Shown: positions 1 to 64,000 of the stretch, piece by piece | How the letters are laid out: each line of letters starts with the position of its first letter | How positions within the stretch are numbered: the first letter of the stretch is position 1 | Assembly: GCA_965215605.1 (NCBI GenBank) | Contig: OZ244070.1 | Location: 1,504,001-1,568,000, forward strand | DNA length: 64,000 nt | Origin: an uncultured Candidatus Binatia bacterium | GTDB lineage: Bacteria > Desulfobacterota > Binatia > UBA9968 > JAJDTQ01 | Direction: 5' to 3' | The notes under the pieces: model-generated | What the model saw: the letters and a program-made list of their open reading frames with translations, nothing else | The model's database searches: none | What the model was told of the DNA's origin: nothing | Made by a program: the position numbers and the translations under genes

Positions 1-1
1 C

Positions 2-181
2 GAGACCATGGGCGAGGACCCGTGGGTCTACGGGCTCAACGACACCAACCGCAACAACTTCGGCACCCTCGCGCGCTATTCCCGCGAGCAGGGCATGATC
101 AAGAAGGAACCCAACCTGGACGAGCTCTTCCACGAGACCGTCCGCGGCGAGGAGTGGCGGCTGGCGCGCTCCCGCGGGTAG
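2..181 (+). CDS. 3' end of a 4,5-dihydroxyphthalate decarboxylase-like (Pht5/OphC-like, PBP2-fold) protein, truncated by window edge
   Basis: Not in ORF track. Frame 2 reads ETMGEDPWVYGLNDTNRNNFGTLARYSREQGMIKKEPNLDELF...*, which aligns by eye with the C-terminus of 45630..46607 (GRDPWPHGIEANRKGLEKFLDYSTAQGLISHRPDLRELF). Confidence 0.75.
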   Translation, partial: ETMGEDPWVYGLNDTNRNNFGTLARYSREQGMIKKEPNLDELFHETVRGEEWRLARSRG

Positions 182-197
182 CCGCGCCCGCCTTCCC

Positions 198-1079
198 ATG
201 ATCCCCCCGCCCTTCGAATACCGGGCGCCGGATTCGCTTCCGGAAGCGCTGGCGCTGCTCCGCGAGCACGGGGATGAAGCGCGCCTGATGGCGGGAGGGC
301 AGTCGCTCCTGCCCATGCTCAAGCTGCGGCTGGTCCGTCCGGCGGTCATCATCGATATCGGGCGGCTCCAGGAGTTGGACGGCATCCGGGAAGAGGCGGA
401 TACGGTGCGCCTGGGCGCCCTGGTGACGGAGCGCGCCCTCGAACGCACGCTGGAACAGCGCCTGCCGCTCCTTTCCGAGGCCGCCGCAAGCATCGGCGAC
501 ATTCACATCCGCAACCTCGGCACCCTCGGCGGCACCCTGTGCCAGGCGGACCCCTCGGGCGACCTCGCCCCCGCGGCGCTGGCGCTGGAGGCGACGCTGA
601 CGGCGCAATCCACGGACGGAAGCCGCGCCATCGCCGCCCATGAGTTCTTCTCCGGTCCGTTCGAAACCTGTCTGGCGGACGACGAAATGGTAACCTCCAT
701 CGACGTGCCAGACCCGGCGGGAGTCCGCGGCCACGCCTACGTCAAGCTGACGCGCCGGGCCGGCGACTACGCCGTGGTGGGGGCCGCGGCGCTGGTGAGC
801 CTGTCACCGGACGGCACCTGTTCCGATGCCCGCGTCGCCCTCTGCGCGGTGGGTCCCACGGCGTTCGTCGCCGATGCCGCGGGCCGGTCGCTCCAGGGCA
901 CGAGGCTCGCGGACGGCGATCTGGCTGAAGCCGCCGCGCTCGCCGGGAAGGATGCGGATCCGGTGAGTGACGTCCACGCGTCGGCGGACTACCGCAGGGC
1001 CATGACCCCGGTGGTGGTGAACCGGGCCCTGGCCAAGGCGCGGGAAAGGGCGCGGGCGAGTCACGCGCAAAGATCGTAA
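198..1079 (+). CDS. Mo-hydroxylase FAD-binding medium subunit (CoxM/CutM-like)
   Basis: MIPPPFEY start, AGGQSLLPMLKLR, IRNLGTLGG, DVHASADYRR; first gene of an M-S-L operon. Confidence 0.93.
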   Translation: MIPPPFEYRAPDSLPEALALLREHGDEARLMAGGQSLLPMLKLRLVRPAVIIDIGRLQELDGIREEADTVRLGALVTERALERTLEQRLPLLSEAAASIGDIHIRNLGTLGGTLCQADPSGDLAPAALALEATLTAQSTDGSRAIAAHEFFSGPFETCLADDEMVTSIDVPDPAGVRGHAYVKLTRRAGDYAVVGAAALVSLSPDGTCSDARVALCAVGPTAFVADAAGRSLQGTRLADGDLAEAAALAGKDADPVSDVHASADYRRAMTPVVVNRALAKARERARASHAQRS

Positions 1080-1088
1080 CCGCGGATC

Positions 1089-1559
1089 ATGCAACGGATC
1101 ACCGTCAACACCACCATCAACGGCACGGACTTCTCGTTCGAGGTGGAGCCGCGGCTCCTGCTGGTGGACCTCATCCGCGACAAGGCCGGCCTCAAGGGTA
1201 CCCACGTGGGCTGCGACACCGGCAACTGCGGCGCCTGCACGGTGCTCATGAACGGCGTGACGGTGAAGTCGTGCCAGGTGCTGGCCCCCCGGGCGGGAGG
1301 GGCGGACATCCGCACGGTGGAAGGGCTGGCCCGGGACGGAACGCTGCATCCGATCCAGGAAGCGTTCTGGGAGTGCGACGGGCTGGAGTGCGGCTTCTGC
1401 ACCCCCGGCATGCTCATGACCACGGCGGCGTTCCTCGAAGAGAATCCCCATCCCTCCGACCGGGAAATCCGCCGGGCCTATTCCGGCAACCTGTGCCGCT
1501 GCACCGGCTACCTGAACATCATCAAGGCGGTGAAACGGGCGGCGGAGACGATGGGCTGA
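1089..1559 (+). CDS. Mo-hydroxylase 2x[2Fe-2S] small subunit (CoxS/CutS-like)
   Basis: GCDTGNCGACTV...C and ECGFCTPG...GNLCRCTGY cysteine motifs. Confidence 0.95.
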   Translation: MQRITVNTTINGTDFSFEVEPRLLLVDLIRDKAGLKGTHVGCDTGNCGACTVLMNGVTVKSCQVLAPRAGGADIRTVEGLARDGTLHPIQEAFWECDGLECGFCTPGMLMTTAAFLEENPHPSDREIRRAYSGNLCRCTGYLNIIKAVKRAAETMG

Positions 1560-1569
1560 TCGAACCACC

Positions 1570-3981
1570 ATGGCGACCTACGTCGGCAAGAGCATCAAGC
1601 GCAAGGAGTCCTTCGACTCCATCCAGGGGAAGAACACCTATATCGGCGACATCGAGGTCCCCGGGATGCTCCATGCCGCCATCCACCGAAGCCCCTACGC
1701 CCACGCCCGGGTGATGCGAGTGGACCTGTCGGAGGCGCTTGAGCAGCCGGGCGTGGTGGCGGCCATGAGCGGCGAGGATGTCCGGCGCCTGTCCCGGCCC
1801 CTGGCGCCCTTCCCCTTCACCCGGACCAAGCCGTACACCAGCGACTACCCACGGGTGCGGTTCGCCGACCACTACTGTCTGGCGGTGGACCGGGTGCGGC
1901 ACGTGGGCGAGGCGGTGGCAGTAGTGGTGTCGGAGGACCGCTACGCGGCGGCGGACGCGGCGGAGGCGGTGCGGGTGGAATACGAGCCCCTGCCTCCGGT
2001 GGTGGACGTGGAGGCCGCGCTGGAGCGGGGGTCCGTGCGGCTCTACGAGGAGTGGCCCGACAACATCCAGTACGAGTTCCGCTTCAGCGAAGGGCCGGTG
2101 GAGAAGCTTCTGGAGGAAGCCCCGGTGGTGATCCGGGAACGCATCGTGCAACACCGGTACACCGGAACGCCCATGGAGCCCCGGGGAGTCATCGCCAGCG
2201 TCGACCAGCGGGACAACCTGCTGACGCTGTGGTCGTCCACCCAGGTGCCCCACGCGCTTCCCAATCTGGTCCTGGAGACCCTCGGCCGCGAGGACCTCAA
2301 GATCCGGGTGATCTCGCCCACCATGGGCGGCGGCTTCGGCATCAAGTGGGCGTTCTATCCCGAAGAGGTGCTGATGCCGCTCTTGTCGCTCCAGCTCAAC
2401 CGGCCGGTGGGCTGGCGGGAGAGCCGCAGCGAGCACATGGTGGCGTCACACCATTCCCGGGCCCAGGTGGACCACGTGGAGGCGGGCTTCGACCGGGCCG
2501 GCCGCATCACCGCCCTCAAGACCCATGTGATCGTGGACTTGGGCGCCGCCTACCCCAGCGGCGGCACCTCCCTGGCCTTCGTCACCGCCAACTTCATCCC
2601 CGGGCCCTACCGTGTCGACAACTACGCCACCACCTCCTTCGGCGTGGTCACCAACAAGACCGCCGCCGGCCCCCACCGGGCCAACGGCAAGGCCGAGTCC
2701 AACTTCATCATGGAGCGGGTGATGGACCGGGCCGCCCTGGAGCTGGGTTTGGGCAAGGACGAGATCCGGCGCCGCAACCTGATCCAGCCCCACGAGTTCC
2801 CCTACACCTGCGTTACCGGGTCCACCTACGACAGCGGCGACTACCCCGCGTGCCTGCGGAAGGCGCTGGCGGAGGCGGACTACGCCGACCTGCTGGCGGA
2901 CCGGGACCGGTGCCGCCTGGAGGGGCGCTACCGGGGCGTCGGCCTGGCGTTCCTGCTGGAGCCCCTGAGCTCGCTCCGGCCCAATGCCTACAACGCGGGC
3001 TACGAGACTGTGACGGTCCGGGTGGACCCGGTGGGCAAGGCCTGGGTGTTCTCGGGCGACGTGAACATGAGCATGAGCCACAAGACCACCCTGTCCCAGG
3101 TGGTGGCGGACGAGCTGGGCGTGCGCTTCGAGGACGTGCACGTGTTCGAGGGCGACAGCGCCCTGGTCTCGGCGTCCAGCGGGTCCTACGCCAGCCGGTT
3201 CTCGACGGTGACGATTTCGGCGGCCATCAAGGCCAGCCGCGCCGTGAGGACAAAAATACTGGCGATCGCCGCGCACTCGCTCCGGACCCATCCCGAGGCC
3301 CTCGAATGTACCGGCGGCGTGATTCTGGGCCGGGACAAGCCGGGCGTTGCCCTCACGGTCAAGGAAGTGGCCAACATCGCCTACTACTCCATCAACCAAC
3401 TGCCGGGGAACATGGATCCGGGCCTGCACGACACCCACTATTTCATCAATCCCAACACCAGCTTCGAGCCGGACGCCAAGGGCCGGACGTCGAACTTCTC
3501 GACGTTCCCCTACGCCGCTCACGTGGCCTACGTGGAAGTGAACGCCGCCACCGGCGAGACCACGATCCTCCGGTATCTTACCGTGGACGACTCCGGCAAC
3601 ATGGTGAACCCGATGATCGTCGACACCCAGATCACCGGCGCCATCTCCCACGGCGTCGGGGGCGCGTTTCTGGAAGAGCTGGTGTATGACGAGCAGGGAC
3701 AGCTCCTGTCCGGAAACTTCGCCGACTACCTGATCCCGTCCATGGCGGAGATGCCGGACCTGGAGATCCATCACATGGTGACGCCCATGCCCTTCACCCC
3801 GGGCGGGTTCAAGGGAGTTGGGGAGATCGGCGCCATCGGCCCGCCGGTGGTGCTGGCCAGCGCGATCGAGGATGCGCTGGCGCCGCTGGGGGTCAAGATC
3901 ATGAGTCTGCCGCTCAAGCCGGAGAACATCTGGCGGGCGATACACGGAAAGCGCAAAGCAACAACAGGAGAGCGGACATGA
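1570..3981 (+). CDS. Xanthine dehydrogenase family molybdopterin-binding large subunit (CoxL-like; not a form I CO dehydrogenase)
   Basis: 803 aa; RSPYAHA, MEPRG, STQVPH, MGGGFG, GSYASR, KGVGE (catalytic Glu). Active-site loop reads GPHRANGK, not AYxCSFR. Confidence 0.93.
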   Translation: MATYVGKSIKRKESFDSIQGKNTYIGDIEVPGMLHAAIHRSPYAHARVMRVDLSEALEQPGVVAAMSGEDVRRLSRPLAPFPFTRTKPYTSDYPRVRFADHYCLAVDRVRHVGEAVAVVVSEDRYAAADAAEAVRVEYEPLPPVVDVEAALERGSVRLYEEWPDNIQYEFRFSEGPVEKLLEEAPVVIRERIVQHRYTGTPMEPRGVIASVDQRDNLLTLWSSTQVPHALPNLVLETLGREDLKIRVISPTMGGGFGIKWAFYPEEVLMPLLSLQLNRPVGWRESRSEHMVASHHSRAQVDHVEAGFDRAGRITALKTHVIVDLGAAYPSGGTSLAFVTANFIPGPYRVDNYATTSFGVVTNKTAAGPHRANGKAESNFIMERVMDRAALELGLGKDEIRRRNLIQPHEFPYTCVTGSTYDSGDYPACLRKALAEADYADLLADRDRCRLEGRYRGVGLAFLLEPLSSLRPNAYNAGYETVTVRVDPVGKAWVFSGDVNMSMSHKTTLSQVVADELGVRFEDVHVFEGDSALVSASSGSYASRFSTVTISAAIKASRAVRTKILAIAAHSLRTHPEALECTGGVILGRDKPGVALTVKEVANIAYYSINQLPGNMDPGLHDTHYFINPNTSFEPDAKGRTSNFSTFPYAAHVAYVEVNAATGETTILRYLTVDDSGNMVNPMIVDTQITGAISHGVGGAFLEELVYDEQGQLLSGNFADYLIPSMAEMPDLEIHHMVTPMPFTPGGFKGVGEIGAIGPPVVLASAIEDALAPLGVKIMSLPLKPENIWRAIHGKRKATTGERT

Positions 3982-4841
3982 GCGAGACAGGGAACGGTTT
4001 CACGGAACGGGCGACGCGGGAGCTGGCGCGGGTGTCGGCGGTCTTCGCCGCGGGCGAGGCGGAGATCGCCGACACCTATTTCAACTGGGACCAGCGGGAC
4101 CGGGAAAAGGAGGTCCTCTGGCTCACCAAGCAGGCGGGCCGGGAGATCGAGAGCACCTTCACGGGCCTGAAGGAGGTCGTCGAGAAGGTGGGCGGCGACT
4201 TCATGAAGTCGGACCAGTACTGGGTCGACCGGTGGGGCGGCGACGTCGACCGGAACTGGCTGGAGGAAAACCTCTGGCGCACCAAGCAGGAGCTCAACCA
4301 CGGCAACCGGTGCGTGGACATCATCGAATGGCTCACCGGCGAGCCCGTGGACATCAAGGAGGTGGTGCGCCGCTACAATCGCTGGACTCCCGATCCGTCG
4401 CTGCCCGACATGAAGGAATGGGTGCGGCTGGCGGAGGTGTTCCGGGAGCAGGAGGCCCGCCAGGAACCCTGGGCGCGGCTCATCAACTCCCAGGGACTGC
4501 TCGAGGGCGGCAGTTGCGGCCTGTTCTACGCAGCATCCCAATTGAGCGGCAGCGAGCTCAACGACCGCCTTTCCGAGGCCTTCACCGTGGTGCTCGACGA
4601 CGAGCGCGGCCACGGGCCCGCCAACATCTACCAGATCGCCGACGCCTTCACCACGCAGGAGGCGGTGGACGGCGCCAGGGGCCTGATGGTGGAGCGGGGC
4701 ATCCAGCGTCTGCGCATGCGCAACGAGCAGTTCAGCTTTCCCATCGACGAGGCCCGCATCCAGGACATCGCCGCCGGCAACATCGGCCTGGACGTCACCA
4801 AGGCCATCTGGGGCGAGACCTTGGCGAAGTTCATCGACTAG
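3978..4841 (+). CDS. Ferritin-like (di-iron four-helix bundle) protein
   Basis: Two ExxH motifs (QELNHG, DERGHG) with upstream Glu residues (REIES, LLEGG); ATGA overlap with the large-subunit gene; host-like codon usage. Confidence 0.7.
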   Translation: MSETGNGFTERATRELARVSAVFAAGEAEIADTYFNWDQRDREKEVLWLTKQAGREIESTFTGLKEVVEKVGGDFMKSDQYWVDRWGGDVDRNWLEENLWRTKQELNHGNRCVDIIEWLTGEPVDIKEVVRRYNRWTPDPSLPDMKEWVRLAEVFREQEARQEPWARLINSQGLLEGGSCGLFYAASQLSGSELNDRLSEAFTVVLDDERGHGPANIYQIADAFTTQEAVDGARGLMVERGIQRLRMRNEQFSFPIDEARIQDIAAGNIGLDVTKAIWGETLAKFID

Positions 4842-5117
4842 CACCAAACGCCACCGCACCGCCGAACTCAGAGGTATTCCTCTGACCCGTCGGCAAAGAC
4901 GTGCGCAGGTTCGATCGACGTCCTTTTCGCTCCCCTGTGCGAAGTCACGGACGATGCGCCGACCGAAGGGGTCATGGCAGTTGATGAGATAGACAGACTC
5001 CGTCGCTTGCCTGCTCTTCCGATCGCTCAAGGGCAACAGTAAAACGTGCTAAAAAGGGAGTCCGAGGTACCGCTTGCCTGCCGAAATGATTCCTATGAGA
5101 GGTGGAGGCACGTAACC

Positions 5118-7907
5118 ATGAGCGGCAGCACAAAAGACGAGTGGCCGTATCCGGGTTCGCGCTGGTGGAAATTCGATTTCCACACACATACACCCGCTTC
5201 TTTTGATTTTGCGGAGCCGGGACTGTCACCCGAGGGTTGGCTACAGTGCTACATGGCGGCGGGTGTCGACTGCGTGGTCGTAACCGATCACAACAGCGGC
5301 TCGTGGATCGATAAGCTCAGGCATGCTTATCAACAGATGAAACAGCAGGCGGCGTCAGAAACCGGACATGGTGGATTTCGTGAACTGACACTCTTTCCGG
5401 GCGTAGAACTTTCAGTGAACGGCGGTTTCCATCTGCTGGCGATACTCGATCCAAGTGCCGACACGGCCCAGGTTGACACCCTGCTGGGACAGGTGGACTA
5501 CGACGGCACCAAGGGTCAAAGCGACGGCGTCACACGTAAGGGGGCTGCGGAGGTCGTCAAGGCTGTGTTGAACGCCGGAGGCATCCCGATTCCGGCCCAT
5601 GCTGATGGTGAAAAGGGGTTGTTGCGCCTGAAACAGGGGAATTCCGGCGCACTCGACGCCAATTCCGTCCGTCAAGTTCTGGATGAACCCGGTATTCTGG
5701 CAATGGAGGTGGTGGATACAAGGAACCCGAAACCTGAAATCTATCACGAACGTAAGTTGTTGTGGTCGGAAGTCCTCGGCAGTGATTGCCATAGGTTGCA
5801 GGGCGAATTCAGTCCTGGTTCCCAGTACACTTGGGTGAAGATGGCAGAGCCTTCACTTGAAGGGCTCCGGTTAGCTCTGTTGGACGGCAACGGCGTTTCG
5901 ATTCGGCGTAGCGATGAGGGTGGGTTCGAGCCGTTCAAGACGCCCGCGCACTTCATTACCGGTTTGCAGGTTCGAAGCGCCCGCTTTATGGGGAACGGAG
6001 TCCCCGAGACCGTAGCGTTGAGTCCCTTCTACAATGCCGTGGTCGGCGGCCGCGGCACGGGCAAGTCCACCCTCGTATGTGCGATCCGGTTGGCGTATCG
6101 TCGCGAGTCTGAACTCAAGAGACTCAGCGAAGACGCAGACCCGCGTCGTCACCTCGAAGCTTTCGTGAAACCAATCAAAGGCCGTGACGGTGGCGGCGCG
6201 CTACGGGAGAACACCGAAATTAGGGTCGAATTGCTGCGCGAAGGTATCGTCCACAGGCTAAGGTGGCGGCCGGATGGAACAGGAGATGTTGTCGAAGAAT
6301 GCGACGCTGATGGCCAGTGGCGATCCTCTGCCAGCCAGGCAATCCATGCCGAGCGCTTTCCAATCCGTTTGCTGTCACAGGGACAGATTGCAGCAATGGC
6401 GGGCGACAATCGCCAAGCCCTACTCGATATTATCGATGATGAAGCACACGTTGCTGCGCAGCATCGGACCTTCGACGAAGCAAAGAACACATACCTCTAC
6501 CAACGAGCTAGACTCCGTGAACTCGAAGGACGCTTGGCTGGTCGGCAGGAGTTGCAGCGCAAGCTCGATGAGGTGTCTCGCAAGCTCGAGACTTTGACTC
6601 AATCACACCATGCGGAGGTCCTGAAAGCCCACCAACAGGCGACGAGACAGCGACGGGAAATCGACGCCACATTAGAGCAGTTGAAGGAGATACCTGAACG
6701 GATCCAGACATTCGCGCAGGATTTGATACTCGACGACTGGCCAGAGGATGTCTTTGATACCGAACTGGATGCCGACGCCTTGGAGTGGCGCCGTGAGGTA
6801 GAGAAGGTACTGTCGGAAGCGCTTGAAGCACTGGCCGAGGCAGGTGGAAACTTGCTCGCTACGACGCAACCTCTTGTTTCACATGATCGGCTCAACCAAT
6901 GGCGCCAACGCGCGGGTCAAGCCCATGCAGCCTATGACGCGCTTCAGGTCACATTGGCGGAGCAGGGGGTGTCCGACCCACGCGTGTTTGGCGATCTCGT
7001 CTTGGAACGGCAGCGTTTGGAAGCACAAGGCAAGGAACTCGAACAGTTGCAGGAGGAGGCAGCGCGGTTGCAAACCGATATTGAGGCTCAATGGCAACGA
7101 GTGTTTTGGGCACGCAAAGCGATAGCAGACGCACGAGCGGCGTTTGTGGACGGTGCATTGGCCGCGAATGCGTTCGTGAAAATGGAAGTGATCCCGTTTG
7201 GCTTTGATGCGCAAGTGATTGAGCGCAGCCTGCGTGCAATGCTGGACGTCGAGGATGAACGCTTCGAGGGCGATCTACTCCCTTTGGTTAACGGTGAGCC
7301 CAAGTCCGGTTTAGTAGTCGAATTGTCGCAAGCAACCGATCATGCGGAGAAGCTCGCTGAAGTGAAGCAGAGGATGATCGACGTTGACGAAAGGCTCGGC
7401 GGTCACTTCCGAAACTACCTGAAGCGCCGGTTGGAAAGGCCGGAGTTTGCCGATCACCTCCGTTGCTGGTTCCCCGAAGATGACCTGCGCATCGAATACA
7501 GCCGTGGCGACAACCAGTGGGCGCCGATCCGAGAAGGCTCACAGGGCCAACGCGCGGCGGCTCTGCTGGCGTTTCTGCTCGCATTTGGAGACGAACCCTT
7601 GGTGCTCGATCAACCGGAAGATGACCTGGACAATCACCTGATCTACGACTTGATCGTACGCCAAATTCGCGCGAACAAGCTGCGCAGGCAACTCATCATT
7701 GTAACGCACAACCCCAATGTCGTGGTGAATGGGGATGCCGAGATGGTCCACGCGCTGGATTTTAGTTCGGGCCAGTGTCGCGTCATTCAGCGTGGCGCGC
7801 TTCAGGACACGTCAGTGCGTGAGGAGGTGTGCCGAGTCATGGAAGGCGGTCGTGAAGCGTTCGCACGCCGCTGGGCGCGTCTGGGAAGAGACCCCAAGTA
7901 TGTTTGA
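5118..7907 (+). CDS. PHP phosphoesterase fused to an ABC/SMC-like coiled-coil ATPase (Ppl/TrlF-like)
   Basis: ATG 5118 after GGAGG. PHP motifs DFHTHTPAS, VTDHNS, GVEL, HLL, IPAH, GSDCH; Walker A GGRGTGKS; Q-loop LSQGQI; long coiled coil; signature SQGQRAAA; Walker B/D-loop LVLDQPEDDLD; H-loop IVTHNP. Confidence 0.9.
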   Translation: MSGSTKDEWPYPGSRWWKFDFHTHTPASFDFAEPGLSPEGWLQCYMAAGVDCVVVTDHNSGSWIDKLRHAYQQMKQQAASETGHGGFRELTLFPGVELSVNGGFHLLAILDPSADTAQVDTLLGQVDYDGTKGQSDGVTRKGAAEVVKAVLNAGGIPIPAHADGEKGLLRLKQGNSGALDANSVRQVLDEPGILAMEVVDTRNPKPEIYHERKLLWSEVLGSDCHRLQGEFSPGSQYTWVKMAEPSLEGLRLALLDGNGVSIRRSDEGGFEPFKTPAHFITGLQVRSARFMGNGVPETVALSPFYNAVVGGRGTGKSTLVCAIRLAYRRESELKRLSEDADPRRHLEAFVKPIKGRDGGGALRENTEIRVELLREGIVHRLRWRPDGTGDVVEECDADGQWRSSASQAIHAERFPIRLLSQGQIAAMAGDNRQALLDIIDDEAHVAAQHRTFDEAKNTYLYQRARLRELEGRLAGRQELQRKLDEVSRKLETLTQSHHAEVLKAHQQATRQRREIDATLEQLKEIPERIQTFAQDLILDDWPEDVFDTELDADALEWRREVEKVLSEALEALAEAGGNLLATTQPLVSHDRLNQWRQRAGQAHAAYDALQVTLAEQGVSDPRVFGDLVLERQRLEAQGKELEQLQEEAARLQTDIEAQWQRVFWARKAIADARAAFVDGALAANAFVKMEVIPFGFDAQVIERSLRAMLDVEDERFEGDLLPLVNGEPKSGLVVELSQATDHAEKLAEVKQRMIDVDERLGGHFRNYLKRRLERPEFADHLRCWFPEDDLRIEYSRGDNQWAPIREGSQGQRAAALLAFLLAFGDEPLVLDQPEDDLDNHLIYDLIVRQIRANKLRRQLIIVTHNPNVVVNGDAEMVHALDFSSGQCRVIQRGALQDTSVREEVCRVMEGGREAFARRWARLGRDPKYV

Positions 7908-9168
7908 CAACCCACTAGAGCTACTGGACGCGATTCGGCTGGGCGAAAGCAGCCGTCTGGAGTTCAAAGAAGTGCGCTTCGCTGGCGGTAAAGTCCGGGG
8001 ACCCAGCCGCGACGCGCTCGCAGACGGGCTGGCTGCTTTCGCCAACAGTCATGGTGGTGTGTTTGTCCTCGGGGTTGAGGACAAGACTCATGAAGTGACT
8101 GGTGTTCCAGAGGAGCGCCTGGATGCGGTCGTGGATCTGGTCCGCGAAGTGTGCTCGGATTCCATCGATCCCCCCATTGAAGACGTCGTTCTGGAGCGGC
8201 TCCGGTTGCCTTCAAGCTCTGGTGAGTCATTGGCCGTTGTAAGGGTAGAAGTGCCGCGCAGCCTGTTTGTCCATCGAAGCCCGGGCGGTTTCATGGCTCG
8301 GACGACCGATTCAAAACGCCCTATGTCCCCGGAGCGGCTTGCCCGTCTCTTTCAGCAACGCAGCCAGACGCGTCTCATCCGCTTCGACGAGCAGGTCGTC
8401 GGGACCGCCCGAATGGACAATCTGGAGCCACGCTTGTGGCAGCGGTTCCGCACGTCCCGCTCCGACGACGACCGGGACGATTTTCTCAACAAGCTTGGTA
8501 TGGTACGTGCCGACGAGGACGGCACGGTGAAGCCAACGGTGGCCGGCATCTTGATGGCCACCGAAGATCCGCGCCTGTGGTTGCCCAATGCGTATGTCCA
8601 AGCAGTCGCGTATCGTGGAGACGTTATCCGACCCTCGACGGTTGACGCCTACCAACTAGACGCCGCGGATGTGACAGGACCTCTCGACCATCAGATTGTC
8701 GAGGCCTGTCGATTCGTGGCTAGGAACATGAAGACGGCGGCATACAAGGAACAAGGACGCACGGACAAACCACAATATGAGCTAACCGCCGTGTTCGAGG
8801 CTATGGTGAATGCAGTAGCCCACAGGGACTACTCGATTCATGGCTCCAAGGTAAGACTGCGACTATTCGAGAACCGCCTGGAGATATATTCCCCCGGAAC
8901 CGTTCCTAACTCGTTGACCATTGAGAACCTCCGCTACCGGCAGTCAGCGCGGAACGAGGCCATTTGCAGCCTTTTGGCCAAGTGTGCAGTCCCTGACGGG
9001 GCTTGGTTGACGACGGACCGACGGAACATTATGGACAAACGCGGTGAAGGAGTGCCGCTTATCCTGGATCGTAGCGCAGAGTTGTCCGGCCGGGATCCCG
9101 AGTACCGGCTGATTGACGATGCAGAACTCCTTCTGACGATTTTCGCCGCAAGTGAGTATACTCTCTAG
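7900..9168 (+). CDS. Schlafen/AlbA_2 domain + HATPase_c_4 (RecG-C-terminal-like) protein, about 422 aa, no C-terminal HTH
   Basis: ATG 7900 overlaps upstream stop (ATGTTTGA). GESSRLEFKE, AAFANSHGG, GVED (AlbA_2); EAMVNAVAHRDYS, SPG, RNEAI, MDKRGEG (HATPase_c_4). Confidence 0.88.
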   Translation: MFDNPLELLDAIRLGESSRLEFKEVRFAGGKVRGPSRDALADGLAAFANSHGGVFVLGVEDKTHEVTGVPEERLDAVVDLVREVCSDSIDPPIEDVVLERLRLPSSSGESLAVVRVEVPRSLFVHRSPGGFMARTTDSKRPMSPERLARLFQQRSQTRLIRFDEQVVGTARMDNLEPRLWQRFRTSRSDDDRDDFLNKLGMVRADEDGTVKPTVAGILMATEDPRLWLPNAYVQAVAYRGDVIRPSTVDAYQLDAADVTGPLDHQIVEACRFVARNMKTAAYKEQGRTDKPQYELTAVFEAMVNAVAHRDYSIHGSKVRLRLFENRLEIYSPGTVPNSLTIENLRYRQSARNEAICSLLAKCAVPDGAWLTTDRRNIMDKRGEGVPLILDRSAELSGRDPEYRLIDDAELLLTIFAASEYTL

Positions 9169-9191
9169 CTCTCGTAAATCCTGAGAACGGC

Positions 9192-9974
9192 ATGGCATCC
9201 TGCATCGACCTCGAAGCCAAGGACGGCGTTGCGTTCATCACCCTGAACAGGCCAGAGCGGCTCAACGCCATGAACGAGGAGATGTGGGCGGAGCTGGGGC
9301 GGGTGTGGGACGCGTTCGCGGCGGATCCGGCGGTTCGGGTGGCGGTGGTGAGCGGTGCCGGCGAGCGGGCGTTCTCCACCGGCATGGACCTGAAGGAGCG
9401 GGCGGTGGCGGGCGACCCCCGTGCGCGGGAGTTCTGGACGTCGGCGCTGGCCCGGGACCCGGGGCGCCGGGAGCCGGTGTGGAAGCCGATGATCGCGGCG
9501 GTGCACGGGTACTGTCTCGCCGGCGGCTTCGAGATCGCCCTTTCCTGCGACATCCGCATCTGCAGCGACGACGCCTCCTTCGGCCTGCCGGAGATCAAGC
9601 GCGGTTTCTTCCCGGGCAGCTCCGGCACCGTGCGGCTCCCCCGCCTCATGCCCTTGGGCAGGGCCCTGGAAATGCTCTACACCGGCGAGTCCATTTCCGC
9701 GGACGAAGCCTTCCGCTGCGGCCTGGTGAATCGGGTGGTGCCGCGGGACGAGCTGTTGCCGGCGGCGGAGAAGCTGGCCCGGTCCATCGCCGACGGGCCG
9801 CCGCTGGCGCTGCAGGCGGTCAAGGAGGTGGTGCTGCGGAGCCTCGACCTGCCGTTGGCCGACGCCATCCGCTTCGAGGCCGGGTTCCGCGCCATGGTGG
9901 GCGGTACCGAGGACGCCGGCGAGGGCCCCCGGGCCTTCAGCGAGAAGCGGCAGCCGCAGTACAAAGGGCGCTAG
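9192..9974 (+). CDS. Enoyl-CoA hydratase/isomerase family protein
   Basis: ITLNRPERLNA, FSTGMDLKE, AAVHGYCLAGGFE, FGLPEIKRG. Confidence 0.95.
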   Translation: MASCIDLEAKDGVAFITLNRPERLNAMNEEMWAELGRVWDAFAADPAVRVAVVSGAGERAFSTGMDLKERAVAGDPRAREFWTSALARDPGRREPVWKPMIAAVHGYCLAGGFEIALSCDIRICSDDASFGLPEIKRGFFPGSSGTVRLPRLMPLGRALEMLYTGESISADEAFRCGLVNRVVPRDELLPAAEKLARSIADGPPLALQAVKEVVLRSLDLPLADAIRFEAGFRAMVGGTEDAGEGPRAFSEKRQPQYKGR

Positions 9975-9994
9975 TGTCGCGGGAGAGGACCCCC

Positions 9995-11623
9995 ATGTAC
10001 CAGGACCTCCGGGAATATCTCCAGTTGCTGGACCGCCAGGGCCTGCTCATGCGGGTAGCCGCCCCGGTGGACAAGGACACGGAGTTGCATCCGCTGGTGC
10101 GCTGGCAGTTCCTGGGATTGCCGGACCACCAGCGCAGGGCGTTCCTGTTCGACAACGTGACCGACGCCAAGGGCCGGCGGTACGAGACCCCGGTGGTGGT
10201 GGGAGCGCTGGCGTCCAACGAGGCCATCTACGCCCTGGGCATGGGCTGCGAGCCCGGCAAGAGCTTCGAGAAGTGGTCCGCGGCGGTGGCCGCGCCACTG
10301 GCGCCGGAGCTGGTGGACACCGGCCCGGTCAAGGAGGAGATCCACGTCGGCGACGGTCTCCTGGAGCACGGCGGCCTGGACGAATTCCCGGTGCCCATCT
10401 CGACGCCGGGGTTCGACAACGGCCCCTACTTCACCGCCTGCCACTGGATCACCAAGGACCCGGAGACCGGCATCCGGAACGTCGGCAACTACCGCGGCCA
10501 GATCAAGTCCCCCGCAAAGACCGGCGTCTACCTCATCAGCGCCCAGCAGGATCTGGCCATCCACTGGAACAAGGCCAGCGCCCTGGGGCAGCCCCTCCCC
10601 GCCGCCGGGGTCATCGGCGCGGTGCCCTGCCTCTCCTACGTGGCGGTGCAGAAGATCGCCTACGGGGTGGACGAACTGGGCGTGGCCGGCGCCATCCTGG
10701 GCCGGCCTATGGAACTGGTCAAGTGCGAGACCGTGGACCTGGAGGTGCCGGCCAACGCGGAGATCGTCATCGAGGGCTACATCCGCACGGATCTGCTCGA
10801 GCCCGAGGGCCCCTTCGGCGAGTCCCACGGCTACATGGACCCGCGCAGCCTGAGTCCGGTGTTCGAGGTGACCTGCATCACCCACCGGAGGAACCCCCAC
10901 TACGTGGGCGTGCTGAGCCAGGTAACGCCCAGCGAGAGCAGCAAGATCAAGCACCGGGGCTGGGAGTCGCTGGTGCTGGACCACCTGCGCAACCACTGCA
11001 GCCTCAAGAGCGTGGTGCGGGTGGGCATGCACGAGCCCTTGGTGAACCTGCGCCAGTTCGTGGTGGTGCAGATGCGCAAGACCCACAAGCTCGAGCCCTG
11101 GCAGGCGATGATGGCGGTGCTGGGTTTCCGCTACGACCTCGGCAAGGTGGTGATCGCGGTGGACGACGACATCGACCCCGAGAACTTCGCAGCGGTCAAC
11201 TGGGCCATCTGCCACCGCTCGCAGCCGCACAAGGACGTGCGCATCATCGAGGGCCGCCAGACCGTGCATTCGCCCATCAACCTGGTGCGCATGCACGGCC
11301 ACGCCGGCGACTACGACAGCGAGGACTCGTCACTCCTCATCGACGCCACCAAAAAGGCCGAGTTCCCGCCGGTGTCGCTGCCCACCCGGGAGTACATGGA
11401 GCGGGCGCGGAAGCTGTGGGACGAACTCGGCATGCCGGAGCTGAAATACGGCAACCCGTGGCACGGTTATTCCCTGGGCCTGTGGCCGTCGGAGCTCGAC
11501 GAGGAAGCGGCCCTGGCGGTCAAGGGCGAGCACCACCGCACCGGCGCCAAGCTGGACGAGCGCGCCGTCCCGGTGGAGCGCGGCGAGCGCCTGCAGGACG
11601 TGCAGAAGCGATGGAAGCCGTAG
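9995..11623 (+). CDS. UbiD family (prFMN-dependent) decarboxylase
   Basis: Start MYQDLREYL at 9995; RNVGNYRGQ, VPANAEIVIEG, EGPFGE catalytic motif, VDDDID. Confidence 0.92.
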   Translation: MYQDLREYLQLLDRQGLLMRVAAPVDKDTELHPLVRWQFLGLPDHQRRAFLFDNVTDAKGRRYETPVVVGALASNEAIYALGMGCEPGKSFEKWSAAVAAPLAPELVDTGPVKEEIHVGDGLLEHGGLDEFPVPISTPGFDNGPYFTACHWITKDPETGIRNVGNYRGQIKSPAKTGVYLISAQQDLAIHWNKASALGQPLPAAGVIGAVPCLSYVAVQKIAYGVDELGVAGAILGRPMELVKCETVDLEVPANAEIVIEGYIRTDLLEPEGPFGESHGYMDPRSLSPVFEVTCITHRRNPHYVGVLSQVTPSESSKIKHRGWESLVLDHLRNHCSLKSVVRVGMHEPLVNLRQFVVVQMRKTHKLEPWQAMMAVLGFRYDLGKVVIAVDDDIDPENFAAVNWAICHRSQPHKDVRIIEGRQTVHSPINLVRMHGHAGDYDSEDSSLLIDATKKAEFPPVSLPTREYMERARKLWDELGMPELKYGNPWHGYSLGLWPSELDEEAALAVKGEHHRTGAKLDERAVPVERGERLQDVQKRWKP

Positions 11624-11656
11624 TGTCCTGGCTCGCGGATACGTGCACCCGGCGCG

Positions 11657-12406
11657 ATGGAGCTTGACGGCACCCTGGCCCTGGTGGCCGCGGCCATCTT
11701 CTTCGCGGGCTTCGTCAAGGGCGCCGCCGGCATGGGCTTTCCGCTCATTGCCACCCCCATGCTGACGCTGCTGCTCGACATCCGCATGGCCATCGTCGTG
11801 CTGGTGCTGCCCAGCGTGGTGATGGACCTGAGCCAGATCTTTCGCCACGGCGTCCCCACCGCCATCTTCCGGCGCTTCTCGTCCATGTTCCTGTTCGCGT
11901 TGGCGGGCGTGTTCCTCGGCACCTGGGAGCTGACCCAGCTCCCCCTGTGGGTGTTGAACCTCATCCTGGGAACGGTGGTGATCCTCTTCGCGGGTTCCGG
12001 GCTATTCTCGTTCACCCTCACCACCTCGCCAAGGGCGGAACCGGTCATGTCCCCGGTCATGGGGTTCGCCGGCGGCTTCTTCCTGGGACTGACCAACACC
12101 ATGGGTCCGGTCATGGCCCTCTATCTGCACGGGTTGAAACTCGACAAGGCCGACTTCGTGAAGGCCATCTCCACCGCCTTCATCATGGCCAAGTTCTGGC
12201 AGATCGTGGCCATCTCCACCTGGGGCCTGTTCACCATCGAGGCCATGAAGCTCTCGCTGTTCGTCACCGCGTTCATTCTCGTGAGCTTCTACCTGGGCCT
12301 GAAGGCGCAGGACCGGATCCGCCAACAGACGTTCAACCGGGGCATCCTGGCGCTGCTGATCTGCACCGGGCTGATGCTGGTCTACCGCGCCCTGAACGCC
12401 CCGTAG
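11657..12406 (+). CDS. TauE/SafE family sulfite exporter
   Basis: About 8 hydrophobic segments; AGFVKGAAGMGFP, GGFFLGLTNTMGP. Confidence 0.85.
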   Translation: MELDGTLALVAAAIFFAGFVKGAAGMGFPLIATPMLTLLLDIRMAIVVLVLPSVVMDLSQIFRHGVPTAIFRRFSSMFLFALAGVFLGTWELTQLPLWVLNLILGTVVILFAGSGLFSFTLTTSPRAEPVMSPVMGFAGGFFLGLTNTMGPVMALYLHGLKLDKADFVKAISTAFIMAKFWQIVAISTWGLFTIEAMKLSLFVTAFILVSFYLGLKAQDRIRQQTFNRGILALLICTGLMLVYRALNAP

Positions 12407-12474
12407 CGGCTCGAGGTTTCCGCTTCTTCCGCCATCGGGAAACACTTTCCCGCCGAACCACGGTACGACCTCCC

Positions 12475-12501
12475 CGTCACCCCGGACTCGATCCGGGGGC
12501 C
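12475..12501 (+). repeat. CGTC-type REP-like palindrome
   Basis: CGTCA-CCCCGGA-CTCGA-TCCGGGG-GCC; same architecture as the copies at 15396 and 48676. Confidence 0.55.
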
Positions 12502-12595
12502 TTGCGTGACATCCCCGCCCGTTATCTGCTAAGGAAAACCTTCGAAGAGCGGACCCCGACCCGGAGCTGGACCAGCCGTAGCGGACATACGACTC

Positions 12596-14029
12596 ATGCA
12601 GGCTTTCGACTACGACGTCATCGTCATCGGCAGCGGCCCCGCGGGCTACACCGCCGCCGTTCAGGCGTGCGAACTCGGCGCCAGGGTCGCCGTTCTCGAG
12701 CGGCAGGACACCCTGGGCGGCATCACTCTCCTTTCGGGCACCATCCCCAGCAAGACCTTGCGCGAGGCCATCATCTACCTTCGAGGGGTCCGCCAACGCC
12801 CCTTTTACGGCACCGATTTCACCGAAAAGAAAGACATTACCCTCTCGGACCTGTTCATCCGGGTGCGGAAAGTGGTGGAACGGCGGGTGGCGACCATGGA
12901 CGACCGGCTGCGGGTCTACCGCGAGCGAAACCGGATCGATGTCTTCCGCGGCTACCACGCGACCCTGGACGGGCCCAACTCGGTGCACGCCTGGGTGCTC
13001 AAGAACCCCATGGAGTCCATCACCCTGAAGGCGGAGAAGATCATCATCGCCGCGGGCTCGAGGCCCCGCTTCACGCCCGACATACCCATCGACAACGAAG
13101 TCATTTTCGACTCCGACTCCGTGTTCACCCTGGAGTTCAAGCGCAAGGCGCTGCCCGAGTCGCTGATCGTCGTCGGCGCGGGGGTCATCGGAGCGGAATA
13201 CGGCTCGGCGTTCGCGGTTCTGGGCTGCAAGGTATCGCTGATCCAGCGTGACCACACTTTCCTGACGTTCGCCGAGCGTTCCATCGTCGACATGCTGATC
13301 CGGCGCATGGAGGACTACGGCGTGGAGTTCGTCTGGGGCGCCTGGTACGACAAGATCGAGCGGATGTCCGGCCGGGAGGAAAAGGCGCGGGTCTCGCTTG
13401 CCGACGGCCGGGTGCTCGAGGCGGACGCGGTGATCATCGCCAGCGGACGCGAGGTGGCCGTCAAGGTCCTGGGCCTGGAGGACGTGGGGGTGGAGACCAC
13501 CGAGCACGGGCTCATCAAGGTCAACGAGCTGTTCCAGACGTCGGTGCCCAGCATCTATGCCGCCGGCGACGTGGTCGGCTTCCCGGCGCTGGCCTCCACC
13601 AGCAGCGAGCAGGGCCGCATGGCCGCCAACTACGCGCTGGGACGCCGCGCGGGCGGACGCAGGACGCTGTTCCCCATGTGCGTCTACACCATCCCCGAGA
13701 TCGCCATGGTGGGCTACACCCAGCAGGAACTGGAAGCCAAGGGCATCCCTTACGCCAAGGGCGTAGCCACCTACGAGGAGGTCACCAAGGCCGGCATCAT
13801 CGGCGACTCGCACGGCATGCTCACCCTGCTGTTCGAGCCCAACAGCGGACACTTGCTCGGGGTGCACATCATCGGCGACCAGGCCTGCGAACTGATTCAC
13901 ATCGGGCAGGCGGTGCTGAGCTACAACGGCACCATCGACTACTTCATCGACAATGTGTTCAACTTTCCGACCATGGGGGAGTCCTACAAGATCGCGGCCC
14001 TGAACGGGGTGAAGGAGCTGGGCGCCTGA
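12596..14029 (+). CDS. sthA: Soluble pyridine nucleotide transhydrogenase-like flavoprotein
   Basis: GSGPAG, GTIPSKTLRE, GAGVIGAEY, AAGDVVGFPALASTSSEQGR, YTIPEI, C-terminal FNFPTMGESYKIAALN. Confidence 0.85.
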   Translation: MQAFDYDVIVIGSGPAGYTAAVQACELGARVAVLERQDTLGGITLLSGTIPSKTLREAIIYLRGVRQRPFYGTDFTEKKDITLSDLFIRVRKVVERRVATMDDRLRVYRERNRIDVFRGYHATLDGPNSVHAWVLKNPMESITLKAEKIIIAAGSRPRFTPDIPIDNEVIFDSDSVFTLEFKRKALPESLIVVGAGVIGAEYGSAFAVLGCKVSLIQRDHTFLTFAERSIVDMLIRRMEDYGVEFVWGAWYDKIERMSGREEKARVSLADGRVLEADAVIIASGREVAVKVLGLEDVGVETTEHGLIKVNELFQTSVPSIYAAGDVVGFPALASTSSEQGRMAANYALGRRAGGRRTLFPMCVYTIPEIAMVGYTQQELEAKGIPYAKGVATYEEVTKAGIIGDSHGMLTLLFEPNSGHLLGVHIIGDQACELIHIGQAVLSYNGTIDYFIDNVFNFPTMGESYKIAALNGVKELGA

Positions 14030-14050
14030 ACGGGCCCATGGCGGCAATGG

Positions 14051-14064
14051 AATGGAATTCCATT
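14051..14064. promoter_or_regulatory. Perfect 14-bp palindrome, candidate transcription-factor operator of the Liv-type operon
   Basis: AATGGAATTCCATT in an AT-rich intergenic region about 105 bp upstream of the binding-protein gene. Confidence 0.45.
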
Positions 14065-14169
14065 TCAGAACCCTTTGATTCGAAATGTGAATGTGCATAT
14101 GAATGAGCCTATGATTGGATCAGTCTAGCCAAGTGAACCCAGGTACATCGAACTCGAAAGGAGCGAGCC

Positions 14170-15360
14170 ATGAGAAAGCTGATTCCCGGTATCCTGTTTG
14201 TCTTCGTATCCGTGTATGCGACCACGGCCCTTGGAGCCGACGTCAAGTTGGGCGTGGTGTTGGGTTATACCGGACCCATCGAGTCGCTGACCCCCCACAT
14301 GGCAGCCGGCGCCGAGCTTGCGATGAAGGAAGTCAGTGACAGCGGCGCGTTGCTCGGCGGCGCGAAGGTCGTCTCCGTGCGAGCCGATTCCACCTGCGGC
14401 GACTCCGCCGCCGGGTCTGCGGCGACGGAGCGGATCGTGACCTCCGACAAGGTGAACGCCATCGTCGGCGGGGACTGCTCGGGCGTCACCACCGCCATGC
14501 TCAAGAACGTGGCCAAGCCCAACGGCGTCGTGATGATCTCGCCGTCGGCCACGTCCCCGAGCCTGTCCACCGTCGAGGACAACGGCCTCTTCTTCCGGAC
14601 CGCTCCCTCGGATGCCCGCCAGGGCATGATCGTCGCCGACATCCTGAAGGAGATGGGAATCAAGGAAGCCGCGCTGACCTACACCAACAACGACTACGGC
14701 AAGGGTCTGGCGGACAGCATCGCCGCCAACGTGAAGAAGGGCGGCGGCAAGATCACGATCTCGGCGCCCCATGAGGACGGCAAGGGCGACTACAGCGCCG
14801 AGGTGGCTGCGTTGGCCGCCGCGGGCGGCGACATCCTGATCGTGGCCGGCTACCTCGACCAAGGCGGCAAGGGCATCATCCAGGGCGCCCTCGACACCGG
14901 CGCCTTCGACAAGTTCTACCTGCCCGACGGCATGATCGGCGACCAGCTGGTGGAGGCCATCGGCAAGGGTCTGGAAGGCGCCATCGGCGCCCACCCCGGC
15001 ACGGACAGTCCGGGGAAGGCCAAGTTCGACAAGATCGCCGAGGCGGCCAAGGTCAAGTCGGACAGCGCGTTCGTGGGCGAATCCTATGACGCGGCCGCAC
15101 TGATCATGCTCGCCATGCAGGCGGCGAAGTCGGCCGAAAGCGGCAAGCTCAAGGACAAGGTCATGATGGTGGCCAACGCGCCGGGCGAGAAGATCTATCC
15201 GGGCGAGCTGGCCAAGGCGCTCAAGATCCTCGCCGGCGGCGGCGACGTGGACTATGTCGGCGCCTCGGCGGTAGAGCTCATCGGACCGGGCGAGAGCGCC
15301 GGCAACTACCGCCAGATCGTGGTCAAGGGCGGCAAGATCACCACCGTCAAGTACCGGTAG
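14170..15360 (+). CDS. Branched-chain amino acid-type (HAAT) ABC substrate-binding protein
   Basis: Signal peptide; SPSATSP, FFRTAPSD, NDYGKGL, YDAA; followed by a livG/F/H/M-like set. Confidence 0.92.
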   Translation: MRKLIPGILFVFVSVYATTALGADVKLGVVLGYTGPIESLTPHMAAGAELAMKEVSDSGALLGGAKVVSVRADSTCGDSAAGSAATERIVTSDKVNAIVGGDCSGVTTAMLKNVAKPNGVVMISPSATSPSLSTVEDNGLFFRTAPSDARQGMIVADILKEMGIKEAALTYTNNDYGKGLADSIAANVKKGGGKITISAPHEDGKGDYSAEVAALAAAGGDILIVAGYLDQGGKGIIQGALDTGAFDKFYLPDGMIGDQLVEAIGKGLEGAIGAHPGTDSPGKAKFDKIAEAAKVKSDSAFVGESYDAAALIMLAMQAAKSAESGKLKDKVMMVANAPGEKIYPGELAKALKILAGGGDVDYVGASAVELIGPGESAGNYRQIVVKGGKITTVKYR

Positions 15361-15395
15361 CCATCGTAGCGGGCGGGCGGATGCGGTCCCGAACT

Positions 15396-15497
15396 CGTCA
15401 TTCCCGCGAACGCGGGAATCCAGGTGGGGCGGGGGGACGCTGCAGGGACGCTTCCCCTGCCCCACCTCACACGGATTACCGCGTTCGCGGGAATGAC
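15396..15497. repeat. Inverted pair of CGTC-type REP-like palindromes enclosing a second hairpin
   Basis: CGTCATTCCCGCGAACGCGGGAATCCAG (15396-15423) and GGATTACCGCGTTCGCGGGAATGAC (15473-15497), with inner arms AGGTGGGGCGGGGGGA / TTCCCCTGCCCCACCT. Confidence 0.85.
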
Positions 15498-15574
15498 ATC
15501 CGCGAGCATCCGCCGGAGATCGCGGGGCCTGGATTCCTGCCACCTCCGGCGGCCGGGCGGAGGTCCACGCGTCG

Positions 15575-16357
15575 ATGATCGCCGTAGAAGACCTGCACAT
15601 GCACTTCGGCGGCATCCGGGCCGTCGACGGCGCGTCTCTCACCATCGAACGCGGCAGCATCACCGGGCTCATCGGCCCCAACGGGGCCGGCAAGACCACC
15701 CTCTTCAACGTCATCGCCGGTGTCCACAAGCCCACTTCCGGCAAGGTCTACCTCGAAGGCGAAGACGTCACCGGGCTCACGCCTCACGAGCTCTTCTCGA
15801 AAGGCGTGCTCCGCACCTTTCAGATCGCCCACGAATTCTCCACGCTGACGGTCCGCGAAAACCTCATGACCGTACCGGCGGGCCAGTCGGGCGAAAGCCT
15901 GCTGGACGTGTGGTTCCGGCCCGGCAGGATCCGCGCGCAGGAGGAGACCATCCGCGCCCGCGCCGACGAGGTCATCGACTTTCTGAAGCTCGAGCCGGTG
16001 GCGGGGGAGCTGGCCGGAAACCTCTCGGGAGGGCAGAAAAAGCTGCTGGAGCTGGGCCGCACCATGATGGCCGAACCCCGTGTGGTGCTGCTCGACGAAG
16101 TGGGCGCGGGCGTCAACCGGACGCTGTTGAAGGACATCGCCGGCGCCATTCTGCGCCTCAACCTCCACCACGGCTACACCTTCTGCATCATCGAGCACGA
16201 CATGGACCTGATCTCGCTCCTGTGCGATCCGGTCATCGTCATGGCCGAGGGCAAGGTGCTGATGCAGGGCCCTGCGCCCGAGGTGCGCTCCGACGAGCGT
16301 GTCATCGACGCCTACCTGGGCCGCGGGCTGGTGACCCGGGAGGAGCGGACCTCATGA
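15575..16357 (+). CDS. livG: HAAT ABC transporter ATP-binding protein
   Basis: GPNGAGKTT, RTFQ, LSGGQKK, LLDE, IEHD. Confidence 0.92.
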   Translation: MIAVEDLHMHFGGIRAVDGASLTIERGSITGLIGPNGAGKTTLFNVIAGVHKPTSGKVYLEGEDVTGLTPHELFSKGVLRTFQIAHEFSTLTVRENLMTVPAGQSGESLLDVWFRPGRIRAQEETIRARADEVIDFLKLEPVAGELAGNLSGGQKKLLELGRTMMAEPRVVLLDEVGAGVNRTLLKDIAGAILRLNLHHGYTFCIIEHDMDLISLLCDPVIVMAEGKVLMQGPAPEVRSDERVIDAYLGRGLVTREERTS

Positions 16358-17058
16358 GCTTCCTGGTGGGCGAGGATCTGACCGGAGGCTACGGCGGCCC
16401 GGACATCCTGCAAGGCTGCGCCATCGCTGCGGAGCGCGGCGAGATCACCGTGGTGGTGGGTCCCAACGGCGCCGGCAAGTCAACGGCCATGAGGGCGCTC
16501 TTCGGCATGCTGAACCTTCGTTCGGGGACGGTGCGGCTGGACGGCGAGGACATCACCGCGCTGGCGCCCCAGGCGCGGGCCCACAAGGGCATGGGCTTCG
16601 TGCCGCAGACGGACAACGTGTTCCGCTCCATGACCGTCCAGGAAAACCTGGAGATGGGAGCGTTCGTCCGGGACGACGACATCTCGGGCACTCTGGACGA
16701 GGTCTACGGCCTGTTCCCGGCCCTCAGGGACAAGCGCCGCCAGCCGGCGGGCGAGCTGTCCGGCGGCCAGCGCCAGCAGGTGGCCATCGGCCGGGCGCTG
16801 ATGAACCGGCCCCGGGCGCTCATGCTCGACGAGCCCAGCGCCGGCGTTTCGCCCATCGTCACCCGCGAGCTGTTCGAACGCATTCTCGACATATCCCGCA
16901 GCGGCGTCGCCGTCCTCATCGTGGAGCAGAACGCCCGCCAGGCCCTGGAGCTGGCGGACAAGGGCTACGTGCTGGTGCAGGGGCGCAACCGCTTTACCGG
17001 AACCGGGCAGATGCTGCTGGCAAACCCCGAGGTCCGGAAATCGTTTCTCGGGGGATGA
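16354..17058 (+). CDS. livF: HAAT ABC transporter ATP-binding protein
   Basis: Start MSFLVGEDL with ATGA overlap; GPNGAGKST, LSGGQRQ, LDEPSAG, VEQN. Confidence 0.92.
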   Translation: MSFLVGEDLTGGYGGPDILQGCAIAAERGEITVVVGPNGAGKSTAMRALFGMLNLRSGTVRLDGEDITALAPQARAHKGMGFVPQTDNVFRSMTVQENLEMGAFVRDDDISGTLDEVYGLFPALRDKRRQPAGELSGGQRQQVAIGRALMNRPRALMLDEPSAGVSPIVTRELFERILDISRSGVAVLIVEQNARQALELADKGYVLVQGRNRFTGTGQMLLANPEVRKSFLGG

Positions 17059-17062
17059 CGGG

Positions 17063-18076
17063 TTGGAAGACGTCGTCAACGCGGTCGTGCTCGTCACCAA
17101 TTTCCTGGTGGTCCCCGCCACCGCCTACGGCTGCCAGCTTGCCCTTGGCGCGCTGGGCGTAACGCTGGTGTACGGCGTCCTGCGCTTTTCCAACTTCGCC
17201 CAGGGCGAGACCATGTCGTTCGGCGCCATGGTCACGATCCTGTTCACCTGGCTGCTGCAGTCCTGGGGGGTGGGTCTCGGGCCGCTGCCCACGGCGCTGT
17301 TGGCGCTGCCCCTGGGAATGGCGGTGACCGCCGGTCTCTGCCTGCTGACGGACCGCTGGGTGTTCCGGTTCTACCGGCGCACCAAGGCGCCGCCCGTCAT
17401 GTTGCTGGTGGTGTCCGTGGGGCTCATGTTCGTCATCAACGGGCTCATCCGCTTCGTCATCGGCCCCGCCGACCGGGTGTTCACCGACGGCACCCGCTTC
17501 CTGCTCACGGTGCGGGAGTTCAAGGCCTTCACCGGGTTGTCGGAGGGCCTTGCCATCAAGACCACCCAGACCCTCAGCGTGGTGGTGGCGGTGGTGCTGG
17601 TGGCGGCGCTCTTCTGGTTCCTCGAGAGGACGCGCACCGGCAAGTCCATGCGCGCCTATTCGGACAACGAGGATCTGGCGCTGTTGTCAGGGGTGAGCCC
17701 GGAGAAGGTGGTGGCGGTCACATGGCTGATCGTCGGCGCCCTGGCGGCGGTGGCGGGAACGCTCTACGGCCTCGACAAGAGCTACAAGCCGTTCACGTTC
17801 CTGTCGCTGCTGCTGCCCATCTTCGCCGCCGCCATCGTCGGCGGCCTGGGCAACCCGCTGGGCGCCATCGTCGGCGGTTTCGTGGTGGCTTTCTCCGAAG
17901 TGTTCCTGACGTACCCCTACCGGAAGTTCCTGGCCTATCTGGGGCCGGAGGGCTGGCGCCCCGACGGTCTGGTGCAGTTCCTTTCCACCGACTACAAGTT
18001 CGCCGTGTCGTTCTTCATCCTGGTGGTGGTGCTGCTGGTGAAGCCCACCGGGGTCTTCAGCGGGAAGTCGTCATGA
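17063..18076 (+). CDS. livH: HAAT ABC transporter permease
   Basis: GVTLVYGVLRFSNFAQG, GKSMRA, AAIVGGLG; TTG start. Confidence 0.9.
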   Translation: MEDVVNAVVLVTNFLVVPATAYGCQLALGALGVTLVYGVLRFSNFAQGETMSFGAMVTILFTWLLQSWGVGLGPLPTALLALPLGMAVTAGLCLLTDRWVFRFYRRTKAPPVMLLVVSVGLMFVINGLIRFVIGPADRVFTDGTRFLLTVREFKAFTGLSEGLAIKTTQTLSVVVAVVLVAALFWFLERTRTGKSMRAYSDNEDLALLSGVSPEKVVAVTWLIVGALAAVAGTLYGLDKSYKPFTFLSLLLPIFAAAIVGGLGNPLGAIVGGFVVAFSEVFLTYPYRKFLAYLGPEGWRPDGLVQFLSTDYKFAVSFFILVVVLLVKPTGVFSGKSS

Positions 18077-19431
18077 GTGACGGTGACGGTCACAGGCCGT
18101 TTTCCGCTCGCGTCGGCCGGGCGCTGCAGACCCCCCGCAAGCCGGTCCTGCTCGCCGCCATGGCGGCCCTCATCTGCCTCGTGGGCGTGGTCCAGAGCTG
18201 GTCGCTGGCTCTGGCGATCCTGAACCTGTGCCTGATTTCGGCCATCATGACCCTGGGCGTGAACATCCAGTGGGGCTACGCCGGGCTGTTCAACGCCGGG
18301 GTGATGGGTTTCGCCGCCCTGGGCGGGCTGGCAGGCGTGCTGGTCTCCATGCCGCCGGTAGGGCCGGCCTGGCAGGCGGGAGGCACGGGCGTGGTGCTGG
18401 CGCTGGCGATGGCGGCGACCGCCATCGTGGCCGCGGTGCTGGTCTACCGCCGGATGCGCCACCCGGGGTACCGAAAGTTGGCGGTGACGCTTGTGGTCGT
18501 CATCGGATACTTCGCGGCCCGGACGCTGTTCGAGCCGGCGGTGCACGCCATCGAAGCGGTAGACCCGTCCGTGACCGGCTACCTGGGCGGTTTCGGCCTG
18601 CCCATCGTCCTCTCGTGGTTCGTGGGCGGCGCGCTGGCGGCGGGCGCCGCCTGGGCCGCCGGCAAGATCAGTCTCGGGCTGCGCGCCGACTATCTCGCCA
18701 TCGCCACCCTGGGCATCTCCGAGATCATCGTCGCGTTCCTCAAGTACGAGGAGTGGCTCGCCCGGGGCGTCAAGAACGTCACCGGCCTGCCGCGTCCGGT
18801 ACCCTACGAGGTGGACTTGCAGAACGCCCCGTGGTTCCGGGAATGGGCGGTGAGCCTCGGCGTGTCGCAGGTGGACCTTTCCTCCATCGTGGTGAAGCTT
18901 TGCTACGCGGGCCTCTTCGTGCTGGTGCTGGCGGTCCTGATGTGGCTCTCCGAAGCGGCCCTCCGGGCGCCCTGGGGGCGGATGATGCGGGCCATCCGTG
19001 ACAACGAGACCGCGGCCGAGGCCATGGGCAAGGATGTCACCGCCCGGCACCTGCAGGTCTTCGTGCTCGGCTCGGCGGTGATCGGCATCGCCGGCGCCAT
19101 GCTGGCGACCCTCGACGGGCAGTTCACGCCCAACACCTACCATCCGCTGCGCTTCACCTTCCTCATCTGGGTCATGGTCATCGTCGGCGGCTCCGGCAAC
19201 AACTGGGGCGCCGTCCTGGGCGGCTTCGTGGTGTGGTACTTCTGGGTGGAAGCCGAGCCCATGGGCCTATGGCTGATGGAGTTCATCACCTCGCCTCTGG
19301 CCGCGGACAGCCCGGTCCGGAGCCATCTGATGGCAAGCGCCGCACACATGCGACCGGTGGTCATGGGACTGGTGCTGCTGCTCGTCCTGCGCTTCGCGCC
19401 CCGCGGCTTGATACCGGAAGAACGGCGTTAG
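18073..19431 (+). CDS. livM: HAAT ABC transporter permease
   Basis: ATGA overlap; NIQWGYAGL, DYLAIATLG, GRMMRAIRDNE, VGGSG. Confidence 0.9.
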   Translation: MSDGDGHRPFSARVGRALQTPRKPVLLAAMAALICLVGVVQSWSLALAILNLCLISAIMTLGVNIQWGYAGLFNAGVMGFAALGGLAGVLVSMPPVGPAWQAGGTGVVLALAMAATAIVAAVLVYRRMRHPGYRKLAVTLVVVIGYFAARTLFEPAVHAIEAVDPSVTGYLGGFGLPIVLSWFVGGALAAGAAWAAGKISLGLRADYLAIATLGISEIIVAFLKYEEWLARGVKNVTGLPRPVPYEVDLQNAPWFREWAVSLGVSQVDLSSIVVKLCYAGLFVLVLAVLMWLSEAALRAPWGRMMRAIRDNETAAEAMGKDVTARHLQVFVLGSAVIGIAGAMLATLDGQFTPNTYHPLRFTFLIWVMVIVGGSGNNWGAVLGGFVVWYFWVEAEPMGLWLMEFITSPLAADSPVRSHLMASAAHMRPVVMGLVLLLVLRFAPRGLIPEERR

Positions 19432-19482
19432 CCCGCGACGTTCCGGATCCGCGCCTTGGCGCTAACACTTGGCGCAAAATTC

Positions 19483-19511
19483 TTGACGTCATGGCCGTGG
19501 TGCCGTACAGT
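19483..19511 (+). promoter_or_regulatory. Candidate sigma70 promoter of aapJQMP
   Basis: TTGACG-N17-TACAGT about 78 bp upstream of aapJ ATG; RBS AAAGGAG. Confidence 0.5.
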
Positions 19512-19588
19512 AGATTGTGGTGCGAAGTAACCAGACAGGACAATAGCCCAAGGGTTAGGTTAGCCGAAATTGCCTGAAAGGAGTAGCG

Positions 19589-20620
19589 ATGACGAATTCG
19601 ATACGCGCGTTTTCGGTAGGCTTGGTGGCCGTGGCGTTGGCGACGGCGTCCCTGGCGTCGGCGGGTACTCTGGACGATGTCCGCCAGCGGGGGCACCTGA
19701 TCTGCGGCATCAACACCGGCTTGGTGGGCTTCGCCGCGCCGGACGACAAGGGCGTGTGGAAGGGCTTCGACGTGGACGTGTGCCGGGCGGTGGCCGCCGC
19801 GGTGTTCGGCGACGCCAACAAGCTCAAGTACAAGAACCTCACCGGCAAAACGCGCTTCACCGCGCTGCGTTCGGCCGAGATCGACATGCTGTCGCGCAAC
19901 ACCACCTGGACCTTCAGCCGGGACGTGGACCTGCAACTCACCTTCGTGGGCATCAACTACTACGACGGCCAGGGCTTCATGGCCCCCAAGAAACTCGGCG
20001 TCAAGTCCGCCAAGGACTTGGCCGGCGCTTCGGTCTGCATCCAGACCGGCACCACTACCGAGCTGAACCTCGCGGACTACTTCCGCGCCAACAACATGAA
20101 GTATGAGCCGGTGCCCATCGAGACCAACACCGAGGCGCGCACCAACTACCTGGCCGGCCGTTGCGACGTGTACACCACCGACCGCTCCGGCCTGGCGGCG
20201 ACCCGAGCCGCCACCGACAACCCGGACGCCCACGTGGTGCTTCCGGAGATCATCTCCAAGGAGCCGTTGGGGCCGCTGGTTCGCCACGGCGACGATCAGT
20301 GGGCGGACATCGTGCGCTGGTCCCTCAACGCCATGATCGCGGCCGAGGAGATGGGCGTGACCTCCAGGAACGCCAAGGCGATGGCGTCGAAGGAAAACAA
20401 GAACAAGGAGGTCAACCGCCTTCTCGGCGTCGAGGAGCTGCAGGGCCGCGAGCGGCTGGGTTTGTCCAAGGACTGGGCGGTGAACATCATCGCGCAGGTG
20501 GGCAACTACGGCGAGGTCTTCGAGAAGCACCTCGGCAAGAAGACCCCCATCGGCCTGGACCGGGGCCTCAACGCCCAGTGGACCGACGGCGGCCTGCTCT
20601 ACGCCCCGCCGTTCCGGTAG
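19589..20620 (+). CDS. aapJ: General L-amino acid ABC transporter substrate-binding protein
   Basis: GFDVDVCRAVAAA, LSRNTTWT, YDGQGF, ISKEPLGP, VGNYGE, GGLLYAPPFR. Confidence 0.95.
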   Translation: MTNSIRAFSVGLVAVALATASLASAGTLDDVRQRGHLICGINTGLVGFAAPDDKGVWKGFDVDVCRAVAAAVFGDANKLKYKNLTGKTRFTALRSAEIDMLSRNTTWTFSRDVDLQLTFVGINYYDGQGFMAPKKLGVKSAKDLAGASVCIQTGTTTELNLADYFRANNMKYEPVPIETNTEARTNYLAGRCDVYTTDRSGLAATRAATDNPDAHVVLPEIISKEPLGPLVRHGDDQWADIVRWSLNAMIAAEEMGVTSRNAKAMASKENKNKEVNRLLGVEELQGRERLGLSKDWAVNIIAQVGNYGEVFEKHLGKKTPIGLDRGLNAQWTDGGLLYAPPFR

Positions 20621-20641
20621 ACCGGACTGGTTTCACACCAG

Positions 20642-20708
20642 CATGAGCCGTGTGGATCCAGTGTCGCGCCGCCATTGCGCGTGATACTGGTAATCCATAC
20701 GGCTCATG
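20642..20708 (+). other. Long intercistronic RNA hairpin between aapJ and aapQ
   Basis: Outer arms CATGAGCCGTGTGGAT / ATCCATACGGCTCATG; inner arms CCAGTGTCGCGC / GCGTGATACTGG; all three non-Watson-Crick pairs are G-U on the + strand. Confidence 0.75.
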
Positions 20709-20725
20709 TCCTATGACTATCGGGC

Positions 20726-21931
20726 GTGGTGCAACCTAACGACAGGCCCGGTCCGCCTCCAGGGCCCGTGCTCAGCCTCGGCAGCCTGTGGTACGACGAG
20801 GCGGTACGTGGCGTCGCCATCCAGATCCTGGTGCTGCTCGGCGTGTTCGCGACCGTGGCCTGGATGATCGCCAACGTCGTCGCCAACTTCGCCATCCTCG
20901 ACAAGACCTTCGGTTTCGACTTCCTCTGGCTCCCCGCCAACTACGACATCAACCAGACGCTCATCGAGTACACCAACCGGGACACGCACCTGCGCGCAGC
21001 GCTGGTGGGGCTGATCAACACGGGAGTGGTGGCCTTCCTCGGGATCATCCTGGCCACGGTGCTCGGTTTCCTCGTCGGCATATTCCGGTTGTCGGACAAC
21101 TGGCTGGTGTCGCGCCTGGCGTACTGCTACGTCGAGTTCACCCGCAACACCCCCGTGCTGCTGCTCATCCTGCTGTGGCACGGGATATTCATCAACACGC
21201 TGCCGCATCCACGGCAGGCCATGACCGTCGGCGGCGCCACGTTCCTCACCAACCGGGGCTTCTACGTTCCCAAGCCCGTGTTCGAATCGGGGTTCGAGTG
21301 GGTCGCGCTGGCTCTCGTGGTGGCCATCGTGGGGGCGGTCTTCGTCCACCGTCACGTACGCCGGGTCCGGGAAGCCACCGGCCGGCAGCTTCCCGGCGGC
21401 TGGATTTCCGCCGCCCTGATCATGGGACTGCCGGGGCTTGCCTACGCGGCCGCCGGCGCTACCCTTTCCTTCGACGTGCCGGAGCTCCATGGGTTCAATT
21501 TCCGGGGCGGACTCTACCTCACGCCGGAGCTGGTGGCGTTGACCTGGGCGCTGGCGTTCTACACCTCCGGCTTCATTGCCGAGAACGTCCGCGCCGGCAT
21601 CCTCGCCGTGGACAAGGGCCAGGTCGAGGCGTCGCAAGCGCTGGGACTTTCCCGCAGACGCGTCCTGCGCCTGGTGATCCTGCCTCAGTCGCTTCGGGTG
21701 ATCGTCCCGCCGCTCACCTCCCAATACCTTGACCTCACCAAGAACTCGTCCCTGGCCATCGCCATCGGCTACGTGGACCTGGTGGGGACCCTGGGGGGGA
21801 TCACGCTGAATCAGACAGGGCGGGAGATCGAGTGCATGATGCTGGTCTTGCTGGTTTACCTGGCCGTTTCCCTGAGCATTTCCGTGTTCATGAACTGGTA
21901 CAACCGCCGGGTCCGGCTGGTGGAGCGCTGA
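20726..21931 (+). CDS. aapQ: General L-amino acid ABC transporter permease
   Basis: YVEFTRNTP, AENVRAGI, GQVEAS, KNSSLAIAIGY; start codon uncertain. Confidence 0.92.
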   Translation: MVQPNDRPGPPPGPVLSLGSLWYDEAVRGVAIQILVLLGVFATVAWMIANVVANFAILDKTFGFDFLWLPANYDINQTLIEYTNRDTHLRAALVGLINTGVVAFLGIILATVLGFLVGIFRLSDNWLVSRLAYCYVEFTRNTPVLLLILLWHGIFINTLPHPRQAMTVGGATFLTNRGFYVPKPVFESGFEWVALALVVAIVGAVFVHRHVRRVREATGRQLPGGWISAALIMGLPGLAYAAAGATLSFDVPELHGFNFRGGLYLTPELVALTWALAFYTSGFIAENVRAGILAVDKGQVEASQALGLSRRRVLRLVILPQSLRVIVPPLTSQYLDLTKNSSLAIAIGYVDLVGTLGGITLNQTGREIECMMLVLLVYLAVSLSISVFMNWYNRRVRLVER

Positions 21932-23052
21932 TGTCACTTCCCGCCACCGCAACCCCGACCTATCCGCCCGGACAGCACCCGAACCTGCCGCCGCCTCCGG
22001 GCACCGCCGGCGTCATCGGCTGGTTGCGCGCCAACCTGTTCTCGTCGGTGTTCAGCACCGCGCTGACCTTGGTTTCCATCTGGCTGATCTACGAGTTCGT
22101 GACCGCCGCCATCGGCTGGTTCGTCCTGGAAGCGGTGTGGGAGGCCGGCTCCCGGGTGGACTGCCGCAAGCAGGGTGAGGGCGCCTGCTGGGCGGTCATC
22201 ACCACCCGGCTGGACCAGTTCGTCTACGGCTTCTATCCCGCCGACCAGCGCTGGCGTCCGGTGCTCACCTTCGTCCTGCTTTTTCCCGCGCTGGCGCCGG
22301 TGCTGTTCGACCGCACGCCCTATCGCAGCCAGCTGCTGTGGTTCTCGCTGGCCTATCCCGCGGTGGGCGCCTGGTTGATCTACGGCGGCCTGGGCCTGCC
22401 GGTGGTGGACACCGACGCCTACGGCGGATTTCTGCTCACCATGATCCTGGGCGTCACCGGCATCGTGGCGTCGCTGCCGCTGGGCATCCTGCTGGCCCTC
22501 GGCAGGCAGTCGCGGCTGCTGGCGATCCGTGTCCTGTGCGTCACCTTCATCGAAGTGGTGCGGGGGGTGCCGCTGATCACGCTGCTATTCATCGCCTCCA
22601 CCATGCTCAACTACTTCCTGCCCCCGGGGACGAACTTCGATCTTCTCATCCGGGTGCTCATCATGGTCACGCTGTTCGCCGCGGCCTACCTCGCCGAAGC
22701 GGTGCGCGGCGGTTTGCAAGCCCTTTCCCGCGGCCAGTACGAGGCCGCGGACTCCCTCGGGCTGTCCTACTGGAAGACCACCTGGCTGATCACGCTGCCC
22801 CAAGCCCTCAAAATCGCCATCCCCGGCATGGTCAACGTCTTCATCGGGCTTTACAAGGACAGTACGCTGGTAGTAATCATCGGCCTGTTGGACCCGCTGG
22901 GCGTGGCTCGGGCGGTGCTCGCCGACGCCAAGTGGAACGGGCTGTCCAACGAGACGTATCTCTTTATCGCGCTCTTCTTCTTCCTGAGCTGCTTCGCCAT
23001 GTCGCGATATTCTCTCTGGCTCGAAGGACGGCTGAGCGTCGGAGACCGTTAG
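21931..23052 (+). CDS. aapM: General L-amino acid ABC transporter permease
   Basis: TGATG overlap; [33 protein letters not shown]. Confidence 0.92.
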
Positions 23053-23074
23053 CAGACCGTCAGCGATTTTCCTC

Positions 23075-23863
23075 ATGGCTACCATCGAAGAAGAAACCGA
23101 ACGCATCCGATCCGCGGTCGACTCCTCCAGGGTGATGGTGGAGATCCAGGCCATGCACAAATGGTTCGGCACGTTTCACGTGCTGAAGAACATCAATCTG
23201 CGCGTGACCGCCGGCGAGCGCATCGTGATCTGCGGACCGTCGGGCTCGGGCAAGTCCACCCTGATCCGCTGCATCAACCGGCTGGAGGTGCATCAGCAAG
23301 GGTCCATCGCGGTGGACGGCACGGAACTGACCCGCGACGTCAAGAACATCGAGCAGATCCGCTCCGAGGTGGGGATGGTGTTCCAGCACTTCAACCTCTT
23401 TCCCCACCTCACCGTGCTGGAGAACTGCACTCTAGGGCCCATGTGGGTGCGCAAGCTGCCCAAGGACGAGGCCGAGGCAATCGCGCAACGGTACCTGGAG
23501 CGCGTGCAGATTCCCGAGCAGGCCGACAAGTACCCGGGCCAGCTCTCGGGCGGGCAACAGCAGCGCGTGGCCATCGCGCGCTCGCTGTGCATGCAGCCCA
23601 AGATCATGCTGTTCGACGAGCCCACCTCCGCCCTCGACCCGGAGATGATCAAGGAAGTGCTCGACACCATGCTCGAGCTCGCCGAGACCGGCATGACCAT
23701 GCTGGTGGTGACCCACGAGATGGGCTTCGCCCGCCGCGCCGCCGACCGCGTGATCTTCATGGACGGCGGCGAGATCATCGAGGAGAACGCCCCCGAGCCG
23801 TTCTTCAACAACCCCCATAACGACCGCACCAAGCTGTTCCTGAGCCAGATCCTGTCGCACTGA
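23075..23863 (+). CDS. aapP: General L-amino acid ABC transporter ATP-binding protein
   Basis: [34 protein letters not shown]. Confidence 0.95.
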
Positions 23864-24022
23864 GCCGGGAAAGACCCGTTCGCCGTGGACGGGTCCCGTC
23901 ACCAAAGGGCGGCGGTGCGGAGTGACGGCGCGGTCCTCGGTGGCGGCGCGGCGCCTGAATTCGACGGGTTTCTGTGCTACGGTCCTGAATCTGAATCTCT
24001 GCCGCAAAGGGGCCGTCCGTAC

Positions 24023-25192
24023 ATGTCCACAACGCTGATCAAGAACATCGGGACTCTGGCCACCGGGATGCTGGAGGACCCCCTCCGGGACGCCGACTCC
24101 ATGCTCGTGGCGGACGGCATCATCCAGGAGGTCGGTAACGGCCTGGGCGGCAACGTGGACCGCACCATCGACGCCAACGGCACCACGGTGGTCCCCGGAC
24201 TCATCGACTCGCATTCCCATCCCACCTTCGGCAACTTCACGCCGGCCCAGAACTCCATGGGATGGATCACCCACTACATGCACGGCGGGGTCACCTCCAT
24301 CATTTCCGCCGGGGAGCTGCACGTGCCCGGGCTGCCGCTACCACCGGACCCGCTGTGCGCGGTATCGCTTTCCATCGTCGCCAAGCGCTGCTGGGACAAC
24401 CTGCGGCCCACCGGCGTCCGGGTGCACGGCGGCACGCTGCTGCTGGTGCCAGGCCTGGAAGAGAAGGACTTCGATACCATCGCCGAGGCGGGTGTCCGGC
24501 TGGTCAAGTTCATCTTCTACGACTACAGCCTCTTGCCCACGGGCGAGGCGGAGCGCTACGTGAAGTGGGCCAGGGCGCGGGACATCAAGGTCAAGATCCA
24601 TTCCGGCGGTGTCTCCCGCTCCGGCGTGAGCCAGGTGGCGGGGGTGGACATCGTCAAGGCCATCGACCCCGACGTCATCGGCCACAGCACCGGCGGCCCC
24701 ATCCCCATGCCGGAAGAAGACCTGCGCCGCATCGTGGCCGAGACCGAGTACTACGTCGAGATCTGCACTTCCGGCAACCTGCGCATGGGCATGGTGCTGG
24801 CGGACGCGGTCCGGCAGTGCGGAGCCGAGGCCCGGGTGCTGGTGGGCACGGACACGCCGGGCGGCACCGGGGTGGTCCCCCGGGGCATCCTGCGCGAGAT
24901 GTGCTTTCTGGCCTCCCTCGGCGGCGTCGCGCCGGAGCACGCCGTAGCCATGGCCACGGGCAACACCGGCCGCGCCCACGGCCTCGACCTCGGCATCATC
25001 GCCGAGGGCAGGCCCGCGGACCTGGTGATCATGGACCGCATCACCGGCTCGGTGTCCAGTGACGCCCTGGACTCGTTCGCCAAGGGCGACCTGCCGGGAA
25101 TCTCGGTGGTGATGATCGACGGCGAACTCACCGTGGCGGGGCGGAGCCAGCAGACGCCGCCCCCCGAGCGGGGAGTGGTCATCAGCGGCTGA
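24023..25192 (+). CDS. Enamidase-like amidohydrolase
   Basis: MSTTLIKNIG start; PGLIDSHSH, HGGVTSIISAG, HSGG, GHSTGGP, GTDTPGGTG, TPP tail; closely resembles (from memory) the nicotinate-fermentation enamidase. Confidence 0.85.
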   Translation: MSTTLIKNIGTLATGMLEDPLRDADSMLVADGIIQEVGNGLGGNVDRTIDANGTTVVPGLIDSHSHPTFGNFTPAQNSMGWITHYMHGGVTSIISAGELHVPGLPLPPDPLCAVSLSIVAKRCWDNLRPTGVRVHGGTLLLVPGLEEKDFDTIAEAGVRLVKFIFYDYSLLPTGEAERYVKWARARDIKVKIHSGGVSRSGVSQVAGVDIVKAIDPDVIGHSTGGPIPMPEEDLRRIVAETEYYVEICTSGNLRMGMVLADAVRQCGAEARVLVGTDTPGGTGVVPRGILREMCFLASLGGVAPEHAVAMATGNTGRAHGLDLGIIAEGRPADLVIMDRITGSVSSDALDSFAKGDLPGISVVMIDGELTVAGRSQQTPPPERGVVISG

Positions 25193-25313
25193 GGGGTCGT
25201 TTCTTGGACTATGAAATTGAGGTGCAGTGTGGCTGTAACTTACTGCCGGCACTGACAAAAGGGGCACGGCCGGCGGGCAGGACGCCGCGGCCGGCATCCA
25301 GGGAGGTTTCCCG

Positions 25314-26294
25314 GTGAGCTCACTACAGTACGGCGTGGGAATGTTTCCCACCGAATCCATGTCGCGCATCATCCAACTCAGCAAGCAGGCGGAGGATCTC
25401 GGCTACAGCCACATCTGGGTCGGCGACTCGCACCTCATCTGGCGCGAGGCCTTCGTCAACATGGCGGCGGTGGCGCTCAACACCTCGAAGGTGGTCATCG
25501 GCACCGGCGTCACCAACCCCGTGACCCGGCATCCCTCGGTGCTCGCCAGCGCGTATGCCACCCTGGACGAGCTGGCCCCCGGCCGGTTCGCGGTGGGCAT
25601 CGGCCTGGGCGACAGCTCGCTGGAAACCATGGGCCGCAAACAGGCGCGGCTGGCGGAGTTCGAGGAGGCGGTGGCGCAGATGCGGGCCGTCATCGAGGGC
25701 GGCGAGGCCGAGCTTGAGAGCGGCAGCAAGATACACCTCAACTTCGCCCAGAACCGGCAGATCCCGTTCTACGTGGCCGCCAGCGGCCCAAAGATGCTCG
25801 AGCTTTCCGGGCGCATCGCCGACGGCGTCATCATCCTCGTGGGCGTGGATTCCGGCGCCATCGAGCGGGCGGTGGAGCGGATCGCGGCCGGAGCGGAGTC
25901 GGCGGGCCGCAAGCTCTCCGACATCGACCTGGTGCTGTGGGTCCCGTGCGCGGTGTCCGAGAACCCCGGCGCCAAGGACGCGGTCAAGGCCCACGTGGCC
26001 CGGGTCATCGCCCACCCGCTGCCCTTCACCCTGGACGAGCAGGAGCAGAAGGTCCTGGACGACATCCACCAAGCCTACAACTACTACCAGCACATGGACC
26101 CGCTCGCCGCCCAGGCGCGCGTGATCCCGGACTGGCTGGTGGACAAGTTCGCGGTGGCCGGCACCCCGGACCAGTGCCGGGCCAAAGTGGCAGAGTTGAA
26201 GCAGAGTGCCATCAACCAGGTGGCGATCATTCCCTATAACGTCGGCGACGCCGACCGCGGCGAAACCCTGCGGCTCTTCGCCGGCGCCATGTAG
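25314..26294 (+). CDS. LLM class flavin/F420-dependent oxidoreductase (Mer-like)
   Basis: AEDLGY, GTGVTNPVTRHP, GIGLGD, AASGPKML, AGTPDQC. Confidence 0.9.
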   Translation: MSSLQYGVGMFPTESMSRIIQLSKQAEDLGYSHIWVGDSHLIWREAFVNMAAVALNTSKVVIGTGVTNPVTRHPSVLASAYATLDELAPGRFAVGIGLGDSSLETMGRKQARLAEFEEAVAQMRAVIEGGEAELESGSKIHLNFAQNRQIPFYVAASGPKMLELSGRIADGVIILVGVDSGAIERAVERIAAGAESAGRKLSDIDLVLWVPCAVSENPGAKDAVKAHVARVIAHPLPFTLDEQEQKVLDDIHQAYNYYQHMDPLAAQARVIPDWLVDKFAVAGTPDQCRAKVAELKQSAINQVAIIPYNVGDADRGETLRLFAGAM

Positions 26295-26344
26295 ACAACG
26301 TCCTGCCCCAAACACCTCGTTGCGAGGCGGGACGCCAAGAACCA

Positions 26345-26719
26345 GTGCGAACTGTCACCCGCTACTACCTGTTTCAGATTCCCGGCTGGGCCTTGACGGC
26401 CGTGCTGGTGACGCTGCTGCACGCGTGGCTGGGGCTGCCGGTGTGGGTGGGCCTGACCGTCCTCGGGGTGGTGGTGCTGAAGGACGTCGTCTTCTATCCG
26501 TTCCTGCGCAGAGCCTACCAGTTGGAAGCCTCCGGCGCCGCCCGGCTTGTGGGCCTGCGCGGCGTCGCGCGCGACCCCTTGGACCCTACCGGCTACGTCT
26601 ACGTACGCGGTGAGCTGTGGCGCGCGCACACCGAGGCCGGTGCCGCGGCGATACCGGCGGGTGCCGAGGTCAGGGTCGTCCAGGGCCACCGCATGACGTT
26701 GACCGTGGCCGGGGATTAG
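26345..26719 (+). CDS. Short NfeD-like membrane protein (OB-fold C-terminus)
   Basis: Two TM segments then LVGLRG...LDPTGYVYVRGELWRA...VRVV. Confidence 0.8.
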   Translation: MRTVTRYYLFQIPGWALTAVLVTLLHAWLGLPVWVGLTVLGVVVLKDVVFYPFLRRAYQLEASGAARLVGLRGVARDPLDPTGYVYVRGELWRAHTEAGAAAIPAGAEVRVVQGHRMTLTVAGD

Positions 26720-26810
26720 TCAGACGACGACCACGCGTGCACTACGCGTCGTCTTCCTGACCTTTCTGGTAGCTACCAGAAATTTGATCGTACGGCTTCA
26801 GGCGTACAAC

Positions 26811-27788
26811 CTACAAGAACCCCTTGTCCTTGTAGAACTGCTTCGCGCCAGGATGCAGCGGAATCCCCAACGGACTGGCGTCGGTGTCGCGGCAGACCTC
26901 CTTGATGTTCAGCCGTGCGGCGTCCACAGGAATGTCGCGGCGGCGCCGGTAGATGGACTCGCAGAGCGAGTAGGCCATGTCCTTGCTCAACCACTTGTGG
27001 GTGATGATGGGCCAGCCGCTGAAGTCCACGGTGCGGATGTCTTCCTTGAGCCCGGGGAACCGCCGCCTGGGAATCACCGCGCGCTTGAATCCCAGGGCCT
27101 CCATGCCCCGGATCACGTCCTCGTCGAGGTGGAGCACCTGGTAGCCGTTCTCCAGCGCGGCCTCAAGCCACTTGGTGGACAAGCCCTCATCGAAGACCGC
27201 GTCCACGCGCCTCGCCTTGATGGATTCGATGCGCTTGGGGGAGGAAGGATGGGCGCACTCGTCGATCTCGCCGCCCCAACGCGTGATCTTGCGGAAAGTC
27301 AGCCCGTAGAGCGACATGATGGTGGAGATGGCGTAGTGGGTGGAGTTGTCGATGCCCGCGGTGCGGGTGGAGACTCTTAGCGGTATCCTGTTCTTGACGA
27401 TGTCCCGGACCGAGCGGACGCCGAGTTCCGCCGACACCACAAAGGCGATGCGATCCCACGAGGGGAAGCTGGCCAGCGCGCGCAGGGGCAGCGCTTCCTT
27501 GTAGTATCCCTTGCCGAGGTAGCACATGGTGGCGATCACCGAGGGGTTGACCTGGGAGACGTCCACGCGGCGCTTCCCCACCTCGATGGGCGTCTTCATG
27601 CCGCCCAGGAGCTCGCCGTGGACGCCGAACCGGAGCGGTGGGAAGATATTGTCTTCCTCGTCAGTGGAACGGATGGACACGTCCAGCGCCACCCCCAGGT
27701 CGAGCTTGCGGTCGGCGTAGACCCCGGCGGCCAACTCCAGCATCGTTTTGACCCGCTTCATCCGTGAATTCGGTTTCTGTTGCGCCAT
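26811..27788 (-). CDS. TAXI-like (PBP2-fold) solute-binding protein lacking a signal peptide
   Basis: LRALASFP, VRSVRDI, VDAVFD, IPRRRFPG..DIRTV, IPLHPGAKQFY C-terminal TAXI-type motif. Confidence 0.7.
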   Translation of the reverse strand: MAQQKPNSRMKRVKTMLELAAGVYADRKLDLGVALDVSIRSTDEEDNIFPPLRFGVHGELLGGMKTPIEVGKRRVDVSQVNPSVIATMCYLGKGYYKEALPLRALASFPSWDRIAFVVSAELGVRSVRDIVKNRIPLRVSTRTAGIDNSTHYAISTIMSLYGLTFRKITRWGGEIDECAHPSSPKRIESIKARRVDAVFDEGLSTKWLEAALENGYQVLHLDEDVIRGMEALGFKRAVIPRRRFPGLKEDIRTVDFSGWPIITHKWLSKDMAYSLCESIYRRRRDIPVDAARLNIKEVCRDTDASPLGIPLHPGAKQFYKDKGFL

Positions 27789-27914
27789 TCCGTCCCCCTT
27801 TCGAACGTTCCTGACCGTGTACCAAATCGCGCGGCCGGCCGCGAATCCGCGCGACGAGGCCGGCGGAGCGCCCTCCGCGGGTGGCGTTCCTTGCAGTCCC
27901 GGGACCCCTCAAGT

Positions 27915-29174
27915 ATGAATAATGCCATGAGCGACACCGCGCAGCGCCTCAAGGAGGTCATCGACGACGACCGGCAGGATCTGGTCCAGTTGTGCCTGGA
28001 GTTGGGTGGCATGCCGAGCCCGCACGCCAAGGAAAGGGCCCTTGGCGAAGCGGTGGTGGCATGGCTCGAGCGAAACGGCATCGAGAGCTGGCTCCAGTGG
28101 ATCACCGACGAAAGCGTCAACGCCGTCGGGATGATCCGGGGCTCGGGCGACGGCTCCAGCCTGATCCTCAACGCACACATGGACACCGGCCCCGAGCTTC
28201 CGGCCGACGCCTCCGAGGCGGACGTACGGATGGAGGGGGCATGGGTCGACGGCGAGCTGATGTTCGGCAAGGGCCTCATCAACGACAAGGCCCAGCTCTG
28301 CGCCTTCATGATCGCGACCAGGGCGATCAAGAAGGCCGGCATCGCGCTCGGCGGCGACTTGTACGTCACCGGCGTCGCCTTCGAGACCGGCGAGCCGTCG
28401 GTGGACGACACCCAGGGAGTGAACTTCCCCGGCGAGGGTCTCGGCGCCAAGTGGCTGATCGACCGGGGCGTCACCGCCGACTACTGCCTCGTGGGGGAAA
28501 CGTCCGGATTCGGCATCATCATGGGGGAATGCGGCGCGGTGTGGCTCAAGATCCGCTGCCAGGGACGCGAGCTGTACACGCCGCGGCTGGCCCGGGGGGA
28601 ATCCCTGCGCGAGCATCCCAACCCGTACATCAAGATGGCCCATGCGGTGATGGCGCTGGAACAGTGGGCCATCAACTACGAACACGAGGCGCGCTTCGAG
28701 TTTCCAGGCGGCACCATGATCCCCAAGGCCCAGGTGGTGGGGGTGCGTGGCGGTCCCGGCTACTGCGACATCTACTACGACGTGCGCATCGTCCCCAAGA
28801 CCGATCCCCAAGCCATCAAGCGCGGAATCGAGGGGGTGATGGCGACCCTGGACTTCGACTCCGAGGTGTCGGTCTACCAGTATTCCAGGGGGCACGTGGC
28901 GCGGAACGCCGACATGCTCATCGACTCCATCGACCAGGCACACCGGGACGTCATGGGCACCGAGCCCCCGGCGCCGCCGTCGGCCGAGATCAGCATGTGG
29001 CGGGACATGAACGTGTTCAACGAGGTGGGGATTCCGGCCGTATGCTACGGGCCGCCGCGGCAGAAGGAGACCATCAGTCAGGCGCGGAACCGCGCCATGA
29101 AGATCGATGATCTCGTCGCCGCGACCAAGGTGTACGCGCTCACCATCCTGTCGGTGTGCGGGGAAGCGAAGTGA
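27915..29174 (+). CDS. M20/ArgE-DapE family metallopeptidase-like protein
   Basis: LILNAHMDT, FGKGLINDK, VGET, CYGP; start at 27915 or 27927. Confidence 0.82.
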   Translation: MNNAMSDTAQRLKEVIDDDRQDLVQLCLELGGMPSPHAKERALGEAVVAWLERNGIESWLQWITDESVNAVGMIRGSGDGSSLILNAHMDTGPELPADASEADVRMEGAWVDGELMFGKGLINDKAQLCAFMIATRAIKKAGIALGGDLYVTGVAFETGEPSVDDTQGVNFPGEGLGAKWLIDRGVTADYCLVGETSGFGIIMGECGAVWLKIRCQGRELYTPRLARGESLREHPNPYIKMAHAVMALEQWAINYEHEARFEFPGGTMIPKAQVVGVRGGPGYCDIYYDVRIVPKTDPQAIKRGIEGVMATLDFDSEVSVYQYSRGHVARNADMLIDSIDQAHRDVMGTEPPAPPSAEISMWRDMNVFNEVGIPAVCYGPPRQKETISQARNRAMKIDDLVAATKVYALTILSVCGEAK

Positions 29175-29186
29175 GGGGAGGTTGCC

Positions 29187-29576
29187 TTGGGTAGCTCGAA
29201 GGCGGTCACACGCGGGGTCCGGGTCGAGGTCAGCACCGAATACGACCCCAACCGTTCATTCCCCGAGCACAACCGCTGGTTCTATCTCTACACCGTGGAG
29301 ATCAGCAACGAAGGCTCGGAAACCGTGCAACTCGTAAGCCGCCACTGGATCATCACGGATGCCTCCGGCCACATGGAGGAGGTCAAGGGTCCGGGCGTGG
29401 TGGGCGAAAGCCCCGTGCTGGAAGAGGGAGAGTCCTTCGAGTACACCTCCGGCTGCCCGCTGTCGACCCCCTACGGCACCATGCACGGCACCTACCAGAT
29501 GGTCACCTCCGACGGCGACCGCTTCGACGCCCAGATCGCCGAGTTCGTGCTCGGCGAGCCGCGGTCGCTGCACTAG
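29187..29576 (+). CDS. apaG: ApaG protein
   Basis: QLVSRHWIITD, GPGVVGE, FEYTSGCPL, GTMHGTY; TTG start after GGAGG. Confidence 0.95.
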   Translation: MGSSKAVTRGVRVEVSTEYDPNRSFPEHNRWFYLYTVEISNEGSETVQLVSRHWIITDASGHMEEVKGPGVVGESPVLEEGESFEYTSGCPLSTPYGTMHGTYQMVTSDGDRFDAQIAEFVLGEPRSLH

Positions 29577-29619
29577 CGCGCCTCATCCGCGGTCCCTTCG
29601 GACTTGGCCGTTCTGCCGG

Positions 29620-31848
29620 CTACCCCTTCCGGCTCAGCGCCTCGAACACCTTCTCGGACGTGATCGGCAGCGACGTGATGCGGGCACCGCAGGCGTCGGC
29701 CACGGCGTTGGCGATGGCTCCCGCGGTGGGGATGTTGGCGGTCTCGCCGATGGCCATGCTGTTGTAGGGGCCCGGCCCGCGTTTGTGCTCCGTCACCAGG
29801 GTGGTCAGCTCCGGGACGTCCCGGACCGTGGGGATCTTGTAGTCGCCGAAGTTGGCGGTGGTGACCTTGCCGTCGTCCACCATGAGGTGCTCCATCAGGC
29901 CGTAGCCGATGCCGGTCATGCTGGCGCCCTCGATCTGGCCCTGGTGCATGAGCGGGTTCAGGATGGTGCCGGTGCTGTGGCTCGTGACCAGCCGCTTGAG
30001 CTCGATGTTGCCGGTCTCGGGGTCCACCTCCACCTCGGCGATCTGCGCGCACATGGCGGCATCCGCCACCTTGGAGGTGTCGTCGTAGAGCCCCTCGGTC
30101 TCGATGGCCGAGCCCTTGGCCTTGACTACGTCGGCGTAGCTCATGCCCCGGTCGGCGCTCTTGTGCACCACCTGTCCGTCGGAAAGGTCGAGGTCTTCCC
30201 TGGGCGCGTCCAGCGCGTTGGCGCCGGCGTCCAGGAGCTCCTCCCGCGTCTTCATGATGCCGTCGTAGCCCGCGTTGCCATAGACCCGGGTGCCGCGGCT
30301 GCCGCCCAGGCCGGAGTCCTGGATGCCGGCGCTGGTGTCGAAGTGCTCGAACTTGATGTTCTCGGCCGGGATCTTGAGCTCCTGCTCCGCCATCTGCTCC
30401 AGCAGCGTGAAGGTGCCGACGCCCTGGTCTAGCATGGCCGAGGAAACCGTCAGCGTGCCGGTTTCGTCCAGCCGAAATTTCACCAACCCCTTGCCGCCGT
30501 TCACCGACCACTGCACCAAGCCGATGCCCCTGCCCACGTTCTTGGGCCGGGGCTCGTAGTACTTGACCTCGTCAAGGGCCTTGTCGAACACCGCGTTGGA
30601 GCCGACGTAGTCGACCTTCTCGCCCACCGGCGAGTCGTGGACCCCCTCCAGCAGGTTCTTCTTGCGCAGCTCCGCCGGATTCATGCCAAGCGCCTCGGCC
30701 AGCAGGTCGAGCTGGCTCTCGTTGGCGAAGAATCCCTGCGGGTCGCCCGGCGAGCGCATGTGCCCGCACGGCACCTGGTTGGTGTAAACCATGTGCTCTT
30801 CCACGAACGTATTGGGCATGTTGTAGGGGCCGGGGGACTTCTGCGGTCCGCCGAGGATGCCGTTGGGCTTGAAAGCGCAGTAGGCGCCGGTATCGAAGAT
30901 GAAGTCCATGTGGTGGGCGGTGATGGTGCCGTCCTTCTTGGCCCCGGTCTTGACCTTGATGATGGAAGCGTGGCGCGGGTTGCCGGCAATGAACTCCTCG
31001 TCGTAGTCCATGACGATCTTGACCGGACGGCCGCCGCTCTTCTTCGACAGCGAGTAGCACAGGGCGATGTCCATGAAGTCGCCCTTGCCGCCGAAGTCGC
31101 CGCCGATGTAGCACGGATGCACCACGATGGTCTCGGGGTCCACCTGCACCGCGGCGGCTACCTGACCGCGGATGCCGTAGGGCACCTTGCTGCACGCCCA
31201 GATCTCGGCCGCGCCGGTGGCCGGGTCGGTCCTGGCCACGCAGGAATGCGGCTCGATGTAGGCTTGGTGGACCTTGGGCGTGGTGAAGGTGTTCTCGACG
31301 ATGACGTCCGCCTCCTCGAATCCCTTGTCGATGTCGCCCTTTTCCCAGCTGACGTAGATCACCCGGTTGGTGGGGCCGTCGAGCTTCTGCGGCAGCCCCT
31401 TGTAGGTATGCACCTCCGGGTGAAGCAGCGTCGCCGAGGACTCCATGGCCTCCACGGGATCGAGGACGGGATCCAATTCCTCGTACTCCACCTCGATGAG
31501 CGCGGCGGCTTCCTCGGCCGCGTCCTCGGTCTCGGCGGACACCGCCGCCACCTTCTCGCCGATGAAGCGCACGATGCCGTCGGCCACGATGGGCATGTCC
31601 ACCACGCGCCGGCCGATGCGCAGTCCGGCGACGTCCTCGCCGGTGAGAATTCCGACGACGCCCGGTACCTGCATGGCCTTGCTGGTGTCGATGCTCTTGA
31701 TGCGGCCATAGGAGATGGGACTGCGCAGGATCTTGCCCCAGAGCATGTCCGGGAACGTGACGTCCACCGCGTACTTGGCCTTGCCGCTTACCTTGTATTC
31801 ACCATCGATGCGGGGTGTGGAAACCCCCACGCTGTGCTTTTCCGCCAT
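29620..31848 (-). CDS. Xanthine dehydrogenase family molybdopterin-binding subunit (stand-alone)
   Basis: Start MAEKHSVG after GAGGTG; IEPH, IGGDFGGK, GHMRSPG, GQIEG, DYKIPT, AIGE. Confidence 0.92.
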   Translation of the reverse strand: MAEKHSVGVSTPRIDGEYKVSGKAKYAVDVTFPDMLWGKILRSPISYGRIKSIDTSKAMQVPGVVGILTGEDVAGLRIGRRVVDMPIVADGIVRFIGEKVAAVSAETEDAAEEAAALIEVEYEELDPVLDPVEAMESSATLLHPEVHTYKGLPQKLDGPTNRVIYVSWEKGDIDKGFEEADVIVENTFTTPKVHQAYIEPHSCVARTDPATGAAEIWACSKVPYGIRGQVAAAVQVDPETIVVHPCYIGGDFGGKGDFMDIALCYSLSKKSGGRPVKIVMDYDEEFIAGNPRHASIIKVKTGAKKDGTITAHHMDFIFDTGAYCAFKPNGILGGPQKSPGPYNMPNTFVEEHMVYTNQVPCGHMRSPGDPQGFFANESQLDLLAEALGMNPAELRKKNLLEGVHDSPVGEKVDYVGSNAVFDKALDEVKYYEPRPKNVGRGIGLVQWSVNGGKGLVKFRLDETGTLTVSSAMLDQGVGTFTLLEQMAEQELKIPAENIKFEHFDTSAGIQDSGLGGSRGTRVYGNAGYDGIMKTREELLDAGANALDAPREDLDLSDGQVVHKSADRGMSYADVVKAKGSAIETEGLYDDTSKVADAAMCAQIAEVEVDPETGNIELKRLVTSHSTGTILNPLMHQGQIEGASMTGIGYGLMEHLMVDDGKVTTANFGDYKIPTVRDVPELTTLVTEHKRGPGPYNSMAIGETANIPTAGAIANAVADACGARITSLPITSEKVFEALSRKG

Positions 31849-31963
31849 TGGCTCACCTCTGGAAGGTTGTTGAAGATGCGGGTGTCGAGACCCTGGAAAC
31901 AAAGCACCTTCCTTACCACACGAGTCGGTCAATGTGTAATTGTCAGCGGTCCGCCAGCGCTCG

Positions 31964-31999
31964 AACAAAAACGGCCCGGCAGTGGGTACTGCCGGGCCG
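31964..31999 (-). terminator. Rho-independent terminator after the eutA-like gene
   Basis: Minus strand CGGCCCGGCAGT-ACCC-ACTGCCGGGCCG-TTTTTGTT: 12-bp perfect stem plus U-tract. Confidence 0.85.
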
Positions 32000-32029
32000 G
32001 GGATTTCTGCGTCGCCGATCTCGCCCGGG

Positions 32030-33550
32030 TCAGACCAGCCGGCTTTCCGGGAACATGAACGACCGGATGGTGACCGGGATGACCTCGGTAACCCCCATGG
32101 CGTTGCCGACGTCGATGAAGTCCAGGTCGCCCACGTCGATGCCGTCCACGGCGATGATCTCGGGAGCGACTTTCAACTCTTCCTTGAGGATGCCGCCAAG
32201 GGACTTGGCCACGTCCATGTCCAGGATCAGGAATACATTGAGATCCGGGTCTGCCGGATCTTCCGCGTCGTTCACCACCGCGGCGATGCCTTCGGCCACG
32301 CGCCGGATGTACTTGTAGTTGGGCACTCCCTCGAGGCCCAGGGCCAGCGCCAGACCCGGCTTGTACTTCTCCAGGTCGAACTTGGCCAAGGCCGTCCGGA
32401 TGGTGCCCTGGATGTCGCAATTCTCGTCGATCAGGGCCTTGACCACCTGGAGCCCATAGACCGGCAGCGGCGTCTCGCTTGAGATGTAGCTGGTGTTGCC
32501 ACTGGCCTGGATCGTGTATTCGCCGGCGCCGATCACGGTGGCGCGGATGCCTTCCGTGGGCTCCTTGACCAGGTCCGCCCGGTTGAGCTCGGCGATGTGA
32601 TCACGGATCTCCTTGCCCAGGTAGGGGCCCACATCCCCGTAGGACGGAGTTTCGTGGTTGTAGATGTGCTCGGAGACGCCGCCGGAGAAGACAATGTGGT
32701 CGATGCTGCCGAGGCCGTCGTAACCCGGCAACTGATCCGTCACCAGCAGATGGGTTTCCAGGTCGGATAGCGGCTTGGCCTGTATGACGTTGAAGAGATA
32801 GGTCCCCATGTAGGCCGCGAACGCCTTCTTGACGTCGTCGGTAATGGTCTGACCCACCTCCACCGGCGTGCCCAGCTCCTTGGTGATGAACTTGGCCGGG
32901 AGCTCCACCCGCGTCACCACGTTGTTTTCGTCGAACGCAATGAGACGGGCGCCAACGCTGATGGCCGCGGTCTGGGTTACCGTTCCGTCCCGGATGACGG
33001 ACAGCTTGGTGGTGCCGCCGCCCATGTCGATGTTGAGGACGGTGGCGTCCGCCGACTTGGACAGGTCCACCGCGCCGCAGCCGTAGGCCGCCAGCAGCGC
33101 CTCGTGGTTGGGTCCGGCCGAGGCGCAGATGAACTTGCCGGAATCCTTGGCGAAATACTCCAGGATCGGCCGGGAGTTCTCCTTGTTGAGGGCCTCCCCG
33201 GTGATCACCACGGCGCCGGTGTCGATGTCGTCGTGGGTGTAGCCGGCCACGCGGTAGGACTCGTGGATGAAGTCCTCCACCTTGGCCGTGTCGATGAGCG
33301 TGCCGGAGCTGTACGGCGTCAGCATGATGGGCGAGCGGTACAGCACTTCCCGGTCAGTGACCCGGAACCGGGCCGAGAGCCCGGCCCCTTCCCGTCTGAG
33401 GGTCAGATGGGAAAAGACCAGGTGCGACGTGGAGGAGCCGATGTCGATGCCCACGCTGGTGAGCGAGAACATCTCGACCCCTTCGATGTCCTCCACGATG
33501 GCATCGGGGCCGGGGTGAAAGTGTTCGGGATTGTCTGCGTCGTCGTGCAT
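32030..33550 (-). CDS. EutA-like ASKHA ATPase (ethanolamine ammonia-lyase reactivating factor family)
   Basis: SVGIDIGSSTSHLVFS, TGAVVITGE, NIDMGGGTT, FSGGV, IRATVIGAG, DFIDVG. Confidence 0.85.
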   Translation of the reverse strand: MHDDADNPEHFHPGPDAIVEDIEGVEMFSLTSVGIDIGSSTSHLVFSHLTLRREGAGLSARFRVTDREVLYRSPIMLTPYSSGTLIDTAKVEDFIHESYRVAGYTHDDIDTGAVVITGEALNKENSRPILEYFAKDSGKFICASAGPNHEALLAAYGCGAVDLSKSADATVLNIDMGGGTTKLSVIRDGTVTQTAAISVGARLIAFDENNVVTRVELPAKFITKELGTPVEVGQTITDDVKKAFAAYMGTYLFNVIQAKPLSDLETHLLVTDQLPGYDGLGSIDHIVFSGGVSEHIYNHETPSYGDVGPYLGKEIRDHIAELNRADLVKEPTEGIRATVIGAGEYTIQASGNTSYISSETPLPVYGLQVVKALIDENCDIQGTIRTALAKFDLEKYKPGLALALGLEGVPNYKYIRRVAEGIAAVVNDAEDPADPDLNVFLILDMDVAKSLGGILKEELKVAPEIIAVDGIDVGDLDFIDVGNAMGVTEVIPVTIRSFMFPESRLV

Positions 33551-33586
33551 GGCTTGCTGTTCTTGCTGTGTCCGATTTCCCTGGAC

Positions 33587-34717
33587 CTACTGTTTTCCCA
33601 TCCCCTTGGACCACTCGTAGTCGGGGTTGGTGTAGGCTTCCTCGTGCATGAGGCTCGTGGTGCCCCGTTTCGCCAGTTCCTCCTCGAACTTGGCCCGGAC
33701 GAACGGATCCTCGTCCGGATACTCGATCTGGTCCTTGGCCCTGTCTTCGACCTTTTCCGCGTAGCCGTGGAACTGCATGGGCGGATGGAAGGCCAAATAC
33801 CGCGCGGGGGTGGTACCCGCGTTGAAGTGCTGGTGGAACCACTTGTTGGGCGGCACGAAGACGCTGGCCTCGTGCCAGGGCACCACGATCTTCTCCTTGC
33901 CCTCTTCCCACAGGATCGAGTAGCCCTCGCCCGCGGGAATGACGATGACCCGGCCCGGGCCGTGGCGGTGCGCCTTCTTGTAGGTGCGCGACGCGAACAC
34001 CGACATGTGGCAGGAAAGCTCGGAGTTGGGAAACTCGATGAACACGCTGTGGCCGCCGGCGCCCCGCTTCTTGTTCTCGTCCAGCTTGTCCCAGGCCCTC
34101 ATGTCCGGGAAGAAGTTGCCGTACCAGTAGACCCGCCGGTTCCACACGTTCCACTTGCCGGAGTCGGTCACCATCTTGGCCTCGGAGTAGAACTCGCCTT
34201 CCTCGGAAGCGATGACGTCCTGGCCGGAAAACGGATTGTCGAAGAAGAAATCCGGGTCGCCCACGGAGGACATGGCCAGCGGCAGGTAGTTGTAGTGCAG
34301 CAGCCGGACCACCTTGTCACCCTGCATGTTGTTGATGGTGTAGTGGTAGTTGCGGGGGACGATGAACATGCTGTTGTTCTGCCACTCGAAGGTCTTCTTG
34401 GTGCCGTTGTCATCGCGCCAAACGGTGGTGGTGCCGCGGCCCTCGACCACGTAGCACACCTCATCCAGGGCGAACCGCACCGGCGGACTCGACTCCCCGG
34501 GAGCGATCTCCTGGATCCAGGCTCCGGTGACGCCCTCCTGACCCATGAGCTGCATGAAGGCCGCCTTGCACTTGCGGTCCTCCCACCATTCGAGGTCGCA
34601 AGTGCGCAGGTCCCCGATAAAATACCCCGTGTGGATCGGAAGTCCCAAGCCCTCCATCCAGTGGTCGTAGGTGAACTTGGTTTTCTCTGTTACGGCCTCG
34701 CTGATATCTTCTCCCAT
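33587..34717 (-). CDS. Bicupin protein (gentisate dioxygenase-like fold)
   Basis: N-cupin EVCYVVEGRGTT..WQ..SMFIVP; C-cupin KAHRHGPG...GEGYS...WFHQHFN. Confidence 0.8.
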   Translation of the reverse strand: MGEDISEAVTEKTKFTYDHWMEGLGLPIHTGYFIGDLRTCDLEWWEDRKCKAAFMQLMGQEGVTGAWIQEIAPGESSPPVRFALDEVCYVVEGRGTTTVWRDDNGTKKTFEWQNNSMFIVPRNYHYTINNMQGDKVVRLLHYNYLPLAMSSVGDPDFFFDNPFSGQDVIASEEGEFYSEAKMVTDSGKWNVWNRRVYWYGNFFPDMRAWDKLDENKKRGAGGHSVFIEFPNSELSCHMSVFASRTYKKAHRHGPGRVIVIPAGEGYSILWEEGKEKIVVPWHEASVFVPPNKWFHQHFNAGTTPARYLAFHPPMQFHGYAEKVEDRAKDQIEYPDEDPFVRAKFEEELAKRGTTSLMHEEAYTNPDYEWSKGMGKQ

Positions 34718-34814
34718 GAGACAACTCCTTGAATTGAGATTGGCTGAAACTCGCGTCTTTGTGGAACAAAAATCGGGCCGGCGGTGTGCCCAGCCCGAGA
34801 AACAGGAATGATTC

Positions 34815-34844
34815 TATATAGCGTCCCGCGGCACCAGGGGTCAA
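34815..34844 (-). promoter_or_regulatory. Candidate sigma70 promoter of the cupin-eutA operon
   Basis: Minus strand TTGACC-N18-TATATA. Confidence 0.35.
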
Positions 34845-34907
34845 GACCGTCAGCCGGGCTGGCCGTCCCACGGGCGACAGACTCCGAAGCCGACCCCGGA
34901 CCGCATA

Positions 34908-34936
34908 TTGACACGGCACACCTACTCTGTGAAACT
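34908..34936 (+). promoter_or_regulatory. Candidate sigma70 promoter of dxs
   Basis: TTGACA-N17-GAAACT with a TGn extension. Confidence 0.35.
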
Positions 34937-35004
34937 TCAATTGCTTACGGCGAAAAGGTGCGCGTGAAGGTTTATTTTTTGCCTTTGAAACGGGAGGACC
35001 CATC

Positions 35005-36900
35005 ATGTCCGTTCTGCGCATGATCAGCCGGCCACCGGACCTCAAGAAACTCTCTCCGGAGCAGTTCCCCGAATTGTGCGAAGAGATCCGCGAAGAGATC
35101 ATTTCAGTCATCTCCAACGTCGGCGGCCATCTGGCCTCCAATCTCGGGGTGATCGAACTGACGGTCGCCCTTCACTATCTGCTGGACACGCCGAGGGACC
35201 TGATCGTCTGGGACACCAGCAACCAAGCCTATGCCCACAAGCTGCTGACCGGGCGTCGGGAGCAGTTCCACACCATCCGTCAATTCGACGGATTGAGCGG
35301 GTTCTGCAAGCGCGAGGAGAGCGAGTACGACACGTTCAACGCCGGCCACGCCGGCACCGGCGTCTCGGCGGCGGTGGGATTCGTGGAGGCCCGGGAGCAG
35401 CGGAAACAGACACACAAGGTCGTGTGCGTCGTCGGCGACGGCGCGCTGACTTCGGGTCTGACCATGGAGGGTCTTCAGCAGGCGGGCGGATTGAACCGGG
35501 ATCTCCTGGTCATCCTCAACGACAACCAGATGTCCATCTCCAGGAACGTGGGGGCCATTTCCGCCTACCTGAACCGGACCATCACCGGCGAGTTCTTCGA
35601 CCGCATCACCGAGGAGACCAAGCGGGTGCTGGGCAAGATGCCCCACATCGGCGAACAGGTGCAGCGACTGGCCGGCCGCGCCCAGGAGCTGGTCAAGGGG
35701 CTGCTGCTGCCCGGGCTCCTGTTCGAGGAACTGGGGTTCCGGTACGTGGGACCCATCGACGGCCACCAGTTCGAGCATCTGTTGCCCACCCTGGAGAACG
35801 TGCTCAAGCTGGAGGGTCCCACGCTGCTGCACGTGGTCACCAAGAAGGGTCTGGGCTACGGTCCGGCCATGGACAACCCCGTGTGGTTCCATGCCAGCTC
35901 GCCCTTCGACCGCGAAACCGGGAGGGCCAAGAAAAAGTCCGCGAGACCTTCGTACAGCAGCTTCGCCGTAAACACGCTCATCCAGCTCGCCAAGGAAGAC
36001 CCGCGTATCGTGGCCATCACCGCCGCCATGTCCGAGGGGACCGGATTGGGCGCGTTCGAAAACCTCTTCCCCGAGCGGCTCTACGACGTCGGCATCGCCG
36101 AGCAGCATGCCGTGACCTTTGCCGCGGGCATGGCCGCCCAGGGCATGAGGCCGGTGATCCCCATTTACTCGACCTTCCTGCAACGGGCCTATGACCAGGT
36201 GGTCCACGACGTGGCCACGCAGAATCTCCCGGTGACGTTCTGCATCGACCGGGGCGGACTGGTGGCCGAGGACGGCACCACCCACCACGGCGCCTTCGAT
36301 CTGGCCTACCTCCGTCACGTGCCCAACATGGTGGTCATGGCCCCGAAGGACGAGAACGAGCTGCAGCACATGGTGAAGTCGTGCATCAGCTACGACAGGC
36401 CGGCGGCGGTCCGCTATCCCCGGGGATCGAGTCTCGGCGTGGACATGGACCCGATGCCGCAGGCGCTGCCCCTGGGCAAGGGCGAACTGCTGCGGGAAGG
36501 CACGGACATCGCGCTGGTGGCCATCGGCGTGACCGTGCACCAGGCGGTGGAGGCGGCCGCACGGCTGGCGCAGGAGGGAATCTCCGCCGCGGTGATCAAC
36601 GCGCGGTTCGTCAAGCCCATCGACGGCGACCTGATCGGGAGCGTGGCGAGGGACGTGAAGTGCCTGCTCACGGTGGAAGAATCCTCGGCCATGGGCGGAT
36701 TCGGCTCCGCCGTTCTTGAACTGTTGTCCAGTCAAGGTATTGTCGGGGTCAGGACGAAGTGCCTGGGGTTGCCCGACTGGTACATCGAGCAGGGACCCCA
36801 GGACCTGCTTCGCGAGAAGTACGGCTTGACTGCCGACGGGATCCATCAACAGGCCAAGGAGTTGCTGGCCCACGTCGCCGGTCGAGCGGAGGTAGCCTGA
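35005..36900 (+). CDS. dxs: 1-deoxy-D-xylulose-5-phosphate synthase
   Basis: GGHLASNLG, GDGALT...NDN (TPP), GPIDGH, DVGIAEQHA, YSTFLQR, DGTTHHG. Confidence 0.95.
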   Translation: MSVLRMISRPPDLKKLSPEQFPELCEEIREEIISVISNVGGHLASNLGVIELTVALHYLLDTPRDLIVWDTSNQAYAHKLLTGRREQFHTIRQFDGLSGFCKREESEYDTFNAGHAGTGVSAAVGFVEAREQRKQTHKVVCVVGDGALTSGLTMEGLQQAGGLNRDLLVILNDNQMSISRNVGAISAYLNRTITGEFFDRITEETKRVLGKMPHIGEQVQRLAGRAQELVKGLLLPGLLFEELGFRYVGPIDGHQFEHLLPTLENVLKLEGPTLLHVVTKKGLGYGPAMDNPVWFHASSPFDRETGRAKKKSARPSYSSFAVNTLIQLAKEDPRIVAITAAMSEGTGLGAFENLFPERLYDVGIAEQHAVTFAAGMAAQGMRPVIPIYSTFLQRAYDQVVHDVATQNLPVTFCIDRGGLVAEDGTTHHGAFDLAYLRHVPNMVVMAPKDENELQHMVKSCISYDRPAAVRYPRGSSLGVDMDPMPQALPLGKGELLREGTDIALVAIGVTVHQAVEAAARLAQEGISAAVINARFVKPIDGDLIGSVARDVKCLLTVEESSAMGGFGSAVLELLSSQGIVGVRTKCLGLPDWYIEQGPQDLLREKYGLTADGIHQQAKELLAHVAGRAEVA

Positions 36901-36946
36901 ACCTGCTTTTGCCCACTCTGTTAATGGCCCTTGACCGGAGGGAATC

Positions 36947-37759
36947 ATGATTCACGTCTTGCCTGTTCGATGGGTACTTGCCCTGTCGTGTCTTGCGTTC
37001 CTGGCTTCTCTGGGCGACCCGCCGGCGGCGCGGTCGGAGACCCCCGAGGAAAAGGGGTTGCGGATCGCGCGCGAAACTCGCGAGCGGGCAACGGGCTTCG
37101 GCAATTTCACCGCGCACCAGACCATGGTGCTGCGCAACAAGCAGGGGCAGGAAAGCAAGCGTCAGAGCCGTCTCAAGGTTCTGGAGGCGCCCGGAGACGG
37201 AGACAAGAGCCTGTTCGTGTTCGACCAGCCCCGGGACGTCAAGGGGACGGCTTTCCTCATCCATGCGCACAAGGACAAGGCAGACGACCAATGGCTCTTC
37301 CTGCCGGCGCTCAAACGGGTCAAGCGCATCAGCTCGTCGAATCGTTCCGGCTCCTTCATGGGCAGCGAGTTCGCCTACGAGGACATGGGCAGCTCGGAAG
37401 TGGAACGATACACCTACAAATACCTGCGGGACGAGCCTTGCGGCGACACCACGTGCACGGTGGTGGAACGCTTCCCGGTCACCAAGAGGTCCGGCTATCG
37501 CCGCCAGGTGGTGTGGCAGGACAAGGACGAGCTCCGGCTCTGGAAGGTCGAATACTACGACCGGAAGAACGCCCATCTGAAGACCCTGACGCTGGCCAAG
37601 TACCAGAAGTATCTGGATCGCTACTGGCAGGCGCACGAGATGTCCATGGTCAATCACCTGACGGGCAAGAGCACGCTGCTGACCTGGACGGATTTCAAGT
37701 ACCGGACCAAGCTCAATGAAAGGGACTTCACCCGCACCGGCCTGAAACGGGCGCGTTGA
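36947..37759 (+). CDS. Outer membrane lipoprotein-sorting protein (LolA-like)
   Basis: Signal peptide; PRDVKGTAFL, DDQWLFLPALKRVKRI, SFMGSEFAYED, YYDRK..HLKTL. Confidence 0.85.
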   Translation: MIHVLPVRWVLALSCLAFLASLGDPPAARSETPEEKGLRIARETRERATGFGNFTAHQTMVLRNKQGQESKRQSRLKVLEAPGDGDKSLFVFDQPRDVKGTAFLIHAHKDKADDQWLFLPALKRVKRISSSNRSGSFMGSEFAYEDMGSSEVERYTYKYLRDEPCGDTTCTVVERFPVTKRSGYRRQVVWQDKDELRLWKVEYYDRKNAHLKTLTLAKYQKYLDRYWQAHEMSMVNHLTGKSTLLTWTDFKYRTKLNERDFTRTGLKRAR

Positions 37760-39009
37760 TGCCGCGCGTCTCTCTCCAGATCGCGGCGGCCGGGACGGCA
37801 CTGGTCCTGGCATCCGTCCTTGCCGCCGGCCGGGCCCCGGCCATCGAGGTGTCCGGACGGGTGGGCCTGGAGAGCCGGTGGTACCACCGGGACGAAGCCC
37901 ACCCCGGCCAGCGCTCCCACGCCTCGGGCATCGTGGTCGAGCCCAAGCTGTACGCCGAGGACGACGAGGGCAGAAGCGTCACCCTGGCGCCCTTCTTCCG
38001 CTATGACGGCGGCGACTCCCGCCGCACCCACTTCGACGTGCGGGAGGCCTACTTCCTGGTCTTCGGCGCGCTCGGCGAAGGCGAGTGGGAGTTGCGGCTG
38101 GGCGCGGACCGGGTGTTCTGGGGGGTCGCGGAATCGCGCCACTTGGTGGACATCGTCAACCAGACCGACCTGATCGAGAATCCCAACGAAGAAGCCAAGC
38201 TCGGGCAACTCATGGCCCACGTGACATGGTCCGGCGAGTGGGGCGTGGCGGAGTTCTTCGCGCTGCCGTATCACCGGGAACGCACTTACTCGGGCCGGGA
38301 AGGCCGCCTGCGCGGCCAGTTCGTGGTAGACGACAAGCGCGTCTCCTACGAAAGCGCGGCCGAGGAATGGCACGTGGACCTCGCGGCGCGGTACAGCCAC
38401 AGTTTCGGCCCGCTGGATCTGGGTATCAGCGTCTTCGACGGCACCAGCCGGGAGCCCTGTCTGGTCTGCGAGCGGCCCAGGCTGAACGAAAGATTGGAGT
38501 TGCTGCTGGTGCCACACTACGAGCAGATCCGCCAGTTCGGTCTGGACGCCCAGCTCACCATCGAGTCATGGTTGCTCAAGCTCGAGGCCATTCACCGAAG
38601 CGGCTTCTCGAATCTGGCGGGGCGCGGGGAAGACTACGCGGCCTTCGTCGCGGGCGGAGAGTACACGTTCAGCGGCATCTTCGAGTCGGAACTCGACCTC
38701 GGCCTGCTCGCCGAATGGAACTACGACAGGCGGAGGGAGACGGCCACCCATCCCTTCGACAACGACCTCTTCCTGGGCGCGCGCCTGGGGTTCAACGACG
38801 TCCAGAGCACCGAGGTCGTCGTCAGCCTGCTGGCGGACGCCGAGCATTCCACGCGTTCGCTGTTCGTCGAATTCAACCGCCGCCTCTCGGACAGTTGGTC
38901 GCTGCACCTCGAGAGCGCCTTCTTCCTGGCGGTGGACAGGGCGGATCGCACCACCTACCCGACCCGGCGCGACAGCTTCATCGAACTGCACCTGAGCTAC
39001 AATTTCTAG
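37759..39009 (+). CDS. Putative outer membrane beta-barrel/porin
   Basis: TGATG coupling to upstream gene; signal peptide; REAY, VFWGVAES..LVDIVNQ, C-terminal IELHLSYNF beta-signal. Confidence 0.75.
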   Translation: MPRVSLQIAAAGTALVLASVLAAGRAPAIEVSGRVGLESRWYHRDEAHPGQRSHASGIVVEPKLYAEDDEGRSVTLAPFFRYDGGDSRRTHFDVREAYFLVFGALGEGEWELRLGADRVFWGVAESRHLVDIVNQTDLIENPNEEAKLGQLMAHVTWSGEWGVAEFFALPYHRERTYSGREGRLRGQFVVDDKRVSYESAAEEWHVDLAARYSHSFGPLDLGISVFDGTSREPCLVCERPRLNERLELLLVPHYEQIRQFGLDAQLTIESWLLKLEAIHRSGFSNLAGRGEDYAAFVAGGEYTFSGIFESELDLGLLAEWNYDRRRETATHPFDNDLFLGARLGFNDVQSTEVVVSLLADAEHSTRSLFVEFNRRLSDSWSLHLESAFFLAVDRADRTTYPTRRDSFIELHLSYNF

Positions 39010-39054
39010 TGTCCTGTGCCACGTAATTCATTACCAAGCTGCGCAGGACACTGG
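39006..39054. repeat. CTAGTGTCC-type miniature inverted-repeat element; possible bidirectional terminator
   Basis: CTAGTGTCCTGTGC-N21-GCGCAGGACACTGG; its TAG is the stop codon of the beta-barrel gene. Confidence 0.7.
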
Positions 39055-39094
39055 CGGTGAATGAAGAGATGGCGATGCGGCGGGCCGGCACGCG

Positions 39095-40051
39095 CTAAAC
39101 GGCCGTCCCCTGTGTGCCGACCAGTTCCCGCGGCAGCTTGAAGGTGACGTTCTCCTCAATGCCGTCGAGGTCGGCCAGGGTGACGTCGAACATGTCGCAG
39201 AGCCGGTCCACCAATCCCTGCACCAGTCCTTCCGGCGCCGAGGCGCCCGCGGTGATCCCCACGGTCTTCGCCCCTTCCAGCCAGGCGGGGTCCAGGCTGC
39301 CGGCATCCGGGATGAGGTGGCTGTCGGTTCCCACCTCATCGCCGATCTCACGCAACCGGTTCGAGTTGGAGCTGTAGTCCGCGCCGATGACCAGGATCAC
39401 GTCGGACTCGGCCGCCAGCAGCCGCACCGCGGTCTGCCGGTTCTGCGTCGCATAGCAAATATCCTTCACGTCAGGACCCCGGACTTCGGGAAACCGGGAC
39501 CTCAACGCGGCGATGATCTCGCGGGTATCGTCGACGCTCAGGGTCGTCTGCGTAACGTATGCAAGCTTCGCCGGGTCGGCGGGTTCCAACGCCTCCACGT
39601 CGGAGATGTTGGACACCAGGTGCACCGTGCCCGGCACCTGCCCCATGGTGCCCTCCACCTCCGGGTGCCCGGAGTGGCCGATGAGAACCACCTCGTAACC
39701 CTGCCGCGCATAGCGCTGCGCCTCGACGTGCACCTTGCTCACCAGCGGACAGGTGGCGTCGATCACCTGGAGACCTCGGGCATCCGCGGCGTCCTCGACT
39801 TTCCGGGACACGCCGTGGGCGCTGAACACAGTCACCGCGTCCTTCGGGATGTCGGAGACCTTTTCGACGAACCGGGCGCCCTTGGCGCGCAACCCGTTCA
39901 CCACATGTTTGTTGTGGACGATCTCGTGGCGCACGTAGACGGGAGCGCCGTAGATTTCGAGCGCTCGCTCGACGATGTCCACGGCTCTCACCACGCCGGC
40001 GCAGAAGCCTCTCGGCTGCGCCAGGACGACTCGCAGCGGTCGTTTTACCAT
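39095..40051 (-). CDS. ispH: 4-hydroxy-3-methylbut-2-enyl diphosphate reductase
   Basis: [44 protein letters not shown]. Confidence 0.97.
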
Positions 40052-40156
40052 TGGATTCCCTCCGACGCCGCAGTCGCCCGCGGCGAAACTCACTATGCAG
40101 CAGTTGCCCCGGAGCGTCAATCATGGCTGGCCGCCTGACACGGACCACGACTTCTC

Positions 40157-41416
40157 CTAGGGGACGGTACCTTGGACGGCGCGCGCGGCCATGTGGCCCG
40201 ACCGGACGGCGCTCTCGATGGTGGCGGGAAGCCCGGTATCGATCCAGTCCCCGGCCAGGTACAGGTTGGCGAAACCGCTTCGCGTGTCGGGACGGAGCTT
40301 GGTCTGCGCCGGCGTCTGCGCGAACGTCGCCCGCTTCTCCTTGACCACGCGCCAAGGAGGCAGCGCCGCCGGGTCCCGCGCCAAGGCGGCGGCGACGTCG
40401 TGCCAGGTTTTCCGGGCGATCACGTCGGCCTCCTCGTCGATCATGTCGTCGGCCGCGCTGATGGTGATGGAGGCCACGTCGCCGCGTACGAACAGCCACT
40501 GGGCGGTGCCGCCGATGAGCCCGAGAAACGGCAGGTCTTCCGGCAGGCCGCCGGGTTGCGGCAACCGGAAGTGGGCGTTGACGATGGCATGGCTTTGCTC
40601 CGGAACGGTCACGTCCGGCACCAAGCCCGCCGCCGCCTGGGGCGGCAGCGCCAACACCACGCCTTCCCCGCCGTCCAATTCCACCGTGTCGGTGCCGAAG
40701 TCCAGGCGGCGGGCCACGGCGTCCTCGAACGCGATACTCCGCAAACGGGCTCCAAAGCGGATGGCTGCACCGCGCCGGCTCAGGAGATCCAGCGCCGGGT
40801 CGACGAACGTCGCGGAGAGTCCCGTCCGGGCGATCCGCGGCCGGCAGGCGGCCTCGCCCCTGCCGAAGGTTTCCTGCAGCACCGGCCACAAGAGACGGGC
40901 GGCGCCGGCCCGCGCCGGGCTGTTCAGGGCCGCCACCGCCAGCGGCTCCCAGAACTTCTCGAACAAGGCGCCGCTGTCACCGACGCAGTCGGTTACGGTG
41001 CGGTCCGCGCCGGCCCAGGCGAAGCGCAGGCCCGACAGGTAGTCCCGAGCCCGCGTGTCGGGTACGCGACGGCGGGCGTCGAGGATCCACCAGGGCAGCC
41101 TCCCGGCATTGGGCCGAAGGCGCCATCGCCGGCCCGTGCGCAGGTCCAGGAACGGGAAGCACGCCGAAGCCGGCCCCGCCAACGCGCCTGCCGCGCCGAT
41201 GTCCGCCAGATACCCCATGGTGGCGCTGTTTCCGGTCAGAAGCAGATGGTTGCCGTTGTCGATGGCGCAATCGAGCCGGGCATCGAACCAGGAACGGCAG
41301 CGGCCGCCGGCCTGACCGCTGGCCTCGTAGAGGTTGACGGCATGCCCGGCCCGCGCCAATGCCACGGCGGCGGAAAGGCCGGCCACGCCGGCGCCGATGA
41401 TGTGGGTCCGGGGCAC
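40157..41416 (-). CDS. hpnE: Hydroxysqualene dehydroxylase
   Basis: GAGVAGL, GGRCRS, IDNGNH, EKRATF, LAGDW..TGLPATIESAV; follows hpnCD. Confidence 0.92.
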   Translation of the reverse strand: MPRTHIIGAGVAGLSAAVALARAGHAVNLYEASGQAGGRCRSWFDARLDCAIDNGNHLLLTGNSATMGYLADIGAAGALAGPASACFPFLDLRTGRRWRLRPNAGRLPWWILDARRRVPDTRARDYLSGLRFAWAGADRTVTDCVGDSGALFEKFWEPLAVAALNSPARAGAARLLWPVLQETFGRGEAACRPRIARTGLSATFVDPALDLLSRRGAAIRFGARLRSIAFEDAVARRLDFGTDTVELDGGEGVVLALPPQAAAGLVPDVTVPEQSHAIVNAHFRLPQPGGLPEDLPFLGLIGGTAQWLFVRGDVASITISAADDMIDEEADVIARKTWHDVAAALARDPAALPPWRVVKEKRATFAQTPAQTKLRPDTRSGFANLYLAGDWIDTGLPATIESAVRSGHMAARAVQGTVP

Positions 41417-41425
41417 GGCCGGCCG

Positions 41426-42301
41426 TCAGAGAAGCCCGTATCGCAGGGCGATCCACAATTTGTGCGCCCGCGTCAGACGGACGGGACGGTCGATGCGCGT
41501 CCAGCCCCGCTCATCAAGGCGCCGGAGCGTCTCCCGATAGACCGCCATCATCAGCACGATGGGCCGCACCTGGCGCCATCCGAGCTGCGTCAGCAGCCGG
41601 TCGGTCCTGTCGTAATGGTCGCGAGCGAGGTCCGCCAACTCGGCGCAGGCGGCGGCAAAGCCCGGATGGAGGAACACGGCGTCCAGGGTGCCCTCCGCCA
41701 CGCCGTGCCGTTTCACCATCTCCAGGGGGACGTAGAGGCGCTCGTTGGCCGCGTCCTCCTTCACGTCGCGCAGGATGTTGGTGAGTTGCACGGCGTTACC
41801 GAGGGTCTCGGCGATCCGGTATCCCGGATCCCGGGGCACGCCGAAGGCGTGGATGGAAAGCATGCCCACCGCGCCGGCCACCTTGCGGCAATAGCTCAGC
41901 AGGTCGTCCAGGGTCTGCATCCTCACCGCGGGCGCCGCGTCGGTCTCCACGCCGTCGATGACGGCCAGGAACTCCTCCCGCGGCATCTGGAAGCGGCGCA
42001 CGGGCTGCAGCAGCGCCCGTGTGGTCAGCCACCGCGGGTCGCCCGCGTAGAGCCGCGCGATTTCTTCCCGCCAGGCCGCCAGTCCCCGTTTCTTTTCCGC
42101 GGTCTCCCCGGGTTCGTCGGCGACGTCGTCCACCTCCCGGCAGAAAGCGTAGATGGCATATATGGCGCGGCGACGCTCCGCCGGCAGCACCCTCATGCCC
42201 CAGAGGAACGAGGTGCCCGACCGCGCCACCACCCGGTGGACGTGGGTCCAAGGCTCGATGGCGTCGTGGGCCGCCACGTGCGCGGCCCTATCCGTTTCCA
42301 T
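41426..42301 (-). CDS. hpnD: Presqualene diphosphate synthase
   Basis: SGTSFLWGM, YAFCREVDDVAD, VAGAVG, QLTNILRDVKED. Confidence 0.93.
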   Translation of the reverse strand: METDRAAHVAAHDAIEPWTHVHRVVARSGTSFLWGMRVLPAERRRAIYAIYAFCREVDDVADEPGETAEKKRGLAAWREEIARLYAGDPRWLTTRALLQPVRRFQMPREEFLAVIDGVETDAAPAVRMQTLDDLLSYCRKVAGAVGMLSIHAFGVPRDPGYRIAETLGNAVQLTNILRDVKEDAANERLYVPLEMVKRHGVAEGTLDAVFLHPGFAAACAELADLARDHYDRTDRLLTQLGWRQVRPIVLMMAVYRETLRRLDERGWTRIDRPVRLTRAHKLWIALRYGLL

Positions 42302-43169
42302 TGGATGAATCCTGGCGGTGCCGCCGGAACAGCACCCGGCCGATGCCCCATGCGCCGCAGGCCGCGAACTGTGTCTTGGTCAGCGCCACGCGCTCGGCCA
42401 AGGGGTCGCGCCGGCGCAATTCCGCGCTGAGCCGGTGAGCCATGGCGACGATGACGGCGGCTTCCAGGGCGAACCGGAGGTTGCGGAGCCGTCCGGGCAA
42501 CGTGTCCGCCAGCTCAAGCAGTGCGTCGGTGCCGTCGAGGCACTGGTCCAGCACCCGCCGCAATGCCGTCGTGGTACGGCTTCCTCCAAGCGCCTCGACG
42601 CCGGCGCCCGCGGCGGCCATCCAGTCCCGGGGCAGATAGACCCGGTCCAACGCCTTGTAGTCGTCGCCGCAGTCCTGCAGATGGTTGAGCACCTGCAACG
42701 CGTTGCAAAGGGCGTCCGATGACGGGTAGGCCGCGGACGACTCGCCGTGGAGGTCCACGAGGTAGCGGCCCACCGGCGCCGCGGACAGTTTGCAGTAGGC
42801 CATGAGGTCGGTCCAGTCGTCGTAGCGCAGCTTGACCGCGTCCTGCTTGAACGCCCGGGTCAGGTCCACGCAGTGGCGGTGCGACACCCCGGTCTCCGCC
42901 AGGCTGCGGCGAATCTCGTGGGCCTTGCGGAAGGCCGGATCCGCGGTGTCGACGCCGCTCACGGCCCGGGCGAAACCGTCCATGCGGGCGACCTTGTCGG
43001 CAGGCTCCAGGTCGGGGTTGTCGGCGATGTCGTCGATGGCCCGGGCGTAGGCGTAGAAGGTCGCGATGTGCGGCCGAAGGCGCGCCGGCAGCAGCCAGGA
43101 ACCGACGGGAAAGTTCTCGTCTGCCGCGGCCTTGCCGGACGGCGTTTCTATGGCGACTGACTCGGCCAT
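42288..43169 (-). CDS. hpnC: Hydroxysqualene synthase
   Basis: ENFPVGS, RAIDDIAD, SAAPVGR, LQVLNHLQD. Confidence 0.93.
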   Translation of the reverse strand: MAESVAIETPSGKAAADENFPVGSWLLPARLRPHIATFYAYARAIDDIADNPDLEPADKVARMDGFARAVSGVDTADPAFRKAHEIRRSLAETGVSHRHCVDLTRAFKQDAVKLRYDDWTDLMAYCKLSAAPVGRYLVDLHGESSAAYPSSDALCNALQVLNHLQDCGDDYKALDRVYLPRDWMAAAGAGVEALGGSRTTTALRRVLDQCLDGTDALLELADTLPGRLRNLRFALEAAVIVAMAHRLSAELRRRDPLAERVALTKTQFAACGAWGIGRVLFRRHRQDSSNGNG

Positions 43170-43423
43170 TGCGTACTCATGGGTGGTGGCGTGCTTGAGG
43201 TCAGGCTATCACGAAAGCGGCGGTTACTGCCATACGGCGGAGCGCCGGCGGCGCGGGTGCCGAAACCGGATATCCCGTGATATGAGAGCCCCATGATGAC
43301 GACTCGTATCGCACTGATGGCCGCCATGGTGCTGCTGGCCGGAAACAGCGGCTACGATGTGGCGGCGCCGAGCGGCGACATCATCGAGCCGCTGGATGAG
43401 TCGCGGGAAGCCGAGGAGGCACA

Positions 43424-44308
43424 ATGGCAGAGACATCCACCGATCTTTTTCGTGTAACCCTTCTCGGCACCGGCGCGCCGCCGCCGAGGCTCGACCGGTT
43501 CGGGCCCAGCACCCTGGTCGAGGTGGGCGGTGAGAAGCTGCTATTCGATGCCGGGCGCGGCGCTTTGCAACGCCTGTTCCAACTCGAGATTCCGTTCGGC
43601 GAGGTCACCGCCATGTTTCTCACCCATCACCACTCGGACCACGTGGTGGGGTTCACCGATCTCTGGCTCACCGGCTGGATCGGCATGCCCTGGGGCAAGC
43701 GCAACGTACCGCTCAAGGTGTGGGGACCCGAGGGCACGAACCAGATGGCCGAACACCTGCCGCTCGCCTTCGCGACCGATATCCGCGTCCGCAGCCACAG
43801 CTACCCCGCGGAGGGCGTGAAGCTGGAATCCACCGAGATCGAGGAGGGGGTGGTCTACGAGTCCGGCGACATCCGGGTCACCACCTTCAAGGTCGATCAC
43901 GGCGGCGAGGAACTCGATGCCTTCGGCTACCGCATCGACTTCCAGGGACGCTCGGCCGTGCTGTCCGGCGACACCACGTTCAACGAAAACCTCATTGCCC
44001 ATTCGCAGAATGTCGATCTGCTGGTGCACGAGGTGCAACACGGCATGGGCCAGGGTGTCCAGCGCGCCAACCTGGAGCGAATCCGCCGCAACCACACCAT
44101 CCCGCAAGACGCCGGCGTCGTATTCACCCGCACCAAACCCAGGCTCGCCGCCTACACGCATCTCCTGCTCTTCGGCGAGGCCACGCCCGCCGACCTGATC
44201 CCGGCCACGCGCGGCACCTACGACGGGCCGTTGGTGGTGGGCGAGGACCTGATGCGGTTCGAGATCGGCGATGAGGTGCGAAGCAGCCGGTTTACGCCGC
44301 CGGACTGA
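43424..44308 (+). CDS. MBL-fold metallo-hydrolase (RNase Z/arylsulfatase-like)
   Basis: LLGTG, THHHSDH, VDH, SGDT, VHE, NHT, THL. Confidence 0.9.
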   Translation: MAETSTDLFRVTLLGTGAPPPRLDRFGPSTLVEVGGEKLLFDAGRGALQRLFQLEIPFGEVTAMFLTHHHSDHVVGFTDLWLTGWIGMPWGKRNVPLKVWGPEGTNQMAEHLPLAFATDIRVRSHSYPAEGVKLESTEIEEGVVYESGDIRVTTFKVDHGGEELDAFGYRIDFQGRSAVLSGDTTFNENLIAHSQNVDLLVHEVQHGMGQGVQRANLERIRRNHTIPQDAGVVFTRTKPRLAAYTHLLLFGEATPADLIPATRGTYDGPLVVGEDLMRFEIGDEVRSSRFTPPD

Positions 44309-44525
44309 ACCTCGTTCAGGTTACCGCGAGCGGAACTCCGCAAGGTGCGTGTGCTCCACGAGCTGATGCATGTTTTGAAGCGTGAAGACCTTGTCCCGGG
44401 TTGAAAGAAGCAGCTTCTTCATGTCCTCGCGTCGGATTCCGAAACCTCGCCCGGCGATGCAGGCTGCCACTTCGAACCCAGGTTGGCTTGGTGGCCTAGG
44501 ATACGGACCCTAGTCCAACCTTCCC

Positions 44526-45062
44526 TCACGATCCAGCCAAGGCATCGAGTCTGATTCGATCCGGCCGGGTGAGCCGGCGTTTGTGGTGGCGCAGCTCCAA
44601 GCTGGCGTTGAAGGCCGCGAGAATCTCATCGTCTGCAGTTGCCAATTCCTCGCCAAGGTGCTGCGTGAGCCAGTGCGTTACATCCGACCACCGCCATAAT
44701 CGGTAACGGCTGCGGGGATCCGTGACCGGCGGAGGAAACCCACCGGGACCCCGTGCTCCAGTAATCAGGAGCCGCATCCCTTCCCGTGTGCGTCCGATAC
44801 GCGAGGCGATGTCCGCCATGGAGACAAAACCTGCGTCGGCGATCCGCACCACGGCGACGCCATTGATACGTTCCAGGTCGGCCACTGCCGAGATGATGGC
44901 TTGGTCGAGGCCGGCGGCTTCCCGGTCGAAATCGACATACTGGATACCGTCGACCCGGCCGACCGCAGCATCGTCACATCCCGCCTCGAAAGCCGCGTCG
45001 ATAAGGGCATCGTCCTGCAAATCGGGACCGTCAACGATCAGAGTGAAATGGTGTATTGGCAT
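44526..45062 (-). CDS. HicB-like antitoxin / DNA-binding protein (178 aa)
   Basis: Start MPIHHFTL; FEAGCDDA..G...VDFDREA N-domain; HTH MADIASRIGRTREGMR; GGFPPP...LWRWSDV. Confidence 0.7.
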   Translation of the reverse strand: MPIHHFTLIVDGPDLQDDALIDAAFEAGCDDAAVGRVDGIQYVDFDREAAGLDQAIISAVADLERINGVAVVRIADAGFVSMADIASRIGRTREGMRLLITGARGPGGFPPPVTDPRSRYRLWRWSDVTHWLTQHLGEELATADDEILAAFNASLELRHHKRRLTRPDRIRLDALAGS

Positions 45063-45087
45063 TTCAGGTTTCCCCGTCGTCCGCGTA

Positions 45088-45315
45088 CTACTTGTGTGGA
45101 CACCGTCTGATGAAGCGGCGCAGTTGCTCCGCGTGAACTCCGGTGCTGCGAGGCGTGGACCAGATTGACACCTGGCACCCAAAGCGATTCGACTCTCCGC
45201 ACCGCATAACGCCCCAACGATGCCCGGATGCCGTCACAGTGACTGTCCACCTTGCTGTCTCAGCATCACGCAATGCACTTTCTACATCCTTTTTCGGGTG
45301 CCTCGCCCTTGCCAC
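45088..45315 (-). CDS. HicA-like putative toxin (75 aa, Cys-rich)
   Basis: GTG start; HPKKDVESALRDAE..RWTV...SGHRWG.MRC....GCQVSIWSTP.....HAEQLRR...RCPH; directly upstream of the HicB-like gene. Confidence 0.65.
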   Translation of the reverse strand: MARARHPKKDVESALRDAETARWTVTVTASGHRWGVMRCGESNRFGCQVSIWSTPRSTGVHAEQLRRFIRRCPHK

Positions 45316-45350
45316 GTTGACACGATACAACGGATACTCAGCATTGTCCA
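45315..45350 (-). promoter_or_regulatory. Candidate leaderless sigma70 promoter with overlapping operator for the TA pair
   Basis: Minus strand TGGACA-N17-TATCGT ending 6 nt before GTG; inverted repeat CGTTG-N8-CAACG (45315-45332) covers the -10. Confidence 0.55.
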
Positions 45351-45629
45351 GTTCGCCCACTTGGCAAGATAATGCCCGGAGCGGCGGACTGCTCAACAGC
45401 GGCATGTCGTGGATGTGAGGTCGTTTCTGCCGGCGCCCGGGCGGCGGCGTAGCGTGGTACCGTGAAGCTGCTCCGCGTCCCCTGTCATGGTATCGGATGT
45501 CGAGCCCCATGTAATTGAAATCACCCTGAGAATGTGGTTCGGGGATAGGATCACAGCTTTGCGAACTCAAGGTCCAACTCGCATCACTGGCCTTCAGCCG
45601 TCAACGAACGCTCCCGGAAGGAGATAGAC

Positions 45630-46607
45630 TTGGCCCAGACACAGGCAACCGCCGGATCCCGTGGGGTCCCCCTCGACGTCGCCAGCAACGACTACCCGTT
45701 CTTCGGCGCTCTCACCAGCGGCCGCCACCAGGCCTACGGCCTGGACCTTCGCTGGCATTACGTGGACCCGCCGAACAAGCTGTTCCGGCAGGTGCTTAAG
45801 TCACCCCGGTACGACGTCACCGAGCTTTCCCTGTCGAGCTACACCATGATGCGGGAGCAGGGCTGGCGCGCCTACAAGGCGTTCCCCATCTTCACCTCCC
45901 GCCGTTTCCGGCACTCGGCGCTGTTCGTGCGGAAGGGCAGCCGGCTGGTGAGCGGGGAGCAGCTCAAGGGCAAGCGGGTCGGGGTGCCGGACTTCCACAT
46001 GACCGCGGCGGTGTGGATCCGGGGCATTCTCCAGGAGGACTTCGGCGTCAGGCCGGAGGACATCCGCTGGTTCACCGGCCGGGTGGAGCGGGTCAAGCTG
46101 CCGCCGGCCATCGCCGAAAAGACGGTGTACGTGGGCAAGGAGGCGCGGCTCTTCGACTGGCTGCTGGAAAAGAAGCTCGACGCGGTGATCTACGCCCACC
46201 TGACCCGGCCGCCGGTGCCGGAAGGCGCCGTGCGATGTCTGTTCCCCGACGCCGTCGAACGGGAAAAGGACTACTTCCGGAAGCACGGAGTCATTCCCAT
46301 CATGCACCTCATGGCCATCAGGGAGAAGCACCTGGAGAAGGGGCTCGGGATCGCCCGCAAGGTGGAGCGGGTGCTCAGGAAAGAGAAGGAATCGTTCCTG
46401 AAGCGGCTGGAGTTGGTTAGCTCGGCCGGCGTGCTCCCCTGGTTTTCCGAGTACGTGGACAACACCGCCGGAGTCCTGGGCCGCGACCCCTGGCCTCACG
46501 GCATCGAGGCCAACCGCAAGGGCTTGGAGAAGTTCCTCGACTACTCCACGGCCCAGGGGCTGATCTCGCACCGGCCGGACCTGCGCGAGCTGTTCATCGA
46601 CGTCTGA
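45630..46607 (+). CDS. 4,5-dihydroxyphthalate decarboxylase-like (Pht5/OphC-like, PBP2-fold) protein
   Basis: YDVTELSLSSY, PIFTSRRFRHS, LKGKRVGVP..HMTAAVWIRGIL, PIMH, DPWPHGIEANR; TTG start after AAGGAG. Confidence 0.8.
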   Translation: MAQTQATAGSRGVPLDVASNDYPFFGALTSGRHQAYGLDLRWHYVDPPNKLFRQVLKSPRYDVTELSLSSYTMMREQGWRAYKAFPIFTSRRFRHSALFVRKGSRLVSGEQLKGKRVGVPDFHMTAAVWIRGILQEDFGVRPEDIRWFTGRVERVKLPPAIAEKTVYVGKEARLFDWLLEKKLDAVIYAHLTRPPVPEGAVRCLFPDAVEREKDYFRKHGVIPIMHLMAIREKHLEKGLGIARKVERVLRKEKESFLKRLELVSSAGVLPWFSEYVDNTAGVLGRDPWPHGIEANRKGLEKFLDYSTAQGLISHRPDLRELFIDV

Positions 46608-46644
46608 CGAATCCCGGGGTATCCGGCAATGCCCGGCCCAGGCC

Positions 46645-47256
46645 TCACAGCACGAACGGCATGGTGGCCGCCAGCAGCACGCTCTGGTCCAGCAGCATGG
46701 TGCGCTTGCAGATCTTCCAGTGGCCGTCCACCTTGCGCAGCACGTCGTCGCGTTTGCCGGCGAAGATGTCGGTGCTGTCCTCGAGCTTGTTCCGGTAGAT
46801 CAGTATCCGGTACTTGACGCTGACTTCCTCGGGTTCTTCCAGGCTGGGCGTGGCGCGGATGGCGTGGACGTTGGAGATGATGCGGGAGACCCTGGGCGAC
46901 GGCTCCTCCACCCAATGGACCCCGGAGGTGATCTGCTTGATGCGCAGCCGCAGGGTGGCCTTGCCCTCGTCGAACCAGTTCATGTCCCGGCCCTGGCGGG
47001 TGTTCTCCGTGTCCCAGCGGCCGAACTGCACGTTCCGCCGCATGGGCGCCCAGTACGAGATGTCGTCGGTCAGCAGCGCCAGCCACTCCTCGTAGCGGCG
47101 TTCGTCCAGCAGGTCCGCCTCGGCGCACAGGAACTCGTGCACCTCCTGCGCCAGCAGCAGGTAGGGCAGCCCCTTGCCGGCGCCGGCGGCGGCCGGATAT
47201 CCGCCGCTTTCCCGTCCCGGGAGCGTCTCGGCCGGCGTGGTCCTACGACTCGTCAT
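46645..47256 (-). CDS. Aromatic ring-hydroxylating dioxygenase beta subunit
   Basis: EADLLDERRYEEWL, YWAP, LRLRIKQ...W.EEP, GKRDDVLR...WKI.KR..LLDQ. Confidence 0.93.
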   Translation of the reverse strand: MTSRRTTPAETLPGRESGGYPAAAGAGKGLPYLLLAQEVHEFLCAEADLLDERRYEEWLALLTDDISYWAPMRRNVQFGRWDTENTRQGRDMNWFDEGKATLRLRIKQITSGVHWVEEPSPRVSRIISNVHAIRATPSLEEPEEVSVKYRILIYRNKLEDSTDIFAGKRDDVLRKVDGHWKICKRTMLLDQSVLLAATMPFVL

Positions 47257-48595
47257 TCATGAGCTCCGCCCAGCGCCGGTAGAAGGCCCGGGCGCCTTCC
47301 TCGGAAAACGACGCCTTGACGGTCACCGCATCCGGGAGGTTCTCCACCGGCTGGGCGAACCCCAGGCCCATGCCGTAGTGGTAGGGGTAGCGCCGGGCGA
47401 TGGTGCCCCGGCTGGCCTCGGTGGCGTAGATCCAGTTGTCCATGTCGTCCGACTCCACCATGCCGGCCGGGCCGGAGAACCGCATGTAGTAGTGGCGCAG
47501 CAGGTCCTTGACCTCCCAGGGGGCATCCCGGTCCACCAGGTACCAGCGCCATGCCTCGGTCGTGCTCGGACCGACCGGATGCCACACCACCATGGTCCGG
47601 GGGAACCAGGGGTGGAACGCGGTGTTGGGGAAGACGTTGCCGTTGCCGGGGGTTACCGTGACCTTCCCCTTCAGGCGTTCCCGCCGCTTCCGCTCCACCT
47701 CCTCGAAGTACTCCGCCACCAGCGGGTCGTTGGGGAACTCGGGGAACGATGGCTCGGCGCCCATTTCCGGCGGCCCGGTGATGGTGGCATGGCCGAGGCC
47801 CGGGAACGCCAGCAGTCCGCTGGTGAACCGCCTGGCCTGGTTCTTGTGGGCCGAGCCGTGGCGCTCCTGTCCTTCCCCGCCCGGCCCCAGCCCGGCGATC
47901 TCCGCGGACTTGTGGGTGGTGGGGCTGTGGTAGGTGTCCCAGGCGAAGTTCTCGGCGGCAAACTTCCAGTTGCAGGGCATCCGCCACTTGACCATGCCGC
48001 CCAGCACCTCCGAGCCGCCCTCGCTGCCGTCCCGCGCGTCCAGCAACGCATCGAGGTACAGGCGCATGCCGCCCAGGTACTCCTCGAAGGACGGCGCGGA
48101 CTCGTCCCATGTGGCCCAGATCGTCCCCTTGTAGACCTCCATCCCGGCCACGTGGATCAGCCCCCACGCCGACTTGTCGAGCTGCTCGCGGTAGCCTGCG
48201 CGGTACTGGGGAACGCCGTAGAGATCCCCCGGCGTCTTCACCAGGCCGCCGTCGGTGGAGTAGCTCCAGCCGTGGTAGGGGCAGGTGAACACCGCGGTGT
48301 TGCCCTGGTCATAGCGGCACACCTTCATGCCCCGGTGCCGGCAGGTGTTCAGCAGGACGTGGAGCCGCCGTTGCGGGTCCCGGGTGACGATCACCGACTC
48401 CTCGCCCATTCGGGAGAGGAAGAAGTCGCCGGCCTCGGGGATCTGGCTCTCGTGCCCGACGAAAAGCCAGGTGCGCGCGAAGATCTGCTCCAGCTCGTCG
48501 CGGTAGATGTCCTCGTTGACGAAGATCTCCCTGCTGATGATGCCGCGGTCGACATCCACCCACGCCCCGTTCCGTCGTCTGCCGTTGTCCACCAC
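47243..48595 (-). CDS. Aromatic ring-hydroxylating dioxygenase alpha subunit (Rieske)
   Basis: CRHRG...CPYHGW Rieske motif; NWKFAAENF..DTYH...TH and ESDD mononuclear iron ligands. Confidence 0.96.
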   Translation of the reverse strand: MVDNGRRRNGAWVDVDRGIISREIFVNEDIYRDELEQIFARTWLFVGHESQIPEAGDFFLSRMGEESVIVTRDPQRRLHVLLNTCRHRGMKVCRYDQGNTAVFTCPYHGWSYSTDGGLVKTPGDLYGVPQYRAGYREQLDKSAWGLIHVAGMEVYKGTIWATWDESAPSFEEYLGGMRLYLDALLDARDGSEGGSEVLGGMVKWRMPCNWKFAAENFAWDTYHSPTTHKSAEIAGLGPGGEGQERHGSAHKNQARRFTSGLLAFPGLGHATITGPPEMGAEPSFPEFPNDPLVAEYFEEVERKRRERLKGKVTVTPGNGNVFPNTAFHPWFPRTMVVWHPVGPSTTEAWRWYLVDRDAPWEVKDLLRHYYMRFSGPAGMVESDDMDNWIYATEASRGTIARRYPYHYGMGLGFAQPVENLPDAVTVKASFSEEGARAFYRRWAELMNDES

Positions 48596-48675
48596 GCCTC
48601 CAGAGTAGGTCTGGTTCGAGAATGACTAATGGAAACAGCGGAAGCCGCGTGTTGTCAAGGATCGCCACCCCGCTC

Positions 48676-48703
48676 CTGGACTCCCGCTTTCGCGGGAATG
48701 ACG
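48676..48703 (-). repeat. CGTC-type REP-like palindrome (single copy)
   Basis: Minus strand CGTCATTCCCGCGAAAGCGGGAGTCCAG, near-identical to 15396-15423. Confidence 0.85.
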
Positions 48704-48708
48704 GAGGT

Positions 48709-48745
48709 GTACCGTGCGGTCCGGTGCCGTACCGTGCGGTCCGGT
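48709..48745. repeat. 17-bp direct repeat x2 (20-bp period)
   Basis: GTACCGTGCGGTCCGGT-GCC-GTACCGTGCGGTCCGGT. Confidence 0.8.
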
Positions 48746-48762
48746 CGGGATGGCGCGGGCAC

Positions 48763-49986
48763 TCACGCCCGCACCTTGCGCAGGCCGGGCAGGAACGCCG
48801 CCACCACGGCGGCCAGAACCAGCACGATGGCGCCCATGGCCGCCACCGTGTGCGGGGCGCCGATGAAGTGGGCGCTGACACCGGCCAGCAGCGCTCCGGC
48901 GGGCGTGATGCCGCGGTCGAGCATGTAGATGCTCATGACCCGGCCCCGCAGCCTGTCGGGGACGGTCATGTGCAGCACCATGTTCGAGACGGACATGAAC
49001 ATGACCTGGAAGCCGCCCACCACCACCAGCGTCACCAGCGACAGAAGCAGAGTGCGCATGAACGCGAACAGGATGAGGAAGGCCCCCTGCATCACCAGCC
49101 CGGCGATCATGAGGAAGCCGGGCCGGTTCACCCGGCTGGCAAAATGGGCGACGCTCAACATCGCCAGCATGGCGCCCAGGCCCGGCGCCGCCATCATGAG
49201 GCCGAGGCCGTCCGCGCCAACCTGCAGCACGTCCTTCTGGAAAATGGGCAGGAGAGCCTGATACGGCATGGCGAACAGGCGCGGGATCATGGCGGTGGCC
49301 ATGACCGAGAACACGACCGGGTCCGCCCATACGTACCGGATGCCCTCCCGCAGGTTGCTCAGCACCGAAGAGGCAGCGGCTTCGCTGATTCGCTCCGGAA
49401 CGTGCATCCGGTAGATCATCCACATGACGAAGAGGTAGGTGGCGCTCTGGATGTAGAAGTTCCCCGCCAGCCCGAACAGGACGATGAGCACCCCGCCCAC
49501 GCTGGGGCCGATGACCTTGGTGAAGTTGAAGGCCGCGGAATTGAGGGCCACGGCGTTCATCAGCTCCTCCCGCGGCACCACGTCGGGGATCAGCGCCTGC
49601 CGCACCGGCTCGCTGAAGGACCACACCACGCCGGTCACCAGCGTGAAGGCGAACAGGTGCCACACCTCCAGCAGCTCCAGGCTCACCACCAGGCCCATGC
49701 CCAGCGCGGTCACCAGGACGAACCATTGGGTGGTAATCATGAGCCGGCGCCGGTCCGTGCGGTCCGCGGCCACGCCTGCCAGCGGGCTGAATATGAGAAA
49801 GGGCAGGAACCTGAGACCGTTGATGGCCCCCAGCAGGATGGACGACCGCGTCATCTCGTAGGTCGCCCATCCCAGGGTGACCTGCTGGATCCACAGTCCG
49901 CCGCTGAGGAAGCAGGTGCCGGCCCACAGGTACCGGAAATTCCGGTTGCGCAGGGACGAGAAGGTGCTTCGGGACGCCGCGGCCAT
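48763..49986 (-). CDS. MFS transporter (MFS_3/EntS-like)
   Basis: SLRNRNFR, AGVAADRTDRRRL, NAVALNS, VPDRLRGRVMS; about 12 TM segments. Confidence 0.92.
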   Translation of the reverse strand: MAAASRSTFSSLRNRNFRYLWAGTCFLSGGLWIQQVTLGWATYEMTRSSILLGAINGLRFLPFLIFSPLAGVAADRTDRRRLMITTQWFVLVTALGMGLVVSLELLEVWHLFAFTLVTGVVWSFSEPVRQALIPDVVPREELMNAVALNSAAFNFTKVIGPSVGGVLIVLFGLAGNFYIQSATYLFVMWMIYRMHVPERISEAAASSVLSNLREGIRYVWADPVVFSVMATAMIPRLFAMPYQALLPIFQKDVLQVGADGLGLMMAAPGLGAMLAMLSVAHFASRVNRPGFLMIAGLVMQGAFLILFAFMRTLLLSLVTLVVVGGFQVMFMSVSNMVLHMTVPDRLRGRVMSIYMLDRGITPAGALLAGVSAHFIGAPHTVAAMGAIVLVLAAVVAAFLPGLRKVRA

Positions 49987-49995
49987 GGGCGATCC

Positions 49996-51111
49996 TTACC
50001 GGTCCGGCCCGGCCATGGCCGCCACCAGGCTCAGTTGGCGCCGGTCCAGATTGGCGCTCTTGATGAGGGCGTACACTTCCTGGCCCGGGGCCAGCGCCAA
50101 CTCGCGGACGGCCTGCCGGGTCACCAGGGCGGCCAGCGGCACCTCGCCGATGTGCAGCTTGAGCTCGGCCAGCGGCCCGTCACCGTCGCCCGGGCCGATC
50201 TCCACCAGGGTTCCCTTGAGCACGTTGCGCAGGCTCAACCCTCGCGGCGGCTCGGTGGCCACGCTGACGTCCCGGGCGCGAATCCACACCCGCACCGCCG
50301 CCCCCGCCGGAATGTCCACCAGCGGGACCCGCAACTCGCCGCCCCGGAACTCCAGGTGCGTGAGTCCTGCCGCGGCATCATGGCGGGAGACCCGGGTCGC
50401 AAGCATCGTTCCCGTCTCCGTTTCGTCCTCCGGAGACCACAGCTCCAGCCGGCTCAGGATCTCGTCCACCCCGCCCGACGCGGTCACCCGGCCGTTGGAC
50501 ACCAACACCAGGTTGCGCGCCAGCCGCGACACTTCGTCGAGGGAGTGGCTCACGTAGACGACGGGAATGCCCATCTCGTCGAGCCGCTCGATGTAGGGCA
50601 GGATCTCGTTCTTCATGAGCACGTCGAGGGACGCCAGCGGCTCGTCCATCAACAGCGCCCGGGGGTTGCTCAAGAGCGCCCGGCCCACCGCCACCCGTTG
50701 TTTCTCGCCGCCGGAGAGAGACTGCGGCCGGCGTTTCAGCAGCCCGTCCAGGTCCAGCAGCCCGATGACCTGGCCCGCGGTGAGGCGGCGCTCGGCCACG
50801 GGGGTGAGACGCGAGCCGTAGAGCAGGTTTCGCCGCACGGTCAGGTGGGGAAACAGGCGCCCCTCCTGGAAGACGTACCCGAGCCGGCGTTTCCACGGCG
50901 GCAAGTCGATGCCCGCGGCGCTGTCGAACAACACGTGGCCGTCCACCTCGATGCGGCCCTCGTCGGGTGTCAGCAGCCCGCTCACCATGTTCACGATGGA
51001 AGTCTTGCCGGAGCCGGAACGGCCGAAGAGGGCAGTCACGCCGCGGTCGCTGCTGAACCGGGCTTCGATCTCCAGCTCCCCTAGCCGCCGTTTCACGTCG
51101 ACTTCAAGCAT
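49996..51111 (-). CDS. modC: Molybdate ABC transporter ATP-binding protein
   Basis: GRSGSGKTS, LSGGEKQR, LMDEPLA, SLRNVL and TOBE tail YALIKS. Confidence 0.96.
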   Translation of the reverse strand: MLEVDVKRRLGELEIEARFSSDRGVTALFGRSGSGKTSIVNMVSGLLTPDEGRIEVDGHVLFDSAAGIDLPPWKRRLGYVFQEGRLFPHLTVRRNLLYGSRLTPVAERRLTAGQVIGLLDLDGLLKRRPQSLSGGEKQRVAVGRALLSNPRALLMDEPLASLDVLMKNEILPYIERLDEMGIPVVYVSHSLDEVSRLARNLVLVSNGRVTASGGVDEILSRLELWSPEDETETGTMLATRVSRHDAAAGLTHLEFRGGELRVPLVDIPAGAAVRVWIRARDVSVATEPPRGLSLRNVLKGTLVEIGPGDGDGPLAELKLHIGEVPLAALVTRQAVRELALAPGQEVYALIKSANLDRRQLSLVAAMAGPDR

Positions 51112-51808
51112 GGGAGTATCCCTGCGTCTTCCGCGCGACGTAACGGCCCAGCATCTCCGAGGCTACCAGCGCCACGATGGTGATCAGGACGATGATCACC
51201 GTGAGACGCATGGCTCCGGGCTCGCCTCCGGGCACCTGAAGCGCGGAATGGACCGCCAGGGACAGGGTCTGGGTCTCGCCGGGGATGTTGGAAACGAACG
51301 TGATAGTGGCGCCGAACTCGCCCAGGCTCCGAGTGAAGCCGAGGATGGCGCCCACCACCATGCCCGGGAGACTCAGGGGCAGGGTGATGGTGAACCAGGT
51401 CCACAAACGGTTGGCGCCGAGGGTGTGGGCGGCGGACTCCAGACGTCGGTCGACGGCTTCCAGCGACAGCCGGATGGGTCGGACCATCAGGGGAAAGGAG
51501 ACCACGGCCGCAGCCACCACGGCGCCGGTCCAGCGGAAGGCGAAGACCAGGCCGAAAGTCTGCTCGATCCATGCGCCCACCAAGCCGCGGCGCCCCAGCA
51601 CCACGAGCAGCAGGTAGCCGGTGACCACCGGCGGCAGCACCAGGGGCATGTGCAGCAGGCCGTTCAGCACCTCCTTGCCCCAGAAGCGGTAGCGGGCCAG
51701 CACGAACGCGGCCACCGCCGCCAGTGGGAGGCTGACCGCCGTGCTCCAGGCGGCGATCCGGACACTCAGCCGCAGGGCCTCGATCTCGGCCGGGCTCGGA
51801 GACCACAT
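51104..51808 (-). CDS. modB: Molybdate ABC transporter permease
   Basis: PLVLPPVVTGY, FTRSLGEFGATI, NIPGETQT. Confidence 0.96.
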   Translation of the reverse strand: MWSPSPAEIEALRLSVRIAAWSTAVSLPLAAVAAFVLARYRFWGKEVLNGLLHMPLVLPPVVTGYLLLVVLGRRGLVGAWIEQTFGLVFAFRWTGAVVAAAVVSFPLMVRPIRLSLEAVDRRLESAAHTLGANRLWTWFTITLPLSLPGMVVGAILGFTRSLGEFGATITFVSNIPGETQTLSLAVHSALQVPGGEPGAMRLTVIIVLITIVALVASEMLGRYVARKTQGYSHA

Positions 51809-51812
51809 TCCT

Positions 51813-52586
51813 TTACGGCTCCCGCACCGTAAAGCCGCGGTCCTCGAAGACCGCCCGAGCCTTGGGGGACCAGAGGTAATTCAGGAACGTTTCGGCCAGC
51901 GGATGGGTGCTGGCGGCGGGGATGGCCACCGTATAGTGGATGGGCGGATGCGTGTGCTCGGGAAACGTGCCCACCACCGCGACCTTGGGTTCCGCCCTGG
52001 CGTCGGTGGTGTACACGATGCCGTAAGGTGCCTCGCCCCGGGCCACCAGCGCCAGCGCCCGCCGTACGTCGGCGGTGCCGGCCACCCGCGGCGCCACCGC
52101 CTGCCAGACCCTGAAGGTCTTCAGCGCCGCCCTGGCGTATTGCCCGGCGGGGACGTGGCTCGGGTCGCCCATGGCGAGCCGTCCATCCCCCAGGAGCCGC
52201 GCCAGCGGAAAGCGGGAGTGGATGGCCACGGGGGCGGCCCGGCCGGCCGGCGCCACCAGCGCCAGCCGGTTGCCGAGCAGGTTGCCACGGGTCCCCGGCC
52301 GCAGCCATCGTCCCCGCTCCAGCCGGTCCACCCACAGGGGACTCGCCGACACGAAGACGTCCACGCCCGCGCCGCGCTCGATCTGCCGCGCCAGCGCGGA
52401 ACTGGCGGCGAACGAGACCGCCACCCGGGCCCGGCCGGTCCGCTCGAACCGCCGGGCGACGGCGTCCACCGTACCCTGAAGGCTGGCCGCGGCGAACACC
52501 AGCAGACGCTCGGAGGCCACCGCCGGGCCGGCGAATGCCGCAAGCATCAGCATGCCCGCGAGGAGGCGTCTGCGTAGTTTCAGCAT
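51813..52586 (-). CDS. modA: Molybdate ABC transporter substrate-binding protein
   Basis: Signal peptide; FAAASL, FAASSALARQI, VPAGQYA, DVRRAL, IVYTTD. Confidence 0.95.
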   Translation of the reverse strand: MLKLRRRLLAGMLMLAAFAGPAVASERLLVFAAASLQGTVDAVARRFERTGRARVAVSFAASSALARQIERGAGVDVFVSASPLWVDRLERGRWLRPGTRGNLLGNRLALVAPAGRAAPVAIHSRFPLARLLGDGRLAMGDPSHVPAGQYARAALKTFRVWQAVAPRVAGTADVRRALALVARGEAPYGIVYTTDARAEPKVAVVGTFPEHTHPPIHYTVAIPAASTHPLAETFLNYLWSPKARAVFEDRGFTVREP

Positions 52587-52733
52587 TGCATTCGGGAGAC
52601 AGGACAATGGGTCGTTTTTACTTGGCATTTTGTCGTCTATAATACCAGACGGCCGATGCCCCCCCGGAAGCAGCGCCGGACCCGGCCGCGGACACCCCGA
52701 GCCAACGGCGCCCCGCGCCGCCGAAAGGAGCCC

Positions 52734-54092
52734 ATGGCTGGACGCAAGGTTCTCTACGACCCCGCAAACGCAAACCTCTTGTGCTACGCAACCGCCATCC
52801 CCGCGTTCCTCGACGGCAGCGATACGCCGCGGGCCTACCTGGAGCGATGCCTGGAAACCATCGACGCCATCGAGCCCGAGGTCAGGGCCTTCGTCCGGCT
52901 GAACGTGGAGGGCGCCCGCAAGGCGGCGGACGCCGCCGGCGCGCGATACAGGGACGGGCAACCCCTGTCGGTGGTGGACGGCATGCCCATGGCCATCAAG
53001 GATGTCCACGAGACCGAGGACATGCCGATGGAGGTGGGCAGCCCGGTGCTCAAGGATTTCCACACCGGCTGGGACGGCGCCGCGGTCCACTGCCTGCGCA
53101 AGGGCGGCGCGCTGATCCTCGGCAAGACGGTGACCACGGAGTTCGCCTTTGCCACGCCCGGACCCACCCGCAATCCATGGGACACGTCGCGGACCCCCGG
53201 GGGTTCTTCCAGCGGCAGCGCCGCCGCCGTGGCGGCGCGCATGGTGCCGGCGGCCACCGGCACGCAGGTGCGCGGCTCGGTGCTGCGGCCGGCGGCCTAC
53301 TGCGGCGCCTATGCCATCAAGGCCTCCTACGGCGCCCTCAATTCACTGGGAGGCTTCCCGTCGGCGCCGAGCCTGGCCCACCTGGGAATCCTCGCCGGCA
53401 CGCTGCAGGACATGTGGAGCACGGCCTACTTCATCTCCCGCACGGCGGGCGGGGACCCCGGCCACCCGAGCCTGACGGGCGAGTCCTCGCTGCCGCCCGC
53501 GGAGAAGCCGCGCCGGCTGGTCCGGCTCGAGACCGCCGGATGGGACGTCACCGCGGAGGACACCCGGGCGGTCTTCGAGGGATACGTCGACACTTTGCGG
53601 TCATCGGGCGTGGAGGTGGCGGGCCGGGCCGACGACCCGGAGGTGGAGGCGTTGGAGCACAAGCTCAGGGAACTGCCCGAGGTGATCCTGCTGATGCTGA
53701 CCTATGAAGGACGCTACCCGCTGGCTGTTTACGCCGACCGCTGCCCCGAACTCCTGAGCGAACGAGTGCTGGAGCGGGTGGAGGTGGGGCGCGGCCTCAC
53801 GCCCGACGACTACGCCGGGGCCCTGGACTGGTGCCGGGACTTCCGGCGGCAGTGGGAGGCCATGGCGGGCCGGGCCGATGCGTTCGTAACCCTGAACTCC
53901 GTGGATGCCGCGCCCGTGGGCATGCCGGTGGGGAACTCCATCTACGGCGAGCTCTCGTCGGTCGTCGGCGTTCCCACCCTGAACCTGCCGCTGCTGGCGC
54001 TCGACGAAATGCCGCTGGGCGTTCAGTTGCTCGGCTACTATCGCAAGGACTGGGAACTCGTGGGCATCGGGCGCTGGCTGGACGAGCACTGA
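52734..54092 (+). CDS. Amidase signature family protein
   Basis: ATG after AAAGGAG; AIKD, GKTVTTEF, PGGSSSGS, GTQVRGSVLRPAAYCG. Confidence 0.92.
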   Translation: MAGRKVLYDPANANLLCYATAIPAFLDGSDTPRAYLERCLETIDAIEPEVRAFVRLNVEGARKAADAAGARYRDGQPLSVVDGMPMAIKDVHETEDMPMEVGSPVLKDFHTGWDGAAVHCLRKGGALILGKTVTTEFAFATPGPTRNPWDTSRTPGGSSSGSAAAVAARMVPAATGTQVRGSVLRPAAYCGAYAIKASYGALNSLGGFPSAPSLAHLGILAGTLQDMWSTAYFISRTAGGDPGHPSLTGESSLPPAEKPRRLVRLETAGWDVTAEDTRAVFEGYVDTLRSSGVEVAGRADDPEVEALEHKLRELPEVILLMLTYEGRYPLAVYADRCPELLSERVLERVEVGRGLTPDDYAGALDWCRDFRRQWEAMAGRADAFVTLNSVDAAPVGMPVGNSIYGELSSVVGVPTLNLPLLALDEMPLGVQLLGYYRKDWELVGIGRWLDEH

Positions 54093-54148
54093 ACCGCTCA
54101 CGCCGGCATCCACTTGGCAGAGGTGCTTCGCAGCCGTAGGCTCTTGTC

Positions 54149-55849
54149 GTGAAAGTCCTTGTCAGCCTGCTCGCCTCCTTCATGGAGCTCCCGGAAACCC
54201 GGCGAAACCTGGGCGTCTTGTTCAGGTTTCTCGGCGTCCTGCTAGGCATCGTCCTGGTCTACTCCGTCGCCTTCCACGTCATTATGGTCGGCGTGGAAGG
54301 GAAGGACCACTCCTGGATCACGGGGTTCTACTGGACTCTCACGGTGATGAGCACGCTGGGCTTCGGCGACATCGTGTTCGACAGCGACATCGGCCGAGTC
54401 TTCAGCATTCTCGTCCTCCTCTCCGGCATCGTCCTGCTGCTCATCATGCTGCCTTTCACCCTGATCCGTTCGTTCTACGCGCCCTGGCTGGAAGCGCAGA
54501 TACGGGGCCGCGCCCCACGGGAGGTTCCGGAAGAAGTGGCGGCCCACGTGGTCATCTGCGGATACGACGCGCTGGCGACGGGTCTGGTGGAGCGCCTGGC
54601 CCTTTACGACATCCCCTATTACCTCATCGAACCCGATCCCGCCGAGGCCGCGCGCAAGCAGCGCCAGGGGCTGTCGGTCATCACCGGCGACGTCGACAGC
54701 CGGGAGACCTACGTCAATCTGCGGGCGGCGAACGCGCGGCTTATACTGGCCAACCTCGCGGATGAGGTGAACACCAACATCACCATCACTGCCCGTGACG
54801 TGGCTCCGAACGTTCCCATCGTCGCCACCGCCGAGGCCGAGGATTCCATCGACGTGCTGGAACTGAGCGGCTGCAGCCACGTGCTGCCCCTGCACCAGCA
54901 ACTGGCGGAACGTCTCGCCAACCGCGTCAACGCGGGCCATGCCGAAGTGCACGTCATCGGCGGCATCCGGAACCTGCGCATCGCCGAGTTCGCGGTCCAC
55001 AACACGCCGTTCGCCGGCCGCACCATTCGCGAAACCCAGATCCGGGAGGCAACGGGGGTGGAGATCGTCAGCGTGTGGGAACGCGGCAAGCTGCTGCCGG
55101 CCCGGCCCGACACCTACCTCTCCACTTCCAGCCTGCTGGTGGTGGCGGGCACGGAGCAGCAGGTCCTGGAACTCAACCTGCTGCTGGTGATCTACGACAT
55201 CAACTACAACCCGGTGCTGGTCATCGGCGGCGGCAAGGTAGGGCGCGCCACCGCCAGGGCGCTGAGGCGCAAGGACGTGGGGGTGCACCTCATCGAGCGC
55301 AACGAGGCGCTGCGGCCGCGCATCGGCGAGATTCCCACACAACTCTTCCAGGGCGAAGCCGCGGACCGGGACCTGATCATGGAGGCGGGCCTGGCCAACA
55401 CGCCGGCGGTGGTGCTGTCCGGCAGCGACGACGCCATGAACATCTATCTGGCGGTCTACTGCCGCCGTCTCAATCCCGAGGTCCTGATCCTGAGCCGCCT
55501 CACCCACCCCCGGAACCTCGAGGCCATCTACCGCGCCGGAGCCGACTTCGCCCTGAGCTACACATCCCAGGGCGTCGAGGACATCTTCGCCCAACTACAC
55601 GCCCGCGAGCTGCTGGTCATCGGCGAGGGCGTCGAACTCTTCGTGGTACCCGCCCCCTCATCCCTCGTGGGCCGCGACCTCGGCGGCTGCGCCGTCTCCG
55701 AGCGCACCGGCCTCACCATCGTCGGCGTCCAGCAGAACGGCACGGTGGTCACCAACCCGCCGCCCGACACCTCGCTGAACAAGGGCAGCGAGCTCATCAT
55801 GCTCGGCAACACCGAGCAGCGTCAGGCGTTTGCCAGGGATTTCGGATGA
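54149..55849 (+). CDS. Potassium channel with tandem RCK (TrkA-N/TrkA-C) domains
   Basis: TM-pore-TM with MSTLGFGD filter; two Rossmann-like (ICGY, IGGGKVG) and two TrkA-C domains. Confidence 0.9.
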   Translation: MKVLVSLLASFMELPETRRNLGVLFRFLGVLLGIVLVYSVAFHVIMVGVEGKDHSWITGFYWTLTVMSTLGFGDIVFDSDIGRVFSILVLLSGIVLLLIMLPFTLIRSFYAPWLEAQIRGRAPREVPEEVAAHVVICGYDALATGLVERLALYDIPYYLIEPDPAEAARKQRQGLSVITGDVDSRETYVNLRAANARLILANLADEVNTNITITARDVAPNVPIVATAEAEDSIDVLELSGCSHVLPLHQQLAERLANRVNAGHAEVHVIGGIRNLRIAEFAVHNTPFAGRTIRETQIREATGVEIVSVWERGKLLPARPDTYLSTSSLLVVAGTEQQVLELNLLLVIYDINYNPVLVIGGGKVGRATARALRRKDVGVHLIERNEALRPRIGEIPTQLFQGEAADRDLIMEAGLANTPAVVLSGSDDAMNIYLAVYCRRLNPEVLILSRLTHPRNLEAIYRAGADFALSYTSQGVEDIFAQLHARELLVIGEGVELFVVPAPSSLVGRDLGGCAVSERTGLTIVGVQQNGTVVTNPPPDTSLNKGSELIMLGNTEQRQAFARDFG

Positions 55850-55932
55850 GGGGTCCCCTGCCCGAACAGGACCCTCGCCCGCCCCCGGAGCGCTTGAAGC
55901 CTGCGCCGGCGGCGTGATAGATTTTTGCCATC

Positions 55933-57411
55933 ATGCCCTTGAGAGACGCGCATACGGGTCAATGGAAACGCCTGAAGACCATTCTCTGCGGAATCCTGGC
56001 CGCATCGGTCCTGAGCGGCTGCACAGGGTCCACGGAGGAACGCCCGAAGATGCCGAAGATGGGAGACATCACCGGCGCCGTCACCGACCTGTTCAGCGCG
56101 GACCCGCGCTCGGAGTCCGACCCCACGGCCGAGGCGTTGTATCAGGACGGCATCGACTATTTCGACAGGGAACGATACGCGCGCTCCATCTCGTTTTTCC
56201 AGAAACTCCGCGACGATTACCCCTTCAGCAAGGAAGCCGAAGCCGCGGAACTGAAGATCGCCGAAGCCTACTACCGGAATGAGGACTACATCGAAGCCGA
56301 CGAGACCTACAAGAACTACCTCACGTTTCAACCCACGGGGCGGCACACACACTTCGTGAAGTACCAACTCGGCCGGGTCAACCTCGACCAGTTCACCGGC
56401 ATCGACCGCGACCTGGAGAAGGTCGAGGCCGCCAAAGCGTACTTCGAATCGGTGATCCAGGATCACCCCGAATCCGAGCACGTTCCGGATGCCCGCAAGA
56501 AGCTGGCCGAGACCCGCGCCCACCTGGCCGAGCGCGAGATCTACGTGGGCAATTTCTACCTGAAGGAGGAGAACTACCTGCCCGCGCGCGTGCGTTTCGA
56601 GAACGCCCTGCGCGACTATCCCGGTACCCCAGCGGCGGAACGGGCTCAAACCGCGCTGGCCGCCATCCCGGCAAATGGCGCCGGCAACCTCCCGACACCG
56701 GAGTCCTCGGCCGTACGAACGGAGACGCCGGCGCGGGAGAAGACCGAGGCGCCGCCCAAACCGCAATTCGTCACCAAGGAAGGCTATGTCCACGAGGACC
56801 CGGACGATAAGCGGTGGTACAGCTACCTGAACCCGCTCTCGTGGGACGACGACGGCGAACCGGAGGAGGAGAGGACGGCCGCGCCCCGGCAAACCGCTGC
56901 CGGAGAGGGCAGGGTTGCCGCCGAGGAACCCACGGTCGCGGAGAAGATCACGGGCTTCTTCGACTCCCTCAATCCATTCGCCTCCTCGAAGGACGACAGG
57001 GCCGACGAGGCGAAAACGACCGCCCCTGCCGAAACGACGGCGGCCAAGGCGGTCGTGGAAGACATCGACAAGACGTTGGGGACTCGGGGAGGCTCGGGGA
57101 GCGCTGCACCCACGCCGCCGGTAACCGAGCTTCCGCCGGATGAGAAGCCGTCGGGTCCTGCGCCCAGCGACCCGGCAACGGTATTGGGAGACATCGACTC
57201 CAAGCTCGGCAGCGGGACGAAGCAGGGGGACACGCCCACGCCGCCGGCTTCGGATCCGGCGCTCTTTACAGTCAGGGAGCCCAAGGACACCGGAGAAAAG
57301 AGCGGCCCCGCCGGCGACCAGCCGGAATTGCTGGAGGGAATCGACAAGCAACTCCGGCGGGAAGGGATCGGCAAGCCGCCGGCGCTGCCTCGGCCGCCCG
57401 CCAGTCCCTGA
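55933..57411 (+). CDS. bamD: Outer membrane protein assembly factor BamD with long C-terminal extension
   Basis: Lipobox LSGC; TPRs (YPFS..A..AELKIAEAYY), DRDL, LAEREIYVGNFY; Pro/Ala/Glu-rich tail of over 200 aa. Confidence 0.88.
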   Translation: MPLRDAHTGQWKRLKTILCGILAASVLSGCTGSTEERPKMPKMGDITGAVTDLFSADPRSESDPTAEALYQDGIDYFDRERYARSISFFQKLRDDYPFSKEAEAAELKIAEAYYRNEDYIEADETYKNYLTFQPTGRHTHFVKYQLGRVNLDQFTGIDRDLEKVEAAKAYFESVIQDHPESEHVPDARKKLAETRAHLAEREIYVGNFYLKEENYLPARVRFENALRDYPGTPAAERAQTALAAIPANGAGNLPTPESSAVRTETPAREKTEAPPKPQFVTKEGYVHEDPDDKRWYSYLNPLSWDDDGEPEEERTAAPRQTAAGEGRVAAEEPTVAEKITGFFDSLNPFASSKDDRADEAKTTAPAETTAAKAVVEDIDKTLGTRGGSGSAAPTPPVTELPPDEKPSGPAPSDPATVLGDIDSKLGSGTKQGDTPTPPASDPALFTVREPKDTGEKSGPAGDQPELLEGIDKQLRREGIGKPPALPRPPASP

Positions 57412-57453
57412 ACGAGCCCGGGGAAAGGCCGCCCGGCTGCTCCGGCGGGCCGC

Positions 57454-58743
57454 CTACGGGTTGAATGCGGAGTTCCGGCCCATGGCGCGGGCGAGCCGCG
57501 CCTCCGCCACCTTGTGATCGTAGACCGACCGTATGTGGTCCGTCTGAGCACGGGTGTTGATTACCTGCGCCTCGGTAATCTCGATGATGGAGCCGACCCC
57601 CACCTGGTAGCGGCCGTTGGCCAGATCGAGGTTCTCCTTGGCCGACCTTTTCTGCGCCTCGTTGGCCTTGATCCGCTCGCCCGCCTCCAACAGGTTGAGG
57701 TAGCCCTCCTCCACCTCCAGCGCGATGCGCTGCCGCTGTTCTTCTCCCTGAGCCTTGATCACCGCGTAGTCACGGACGTTCTTCTCTACCTCGGGCTTCA
57801 CGGTGAAACCGGTGAACAGGGGAATGTCCAGGATCAGCATGGAGCTGAAGATGTCCCGGTCGTCGTGCCACGCCTCGCCGTACTGTCCGTCAAAGCGGAG
57901 CCTGGGCATGCGGCCCAGCTTGGCCACGTCGATGGCTTCCTGCTGGGCCTCCAGGCGCGATTGGACCTCCTTGAGCTCCGCGCGCGATTCGAAAGAGGCC
58001 TTCACCGCGTCCGCCAGCGACAACGAGGGCGGGTGAATCTGCACGTCGGCGGCCACCGGACGCTCCTCGAAGCGGGTCACGCCCATGGCATTCTTGAGCC
58101 GCGCCCACGCGATCCGGACGCCGTTCTGGGCGCCGATGAGGCCGGCCTCGGCCGCGAACAGACTCGCTTCCGCGCGCGCCACGTCGATCTTCGGACGCGT
58201 CCCCACGTCGAAGAAGCCCTGGGCCTGCCGCACCAGGGTCTCGCGGTCCTTGACCGTATCCTGCTCCACACGCACGAGGGCCTGGGCGCGCAGGTATTCG
58301 AAAAACGCACGGCGCACCATGAACACCACGTCCTCCACCGAAGTCCCGCGAGCGAAACGCCGGGCTTCCAGCGTATCCTTCTCCCGGCGAATCGTGCCTT
58401 CGCGGCGACCGAAATCGCTCAGGAGCCAGTCCACTTCGCCCGTGGTCCTGTAGAAGTTCTGCTCGGCCCTCGGGGTCGCCGGCCGCGGCTTGTTCTCGTA
58501 AGTGCCCCTGGCCCCGAGGGTTGGGTAGTAACGCGCTCGGGCGCTTTCCACCAACGCCTCCTGCACCTTGATCCGCTCGTTCGCCGCGCGGATCCCCGGA
58601 TGGTTCTCCATGGCGATGCTCTCGGCCTGCTGCAACGTCAGCGCCTCCGGCGCCGCCTGTTGACCGGCAGCCGTCTGGACCATCCACGACAACGCCAACA
58701 CCGCGATCCACAGCAGTGCGGCGAAGTTCTTGAGCCATTGCAT
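57454..58743 (-). CDS. TolC family outer membrane protein
   Basis: ATG after AAGGAGG; signal peptide; two OEP repeats (YYPTL/RMPRL, IPLFTG, RYQVG..SIIE). Confidence 0.9.
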   Translation of the reverse strand: MQWLKNFAALLWIAVLALSWMVQTAAGQQAAPEALTLQQAESIAMENHPGIRAANERIKVQEALVESARARYYPTLGARGTYENKPRPATPRAEQNFYRTTGEVDWLLSDFGRREGTIRREKDTLEARRFARGTSVEDVVFMVRRAFFEYLRAQALVRVEQDTVKDRETLVRQAQGFFDVGTRPKIDVARAEASLFAAEAGLIGAQNGVRIAWARLKNAMGVTRFEERPVAADVQIHPPSLSLADAVKASFESRAELKEVQSRLEAQQEAIDVAKLGRMPRLRFDGQYGEAWHDDRDIFSSMLILDIPLFTGFTVKPEVEKNVRDYAVIKAQGEEQRQRIALEVEEGYLNLLEAGERIKANEAQKRSAKENLDLANGRYQVGVGSIIEITEAQVINTRAQTDHIRSVYDHKVAEARLARAMGRNSAFNP

Positions 58744-58977
58744 GACGACCTCCTTGTGACCCGTAGACATGGGAGCCTCGCTCCGCGGCGACCGTGCAAG
58801 CACTTTCTATCCCAAGCGTCACCCCGCCAACAAGTGGAATCCCGGTTCCTGGACAAACCGGTCCCGCAAAACACATGCCACCGAGTGGACGGAACTTCGA
58901 CGCGGCGGCCGCCCATGCCTGTTTCCCGGCACATTCATGTTACGCCCCGGCGGCACGTCTGATAAAAACATGTCCTT

Positions 58978-59754
58978 GTGAGCTCGCTGACGGACAGGAT
59001 CGCTCTCGTCACCGGCGCCGGCCGCGGTATCGGGCGGGCCGTGGCCCTGGCGATGGCACGCGCGGGCTGCCACGTGGTTCTGGCAGCGCGGACCCGGGAG
59101 CCCCTCGAGGCGCTGGCGGCCACCATCCGCGGGTACGGACGCGAAGCCGTGCCGGTGGTCTGCGACGTCGGCTCCCGGGCGGCGGTGGACGTCCTGGAGA
59201 CCACCGCGCGCCGGGCAGGCGTGGTCCAGATCCTCGTCAACGGCGCCGGAATCGCCCCGGCCGCAAGCTTCCTGGAGATGGACGACGCGCTTCTGGAGGA
59301 GGTCATGCGGGTGAACTTCATGGGCACCTATCATTGCTGCAAGCGGTTTCTGGAACCGATGATCGGCGCCGGCTGGGGGCGCATCATCAACATCGCCTCC
59401 ACCACCGCCAAGACAGCCTATCCTCATACCGCCGCCTACACGGCATCGAAGCACGCGGTGCTGGGGCTCACGCGGGTCATGGCCCTGGAGACCGCGCGCA
59501 AGGGCGTCACCGTCAACGCCGTCTGCCCGGGCTACGTGGACACCGAGTTGACGCACGAGAACGCACGGCGCATGGCCGCCGCGATGGGAAGCACGCCAAC
59601 GGAGGTGCTGGAGCGGTTTGCCCGGACCTCGCCCCTCGGGCGGCTGATGACGGCGGCCGAGGTAGCGGACCTCGCGGTGTTGCTTGCGGGCCCGGCCGGG
59701 GATGCCGTCACCGGACAGGCCATCAACGTGGACGGCGGCGCGGTCATGTGCTGA
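58978..59754 (+). CDS. SDR family oxidoreductase (3-hydroxyacyl-CoA dehydrogenase-like)
   Basis: TGAGRGIG, NGAG, NIAS, YTASK, VCPGYVDT. Confidence 0.93.
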   Translation: MSSLTDRIALVTGAGRGIGRAVALAMARAGCHVVLAARTREPLEALAATIRGYGREAVPVVCDVGSRAAVDVLETTARRAGVVQILVNGAGIAPAASFLEMDDALLEEVMRVNFMGTYHCCKRFLEPMIGAGWGRIINIASTTAKTAYPHTAAYTASKHAVLGLTRVMALETARKGVTVNAVCPGYVDTELTHENARRMAAAMGSTPTEVLERFARTSPLGRLMTAAEVADLAVLLAGPAGDAVTGQAINVDGGAVMC

Positions 59755-59774
59755 CGGACACGGCAGTGTAACGT

Positions 59775-59802
59775 GCAGGGGCGGGTTCAAACCCGCCCCT
59801 GC
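59775..59802. repeat. GTAG-type REP-like palindrome (GCAG variant)
   Basis: GCAGGGGCGGGT-TCAA-ACCCGCCCCTGC, 12-bp perfect stem between co-oriented genes. Confidence 0.75.
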
Positions 59803-59827
59803 CCCGACGGCGCGACAGGATGACAGC

Positions 59828-60625
59828 ATGGCATACGACAGTTTCGACTACGTACTGGACGAGGGCATAGCCACCATCCGCCTCGACAACCCCGCGCAAC
59901 TCAACGCCCTGACGTTCAGAACCTACGGGGAGTTGGCGGAGTTGACCGGCTCCCTGGCCGCGGACCGCCGGGTGCACGTGCTGGTCCTCACCGGTTCCGG
60001 CAAGGGGTTCTGCTCCGGAGGGAGCGTCGACGACATCATCGGCGAGCTGTTGAAGATGGACGCGGCCGGGCTGTACCGCTTCACCCGGCTTACCTGCGAC
60101 GTGGTGCGCAACCTGCGGCTGCTGGAGAAACCGGTCATCGCCGCGGTCAACGGCATCGCCGCCGGCGCCGGCGCGGTCCTCGCCCTGGCGAGCGACTTTC
60201 GGGTGCTGTCGGAGCGTGCGAAGATGGCCTTCCTCTTCGTCAGGGTGGGGCTCGCCGGATCCGACATGGGCGCGGTCCATCTGCTGCCGCGCATCGTGGG
60301 CCTCGGACGGGCCATGGAACTGCTGTCGCTCGGCGATACCATCGACGCCGCCGAAGCCCACCGCATCGGCCTGGCCAACCGGGTGGTGCCGCACGGCGAC
60401 CTCATGACCGAGGCCCTGCGGCTGGCCCGCAGGCTCCAGGACGGTCCTCGGTACGCCATCGGAGTCACCAAGAAGCTGTTGGACGTCGAAGCCGGCATGG
60501 ACCTCGACGCCGCCCTGGAGATGGAGGCCATGACACAGGCCCATTGCATGCAGACCGCCGACTTCCGCGAAGGCTTTCACGCGTTCATGGAACGGCAGGC
60601 GCCTCGATTCAACCGGGAGTCCTAG
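59828..60625 (+). CDS. Enoyl-CoA hydratase family protein
   Basis: LNALTF..Y.EL, FCSGGSV, AAVNGIAAGAG, LFVRVGLAGSDMG. Confidence 0.92.
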   Translation: MAYDSFDYVLDEGIATIRLDNPAQLNALTFRTYGELAELTGSLAADRRVHVLVLTGSGKGFCSGGSVDDIIGELLKMDAAGLYRFTRLTCDVVRNLRLLEKPVIAAVNGIAAGAGAVLALASDFRVLSERAKMAFLFVRVGLAGSDMGAVHLLPRIVGLGRAMELLSLGDTIDAAEAHRIGLANRVVPHGDLMTEALRLARRLQDGPRYAIGVTKKLLDVEAGMDLDAALEMEAMTQAHCMQTADFREGFHAFMERQAPRFNRES

Positions 60626-60655
60626 TGTCCCGACCCACGTGGATCAGGACACTAG
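60622..60655. repeat. CTAGTGTCC-type miniature inverted-repeat element (34 bp)
   Basis: CTAGTGTCCCGACCCAC|GTGGATCAGGACACTAG, 2 mismatches; CTAG at both ends; its TAG is the stop of the hydratase gene. Confidence 0.8.
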
Positions 60656-60732
60656 ACAAGGCCGTCGGGAATCCGCCGGAATCCGGAGCGCAGTTGACAG
60701 CCATCCGCGAAAAGGAGTTCGGACTGGGTAAC

Positions 60733-61872
60733 ATGCAGGACTGGCTGACCGCGCCGCAGGTGCGGCTACGCGCGGCGTTGACGGCCTGGGCGCAGGCCGA
60801 GCTGGACGGAGCCGCCACGGACGGAGGCGACGGGGCCGCGCGCGCGGTGTTCCGGAAGCTCGCGCGGCACGGAGTCTTCCGCTACGTCGTGCCGCGCGAG
60901 TTCGGCGGCGCACGCCGCCGCGTTCAGGTGCGGGACCTGTGCGTCATCCGGGAGACCCTGGCGGGCGTGTCTCCCCTGGCGGACACCCTGTTCGCGGTGC
61001 AGGCGCTGGCCGCCTGGCCGGTGATGGCGGCGGGCACGACGGAGCAGCAGGCGGCCTGGCTCCCGGGTCTGGCCGCGGGCCGGGACATGGGGGCGTTCGC
61101 CCTGACCGAGCCCGATGCCGGCTCGGATGCGGCCGCCGCCCGGCTGCGGGCGCGCAAGCGGGACGGCGCCTACGTGCTCGACGGCGTCAAGAGCCTCATC
61201 TCCAATGCCGGCCTGGCCCATCTCTACGTGGTCTTCGGCAGCACCCACCCGGCGCGCAAGGGGAAGGGCCTCAGCGCGTTCGTGGTGGAGGCGGCGACCC
61301 CCGGCCTGGAGGTCAGGGAGCGTCTGGACCTGATTTCGCCTCATCCCATCGGCACCGTGGCGCTCGAAGGCTGTCGTGTCCCGGCCGCCCAACTCCTGGG
61401 CCAGCCCGGACAAGGTCTGGGGATCGCCCTGGGCACCCTGGAGGCGCTCCGTTGCAGCGTCGGCGCCGCCGCCACCGGCATGGCCGGGCGCGCCCTCGCC
61501 GAGGCGGTGCGCCACGCCAGACGCCGTAGCCAGTTCGGCCGCAGCCTGAGCCGCTTCCAGGCCATCCGGTTCAAGATCGCGGACATGGCCACCGAGCTCG
61601 AGGCGGCGCGGCTACTGGTCTACCAGGCCGCCCGGGCCCACGACCGGGGCGACGGCGACCTGCGCCGGAAGGCGTCCATGGCCAAGCTCTTCGCCACCGA
61701 GGCGGCCCAGCGCATCGTCGATCAGGCCCTGCAGATCCACGGCGGCCGTGGGCTGGTGGCGGGCAGCGTGATGGAGCGGCTCTACCGCGACGTGCGGGCG
61801 TTGCGCATCTACGAGGGGACCTCGGAGATCCAGAGGCTCATCGTTGCGCGTGACGTTCTGGACGGGCCATAA
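60733..61872 (+). CDS. Acyl-CoA dehydrogenase
   Basis: FALTEPDAGSD, ISNAG, R.QFG, MAKLFATE, QIHGG, RIYEGTSEIQ. Confidence 0.93.
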   Translation: MQDWLTAPQVRLRAALTAWAQAELDGAATDGGDGAARAVFRKLARHGVFRYVVPREFGGARRRVQVRDLCVIRETLAGVSPLADTLFAVQALAAWPVMAAGTTEQQAAWLPGLAAGRDMGAFALTEPDAGSDAAAARLRARKRDGAYVLDGVKSLISNAGLAHLYVVFGSTHPARKGKGLSAFVVEAATPGLEVRERLDLISPHPIGTVALEGCRVPAAQLLGQPGQGLGIALGTLEALRCSVGAAATGMAGRALAEAVRHARRRSQFGRSLSRFQAIRFKIADMATELEAARLLVYQAARAHDRGDGDLRRKASMAKLFATEAAQRIVDQALQIHGGRGLVAGSVMERLYRDVRALRIYEGTSEIQRLIVARDVLDGP

Positions 61873-61896
61873 TGGCTGTTCTCCACTGGAGGAACC

Positions 61897-63063
61897 ATGG
61901 ATTTCGAGCTCTCGGATGAACTGCTCGCGGTCAGGGAGTTGGGCCGCGAGTTCGCGGAGAAGGAGATCGCCCCGACCGCGGCGGAAGACGACCGGAACCA
62001 TCACTTCCGCCGGGAAACCTTCGAGAAGATGGGCCGGTTGGGCTTCTTCGGCTGCGTCGTTCCCGAGGCCTACGGCGGCACCGGCCTCGGCTATCTGGCG
62101 ATGGTGCTGCTCACGGAAGAGGTCGCCCGTGTGCACAGCTCGGTCCGGGTGCACGTCAACACCCAGATGGCCCCCTCGGTGACCCTGGCGCGGTTCGGCA
62201 CCGAGGAGCAGAAACGCCGCTGGATCCCGGCCTTGGTGGATGCCTCGCGCATCGGCTGTTTCGCCATCACCGAACCTGACGCCGGCTCGGACGTGGCCTC
62301 CATGTCTACCCGGGCTACCCGGACGAACGGGGGCTATGTCCTGAAGGGCACCAAGGTCTGGATCTCCAATGCGCCCATCGCCGACTGGGCGCTGGTCTAC
62401 GCCGTAACCGACCGGGACGCCGGGCGCCGCGGACTGTCGGCCTTCATGGTGGAGCTGGACGGCGCCGGCGTCGGCCGCGGCACCCTGGACAAGATGGGGG
62501 CGCTGGCCTCGCCCACGGGCACCCTGGATTTCGACGATGTGCCGGTGCCAGCCGCACAACGCATCGGCGCCGAGGGCCAGGGTTTCGCCATGTGCATGTG
62601 GCAACTCAACCAGACGCGTTTGAGCTGCGCCGCCGGTGCCCTGGGGGTGGCCCGGGCGGCCCGGGAGGCGGCCGTGGCCTATGCCAACCAGCGCCGGCAG
62701 TTCGGACGGGAGATCGGACGTTTCCAGATGGTCCAGGACAGTCTGGCCCGGATGATCGTGGAGGAAGAATCCGCGCGCTTGCTGGTGTACCGGGCGGCCC
62801 GCCTCGCCGACCGCGGGCAACCCAACAACCTGGAGGTCTCCATGGCGAAGTACGCCGCCGCGGAGGCCGCGGCCCATGCGGCCGACGAAGCCTTCAAGAT
62901 CCTCGGCGCCTACGGATACTCCACGGAGTTCCCCGTGGAGCGTTACCTGCGGGACGCAAAATCCTATCAGATCGTGGAGGGCTCCTCGAACATCCACAAG
63001 CTGATTATCGCCCAGGACGCACTGGGGTATCGGAAGGCCAATCGCTCGACGGAGCAGCCTTGA
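61897..63063 (+). CDS. Acyl-CoA dehydrogenase, glutaryl-CoA dehydrogenase (non-decarboxylating)-like
   Basis: ITEPDAGSD, ASPTG, TRLSCAAG, GAYGYSTE, IVEGSSNI, C-terminal RKANR. Confidence 0.85.
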   Translation: MDFELSDELLAVRELGREFAEKEIAPTAAEDDRNHHFRRETFEKMGRLGFFGCVVPEAYGGTGLGYLAMVLLTEEVARVHSSVRVHVNTQMAPSVTLARFGTEEQKRRWIPALVDASRIGCFAITEPDAGSDVASMSTRATRTNGGYVLKGTKVWISNAPIADWALVYAVTDRDAGRRGLSAFMVELDGAGVGRGTLDKMGALASPTGTLDFDDVPVPAAQRIGAEGQGFAMCMWQLNQTRLSCAAGALGVARAAREAAVAYANQRRQFGREIGRFQMVQDSLARMIVEEESARLLVYRAARLADRGQPNNLEVSMAKYAAAEAAAHAADEAFKILGAYGYSTEFPVERYLRDAKSYQIVEGSSNIHKLIIAQDALGYRKANRSTEQP

Positions 63064-63163
63064 TCCGGGCCGGGCAAGCGCTCTTTTGCCGTTTTGCTGT
63101 TTTTCGTTTTCGTATCAGGCGTTTTATGTATTAATATAGTCCTGTGTGACTGATCCTGTCTCC

Positions 63164-64000
63164 ATGTTAGCCGTAGCGCATCATGCAGCGTCCGGCGGCG
63201 CCCGGGTATTTTCGCGACTCGGGTCGCTGCTCGTGTGCCTGCCACTCATCCTCACCGCCGGCATTACACGGGCCGACGACTTGCAGCCCTCCGTCGACCC
63301 GGGCGGAGCAGCGGCAGCCTTGGAAACGAGCGAATGGCGCGTGTCCAAGCGAGTCGCGGGGAGCGAGACGCTGCCCCAACTGCTGGAGAAATTCGGGGTC
63401 TCCCCGCAGAACCGGAGACTCTGGCTCAAGGCCGTCGCCAAACAGATCGGCATAGCCAGAATCCTCAACGACGGGGACGACGTCCACTTCTACTTCAAGG
63501 ACCCGCCGTGGGCCTCTCGCGGCCGTGGCGACCTGACCGGCCTTCGGATCGAGCGCGCCGGCTCGAACCCCAAATTCTGGCAAGTCCGCCACGGCCAGAT
63601 CGTCTACCACAGAACAGCAACTGCCCGGCCTGCGGTGGCCGCCGCGCCTGCCGTGGCTCCCGCCAAGGCCGCCGCGAAGACGCCGGCGAAGAGGATCGCC
63701 AAGGCTCCGGCGAAGAAGGTTGCCAAAACGCCGGCGAATGCTTCCTCGCCGGTCGAGCCGGTGACCCACGTCCTTCGGAAGGGGGAAACTCTCGGCCGCG
63801 TGCTGCGGGCCAAGGGAATCTCCTGGAACGCGGCGCAGCCCTGGATCCTGGCCGTCGGCAAACAGTACTCGCTGAAGCGGCTCTATCCCGGGAAGAAGAT
63901 CGTCCTCCACTTCGTTTCCCGAAGCGGAAGCCGGCCAACTCTCGCAGCGTTGAAGATCGAGTCGAGAGGCGGGAACCTGCTGACATGGCAACGGACCGGC
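63164..64000 (+). CDS. 5' part of an exported protein with duplicated LysM/OapA-like modules, probably an M23 peptidase; truncated by window edge
   Basis: Not in ORF track. Open from ATG 63164 to the window end; hydrophobic N-segment; modules SETLPQLLEKFGV..W and GETLGRVLRAKGI..W joined by an AKTPAK-type linker. Confidence 0.6.
   Translation, partial: MLAVAHHAASGGARVFSRLGSLLVCLPLILTAGITRADDLQPSVDPGGAAAALETSEWRVSKRVAGSETLPQLLEKFGVSPQNRRLWLKAVAKQIGIARILNDGDDVHFYFKDPPWASRGRGDLTGLRIERAGSNPKFWQVRHGQIVYHRTATARPAVAAAPAVAPAKAAAKTPAKRIAKAPAKKVAKTPANASSPVEPVTHVLRKGETLGRVLRAKGISWNAAQPWILAVGKQYSLKRLYPGKKIVLHFVSRSGSRPTLAALKIESRGGNLLTWQRTG

Follow-up and report, generated by a model that had tools for sequence, protein, structure and literature searches.

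Two overlapping genes stand alone in a stretch of lower GC content in the genome of an uncultured Binatia bacterium. What do they encode, has the pair been described before, and is it likely to defend the cell? The first-pass annotation took them for a candidate undescribed anti-phage system. We analysed them within a stretch of 64,000 nucleotides (the window), to which these coordinates refer:

4842..9191, no strand assigned: inserted cassette of about 4.35 kb with lower GC (GC profile, flank searches, empty-site comparison)
5100..5108, + strand: ribosome-binding-like site AGGTGGAGG, which precedes the start codon of gene 1 by 9 nt (sequence inspection)
5118..7907, + strand: gene 1, a trlF homologue of 929 aa, PHP nuclease plus SMC/Rad50-like ABC ATPase (NCBIfam NF045780, PADLOC Ppl, homologue names)
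7900..7907, + strand: 8-nt overlap ATGTTTGA, in which gene 2 begins before gene 1 has ended (sequence)
7900..9168, + strand: gene 2, a trlG homologue of 422 aa, with a Schlafen/AlbA_2 nuclease, a middle domain and a GHKL-type ATPase ("Schlatpase") (Pfam, homologues, AlphaFold2, Foldseek)

The cassette fills the space between the stop codon of a 287-aa conserved gene and the start codon of a gene for enoyl-CoA hydratase. GC content is 0.556–0.610 at 5001–9000, versus 0.638–0.726 in the flanks. Because flank searches found that only 15–42 nt separate these flanks in 14 of 24 genomes of the same genus, the pair is a true insertion, at about 4842–9191; the window was compared with an empty-site sequence (L077) for the bounds. 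The same pair is at the site in 1 of the 24 congeners and other inserts are in 7. Cargo at the site includes HEC-01 (3 genomes) and methylase genes (2 genomes). The site is a variable cargo hotspot in this genus. Both the GC dip and the empty sites bear out the lower-GC insert of the first-pass annotation, and horizontal acquisition of the two-gene cassette is confirmed. Within the window, we recognised neither a mobility gene nor flanking repeats around the pair, and no defence gene adjoins it; its neighbours there are metabolic genes, which counts against a role in abortive infection.

Gene 1 begins at ATG 5118 and ends with TGA 7905–7907. Its start agrees with those of its homologues (929–941 aa, about 100% coverage), which carry the name "TrlF family AAA-like ATPase," and it scores 591 bits against the NCBIfam TrlF family (NF045780; cut-off 350). 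Its parts are:

5154..5912, + strand: PHP (polymerase and histidinol phosphatase) domain, about residues 13–265 (column counts, secondary structure of the model, NCBIfam)
5949..6452, + strand: N-lobe of the ATPase head, residues 278–445 (28/28 invariance, Pfam AAA_23)
6453..7157, + strand: long helical (coiled-coil) insert, residues 446–680 (AlphaFold2 helices, Foldseek)
7176..7904, + strand: C-lobe of the ATPase head, residues 687–929 (column counts, Pfam AAA_21, PDB sequence match to AriA)

The PHP domain, which matches the CehA/McbA metallohydrolase domain of NCBIfam at 15–254, has all nine metal-ligand residues (D20, H22, H24, D57, H58, E97, H105, H161 and D223). The ATPase has a Walker A motif (GGRGTGKS, residues 310–317, nt 6045–6068), a Q-loop (Q421), a signature (SQGQ, 808–811), a Walker B motif (DQPED, 831–835), an H-loop (H864) and a conserved C-terminal EGG..AF..R motif (909–918); Pfam places AAA_23 at 300–529 and AAA_21 at 702–869. 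All 28 paired homologues keep G310..K316 S317, Q421, S808-G810-Q811, D831..E834 and H864. In the AlphaFold2 model (pLDDT 86), the helices of residues 446–680 (446–473, 476–495, 498–535, 552–587, 590–615 and 622–680) separate the two ATPase lobes, and the best Foldseek matches are the heads of MukB, Smc, JetC, RecN and Rad50, with coiled coil. Thus both sets of motifs are complete and a long coiled coil splits the ATPase, as the first-pass annotation had stated.

Gene 2 has two catalytic domains:

7945..8328, + strand: Schlafen nuclease domain, residues 16–143 (column counts, Pfam, phmmer)
8767..9114, + strand: GHKL (Bergerat-fold) ATPase domain, about residues 290–405 (column counts, Pfam HATPase_c_4)

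Its start (ATG 7900) agrees with those of its homologues (418–443 aa, 99% coverage, 67–88% identity), and the 8-nt start/stop overlap with gene 1, which had been noticed earlier, suggests translational coupling of trlF and trlG. Pfam matches are to SLFN_AlbA_2 (16–143) and HATPase_c_4 (315–405), with no helicase domain and, as the first-pass annotation had it, no HTH. The Schlafen motifs that had been read from the sequence are all there, namely E16-x4-E21-x-K23 (ESSRLEFK), AFAN (46–49), GG (52–53) and GVED (58–61), and the GHKL motif E300-x3-N304..H308 R309 D310 follows. All 29 TrlG partners keep E16 and K23; at position 21, 19 have E, 8 have Q and 2 have D. E300, N304, H308-R309-D310-Y311, E328, P332-G333, R351-N352 and G382-x-G384 are invariant or near-invariant (in 29 and in 28 partners). 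The N-domain of TrlG resembles mammalian SLFN nucleases both in sequence, since phmmer pairs ESSRLEFK with ESASIEFK of PDB 5yd0, and in fold, since the Foldseek matches of the AlphaFold2 model (pLDDT 87) include SLFN13/5/11/14, along with 3lmm and PDK/histidine kinases.

The pairing itself has been described, contrary to the first-pass annotation, which knew of no named system. A PHP-ATPase gene followed by a gene with AlbA_2 and HATPase_c_4 domains is found in the Temperature Restricting Locus (TRL), the trlR-trlF-trlG operon of Photorhabdus laumondii (Hapeshi et al. 2020, PMC7554251), after which the NCBIfam family is named. Judging from domain content and gene order, our pair is the trlF-trlG core of TRL. 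Whether it is catalogued has a mixed answer: the operon is described, but not as defence, and the pair is without a model in PADLOC v2, which recognises gene 1 only, as Ppl, the most that had been expected. TRL has a small regulator gene, trlR, while no trlR-like small regulator gene was found upstream of gene 1 at the Binatia locus. In its reported domain positions (14–128 and 298–365), Photorhabdus TrlG looks more like the more distant partner clades than like the window's clade. The temperature phenotype is reported for Photorhabdus.

In the Photorhabdus study (PMC7554251), TRL transcription goes up on a shift from 30 to 36°C, and the reported phenotype is temperature-dependent growth arrest, with no proposal of defence. 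Loss of trlG relieves the arrest: deletion of the operon or mutation of trlG permits growth at 36°C, and complementation restores the restriction. The sequenced clones that kept their temperature tolerance had mutations in trlG and none in trlF, although trlF is larger, which points to TrlG as the effector. We considered the first proposal for Photorhabdus, that the locus is a physiological growth governor by which heat or other stress halts replication for the host life cycle, not immunity. This seems quite unlikely for a family that is patchy (present in 12 of 41 relatives and in 30 of the 401 genomes of the phylum sample), that is carried in unrelated phyla and habitats, and that occurs on conjugative plasmids and within restriction-modification operons. 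Also, the pair arrived here by insertion at a cargo hotspot and lacks trlR, and a misfiring abortive system would likewise give heat-triggered arrest.

The pair is conserved elsewhere, which the first-pass annotation had left to be checked. A Schlafen-GHKL gene lies directly 3' of the TrlF-family gene, on the same strand, at 19 of the 31 loci from the phylum sample and at 11 of the 15 from relatives, and likewise at 53 of 77 assessable named loci, which span Pseudomonadota, Acidobacteriota, Actinomycetota, Verrucomicrobiota, Bacillota, Chloroflexota and a Methanospirillum MAG. All seven of the partners tested have both Pfam domains. Pairwise identities of TrlF and of TrlG are correlated (r = 0.92, attained by none of 2000 permutations), and on a TrlF tree of 46 rows 6 changes suffice to explain the partner label, versus about 12.8 when it is shuffled; together these argue for long co-inheritance of trlF and trlG. 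In 10 of 28 pairs, the HxH of PHP is QxN and the Schlafen motif is intact; in 8 of 28, the second Schlafen acid is Q and HxH is intact. As judged from these residues, the nuclease sites decay reciprocally, and each pair appears to retain at least one of its two nucleases.

TrlF also occurs without TrlG (12/31 phylum-sample, 4/15 relatives' and 24/77 named loci, as well as on IncF plasmids and in L013, 60% identical to gene 1), which counts against a paired module. Conversely, TrlG-like genes of 49–54% identity lack TrlF in 9 of 9 fetched loci, are linked tightly to DuOB or DUF488 instead, and nest within the TrlF-linked clade. Since such close relatives of TrlG have other partners, TrlF and TrlG may act independently. 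They might even be two single-gene defence genes that travel together with no functional coupling, TrlF acting alone like Ppl, which is described as a single-gene system, and TrlG alone like bacterial Schlafens. We consider this unlikely, given the overlap, the unchanging order and immediate adjacency of the genes in many phyla, the correlated divergence and the reciprocal decay. The TrlF-free TrlG-like genes have a DuOB or DUF488 partner, so none is solitary. Furthermore, in the account of Taboada et al. (PMC13056530), the two single Schlafen genes that protect are DUF262 and Ig-like fusions and do not belong to the Slfn-HisKinase type, which is the commonest prokaryotic Schlafen architecture (34%).

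Ppl, a single-gene anti-phage system of E. coli (PADLOC PDLC02208; NCBIfam NF042955), has the same PHP and ATPase architecture as gene 1 and its models align end to end (E = 6e-139 and 539.5 bits). On these alignments, TrlF is a paralogue of Ppl: gene 1 falls below the equivalog cut-off of 1000, which none of 41 scored family members reaches (maximum 625), and the TrlF clade usually has a Schlafen-GHKL partner, whereas Ppl is described without one. A review reports that E. coli Ppl is a single-stranded DNA 3'-5' exonuclease that is released by NTP depletion and 3'-OH ends. Gene 2 shares AlbA_2 (PF04326) and GHKL (PF13749) with the Schlatpase of SLFN-pAgo, which is reported to form a tetramer with ATP and to cleave tRNA (bioRxiv 10.64898/2026.05.29.728809). 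It also shares the E-x4-(E/D)-x-K and SAFAN-type motifs with Schlatpases and bacterial Schlafens (Taboada et al., PMC13056530), and it matches residues 55–425 of PADLOC's Schlafen-bearing pAgo model. Unlike SLFN-pAgo, it has no Argonaute core or other fused sensor; its presumed sensor is a separate gene, TrlF. PHP and Ppl are mentioned neither in the preprint nor by Taboada et al.

We also liken trlFG to PARIS (AriA-AriB) and PrrC/RloC, which pair a latent nuclease that halts translation or growth with an ATPase of ABC/SMC type. The C-lobe of TrlF (772–877) matches AriA (PDB 8v46, E = 8e-6; PADLOC AriA, 3e-12). However, the effector is Schlafen-GHKL instead of TOPRIM (AriB) or the PrrC anticodon nuclease, and TrlF bears its own PHP nuclease. 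prrC is located inside a type I restriction operon, where trlFG can occur as well.

We propose, as the probable though by no means certain reading, that trlF-trlG is an abortive-infection-type module, with TrlF as a Ppl-like PHP exonuclease that senses or attacks DNA and TrlG as a growth-arresting tRNase effector. This builds on our own observations (how the genes are built, that the cassette is inserted, how widely the pair is conserved and which genes keep it company) and on reports by others that the arrest in Photorhabdus requires trlG and that Ppl and Schlafen-GHKL modules function in defence. In TrlF, a PHP domain acting as a 3'-5' exonuclease would be fused to a coiled-coil-bearing ATPase head of the SMC/Rad50 kind, and the protein may sense or attack foreign DNA ends or sense a fall in the nucleotide pool. 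ATP on the GHKL domain of TrlG would lead to oligomerisation and so assemble the active Schlafen nuclease, which would cut tRNA or rRNA and stop growth. The two genes are co-inherited and probably co-translated. TrlF most likely restrains or licenses TrlG, as in PARIS or PrrC, and is probably not a simple upstream activator; any contact between the two proteins is something that we infer.

Alternatively, trlFG might be a toxin-antitoxin-like addiction module without an anti-phage role, in which TrlF neutralises the toxin TrlG and the mobile DNA is stabilised. The genes overlap, the family is frequent on plasmids, and the absence of trlF mutants from the Photorhabdus selection (PMC7554251) would fit if loss of trlF were lethal with trlG intact. 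But a 929-aa TrlF with fully conserved nuclease and ATPase sites exceeds a neutraliser's needs, TrlF is often without TrlG, and the pair is chromosomal here, with no mobile element to stabilise. We therefore think addiction improbable; it overlaps with abortive infection and does not exclude it.

Family members lie between hsdM and hsdS, or adjoin hsdR, SNF2 or methylase genes; others adjoin TIR, PIN or PD-(D/E)xK genes. This company, together with the SMC- and Rad50-like matches, might indicate a DNA-repair or restriction-accessory complex, with TrlF as an SbcCD/Mre11-Rad50-like end processor in which PHP replaces Mre11, and TrlG as a nucleic-acid-binding regulator. Database names on plasmids ("RecG-like helicase," "transcriptional regulator," "RNA-binding protein") agree. 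However, this is very unlikely: TrlG has no helicase or HTH domain and conserves its Schlafen catalytic motif, the Photorhabdus paper calls "recG" a misnomer (PMC7554251), and the accessory, patchy distribution of TrlF is unlike that of repair genes.

Returning to abortive infection, we found no assay of any trlFG pair against phages or plasmids in the literature searched, which counts against a defence reading, and no paper in the searchable literature that presents the pair as a defence system. As to expression, no RNA run is listed, which also weighs against it. The genomic context of homologues points to defence, with restriction-modification operons, plasmids and the congeners' cargo site, but the neighbours in the window do not. 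A defence role is plausible, given the hotspot shared with HEC-01 and methylase genes, this company and the pairing across phyla. The cassette is most likely a stand-alone trlF-trlG copy, a mobile two-gene conflict module that acts against phages or plasmids. TrlF relatives are in 473 plasmid records, conjugative plasmids included. The TRL operon is reported from other proteobacteria and from a Yersinia plasmid, beside type I methylase genes (PMC7554251), and on an IncC plasmid the gene order is HTH-hsdR-trlF-trlG-hsdS-AAA-hsdM.

The pair consists of a trlF homologue (gene 1) and a trlG homologue (gene 2) on the same strand. They overlap by 8 nt, and ATGTTTGA holds both the stop of gene 1 and the start of gene 2:

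5118–7907, + strand: gene 1, 929 amino acids; its TGA stop codon (7905–7907) is inside ATGTTTGA
7900–9168, + strand: gene 2, 422 amino acids; its start is within ATGTTTGA

The choice of start codons is supported by a AGGTGGAGG site 9 nt 5' of the ATG at 5118 (from reading the sequence) and by the matching lengths of the homologues, which are 929–941 amino acids for gene 1 (coverage about 100%) and 418–443 amino acids for gene 2 (coverage 99%). The GC fraction is 0.556–0.610 across 5001–9000 versus 0.638–0.726 in both flanks. Thus, the coordinates, the GC profile, and a comparison of the flanks agree with the first-pass annotation, which had described two genes with an 8-nt overlap on a lower-GC insert. 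The neighbors are metabolic: upstream are molybdenum hydroxylase subunits and a 287-amino-acid protein without a Pfam family, and downstream are an enoyl-CoA hydratase, a UbiD-type decarboxylase, and a TauE exporter. Scans for promoters and terminators gave results no better than for shuffled sequence.

Gene 1 can be assigned to a family that already has a name. It scores 591.3 bits against NCBIfam NF045780 ("TrlF family AAA-like ATPase", an equivalog model with a cut-off of 350), and residues 13–923 align end to end with profile positions 2–944. (In a search of its own genome with the TrlF model, gene 1 scored 591.1 bits.) The PADLOC HMM for Ppl also matches gene 1 (residues 13–922, E = 6.4e-139), but on the Ppl equivalog model NF042955 gene 1 reaches just 539.5 bits versus a cut-off of 1000, so we consider it a paralogue of Ppl rather than an equivalog. 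None of the 41 family members that we scored reaches the Ppl cut-off. PADLOC was expected to report Ppl at most, and its v2.0.0 models do recognize only gene 1 of the pair.

The AlphaFold2 model of the gene 1 product (pLDDT 86) has four parts:

about residues 15–265: PHP domain
residues 278–445: N-lobe of the ATPase
residues 446–680: long helices (about 235 residues)
residues 687–929: C-lobe

The best Foldseek matches of this model are the heads, with coiled coils, of MukB, Smc, JetC (Wadjet), RecN, and Rad50. By sequence, among solved structures only AriA of PARIS and one SMC head match, both in the C-lobe.

Gene 2 contains SLFN_AlbA_2 (PF04326) at residues 16–143 (51.6 bits versus a gathering score of 25.3) and HATPase_c_4 at residues 315–405 (65.8 bits versus 26). 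Searches of Pfam and NCBIfam gave no helix-turn-helix match and no NCBIfam family, and the Pfam result agrees with the earlier remark that gene 2 ends without a helix-turn-helix. The catalytic E-x4-(E/D)-x-K motif of Schlafen nucleases is present as E16, E21, and K23. In phmmer alignments, ESSRLEFK of gene 2 pairs with ESASIEFK of the rat Schlafen nuclease domain (PDB 5yd0), and further matches include SLFN13, SLFN14, and SLFN5 chains and the uncharacterized structure 3lmm. The AlphaFold2 model (pLDDT 87) resembles 3lmm over its full length; its N-terminal domain resembles the nuclease domains of mammalian SLFN5/11/12/13/14 (Foldseek matches to 5yd0, 7q3z, 7fex, and 9nyy, E about 1e-5), and its C-terminal domain resembles pyruvate dehydrogenase kinases and histidine kinases. 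From its Pfam domain, motif, and modeled fold, gene 2 is a predicted Schlafen (SLFN_AlbA_2) nuclease. It also has the Schlatpase architecture (Schlafen plus GHKL domain PF13749), with both domains in one chain and the Bergerat ATP-binding motif (E300, N304, H308–D310, all invariant among the partners compared below). So the Schlafen plus HATPase_c_4 architecture that had been assigned to gene 2 was recovered by Pfam, motifs, phmmer, and Foldseek.

We compared alignment columns across 28–29 TrlF-TrlG pairs from other genomes. The ATPase motifs of TrlF are all invariant. In TrlG, all 29 partners share E16 and K23, and N49, G53, G58, and V59, as well as the GHKL residues E300, N304, H308, R309, E328, P332, and G333, are invariant across the 28–29 pairs. 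The TrlF and TrlG of the window retain every catalytic residue; for gene 1, complete motifs had been claimed before.

This pairing has already been described in Photorhabdus laumondii. Hapeshi et al. 2020 (PMC7554251) selected mutants that could grow at 36–37°C, and the tolerant mutants were hit in a gene encoding AlbA_2 and HATPase_c_4 domains, which had been misannotated as recG and was renamed trlG. trlG shares an operon with trlF (annotated as a histidinol phosphatase) and trlR, which encodes a 79-amino-acid regulator. Deleting the TRL operon removes the temperature restriction, and providing the operon in trans brings it back. The operon is also reported in Vibrio anguillarum and on the Yersinia ruckeri plasmid pYR3, where type I methylase genes lie in between. 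In its passages on the operon, the paper discusses TRL as control of temperature response or the life cycle, not as phage defense. The NCBIfam name TrlF derives from this study, and public records already bear it. In both the TRL operon and the window, a trlF-type gene is followed directly by an AlbA_2 plus HATPase_c_4 gene. In contrast to the TRL operon, which has trlR upstream, the window has no trlR: the 276-nt gap at 4842–5117 contains no credible open reading frame (the longest on the same strand is 27 amino acids).

We also considered two known systems. PARIS combines AriA with the DUF4435/TOPRIM protein AriB, but in the window the AriA matches are only partial, there is no TOPRIM gene, and the partner is a Schlafen-GHKL protein. 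SLFN-pAgo has an Argonaute MID-PIWI core fused to a Schlatpase. Gene 2 lacks such a core: it stops at residue 422 and covers only positions 55–425 of the 1121-position pAgo model.

The first-pass annotation had proposed that the pair is an undescribed system. The pair falls within an operon family (TRL) that is already in the literature, with gene 1 in a named family, so this does not hold for the genes themselves. As regards defense, our literature searches found no paper that treats trlFG as a defense system. For trlG, only Hapeshi et al. was relevant among the matches listed, and for the TRL operon, the matches listed included that study and one other Photorhabdus paper with a single mention. 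We found no literature that joins Schlafen with a PHP domain; neither the preprint nor the published version of Taboada et al. mentions PHP or Ppl, and the Schlatpase paper and the BREX-related Schlafen paper do not mention them either. What appears to be new here is the evidence for a hotspot, the breadth of trlFG conservation, and the exchange of partners by the Schlafen-GHKL module.

To characterize the insertion site, we searched for both flanks in 24 genomes from the same genus.

State of the insertion site in 24 congeners
14 genomes: flanks 15–42 nt apart (empty site)
2 genomes: flanks 128–174 nt apart
1 genome (G020): the trlFG pair in this position; gene 2 has 95% amino-acid identity
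7 genomes: other inserts of 0.9–3.5 kb

In an empty-site sequence compared with the window, a stop codon is followed, after about 31 nt, by the beginning of the hydratase gene. In three congeners, the insert is HEC-01 (a candidate system in PADLOC, with an AAA_21 ATPase and DUF4276), and one of these three also holds a TrlG-like gene of which only a C-terminal part remains. The other inserts, each in one genome, are a type II-like methylase with a 509-amino-acid protein of unknown function; an 803-amino-acid N6-methylase with hits to models of both type I and type IIG; a DUF900 hydrolase; and a 170-amino-acid unknown protein. The site between the genes for the 287-amino-acid protein and the enoyl-CoA hydratase (4842–9191 in the window) is a variable cargo site in this genus. 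We found no tRNA in the window, no integrase that would explain the turnover of cargo at the site, and no direct or inverted repeats flanking the insertion beyond short chance matches. As an aside, the gene for the 287-amino-acid protein (3978–4841, just 5' of the insertion) matches none of the Pfam families despite sitting in a molybdenum-hydroxylase cluster, and its DNA is 82–95% identical throughout the genus.

Genes above the TrlF cut-off were present in 12 of 41 relatives and in 30 of 401 genomes sampled from the phylum, with the window's genome included in each figure. The next gene 3' of TrlF is on the same strand and resembles gene 2 at 19 of 31 loci from the phylum sample (the 29 other genes above the cut-off and 2 full-length genes just below it, with 9 partial matches excluded) and at 11 of 15 loci from the relatives (with one fragment left out and two rows of one split gene merged). 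All seven of the partners that we tested have both Pfam domains, though their identity to gene 2 drops to 25–34%. In an independent sample of named loci (the best 80 of 568 confirmed loci, on contigs from one genome per species), three had too little downstream DNA, and 53 of the 77 assessable loci had a downstream TrlG-like gene. Thus, homologues of the two genes are often adjacent, which was the check that had been proposed. These loci are from many bacterial phyla and from one Methanospirillum metagenome-assembled genome. In the archaeal contig (L121), the TrlF relative has 31% identity and the adjoining downstream TrlG-like gene is 60% identical to a bacterial partner; the similarity of the sequences suggests transfer between domains.

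In a quick-search tree of 46 TrlF rows (midpoint-rooted for drawing only), the partner is present in 31 rows, and its label requires six changes. A basal clade of six rows lacks the partner, and nine of the ten rows in the window's clade have it. L013, a TrlF locus without TrlG that is nested inside the window's clade, looks like a loss, judging from the tree. Pairwise identities of TrlF and of TrlG are correlated (r = 0.92, 0 of 2000 permutations as high), which is not proof of contact because co-inheritance in one operon suffices to explain it. Comparing conservation in 52 TrlG-linked and 13 TrlG-less TrlFs gave no clear partner-specific region on the surface, as the linked TrlFs vary more among themselves than the unlinked ones do. 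A complex prediction from alignments of TrlF 290–929 and TrlG 1–290 (omitting the PHP and GHKL domains) scored 0.00, which gives no answer either way.

TrlF genes without TrlG have these neighbors:

L013: between hsdM and hsdS
L022: before hsdR
L023: between a methylase and a SNF2 helicase
L036: TIR_2-domain protein directly downstream
L018: before a YhcG PD-(D/E)xK nuclease
L014: before a PIN protein
L041: before a DUF1156 methylase, with a DUF4062-HATPase_c_4 (GHKL) gene upstream

In these neighborhoods, the slot beside TrlF can take another putative effector, such as TIR_2 in L036 or, in L041, a GHKL module whose N-terminal domain differs. Eco57I-type or N6/N4 methylases often precede TrlF-TrlG pairs as well (L024, L028, L029, and L032). 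Relatives of gene 1 were found in 473 plasmid records, and relatives of clade-C TrlG in 50, of which six are Yersinia plasmids; none of 50,697 phage records contained a gene 1 relative with E ≤ 1e-20. The IncC plasmid pNDM102337 (NC_019045.2) carries HTH-hsdR-trlF-trlG-hsdS-AAA-hsdM, which is a type I restriction operon; its TrlG-like gene is annotated as "RNA-binding domain-containing protein", and the operon adjoins a Tn7-like TnsD gene. One Burkholderia thailandensis plasmid has the pair, with a TrlG-like gene that is 61% identical to gene 2. The IncF plasmid pL37-4 has, in this order, a DEAD helicase, an N6 methylase, and TrlF, with no TrlG.

Schlafen-GHKL genes also occur apart from TrlF. 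Nine such genes in relatives are 49–54% identical to gene 2. In six of the nine, the next gene 3' encodes DuOB (dual OB fold, PF22557), and in three it encodes DUF488; two of these three are within islands of DUF1156 methylase and DUF499 (HEPN). In a tree of 49 rows, the non-TrlF genes nest within the TrlF-linked clade, beside TrlF-linked rows. By its placement and its neighbors, the Schlafen-GHKL gene is a putative portable module that swaps partners. We also noticed that the window's own genome contains, outside the window (G000:C1:2265218–2265958), a fragment that is 50% identical to residues 6–255 of gene 2, in an open frame of 304 amino acids, as well as more distant Schlafen-GHKL genes.

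Reading trlFG as a defense system, as the first-pass annotation did, is reasonable and has gained support: the hotspot, the breadth of the pairing, and the company of restriction-modification genes and plasmids favor it, while the novelty of the pair is lost, as it belongs to an already described operon family. Published work on related proteins suggests how the two proteins might act. Ppl is held off by NTPs on its PHP and NTPase domains and is activated by 3'-OH ends, according to the section of a review that covers it. The Schlatpase supradomain (AlbA_2 plus PF13749) is reported in 58.6% of 103,533 prokaryotic Schlafen proteins, and in SLFN-pAgo, ATP binding drives tetramerization and the Schlafen domain cleaves tRNA (bioRxiv 10.64898/2026.05.29.728809). 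Published passages on BREX loci list nearby Schlafen-minimal-kinase-wHTH genes as backup suicidal effectors. We propose that TrlF would detect or degrade invading DNA and that TrlG, when licensed, would oligomerize on ATP and cut tRNA or rRNA, which would stop growth.

The Photorhabdus mutants bear on how TrlF might control TrlG. Loss of trlG ends the growth arrest (PMC7554251). If TrlF were needed to switch on TrlG, then loss-of-function mutations in trlF should be common among the tolerant mutants as well. But trlF is the larger gene, and the paper's account of the tolerant mutants includes no mutation in it. We infer (this is not a conclusion of Hapeshi et al.) that either TrlF is dispensable for the arrest or the loss of trlF is not tolerated when trlG is intact. 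The latter would resemble the logic of PARIS.

More tentatively, and as a proposal that we rate somewhat short of an even bet, trlFG would be a widespread and uncatalogued immune system of two genes, and the Photorhabdus phenotype would be a consequence of it. A Ppl-like sensor-nuclease would keep a Schlafen-GHKL tRNase latent until infection, and Slfn-HisKinase, the most common Schlafen form in prokaryotes, would act as a portable effector cassette that depends on a partner from another gene. TrlF would sense the NTP pool as well as DNA ends; in Photorhabdus, the "temperature restriction" would be autoimmune misfiring; and TrlF, DuOB, and DUF488 would be interchangeable partners of the cassette. 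Slfn-HisKinase proteins are 34% of prokaryotic Schlafens, and in the reported tests of seven single Schlafen genes, just two gave protection, one a DUF262 fusion and the other an Ig-like fusion (Taboada et al., Nat Microbiol 2026, PMC13056530). A need for a separate partner, if real, would account for the missing single-gene protection by this architecture.

If trlFG is a defense system, then an unlisted immune system would extend beyond this phylum, where about 7% of the sampled genomes (30 of 401) have TrlF genes, to many further phyla and to IncC-type plasmids. Annotation tools, which currently label these genes only as "Ppl" or "ATP-binding protein", would change; the temperature phenotype in the literature could be explained by a mechanism; and there would be a concrete hypothesis for the Schlafen architecture that is most common in bacteria, namely that it works with an adjoining partner gene.

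Nuclease sites have decayed in some of the pairs, at loci in clade B (L020, L021, L031, L038, and L050–L057) and clade C (L024–L035). In 10 of 28 pairs, HxH of the PHP domain is replaced by QxN, and the Schlafen E-x4-(E/D)-x-K motif of the partner is intact. In 8 of 28 pairs, the second acid of the Schlafen motif is Q; there, D57 of the PHP domain is N and HxH is intact. This reciprocal decay would fit a division of labor between the TrlF and TrlG nucleases, and site loss in different clades is a natural experiment on which nuclease acts. The window's clade retains both the PHP and the Schlafen sites in full.
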